A DNA stretch of 20,000 nt from Catajapyx aquilonaris (taxonomy: Eukaryota): the NCBI GenBank assembly GCA_000934665.2, contig KZ538481.1:46907-66906 (forward strand), written 5' to 3'. Of the stretch, positions 1 to 20,000 are shown in pieces. The notes under the pieces are model-generated. The model worked only from the letters and a program-made list of their open reading frames with translations, made no database searches and was not told the DNA's origin. Positions within the stretch are counted from its first letter, which is position 1. Each line of letters begins with the position of its first letter. The position numbers were made by a program, and so were the translations under genes.

Positions 1-38
1 GTTCAAATAGTTGATGTAATTGAGTAACAGAAACGTAC

Positions 39-2130
39 ATTTTTCCTTCTTCCACTCTCATATCGAATTTTTTCAGGACATAATGGGCTTTGGCACCTCT
101 TCCGTACGATTTGACGGCCTTGGAAAACACAACCGCATCAGTACCGGTGCTGTTCGGAAGGACCCCTTCGCCTGTGGACATGTTTACTCCCTGTTGAGCA
201 AGATAAACTATGTGATTATGGTCATAATGATAGGCCCGGAACCAGCTAGGGAAACACCGTAATTAACATTCAGGAAATTCATTTCTGATGGAAATCCCAC
301 AGGTTGACTGTCTTTATTGCGCATCTAATTACAACTTGTTGATCTTCATGTGAAGGACAGGTTACAATCATGTCTCATGAAGGTATAATTATTTTGTGTT
401 GTAAAACTTATTGCTGTGAATGGGATTTTTTTTGTCACTAATGGCAATCATATAAGATTACAAACAATATCTTTAAGAAGTGTCGAGTTGGAAGCAGTTG
501 GATAAAAGAGATATTGAAAGGGCAATCAGGAAATGAATATTATTGCGTGAGGGGAGGCAAGCTGGCAAGGTGGTCTAGTGGGTATGCCACTGGCCAGCCA
601 AGCGGGAGGTCAGGGGTTCGCACCCCGTCCCCGTCACCTCTGCTTGGTCGGGTCTTTTTCCGCTTTCGACCCGACATGCCGGGACTCCCTACTCTGCCCA
701 GGGCCAGGAGAAATAGTCTGGTTTATTTCACAAAGTCAGAAATGACTAGCCTAATTACAGCGACCTCCCTTGGGAACCCCATTTCCCCCCCTAAAAGGGC
801 TCCCCCCTATCGCGGGGTACATCGAAAAAATACAAAACTTTACTGCATACTAATTAAGAGATATTGAAAGTGCAATCAGGAAATGAATATTATTGCGTGA
901 GGGGAGGCAAGGTGGTCTAGTGGGTATGCCACTGGCCAGCCAAGCGGGAGGTCCGGGGTTCGCACCCCGTCCCCGTCACCTCTGCTTGGTCGGGTCTTTT
1001 TCCGCTTTCGACCCGACATGCCGGGACTTCCTACTCTGCCCAGGGCCAGGAGAAATAGTCTGGTTCATTTCACCAAGTCAGAAATGACTAGCCTAATTAC
1101 AGCGACCTCCCTTGGGAACCTCATTTCCCCCCCTAAAAGGGCTCCCCCCTATCGCGGGGTACATCCAAAAAATACAATTCTCAATTATTCCCACAATTCA
1201 GTATGATTATGTAATGCCTTGTTCCTACTTTTTACTGTCTCATTATATAAAAATATAGCAAGGTTAACTTGGACATAAATTACGCCCGCTTGGTTTGGCC
1301 TGATATTCTTGTGTAACAGTGCTGATAACTCATGATATGCGTAGAATATCAAGCGGTTTTCTTAATCTGTCCGTTTGCAATCAGTAGCAATATAAATCGT
1401 CGTCACTAATAAGATTTGTGCCTGGTACTAATAGTTTTGTATTCAAAATTTCTCGACTCATCTTTTAGAAGCTGCAAGAACCTCCTTATAATAATGCCTA
1501 TACAGTAATATTGCAAATCAATCAGTAAATGCCAATAGTGCCAGAAGGCATACTACAGTATCTAATCTTGATCCTAGCATGTATGGTGTACACTGTACAC
1601 CTACGAGTTACATTTGTTGTTTTTGATTAGTTATCTGAATGCTATTGGCCACGACGACAACAACATTAACCAAGATATGCCTGAATATTATTTAATTTTT
1701 TAAATAATGATTTTATGAGCAAACTCTGAACTCCCAGATAACACTGATAATCCGAAAATGGTCCTAGATACCGTAAAATGAGCTATTTAGAGATTTTTTT
1801 AAATTAATTACTGTATAGTGTATGATGCTAAGGTTTAATCAAAATAATAAAACTTATAAATTTTTAGTTTTATTTCCTAGAAAAACTCTCCCATACTTTT
1901 TTGTTGGAGAGACATATTGACATATTTCCGGACTTTGTTTTTTTTGCGATGCACGGATAATCCGAAACACCGGATAATCGGGAGTACAGTGTATGTAACA
2001 TCTGTGTAAGTGTTCAGGGAATACAATTTTATGTTTCTAAATTCTAACTCTTAATTTTTAAAATCTGACTTTGTAATAATTGTTCAGGTGACCCCAATAA
2101 GGGACGCTCGGAAAATCTGGGTTAAAAATA

Positions 2131-2172
<42 letters not shown>

Positions 2173-2292
2173 CCACAACAACCGAAAAGTGGACCGGTCT
2201 AGACTACGTGGTGGGGCGTAAAATAATGATCTCACTCACTCATTTGGTGACAATGTGAAAAACTTAATAGCATTTACCTGTTCATGCGACAT
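39..2292 (-). CDS. ABCH: ABCH-type ABC half-transporter, copy A, 5' part only (continues off the left edge)
   Basis: Exon 39-190 reads (GVN)[47 protein letters not shown], nearly identical to the matching exon of copies B and C. GT donor at 37-38, AG acceptor at 191-192. Inferred upstream micro-exon 2278-2292 (ATG TCG CAT GAA CAG|GTAAAT). Confidence 0.85.
547..838 (+). mobile_element. tRNA(Gly-GCC)-derived SINE, copy 1
   Basis: A box TGGTCTAGTGG and B-box-like GGTTCGCACCC. The head GCCAGCCAAGCGGGAGGTC-GGGGTTCG resembles eukaryotic tRNA-Gly GCCTGCCACGCGGGAGGCCCGGGTTCG. Unique body and A-rich tail. Flanked by TTATTGC / TTACTGC (TSD-like). Absent at the paralogous site of copy C (~13940). Confidence 0.8.
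897..1177 (+). mobile_element. tRNA(Gly)-derived SINE, copy 2 (local 350-bp tandem duplication of copy 1 plus flank)
   Basis: Near-identical to 547-838 and shares the same ~40-bp upstream flank. Repeat units start at 506 and 856. Confidence 0.8.
1724..1991. mobile_element. pogo/Tigger-like MITE with damaged left end (paralog of 14957-15228)
   Basis: Right TIR CCGGATAATCGGGAGTACAGTG + TA is intact. Left end is degenerate (ctctgaactccca). Interior matches 14957-15228. Confidence 0.7.
2132..2182 (+). repeat. (CAA)n microsatellite
   Basis: Direct reading; paralogous to 15368-15433. Confidence 0.95.
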
Positions 2293-2460
2293 TCAGGAGC
2301 TGCTGTAGACCTCCCTACTTCAACCACTTTTTAGTTCAAAGTAAAGGACAAGCATGTTGGTACTGTACCCCCAAGTCCGCTCCCCGTCCTCACTTCTTCA
2401 CTATTGGCCGAGGAAAGTCATGAAAATATCGCTGATGGGTTAGTCATTATTAAACTCGTT

Positions 2461-3033
2461 TGATGCACCCCCGGCTTACACCATTATAGTTATATGTAAT
2501 CTGAACTGGTGGAGTTACTTTCCTTCCCTTTTTTTTACCATCAGTTACAACCAACAAAGATTCCTTTCTTTTCACTCCACTCTTGCTTAGGAAGAGGAGC
2601 GTGTCTTAACTCTGCCCGACTGAGGTGGCAAACAATACCAACAAAAAGAAAAAGGAGAAGAAGAAGAAGAAGAAGAAGAAAATGAAGGAGGACCGTCTCA
2701 ACTAAGCCTCCCAAGACCAGACCCGGAAGACGGACCAGACGACCACCACCCAGAGTGACCAACCACTGGCCAAGCAGATACAAGAGACGGAAGGGACGGG
2801 ATGATTTGGAATACATCCATCTACAATCAACACTGGTAGCGTGAGTAGTTTAAAGGAAGGTCACATTCACACTCGTAGCTGTCTTGTAATGCGGTGTAAC
2901 TGTTTGGAAATAATATCCCGATTTTCTTAAACCAATCCGAGTTATGTTTTATTTAAAAACGCACCTGCATTCACACCTTGATTCACACACGACAACTTTC
3001 AGGTACTTTTCAGCTTGTTGATTAGGCCTGACA
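2461..3033. mobile_element. Solo-LTR-like insertion, 573 bp
   Basis: TG...CA termini with a 6-bp TSD CTCGTT (2455-2460, 3034-3039). Empty site aaactcgtttaga in copy C (~15758-15770). An alternative reading is 2462-3032 with an 8-bp TSD ACTCGTTT. Contains (GAA)8 at 2657-2680. Confidence 0.7.
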
Positions 3034-3554
3034 CTCGTTTAGAACCGCCCACTGTTTCTCTTCCCTTTCAGAAAAAACTTCTCTGCCCAAGGATGCTGTC
3101 CATGAGTTGTTGTTTTTTTTGTCTTCCAACTTTACAGGATGACCCTGGCATTATACGTTCACCAAATTGGGAATCAGATTGACTCAGTATGCACTGTATA
3201 TTGCAAGTTTCAAGTAAATACTGCAATCACGAATATAATATTGAATATTAAACGATTGAAATGTATTAATCTGATTAGGAAACACGAGCATTATACAGTG
3301 TATCGAGGTTACCTTCACGTGTCATGAGGACAACGAACGCGACGAGTAAAGACAACCTCGTAATATAGGCACAGTGCATGATAAGCGATAAGTGTAATTA
3401 CAGCACAGCTACGCTTGAGTACGTTACACTCACGTGTGTTTAGAATCTTCCAAGATTTTCTTAGCCCAAGGCCAAGGTCACACATATCATTGTCCCTTAT
3501 GTTGCATACAGGACTGCTTGCACCACGATGCGGTACTTTGTGGTTTACAGTTTT

Positions 3555-3779
3555 TAATGTTCCATATGGTCACTCCAACGTTGCTTTGGCTTCTTTCTGG
3601 GATAATGTTCTGAGTGATATTGATGTGATGCTTTATTATTTCTCTTGTTAATGTTCTACTACCCCACTCATATAATGCTCCACTTTTTCACTTATGTAAT
3701 GCTCTACATCTTCATGATAATTATAATGCTCTCGAATGTCTCAAATTTAATGCTCCATTATGTTGCTTTATGATGCTTT
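3555..3779. repeat. Degenerate ~24-bp-period array with conserved core TRATGYTY and variable spacers
   Basis: Cores start at 3555, 3579, 3603, 3626, 3649, 3673, 3697, 3724, 3748, 3771. Confidence 0.65.
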
Positions 3780-3790
3780 ATACATTCAAT

Positions 3791-3999
3791 CAGTGGTAGA
3801 TTTAGGGGGGGGGGGGCTCCCATAGCTCCCCCAGAGGGGTAAAAAAGGAAAAAANNNNNNNNNNNNNNNNNNNNNNNNNNNNNNNNNNNNNNNNNNNNNN
3901 NNNNNNNNNNNNNNNNNNNNNNNNNNNNNNNNNNNNNNNNNNNNNNNNNNNNNNNNNNNNCCCCCCCCCCCCCCAAATAAATCCCTGGATCTGCCACTG
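3791..3999. mobile_element. hAT-like MITE spanning an assembly gap
   Basis: Imperfect TIRs CAGTGGTAGATTTAGGG / CCCTGGATCTGCCACTG. 8-bp TSD CATTCAAT (3783-3790) / AATTCAAT (4000-4007). Internal G and C runs. Confidence 0.75.
3855..3960. other. Assembly gap (N run)
   Basis: 106 N, bordered by homopolymer-rich sequence. Confidence 1.
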
Positions 4000-4549
4000 A
4001 ATTCAATGATCCCATTGCCTTCAATTTAATGCACGGATGCTCCGCCCGTGGGCCACTTTGGGCCTGAGGACAAGAAACTTTTTTTTTAAAATTCACATGT
4101 ACAGTCTGTTCGTATATTAAAGTGTCCAGCATGCAAAAAATTATGAGCTTCGGACAAACATTTGCATATATTTCATGGCTTGCGATTTCCAAGAAGTTAT
4201 CCACCCGCACATTCTTCATAAGTAATAATATAATTTTTGGCAAGGTGAAACGACTTTTTTGAGTTCTTCCAAAATACAACAAAAATCAAAATAGACTTTT
4301 AACTTACAAGTGCTGGGTAACATTTCTTTGTTCATTCATTATTAAATCTCCTCATCTTGTTCACGTACGATATTCTTAGATTTTTTTTCAGTCCAGGAGG
4401 TTCGTAACAAAAAACAAAATACTCTATAGGGCTCTGTAGAAGTCTTGCATTTGTTTGTAAAAGATGCACCCAAAACAAATATATGGCTAGCCAAGACTCT
4501 ACCATTACAAAATTAATAGCAGGCATCTTCCACTTCACTGTAAACAGTG

Positions 4550-7500
4550 TTAAGCGCTAAATTTCTTTCTAAACCCCCTCAGAGAAATGAGAGTCATGGA
4601 CACCAAAATGATGAACCAAACAATAACGGAGACATAACCTTGCCATACAGTAGTGTTGTATATGGTCCATCCTCTGGTAAACATGCTTCTAAGAGCCTCG
4701 TTAACAAACGTGTTTGGATTCATGTAACACAACAACTTTACCGGAAGAAAGAAGACGCCTTCGATGGGCCATATGACCCCGCTCATAAGGTGGCTAAAAA
4801 TGATTATGCTGGCGGCAAAAAACACTGCCATTATCACGGTTGAGAGAGTGATTCCCATGAAGATACCAAACATACTGGCACACATCCCGTGCAAAATACA
4901 TAGAAGAAACAGCCAAGGTGAGGAACTGTAGAAAGGGAAGCCTAAAAGGAAATAAATCACTAGGGTCATGCATATGGAGGTGTATGTGACTATGAACATC
5001 TGTGTGGTCAGCTGGGCCAGGATCAGCTCCCAGTGACGTACACCTAAAAAAAAAAATGTAAACATTTAAAAATTCGTAAACTATTATTATTTGTTTGTTT
5101 GGCAAATGGCCAAATAGGCTACAGCATTACCTGCTACTATTATCCTTTGCACCATTCCGTCTTCTTTTTCCCACATCATGTTGGCTAGCGATGATGCCAT
5201 AATGATTGAAAATATAGCACTGAAAAGCCATAAATATTATAATATGTGCGCGCGTTTTTTCGAACATTACTGTATATCATATTGTTTTTCCTTCATGAAT
5301 TGCTGGCTTACTTGGCCAGTGCAGCCGGAGCGCTGAAGTGAGTAAACTCTGCGTCATTGGTTCCATATATCGGCTTTCCAAAGTTCATTGGGGATACTCC
5401 CATTACAGGGTTCATGTCGCACGTGGTGAGCATCTCTTGCATGAAATCAGAGTATTTCAACAGCAAGTGCCTCTGAATTAGAAGTGCAATGTGATAATCT
5501 GAATTCAAAAATTAAAGTTCGAAAATAATTAATCTGAAACACCAGTATTGCTCATGGCACTTACTGCTCATGTCCATTCGGAGTGTGGAAAATGAATTTT
5601 GCAGAGTGGTGTTGTCCACATTCAGTCCCGATAGAATCTTTTCAGTGACGCTATCAGAATAGTTAGCAGGAAATGTAATTACGCCCGCTACGTCACCATT
5701 TTTCGCTGCAAACCCCGCTGCCGATTCGTTATAATACGGTACCTGAAACACCAATAAAAATAGTTCAAAATTTCTTTAACAGCTTCATGTTTATATCAAG
5801 CACAAGATTACAAGTACGCATCACAGGACGTCATGTAATGTATCACAATTTTTGTCTGAAGAATGTGATCACTTATGAGTTCATGAACGACTTACCAAAT
5901 TGACCACATTCTTGTCGAGTCCACCCAAATACCTGCAACTCAAGTTCAGAAACAGACAGTCGTCGAATGGCTGGCAGATTGGGTCATTCGGCCATTCGTG
6001 GTTCACCACAGCCAGGTGAGTTTTCCGAGGGTTTGGTCCAAGTGTAAAACAAACTAAGAACATCAAAATGGGACCAATATTCATTATGGTAAGTGTTGGT
6101 CTGGAATAAAATTCCACATCATTAAGCGCACGCCAGAAGTCGCAGGAAATGCTCCTGTCAACAACCTAGGCCTACCTGTAGTCACGCCATAGCCGTGTGA
6201 AGTTCTTCCTAAGCATGGCTGCAATGTGATTCTTGGAAGAACCGGTTCTTAACTGACTCTTCTGATGCACAGAGGCTTTGGAAGCAATGATCACTTCTCT
6301 CTCGGCCTTCTTCCCAAGCTCAGTGGGCTGGAGGTCAGACCTGTTGTTCATGGCGATGTCTTCGTCGTCGTTCACACACAGTGTCAGGAAGACATCTTCC
6401 AGTTTTGTAGCCCCGTACTGTCGCATGAGTGTGCCTGGTTCATCCTGTGCTAAAAGACGACCATTTCTCATCATGCCCACAGTATCTGCTTGCCTTGCTT
6501 CCTCGATGTAGTGGGTGGTGATGATGACTGTTACCTTGTTAACAGAGGCCACATGTCGAAGATACTTCCACAACCTGTAGGGGACAATTTTTTAAAAATT
6601 CTCTGCGCATAATGCATATCACGTAACTTACATTTGCCTCAAAATTGGATCCACTCCCACTGTGGGTTCGTCCAAAATGAGCAGCCTTGGCTCGTGGAGT
6701 AACGCAATTGCAAAAGACAACCGCTTCTGTTGTCCGCCACTGTATGGTCAATTACAATGTGAATAAAGAACACAATAACCACGTATCAAGTACTACCTGA
6801 GGGTGTGAATGTGCCTTATTTTCGGCGGAAGCTGCAACAACTTGAGCAGAAATGTAAGCCTCATCTCGATGTCTGATTCGCTCATTCCGTATATGCGACC
6901 AAAGTAGTGAATAATTTCCTTAATTGTCAGTGCCTGGGACAGACCTTTCTCTTGAGGCATGTATCCAACCACGGGTCCTGGGACACCACATTCGGCAGTG
7001 TTGGGTTCCAATCCGAATATTCGGATATGTCCAGAGTGCAAGTACTTGTCCCCAACAATGCAGGAGAGCACTGTGGTCTTCCCGCATCCACTGGCGCCAA
7101 GAAGGGCGTAGCTGAAATGACAAGAGAAGGTTCAAATAAGACCTAAGGTCAAATACTGTAGTTGGTGTAATTGAGTAACAAACGTACATTTTTCCTTCTT
7201 CCACTCTCATATCGAATTTCTTCAGGACATAATTGGCTTTGGCACCTCTTCCGTACGATTTGACGGCCTTGGAAAACACAACCGCATCGGTACCTATGCT
7301 CTTCGGAAGGACCCCTTCGCCTGTGGACATGTTTACTACCTGTTACGCAAGATAAAATATGTGATTAGGCTCATAATGAGAGACCCTGAACAAGCTATAG
7401 GGAAACAGCGTATAATTAACCTTCAGGAAATTCAGCTCTTATTCTGTCTCAACTTTTATAATGCGTAAAAATGTCATGGCGAGACGCCCAGATAATCATG

Positions 7501-7987
7501 ATTGTACATATTTTGCGTGCTAAAATTTCGGCATTTGGTTTAAACTAGTTCTCTTCCGGATTCTGACCTCTGGCTCTGGAAGCTCCATTTTTGATGGAAA
7601 TCCCGCATGTTGGGGAGGGAGGGGGGGTCTTTTTCCGTTTTTGACCCGACATGCCCGGGCGGAATTACACTCCCTACTCTGCCCAGGGCCAGGAGAAAAG
7701 GGGTGGTGTATTTTACAAAGGCAGAAGTGACTATAATTACTGCTCCCTGCCTTTGGAACCTCACTCTTCCCCCTAAAATCACGGGGTACATAAAAAATTA
7801 TTGCATGCCAACAATAATTAAGAGATTATTCTGACAATTATTTAGTATGATTATGTAACGCCTTTTATGGTCTCAAACTAATAATATTCAAAATTTACCT
7901 AAACTGCTTAGCAAAAATATTTGCTCCCACGGTCGATGTTCTGTTGTAGTCAACAACTTCAATAGCACTTGCCTGTTCATGCGACAT
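4550..7987 (-). CDS. ABCH: ABCH-type ABC half-transporter, copy B (complete; ~705 aa from ATG 7330, ~713 aa with micro-exon)
   Basis: Exons (minus): [7973-7987 inferred, GC donor], 7188-7339 (proximal ATG 7330), 6797-7111, 6632-6739, 6176-6574, 5896-6100, 5565-5742, 5312-5498, 5131-5219, 4550-5043 (TAA). The eight downstream introns are GT-AG and in phase, giving 2118 nt from ATG 7330. Motifs: Walker [10 protein letters not shown]-loop GYMPQE, signature LSGGQ, Walker B/D-loop [13 protein letters not shown]-loop TTHYIEEA. These are followed by one TM, a large extracellular domain and an ABC-2-type TM bundle (SGVIWPIEG), as is typical of ABCH. Confidence 0.93.
7622..7797 (+). mobile_element. 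5'-deleted, diverged copy of the same SINE at the paralogous site of copy B
   Basis: gggtctttttccg..gacccgacatgcc..ctccctactctgcccagggccaggagaaa..cggggtaca-A tail. It is followed by ttattgc and the same downstream flank (taattaagagat) as in copy A. Confidence 0.75.
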
Positions 7988-8507
7988 TCAGGAGCTGCTG
8001 TAGACCTCCTGCTCCGACCACTTCTTAGTTCAAAGTAAAGGCCATGTTGCTACCCCCACGTCCTCACTCCTTCACTGTTGTCCGAGGAAAATCCTAATAG
8101 TATTGGGGAAGGGGTAGTCATTATGTAACTCATACTGTAACCGCCCACTGTTACTCTTCCTTTTCAGGAAACCTTCTCTGCCCAAGGATGCGGTCCAGAG
8201 AGTTTTTTTTTGTCTTCCTTTCATGCCAGAAGGTTCATAACAAAAAACAAAATACTCTAGGGCTCTGTAGAAGTCTTGCATTTGTTTGAAAAAGATGCAT
8301 CAAAAACAAATTTTTATGTCCAGCACAATAAGAAAAGCATAATGAATATTTTGGTTATACCATACTCATAACACAGGATGGCGACGTCAATCCGCGTCAA
8401 TCACTTCTGATCTTTCGCATCTTGCCGTCTCTGTCTGCGGAGTGTGCTTTTAAGTGAGGTCCTCATCGTCCTGTGATATGTGGGGAAATAAGTGTTAAAC
8501 TAGATAT

Positions 8508-8508
<1 letters not shown>

Positions 8509-8562
<54 letters not shown>

Positions 8563-8591
8563 TTTTACCCCGGTGGGCACGATGGCCGATT
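8509..8591 (-). mobile_element. Extremely 5'-truncated non-LTR retroposon stub with (TAAA)n tail
   Basis: Perfect 10-bp TSD ACTAGATATT (8499-8508, 8592-8601). Minus strand reads AATCGGCCATCGTGCCCACCGGGGT followed by about 14 AAAT units. Confidence 0.75.
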
Positions 8592-9454
8592 ACTAGATAT
8601 TATACTTGACTATAGAAGCTGCTAATTAATGTGAAACCTACCATGCACTTGTGAATGATTTTTTTTTCTTTTGCAGTATTTCTTAGCAAACTTTGAGAGG
8701 GCTTGGTCCGGGTCCTGCAACAAGAACAAAGATTAATCCACTCTATGGAATTCCAAGGAGAGTTAAGAAATTATTTATAATAATATAACTTCTTCTTCAA
8801 CAAGTGCTAGTTGCTTGAAAAATTCATCAACATTTTTCTTCAATATTTCTATGACGTCCTCCTCTATACAATAAGGCTCAGTTCATACTCCACCTGTCGA
8901 CCCGGCCACCTGTAGAGATTACAATCAATCATTATTAATAATAATACACGGGGATTTTAGAATACAAATTAATATAATCAATGGCAAGTTTTATGATTTT
9001 GATTAACACAAAAGCAGCATCGACAGTAGTAGCCTCCATTCAAACATGTGCATAAGTTCATTTTTACCCTAAACACTAACCTTCAACGTTGGTGTAGAAT
9101 CATACATTTAATGGCGTTTTCACCTATTAACATCCTAACTTGATTATGATTAGACAGGAGATAGTGGATATTAATATCAGCCAGATTTTTACCGATGCTA
9201 ATTAGAGATCACTTTTGTTACATATGGGGTAATCCAGTCCAGTTTAGTAATAAGTTCCATTGTGAAGTAATCTATGCAATAGTAGCCCTACTAATTGACG
9301 TACAAAATGTTACATTCCTCTTCCCCGGATTTACCAGCCATTTCATCGTTTAATTATAACTGGTATTAAGCTCTTTCACTTCAAGTTGCTTGATTGTCAT
9401 TATGTCAGAGGAGCTAATCACATAGCCACTATTTGACGATTCAATGGTACTTAC

Positions 9455-9469
9455 TTGCTTGTGCGACAT
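9455..9469 (-). other. Diverged paralog of the start micro-exon (MSHKQ); candidate alternative first exon of copy B or orphan exon of an older paralog
   Basis: ctga ATG TCG CAC AAG CAA|GTAAGT has the same length, phase and context as the MSHEQ exons. Inr-like TCAGTT on the minus strand at 9543-9548. Confidence 0.55.
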
Positions 9470-9652
9470 TCAGCTGATGCTGTGTCTCCGATCTCTTCTA
9501 AGGACAATAAATAAAGGTACCCCTCACGAAAACGAGCTTTTCAACTGAAATTATGTGAATGAGTTGTTTAGCAACACTTTCGCTTCATTTAAGGGTTCAA
9601 AACTGTTTCTACATGAATTTATATACAAAGAAATAATTTCATTGCTACTATG

Positions 9653-9658
9653 TTTATT
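9653..9658 (-). terminator. Candidate polyadenylation signal of copy C
   Basis: AATAAA on the minus strand ~73 nt downstream of the stop codon. Confidence 0.55.
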
Positions 9659-9730
9659 TCACTTTTCTACTGTGATACTCTACCATTACAAAATTAATAG
9701 CAGGCATCTTCCACTTCATGGTAAACAGTG

Positions 9731-12700
9731 TTAAGCGCTAAATTTCTTTCTGAACCCCCTCAGAGAAATGAGAGTCACGGACACCAAAATGATGAACCAA
9801 ACAATTACAGAGACATAACCTTGCCATACAGTAGTGTTGTATATGGTCCATCCTCTGGTAAACATGCTTCTAAGGGCCTCGTTAACAAACGTGTTTGGAT
9901 TCATGTAACACAACAACTTTACCGGAAGAAAGAAGACGCCCTCGATGGGCCATACGACCCCGCTCATAACATGGCTAAATATCATTATGCTGACGCAAAA
10001 AAACACTGCCATTATCAAGGTTGAGAGAGTGACTCCCATGAAGATACCAAACATACTGGCACACATCCCGTGCAAAATACATAGAAGAAACAGCCAAGGT
10101 GAGGAACTGTAGAAAGGGAAGCCTAAAAGGAAATAAATCACTAGGGTCATGCATATGGAGGTGTATGTGACTATGAACATCTGTGTGGTCAGCTGGGCCA
10201 GGATCAGCTCCCAGTGACGTACACCTAGAAAAAAAATGTAAACATTTAAAAATTCGTAAATTATTATTATTTGTTTGTTTGGGAAATAGGCTACAGCATT
10301 ACCTGCTACTATTATCCTTTGCACCATTCCGTCTTCTTTTTCCCACATAATGTTGGCCATCGATGATACCAGAATGATTCCAAATATAGCACTGAAAAAT
10401 GATAAGTGTTACAATGTGTGCGTACGTTTTTTTTGTCTATTTCTGTATACCATATTGTTTTTCCTTCATTCTTTGACTTACTTGGCCAGTGCAGCCGGAG
10501 CGCTGAAGTGAGTAAACGCTGCGTCATTGGTTCCATATATCGGCTTTCCAAAGTTCATTGGGGATACTCCCATTACAGGGTTCATGTCGCACGTGGCGAG
10601 CATCTCTTGCATGAAATCAGAGTATTTCAACAGCAAGTGCCTCTGAATTAGAAGTGCAATGTGGTAATCTGCATTGAAATTTGAAAGATTGATTAATATA
10701 ATAATTAATCTCAAACACCAATATTACTCATGGCACTTACTGCTCATGTCCATTCGGAGTGTGGAAAATGAGTTTTGCAGAGTGGTGTTGTCCACATTGA
10801 GTCCCGATAGAAACTTTTCAGTGACGCTATCAGAATAGTTAGCAGGAAATGTAATTACGCCCGCTACGTCACCATTTTTCGCTGCAAACTCCGCTGCCGA
10901 TTCGTTATAATACGGTACCTGAAACACCAATAAAAATGGTTCAAAATTTCTTTAACAGCTTCATGTTTATATCAAGTACAAGATTATAAGTACAGAGTGA
11001 TCGAAAAAGAATGTCCCAATCTGAAAACCCTATAACTCGGAAACTTGTAGATATATCTGAGTGATTGAAGTTTTGAAATGCTAAGAAATGTCTAAGTTTT
11101 GGTCTCACCTTAGTCTGGTTCGATATGACGTTCATGTGTCGCTTGGCAGATAAAAAAGGTGGTAATCTGTGTTGTGCCAAACCCTATATCAATCATATCT
11201 GGAGCTACCGTTGCCAAACCGTTGCAATCCTATCCCGTATGTGCTGGATATCTTGGGTGTTTACACCACACACATGGTTCTTGATTAATCACATAGAAAG
11301 TCGCCTCATTCATGAAACAAACCTGCCGTAGAAAAGTTTCATTTGTTCAGCCTCCCAATGTGCGAAGACTTTAATGAGAAGTTTTGCCATGCCTAGCCTC
11401 TCCAGAAGGGCAGATATTACCCCGGAGGACTTTTTTGTGGAGATACATGTATGGTGAAAAGATCCGGCATCACCAGCACCTACGTGATAAGATTATAACG
11501 GTAACGCCAGACATGCCTGAGCGGGTTTGGCACGACACCTATAACCGTATTAAAATTTTTTGACCGACAAATGGAGCTCGTATCGAAACAAATTGTGGTA
11601 AGCCCAAAACTGTAGAGAGGGATGTAGACACTTCTGAGAATTTCAAAACTTAAATCATTAAGACACGTCTACAAGTTTTCGAGTTATATAGTTGTCAAAT
11701 TGGGACATTATTTTTCGATGACCCTGTACTTCAGGTAGGCCTACTCATTATAGGACGTTATGTCACTATTTTTGTCTGAAGAATGTGATGACGAGTGAGT
11801 TTATGAAAGACTTACCAAATTGACCACATTCTTGTCGAGTCCATCCAAATACCTGCAACTCAAGTTCAGAAACAGACAGTCGTCGAATGGCTGGCAGATT
11901 GGGTCATTCGGCCATTCGTGGTTCACCACAGCCAGGTTAGTTTTCCGAGGGTTTGGTCCAAGTGTAAAACAGACTAAGAACATCAAAATGGGACCAATAT
12001 TCATTATGGTAAGTGTTGGACTGGAATAAAATTCCACATCATTAATCTCACGCCAGAAGTCGCAGGAAAGCTCATGCCAACAACCTGGGCCTACCTGTAG
12101 TCACGCCATAGCCGTGTGAAGTTCTTCCTAAGCATGGCTGCAATGTGATTCTTGGAAGAACCGGTTCTTAACTGACTCTTCTGATGCACAGAGGCTTTGG
12201 AAGCAATGATCACTTCTCTCTCGGCCTTCTTCCCAAGCTCAGTGGGCTGGAGGTCAGACCTGTTGTTCATGGCGATGTCTTCGTCGTCGTTCACACACAG
12301 TGTCAGGAAGACATCTTCCAGTTTTGTAGCCCCGTACTGTCGCATGAGTGTGCCTGGTTCATCCTGTGCTAAAAGACGGCCATTTCTCATCATGCCCACA
12401 GTGTCTGCTTGCCTTGCTTCCTCGATGTAGTGGGTGGTGATGATGACTGTTACCTTGTTAACAGAGGCCACATGTCGAAGATACTTCCACAACCTGTAGG
12501 GGACAATTTTTATAAAATTCTCTGCGCATAATGCATATCACGTAACTTACATTTCCCTCAATATAGGATCCACTCCCACTGTGGGTTCGTCCAAAATGAG
12601 CAGCCTTGGCTCGTGGAGTAACGCAATTGCAAAAGACAACCGCTTCTGTTGTCCGCCACTGTATGGTCAATTACAATGTGAATAAAGAACACAATAACCA

Positions 12701-15364
12701 TGCATCAGTTACTACCTGAGGGTGTGAATGTGCCTTATTTTCGGCGGAAGCTGCAACAACTTGAGCAGAAATGTAAGCCTCATCTCGATGTCTGATTCGC
12801 TCATTCCGTATATGCGACCAAAGTAGTGAATAATTTCCTTAATTGTCAGTGCCTGGGACAGACCTTTCTCTTGAGGCATGTATCCAACCACGGGTCCTGG
12901 GACACCACATTCGGCAGTGTTGGGTTCCAATCCGAATATTCGGATATGTCCAGAGTGCAAGTACTTGTCCCCAACAATGCAGGAGAGCACTGTGGTCTTC
13001 CCGCATCCACTGGCGCCAAGAAGGGCGTAGCTGAAATGACAAGTGAAGGTTCAAATAAGACCTAAGGTCAAATACTGCAGTTGGTGTAATTGAGTAACTA
13101 ACGTACATTTTTCCTTCCTCCACTGTCATATCGAATTTCTTCAGGACATAATGGGCTTTGGCACCTCTTTCGTACGATTTGACGGCTTTGGAGAATACAA
13201 CCGCATCGGTACCGGTGCTCTTCGGAAGGACCCCGTCGCCTGTACCCATGTTTACTGCCTGTTAAGCAAGATAAAACGATTGATTAGGCTCATAATGGTA
13301 CACCCGGAACAAGTTATAGGGAAACACCGTGATTAACCTTCAGGAAATTCAACTCTTATTCTGACTCAACTTTTATAAAGCGTAAAAATGTCATGGGCAA
13401 GGCCCATTGATAATCATGATTGTACTTATTTTGCGTGCTAAAATTTCGACATTTGGTGTGGACTAGTTCTCTTCCGGATGCTGACCTCTGGAAACTCCAT
13501 TTTTGATGGAAATCCCACAGGTTGACGGCCTTTATTGCGCAGCTAATTACAACTTGTTAACCTTCTACTGAAGGATAGGCTACTTCAGTAATATAAATGT
13601 CAGAGAAATCGCTTAGAATTAATTAATGCTTTTGCAACTTGCACTGTCTTGCCTGATGTTGATACCTTGTATTGTGTTCATATAATCATGCAATATATAA
13701 CAAGTTACGTTTGTATGCTATAATGATATATTCTGTAGTTATTTGAATGCTATTCACGTATAAATTCATGCGAAGCATGTGTCGTAAAGGTACATTTTTT
13801 TGCTCTAAAACGTATTGCTGTGAATCGTATTTTAGTGTATGTAACACATGACAATCCTATCAGATTGGAAGCAATTTCTTTAAGAAGTGTCGAGTTGAAA
13901 GCAGTTGGATAAAAGAGAGACTGAAAAAATGCAATCAGAAAATGCCAATACTAATTAAGGGATTATTCCCACAATTTATGATGATTATGTAATCCTTTGT
14001 TCCTACTTTTGCGGTCTCATTATATAAAATAGCAAGGTTAACTTGTTCATAAAATTCTGACTGCTTGGTTTGGCCGGATTTTCTTGTGTAACATTGCTAA
14101 TGACTCATGATGTACGTAGTATATCAAGCAGTTAATCTGTTCGTCTGCAATAAGTAGCAATATAAATCGTCGTCACTAAGCTTTGTGCCTGGTACTTGAT
14201 AGTTTCATACTCAAAATTCCTCGACTCATATATTTTAGAAGCTGCAAGAACCTTATAATATTGCCTATAATATTACAAATCAATCAGTAAATGTCGATAG
14301 TGCCTGAAGTCATACTTTTTGTTTTTGTACCCCGCGCTAGGGCCCTAGGCCCTCTTAGGGGAGTGGCATACCACCATCCGGTGCAGAGGACAGGGATAAT
14401 GAGGGGGGGGGGGGNNNNNNNNNGGGGGGGGGGGGGGACCCAACCTTTTCGGGCCTTCGTGCCCCTTTGAGAGCAGTTGGTCCTTCTTGTACCCCCTACC
14501 AGGATAAAAAATTTACCGAATCCTTGCCATTTAACTAATCGGTGATAATCGTGATAACTACCTTATAATCAATATTTTGGGACCAGGAATATGATGAAGT
14601 GAAAGAGACATTTTTCCGATTATAATCCAGCTATATTTTTCTTTGTGCAAGCCACTTATGGGCTGGGCTATGTCAAAAATGGCTCGACTTGGACTCAGAG
14701 GTACTTAGCTCCGTACCCCCAGGAGGGGCACCTAGTAACCCTGGTTGGGAAGAATGGGAACCCCTGCACTACAGTATCTAATCTTGATCATAGCATGTAC
14801 GGTGTAGGCCTACGAATTACTTTTGTTGCTTTTCATTAGTTATCTCAATCCGATTTCCACAACAACATTAACCAAGATATGCCTGACTTAGTTTTTGTTT
14901 AATGTCTTAAATATTGTTTTTATGAGCAAATGAAAAACTAACGCAATAACTAACTACACTGCACTCCCGATTATCCGGGCTTGCCGGATAATCGGAAAAT
15001 ACTGATAATCCGAAAATGGTCCTAGATACCATAAAATGAGCTATTCAGAGATTTTAATTAATTACTGCTAAGGTTTAATCAAAATAAAACATATAAATAA
15101 TTTTTAGCTTATCTTCTGTAGAAAAAGTCTGTCATATTTTCTTTGTTTGCGAGACATTCGCATTTTTACGAACTTTTCTCTTGCAATGTACGGATAATCC
15201 GAAACACCGGATAATCGGGAGTACAGTGTATGTAACATTTATGTGAGTGTTCCGAAATTAACATTTTATGATTTTAAATACTAAATTTAAAGTTCTAATT
15301 TTTAAAGTCTGGTTAATTGTTCAGGTGTCCCTTATAACGGACGCTCGGAAAATATGGGCTAAAA

Positions 15365-15432
<68 letters not shown>

Positions 15433-15608
15433 CCGAAAAGTGGACCGGTCTGACTAAGTGGTGCGTCGTAAAACTCATTTGGTGAAAATGTGAAAAACTG
15501 AATAATATTCAAAATTTACCTAAACTGATGATCAAAAATATTTGCTCCCACGGTCAATGATCTGTTTAAGTCACCAACTTCAATAGCACTTACCTGTTCA
15601 TGCGACAT
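9731..15608 (-). CDS. ABCH: ABCH-type ABC half-transporter, copy C (complete; ~705 aa from ATG 13249, ~713 aa with micro-exon)
   Basis: Exons (minus): [15594-15608 inferred], 13107-13258 (proximal ATG 13249), 12716-13030, 12551-12658, 12095-12493, 11816-12020, 10741-10918, 10482-10668, 10303-10391, 9731-10224 (TAA). Exon lengths and NBD motifs match copy B, and all introns are GT-AG. Intron 10919-11815 is enlarged by a transposon. Confidence 0.93.
10993..11726. mobile_element. Non-autonomous Tc1/mariner element (734 bp) in an intron of copy C, with long imperfect inverted arms containing decayed transposase C-termini
   Basis: TA flanks (10991-92, 11727-28). Ends are CAGAGTGATCGAAAAAGAATGTCCCAAT and the reverse complement CAGGGTCATCGAAAAATAATGTCCCAAT. 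Inverted similarity extends more than 200 bp. Absent from the matching 153-nt intron of copy B. Confidence 0.88.
14316..14414 (-). mobile_element. Retroposon 3' fragment whose tail resembles the SINE tail
   Basis: Minus strand CCCCTAAGAGGGC..CCCTAGCGCGGGGTACAAAAACAAAAA versus SINE CCCCTAAAAGGGCTCCCCCTATCGCGGGGTACA-A tail. Absent at the paralogous site of copy A (~1553). Confidence 0.6.
14415..14423. other. Assembly gap (9 N inside a G run)
   Basis: N run flanked by poly-G. Confidence 1.
14434..14766. mobile_element. hAT(Charlie)-like MITE, left end disrupted
   Basis: Ends ..GGGGACCCAACCTTTT and GGTTGGGA..GGGAACCCCTG, resembling CAGGGGTTCCCAACC-type TIRs. Internal GTACCCCC motifs. Absent in the copy A paralogous region. 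Confidence 0.55.
14957..15228. mobile_element. pogo/Tigger-like (Tc1/mariner superfamily) MITE, 272 bp
   Basis: 22-bp TIRs CACTGCACTCCCGATTATCCGG / CCGGATAATCGGGAGTACAGTG (1 mismatch). TA on both sides (14955-56, 15229-30). Repeated subterminal (C)GGATAATC motifs. Confidence 0.85.
15368..15433 (+). repeat. (CAA)n microsatellite
   Basis: Direct reading, ~22 units. Confidence 0.95.
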
Positions 15609-17931
15609 TCAGGAGCTGCTGTAGACCTCCTGCTCCGACCACTTCTTGGTTCAAAGTAAAGGCCATGTGGCTACCCCCATGTCCTCTCCCCGTCCTCCCT
15701 CCTTCACTGTTGGCCGAGGAAAATCCTAATAGTATCGCTGATGGGTTAGTCATTATTAAACTCGTTTAGAACCGCCCACTGTTTCTCCTCCCTTTTATGC
15801 AACCTTCTAGTCCAAGGATTCTGTCCAGAGAGTGTGTTCACACTTCACAGTATGACCATGACCTTCTAATGCGTTCACCTAAAGAGGAATTTCAGTATGT
15901 ACTGGATATTCCTAGTTTCAATTAAATAGTACAATCACTATAAGTGGTAGAATATTAAACGATTGAAATGTATTAATCTTGATTAGGAAACACGCGCATT
16001 ATATATGTCGAGGTTACCTTCACGTGTCTTGAGGACAACGAACGAGACCAGTAAATAGTGGAGGACCTTCAGTGTGACAGCAATATCTTAAATGAAGAGT
16101 TGGAACTGGTTTGCTAAATTTGGGATTAAAAACAAAGGAATATGCGAAATTTTTGGCTTGGAAGTAAGTACAGTACATGATACGCCATAAGTGTAATTAC
16201 AGCACAGATACGCTTGAGTAAGTTACTCTCACGTGTGTTTAGACGCATCATTCATCATCTTCCAAGCTTTTCTTAGCCCAAGGTCACACATGTCATTGTC
16301 CCTTGTTGCATACAGTACTTGCACCACATATTTTCAGTAACATTGCCTAAACAAAATGTGTACAAAAATATTGGAAAACTGGTTTTAATTCCAACACGTT
16401 GCGGTTCTTGAGTGTAATTTTTTGGGGGTCGGATTTACGTGACGTCACAAGAAACTCCCTGGACCGGAAAGCCGAGCACGAGGTTGTTTTATGACCTACC
16501 TCAATCCTTGGGCTGTGAAGGTTACCCCGAATCTCTATAGAGAGCTAGGCGGATTACTCAAGGATACAGTTTTTACTGGAAAGGTCAGTTCTGCAGTCAC
16601 GTCTCTTGGTTTTTATGCTGTGCATGTGAGTCCAAAAATAAAAGGCAATTAACATAATCTATAAACAATGCAAGAGATATGTATAAATTATCCCTTCATT
16701 TTTTTAAAAATAATTCAGGCTAGCATATTATGTAAATTGCAATATTGAGGACAGAAAATCCTCATTACAACATATTGAGCTGCTGCATTGTTTTACTCGT
16801 ACCAGAGTTGCCTGTAAGTGTTTGAAGCAATTTATTGTTAATTATTATTTTTTGTACTTTCCTACATTTTGGGAATATTTTCCCACACTGAGCCTTCAAT
16901 AATTAATTAATAAGTTAATTCTGAGCTGAATATTTATTTTTCAGATGTATCGGCCTTCCCAGCTGCGTTTAATGATTATATCACAAGTTGCAATGCCGTA
17001 ATGACTGTATGCCGTAATGCACTTTTCGCAATGTGCCACACGTGCTGGCAAATATACATGCGAATCGTGTCCATCACTATAACACTTCGATCACACGTGT
17101 AATTTTCATCAGAACTTGGCAAAATTACAATAAGTGTTCGTGACCTTGGGTCTTTCCAGAAAGGAATAAAATCAAGCGCACGTTATAATCTATATGATTG
17201 ACTAGTATCCAATTTGATGCGTAGTTTTAATTAGATAACGATCTGGCCATGTCATATACGTAAAACGTAAGCACAAGTCGTAAACAACGCAGAAGAACGA
17301 TATAAATGTTCAATCATTAGTCACCATTGCACGAGTGATGAAATGGGATCAAACTGAACTACTTAAGTTATAATATTCAAATATTATAAACTGGTAGTTG
17401 GGAGGACCATGTTTTGCTAATTTTGACATAATTTTATCCTAATAACTGGAATAACTCCTGGACCTTTGCCTGTACCCACATCAAGAGATGAAAATTATAC
17501 AAACTCTTTGTTATTGTTTACGATACTGTTGCTATACGCTTATTTGCTCGCAGAGACTTGCAAAAACGTGCTCCATCTGCTCAAAATAGCTCTTTCCGCA
17601 ATCTATACATAAAAAACTTGCCTGGGAATATTAATAATTGCTTTCGTGTCTAACCTACCTCAACATTTCTAGCTGTGACATTGAACATTTGTATGTGAAA
17701 AAAAAACATATGGGCAACAGAGGATTTCCGTCACGTGAACAGTTCTTATTCCTGGAAGTTAACGTTGTCAGAAGAGGGGAAAATCCTTGCTTTACAACTC
17801 ACCTGACCTTGAAGATTTGTTTAAATGTATTAAAAATTAGTGGACATTGGCTAATATTTCCTTGTGGGCAAAATACTCTATGCAACACTTCATATTCCAC
17901 CCCTATTATTATATTTCTATTTTTATTATTC

Positions 17932-18019
17932 AGTAGTAGTAGTAGTAGTAGTAGTAGTCGTAGTAGTAGTAGTAGTAGTGGTCGTCGTAGTAGTAGTAGT
18001 AGTAGTCGTCGTCGTCGTC

Positions 18020-18060
<41 letters not shown>

Positions 18061-18076
18061 CGTCGTCGTCGTCGTC

Positions 18077-18134
<58 letters not shown>
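17932..18134 (+). repeat. Compound (AGT)n/(CGT)n microsatellite
   Basis: Direct reading; AGT runs interrupted by CGT blocks. Confidence 0.97.
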
Positions 18135-20000
18135 CCTTTTTGCAAAAACCACATAAATTATGTATAAAAATGTCACTTTTCAGGAGACACAAAAAACATT
18201 CCCTGCTTTTCAAAATGTAATTTTCATAGACGAAAAAAATAGTGACTAATGTACACACTGATGTATAACATATCGTGATATGAAGTTACAATATCTGAAA
18301 TCAGGAGTAGTGCTGAAACAAAATTTCCAGACGTATTTTGACATAATTATGATGTTTTTGCATAAAACCCTTCAACGAATAATAATCTGTGTGGTAAAGG
18401 AAAGATTAGCATTTTGGCAGAGTTGGTAGGAAGTTATTGCGATTTGTCCGTTGAGAAGGTCAGTTTTTCGACCTAACAGAAACCTGATTCTGACAAAAAC
18501 TGGATCTGTAGGTTTGTGAACTGCGCAGAAGGACAAAAGAAACACGCATTCTTGCCTCCTGATTGGTGGAATAGCATGTGATGAAAAGTGGCTGGAATAT
18601 CCTTCGAGTCAGACTCGGATATTCCTTGAATATATGTCATGCAGATAATTATTTAAAGAAATATATATATGATGGTGGCGGTCACGGAAAGGGGCAATGA
18701 TGTTGGGAAATGAAACTTTGAACAAAAGGTAGGCGTCCAGCCATGGAAAAACCAGATTTGGAAAGGTCACTTGAATGTTTTTTTCTCCCGGATATGTGTA
18801 GCTGACTTGATCAATTTGGTGTACTTATTTGGTCATATTTGTGTGAATTAATTTTGATTTATTCAACGTGAAATTAATGCCAGATGTTAATATTGAAAAT
18901 TCATTTGCTACATTATCAACAATTTATTTCTACACCCTTTTGGATTTTAATATTGCACGTTCATAATTATATTACAGTTGTAACAAACACAAACACAACA
19001 TCGGTACACTGTACATTTCACGCTCTCAAATAATATGAACGTATGACTTTACGTTACTGATACCGTAAATTGGTCACTCATAATTTTCATGGTGTTTGGT
19101 AGTATAAACATTCTGCATAAGGCAGGAAATATTTGACAGTAAATAGTCATTTACTACTGTAACCATTTTCTATGTATGGAGTTTTTTTAAACACGTTATT
19201 GTCTTTATTGTAAGCTACTTTTGCTGTACAGTACGTCCTATGCTCACGTCGATACAGTATTATGAGCCTCCACTGTTACTCCACTGTTACTCATGGCTTA
19301 TTTTCAAAACCTTTTCCACTCCATAGGAGGGGAAAAAAACCACTCCGACAATCCACTGTAAAATTTATAATATTGAAGTCTATGTATACGATATGGCAAC
19401 ATATTAATCCATTTGAGATAGGCTATATACTCCGTGCACAATACCAGGTTACGGAGTAAGATAATAATGTATAGTGAATCAAAAGGTGTTGGAAAAATAA
19501 CTGAATTGCCCATAAAATATATTTGGACCTTCATGAGAATCGTTTCCTTACAATGATGATTCTTTCTCAAGTTGCATTTTTAGTACTGGCCTAATTGTTT
19601 TGCTATTGTAGCAAAAAATATTAGAGTCTCAAAGGAATATATAGTGAAGTGCCAGTTTTCTGAGAACATCATGAGAGCTCACACAGGATGTCATCGTAGT
19701 CAGAAACAAGGGACATATTGAGAGTCAGACATTATACTTGCCCTGATCTGAAAATATTGGGACACCCCCAAAAAATGGAGTGGTGGGGTTATACACAGGA
19801 TGTGATAAAAGGTTTCCATTAAGATTATCTGGACTTTAGAATGGATAATTATGAATAGTAACAATTGAGCTAGGAGGATACCAAATTTGAAGTTCATTTG
19901 ATAGTTAACAACTGAAATAAATACGATTATACCTTGGACAGTGAATTTCTGTGGGGTCTGGTAAAAATTGCTGCCACTCTGTTTATTTCTTACTTAGCGG

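Follow-up and report, generated by a model that had tools for sequence, protein, structure and literature searches.

A diverged homologue of the first coding exon upstream of a GC-donor gene copy in a tandem ABCH-type array of Catajapyx aquilonaris

A stretch of 20,000 nucleotides from Catajapyx aquilonaris (assembly GCA_000934665.2, contig KZ538481.1, positions 46,907 to 66,906), referred to here as the window, carries three head-to-tail copies, A, B and C, of an ABCH-type half-transporter gene, all on the minus strand. The middle copy raises the question of which first exon it uses. Its own start-codon exon is followed by a GC donor, and a diverged exon of the same type, called unit D, is found 1.5 kb upstream of it, just downstream of copy C. 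A preliminary description proposed that the duplicated unit had captured the promoter and first exon of an older neighbouring paralog, and that this could provide copy B with a borrowed promoter in competition with a weak exon of its own. The arrangement can be described as an ordinary by-product of tandem gene duplication in which unit D is either a relic or an alternative first exon.

The following gene models form the basis of the comparison.

9731..15608, minus strand: gene model of copy C, 10 exons, 713 codons, intact reading frame
4550..7987, minus strand: gene model of copy B, 10 exons, intact 713 codons, modelled by homology to C

Copy C extends from exon 1 (15594-15608) to a stop at 9731; six of its internal introns are confirmed by spliced contigs (fixed to CT..AC) and two further ones are placed by homology. 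The proteins of B and C are identical at 686 of 713 residues, and their codons differ by 28 non-synonymous and 19 synonymous changes. Copy A is represented by exon 1 (2278-2292) and exon 2 (39-190), the remainder lying beyond the left edge of the window. Exon 3 of B matches PF00005 (ABC_tran; E=3.6e-11, 44.2 bits against a cut-off of 25), a Walker A-type motif GASGCGKTT is found in the translation, and the last exon of B matches PF01061 (ABC2_membrane; E=1.2e-11, 45 bits against a cut-off of 26.9). The NBD exons thus stand 5' of the exon for the ABC-2 membrane domain, which is the order of reverse half-transporters. With a 139-aa exon as query, the nearest database proteins come from centipede, fish, rotifer, copepod, oyster and sponge and are named ABCH1, ABC transporter G family member 20/23 or snustorr by their sources; nothing above 66% identity is found. 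With exon 2 as query, the protein database gives no matches among proteins of near and longer lengths, and an Rfam scan of the whole window gives 0 matches. Judged from domain content and order, the assignment of A, B and C to the ABC-2 half-transporters appears sound.

Copies B and C are not uniformly alike. Exon 3 of B with the adjoining 47 nt of exon 4 is letter-identical to C (6693-7111 vs 12612-13030), whereas exon 2 differs at 14 of 152 positions, and this patchy identity suggests gene conversion between both copies. One intron of C (10919-11815) measures 897 nt compared with 153 nt in B (5743-5895); the extra sequence has inverted arms of about 107 nt (10988-11094 vs 11625-11731, 84%) and resembles a foldback or MITE-type insertion. 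Simple repeats also occur in the window, with triplet runs in intron 1 of A (2132-2167) and of C (15368-15433) and a 200-nt triplet array upstream of C (17932-18134). Runs of N are found at 3855-3960 and 14415-14423.

The 5' ends of the three genes share a coding micro-exon of 15 nt, whose features are given below with ^ marking the boundary between exon and intron.

7973..7987, minus strand: first coding micro-exon of copy B, ATGTCGCATGAACAG (MSHEQ), in-frame TGA before the ATG
7967..7972, minus strand: intron-1 donor of copy B, GCAAGT (CAG^GCAAGT)
2278..2292, minus strand: micro-exon of copy A, donor CAG^GTAAAT
15594..15608, minus strand: micro-exon of copy C, donor CAG^GTAAGT
7340..7972, minus strand: intron 1 of copy B, 633 nt, acceptor TATTTTATCTTGCGTAACAG^G
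7188..7339, minus strand: exon 2 of copy B, 152 nt, in-frame ATG 9 nt after the acceptor, A at -3

Read on the minus strand from 7987 to 7973, the B unit is ATG TCG CAT GAA CAG, and the minus-strand reading bears out both the GC donor of B and the GT donors of A and C that had been reported. Across 19 donors examined (B 9, C 9, A 1), letters other than GT appear only in the first donor of B; the other 8 donors of B are all GT and its 9 acceptors are all AG. This first donor differs from the donor of C at +2 only, and it equals the consensus (A/C)AG^GT(A/G)AGT, as given in the available text of PMC2490688, at every position save +2. The comparison of the copies marks this GC as a derived T>C at +2 of the intron. 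According to the same partial text, GC donors make up less than 1% of sites and show a tighter match to the consensus elsewhere (PMC2490688), which fits the earlier statement that AG^GCAAGT is the usual context of GC-AG introns: it is the U1 consensus with only +2 changed. The description of this donor as weak was overstated, the context being the best possible for a GC. Intron 1 ends at an AG preceded by a pyrimidine tract (7359-7339), with ...TAACAG^G at the boundary, and exon 2 starts at 7339 and is translated as VVNMSTGEG... Its B-specific sequence begins GTAGTAAAC..., with the variants that mark B located at 7338, 7325-7327, 7316 and 7295-7296. Intron 1 measures 633 nt in B, 2087 nt in A and 2335 nt in C; copy B is devoid of about 1.5 kb of intron 1 and of part of the upstream region common to A and C.

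An in-frame ATG is found 9 nt past the exon 2 acceptor in every copy (7328-7330, 13247-13249 and 179-181). Its context (aaacATG, A at -3) is more favourable than that of the ATG of the micro-exon (ctgaATG, T at -3), and leaky scanning, with either first exon, could shorten the protein by 8 residues.

Upstream of copy B, the second unit carries the same elements in a diverged form.

9455..9469, minus strand: unit D, diverged 15-nt exon ATGTCGCACAAGCAA (MSHKQ), same phase and same preceding TGA as A, B and C
9449..9454, minus strand: donor of unit D, GTAAGT (CAA^GTAAGT)
9440..9517, minus strand: homologous block of unit D, 78 nt, aligning to B 7958-8041, the exon-1 core of A, B and C

Unit D reads ATG TCG CAC AAG CAA from 9469 to 9455 on the minus strand and was correctly placed and phased by the preliminary description. 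It differs from the family exon by four letters, two of them synonymous (CAT>CAC and CAG>CAA) and the other two turning GAA into AAG. Its donor matches the consensus at 8 of 9 positions. In all four units an in-frame TGA triplet directly precedes the ATG, which is therefore the first possible start. The units of B and D are both in phase 0, and the reading frame of each continues at 7339, the first base of exon 2, as had been predicted for D. In structure, unit D is splice-competent: it has retained its ATG and the in-frame TGA before it, a frame of 15 nt and a donor of the consensus type. The next family acceptor downstream of it is that of exon 2 of B, so that the predicted intron would measure 2115 nt and would contain exon 1 of B, which possesses no acceptor of its own.

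A common origin of D with exon 1 might be questioned, given that the unit counts only 15 nt and the block only 78 nt, but several lines of evidence speak against a chance look-alike, which can practically be set aside. Exactly 4 copies of the 12-mer CTGAATGTCGCA are found in the 20 kb; they belong to A, B, D and C and share the minus strand, and the copy in D agrees with the others in phase and in its distance to the donor. When the exon-1 region of B or of C is aligned locally to the spacer, the score is 26, compared with a mean of 10.8 and a maximum of 17 in 500 dinucleotide shuffles (0/500), and the score of 21 obtained with the region of A is likewise reached by 0/500 shuffles. By blastn, the block is 68.6% identical over 86 columns (E=1.4e-6). 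It covers the 48 nt before the ATG, the micro-exon and the first 15 nt of the intron. When the spacer was compared at high sensitivity with the remainder of the window, nothing but the three exon-1 cores and one weak, unrelated match (E=5.7e-4) was retrieved. An IUPAC pattern covering both exon types gave 0 matches in a metagenome scan.

Unit D is also old. Within the block, A, B and C are 90-98% identical among themselves, whereas the identity of D to any one of them is 71-76%; beyond the block, the flanks of D are without detectable homology, while intron sequences of the three copies are still 79-86% identical. By these values, D is a genuine homologue of the family exon 1 that predates the triplication. 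The retention of the ATG and of all six letters of GTAAGT at about 24-29% divergence would be mildly unexpected for a dead fragment, its chance being of the order of a few percent as a simple product of per-site identities, without a formal test. This hints at a long-lasting constraint, so that D may still serve as an exon or may have done so until recently.

The position of unit D is best understood from the spacers between the copies.

8325..9676, minus strand: stretch found only in the B-C spacer, 1352 nt, the own 3' flank of copy C with unit D
8219..8324, minus strand: segment u4, upstream edge of the duplicated unit, common to 4386-4491 upstream of A
9653..9658, minus strand: AATAAA of copy C, no counterpart in B

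Homology between B and C ends 54 nt past the stop (4496 and 9677, respectively). In the A-B spacer, the end of the B 3'UTR (4496) joins u4 (4491-4386) after 4 nt. In the B-C spacer, the equivalent neighbours, 9677 and u4 (8324-8219), are parted by the 1352 nt, which are found nowhere else in the window. Because this stretch begins with the poly(A) signal of C, it reads as the native 3' flank of that gene, with unit D inside. The ATG of D follows the AATAAA (9658-9653) at 184 nt, in agreement with the roughly 180 nt first reported. Around 8325-9676, transposon hallmarks were looked for and neither terminal repeats nor target duplications were found. A microsatellite (AAAT)n occupies 8505-8565 within this unique part of the B-C spacer. 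The search for ABCH coding remnants by tblastn of the spacers gave only E values above 0.18, with 0.61 as the best one for the B-C spacer. The proposal that the first exon stems from an older neighbouring paralog stands as far as a true older homologue is concerned; the spacer holds no other ABCH remnant. The breakpoint at 4491-4496 truncates the 3'UTR of B 54 nt after the stop, ahead of the AATAAA that C retains, and the next signal on the strand of B is an ATTAAA at 4030.

An initiator-like motif had been reported upstream of unit D.

9543..9548, minus strand: TCAGTT motif, outside the homologous block of D

The motif is present at this place but carries practically no weight as a promoter mark because it occurs at chance frequency (13 in the window vs 14.1 expected), stands 26 nt outside the block and is absent upstream of the first exons of A, B and C.

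Spliced contigs were obtained from one sequencing run (X1) mapped to the window with a word share of 0.33, which behaves like a transcriptome because its joints are of the CT..AC type. One joint, 13257>2277 (both=6, six ambiguous letters), connects an exon of the exon-1 type ending in ...GAACAG to exon 2 of C at 13258. The junction between micro-exon and exon 2 is thus real in the A/B/C family. The exon-1 side of this contig is placed on A and its exon-2 side on C ('goes back 10981'); because the three copies do not differ in the final 37 nt of exon 1, contigs assembled from short shared words leave the two sides unphased, and this one shows the type of junction and not the copy. Most likely, it is a chimera assembled through these identical 37 nt, and it is possible that it comes from a further unassembled paralog or from a mis-scaffolded array, given the runs of N. 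Of the 81 mapped contigs, 50 are only 90-95% alike, which suggests that more family members exist outside the window. Among the joints listed for run X1, neither 7973>7339 nor 9455>7339 into exon 2 of B is found.

An exact 582-nt contig (3989-4570) covers the B-specific junction and links the last exon of B with the A-B spacer. Two more exact contigs, of low depth, lie at 2964-3262 and 2468-2750, and B may read through towards the promoter of A, or A may have far-upstream starts. An exact contig at 6797-7111 was rejected as proof of B expression, exon 3 and the 47 nt of exon 4 being the same in B and C. Among the contigs listed, depth by bin is 0 at 4924-6017, 0.29-1.42 at 8206-9299 and 0 at 15317-15863. 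A depth of 14.8 in the bin 7659-8205 was considered as a signal of exon 1 of B and discarded; judged by a loose end at 7668, it probably belongs to the repeat at 7625-7778. This repeated element of intron 1 is present in A as two tandem copies (506-835 and 856-1177, 95% identical) and in B at about 79% identity. Its contig depth is very high (bin mean of 179, single places up to 780), and it is probably an expressed SINE-like repeat, without an Rfam match.

On this evidence, the reading preferred here, held with about even confidence, is that copy B relies chiefly on its own promoter and exon 1, and that D is silent or contributes no more than a minor alternative first exon upstream. The block at 9440-9517 would be an old duplicate of the 5' exon of the family, comprising a 5'UTR core, the start-codon micro-exon and a splice donor, which arose before the triplication and was left stranded in the native 3' flank of C. 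Since 8 of the 9 donor positions can still pair with U1, the ordinary U2-type spliceosome would process the GC-AG intron of B. Transcription of D would lead to splicing from its donor to the acceptor at 7340/7339, with the loss of 2115 nt that include exon 1 of B, and the product would be the same protein with MSHKQ replacing MSHEQ. Three histories fit this arrangement. Unit D may have headed an older gene located after C, the units of B and A now lying within its first intron; it may have served the ancestral B locus as a distal alternative first exon, with A derived from a duplication running from u4 to 54 nt past the stop; or it may be a stranded fragment.

In a more active scenario, unit D and the 200 nt upstream of it form a live promoter and first exon that now drives B, alternating or competing with the GC-donor exon, and that descends either from an older member of the array or from a distal first exon, likewise older. 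This possibility is a tentative one. It draws on a unit that is structurally complete and in frame, that has kept its start and its donor in place although its block is old, and for which the exon 2 acceptor of B is the first family acceptor downstream; an enrichment of GC donors in alternatively spliced genes, mentioned in the available text of PMC2490688, is consistent with it. However, the joints listed include no RNA joint for D, the one promoter-like mark seen, TCAGTT, is at chance level and is not common to the promoters of A, B and C, the homology upstream of the ATG covers only 48 nt, and any promoter must fit into about 185 nt directly after the poly(A) signal of C. The narrower version, in which a live promoter-plus-first-exon module coming specifically from an older array member took over or shares the transcription of B while the donor of B drifts to GC, is rather doubtful. 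If true, it would represent a promoter hand-over between tandem neighbours, with an expression of B unlike that of A and C and no cost to the protein.

At the other extreme, B may be a decaying duplicate in which the T>C of the donor is an early disabling lesion, neither first exon gives a productive B mRNA and D is a dead relic. The erosion of B speaks for this scenario and counts against the preferred reading: intron 1 has lost about 1.5 kb, a portion of the upstream sequence shared by A and C is gone, the 3'UTR is cut before the AATAAA kept in C and the next ATTAAA is at 4030, and the codons differ from those of C by 28 non-synonymous vs 19 synonymous changes. Because of these signs, the GC donor could be a lesion instead of a working variant. 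Decay is nevertheless improbable, as the 713-codon frame is intact, all other splice sites are canonical, the GC donor lies in the best possible context and the exact contig 3989-4570 leads from the last exon of B across the B-specific junction.

The locus matters mainly for annotation. A gene caller restricted to GT donors would truncate B to the internal ATG of exon 2 or would attach the MSHKQ exon to it. Under every reading, the choice of first exon changes the protein by one residue at most (E4K), so that any consequence would be regulatory. If D is active, the locus would offer a small and clean example of regulatory divergence among young tandem duplicates by means of an inherited spare first exon.

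Tandem expansions of ABCH genes are described for Daphnia pulex (PMC2680897) and Tetranychus urticae (PMC3724490), and, as far as the available texts of both papers allow a comparison, the window resembles them by its head-to-tail copies of an NBD-then-TMD half-transporter and differs by copies without any homologue above 66% identity. GC-AG introns are reported in the available part of PMC7242645 to be enriched among first introns and to be shorter than GT-AG introns. Intron 1 of B resembles this class, as characterized in the accessible portions of PMC2490688 and PMC7242645, by a GC at +1/+2 with consensus letters at the other donor positions, an AG acceptor and a pyrimidine-rich tract, and also by being a first intron and the shortest one of the three copies. 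The predicted GC-AG site of B is not a conserved GC site: it stems from a very recent T>C change, which affects only one of the three near-identical copies.

Variable first exons spliced to a common exon 2 are found in the UGT1A and clustered protocadherin loci. Copy B shares with them two homologous first exons in series, each with its own donor and without acceptor, a single common acceptor and a maintained frame. The difference is that only two units are present here, one residue apart, of which the distal one is a putative first exon, and that a choice between them would affect regulation rather than the protein. Relic exons can also remain at the junctions of duplications, and unit D is like them in being an isolated old single-exon copy with no other coding remnant nearby; unlike them, it keeps its ATG, its frame and a perfect GTAAGT, which is more than would be expected for a long-dead fragment.
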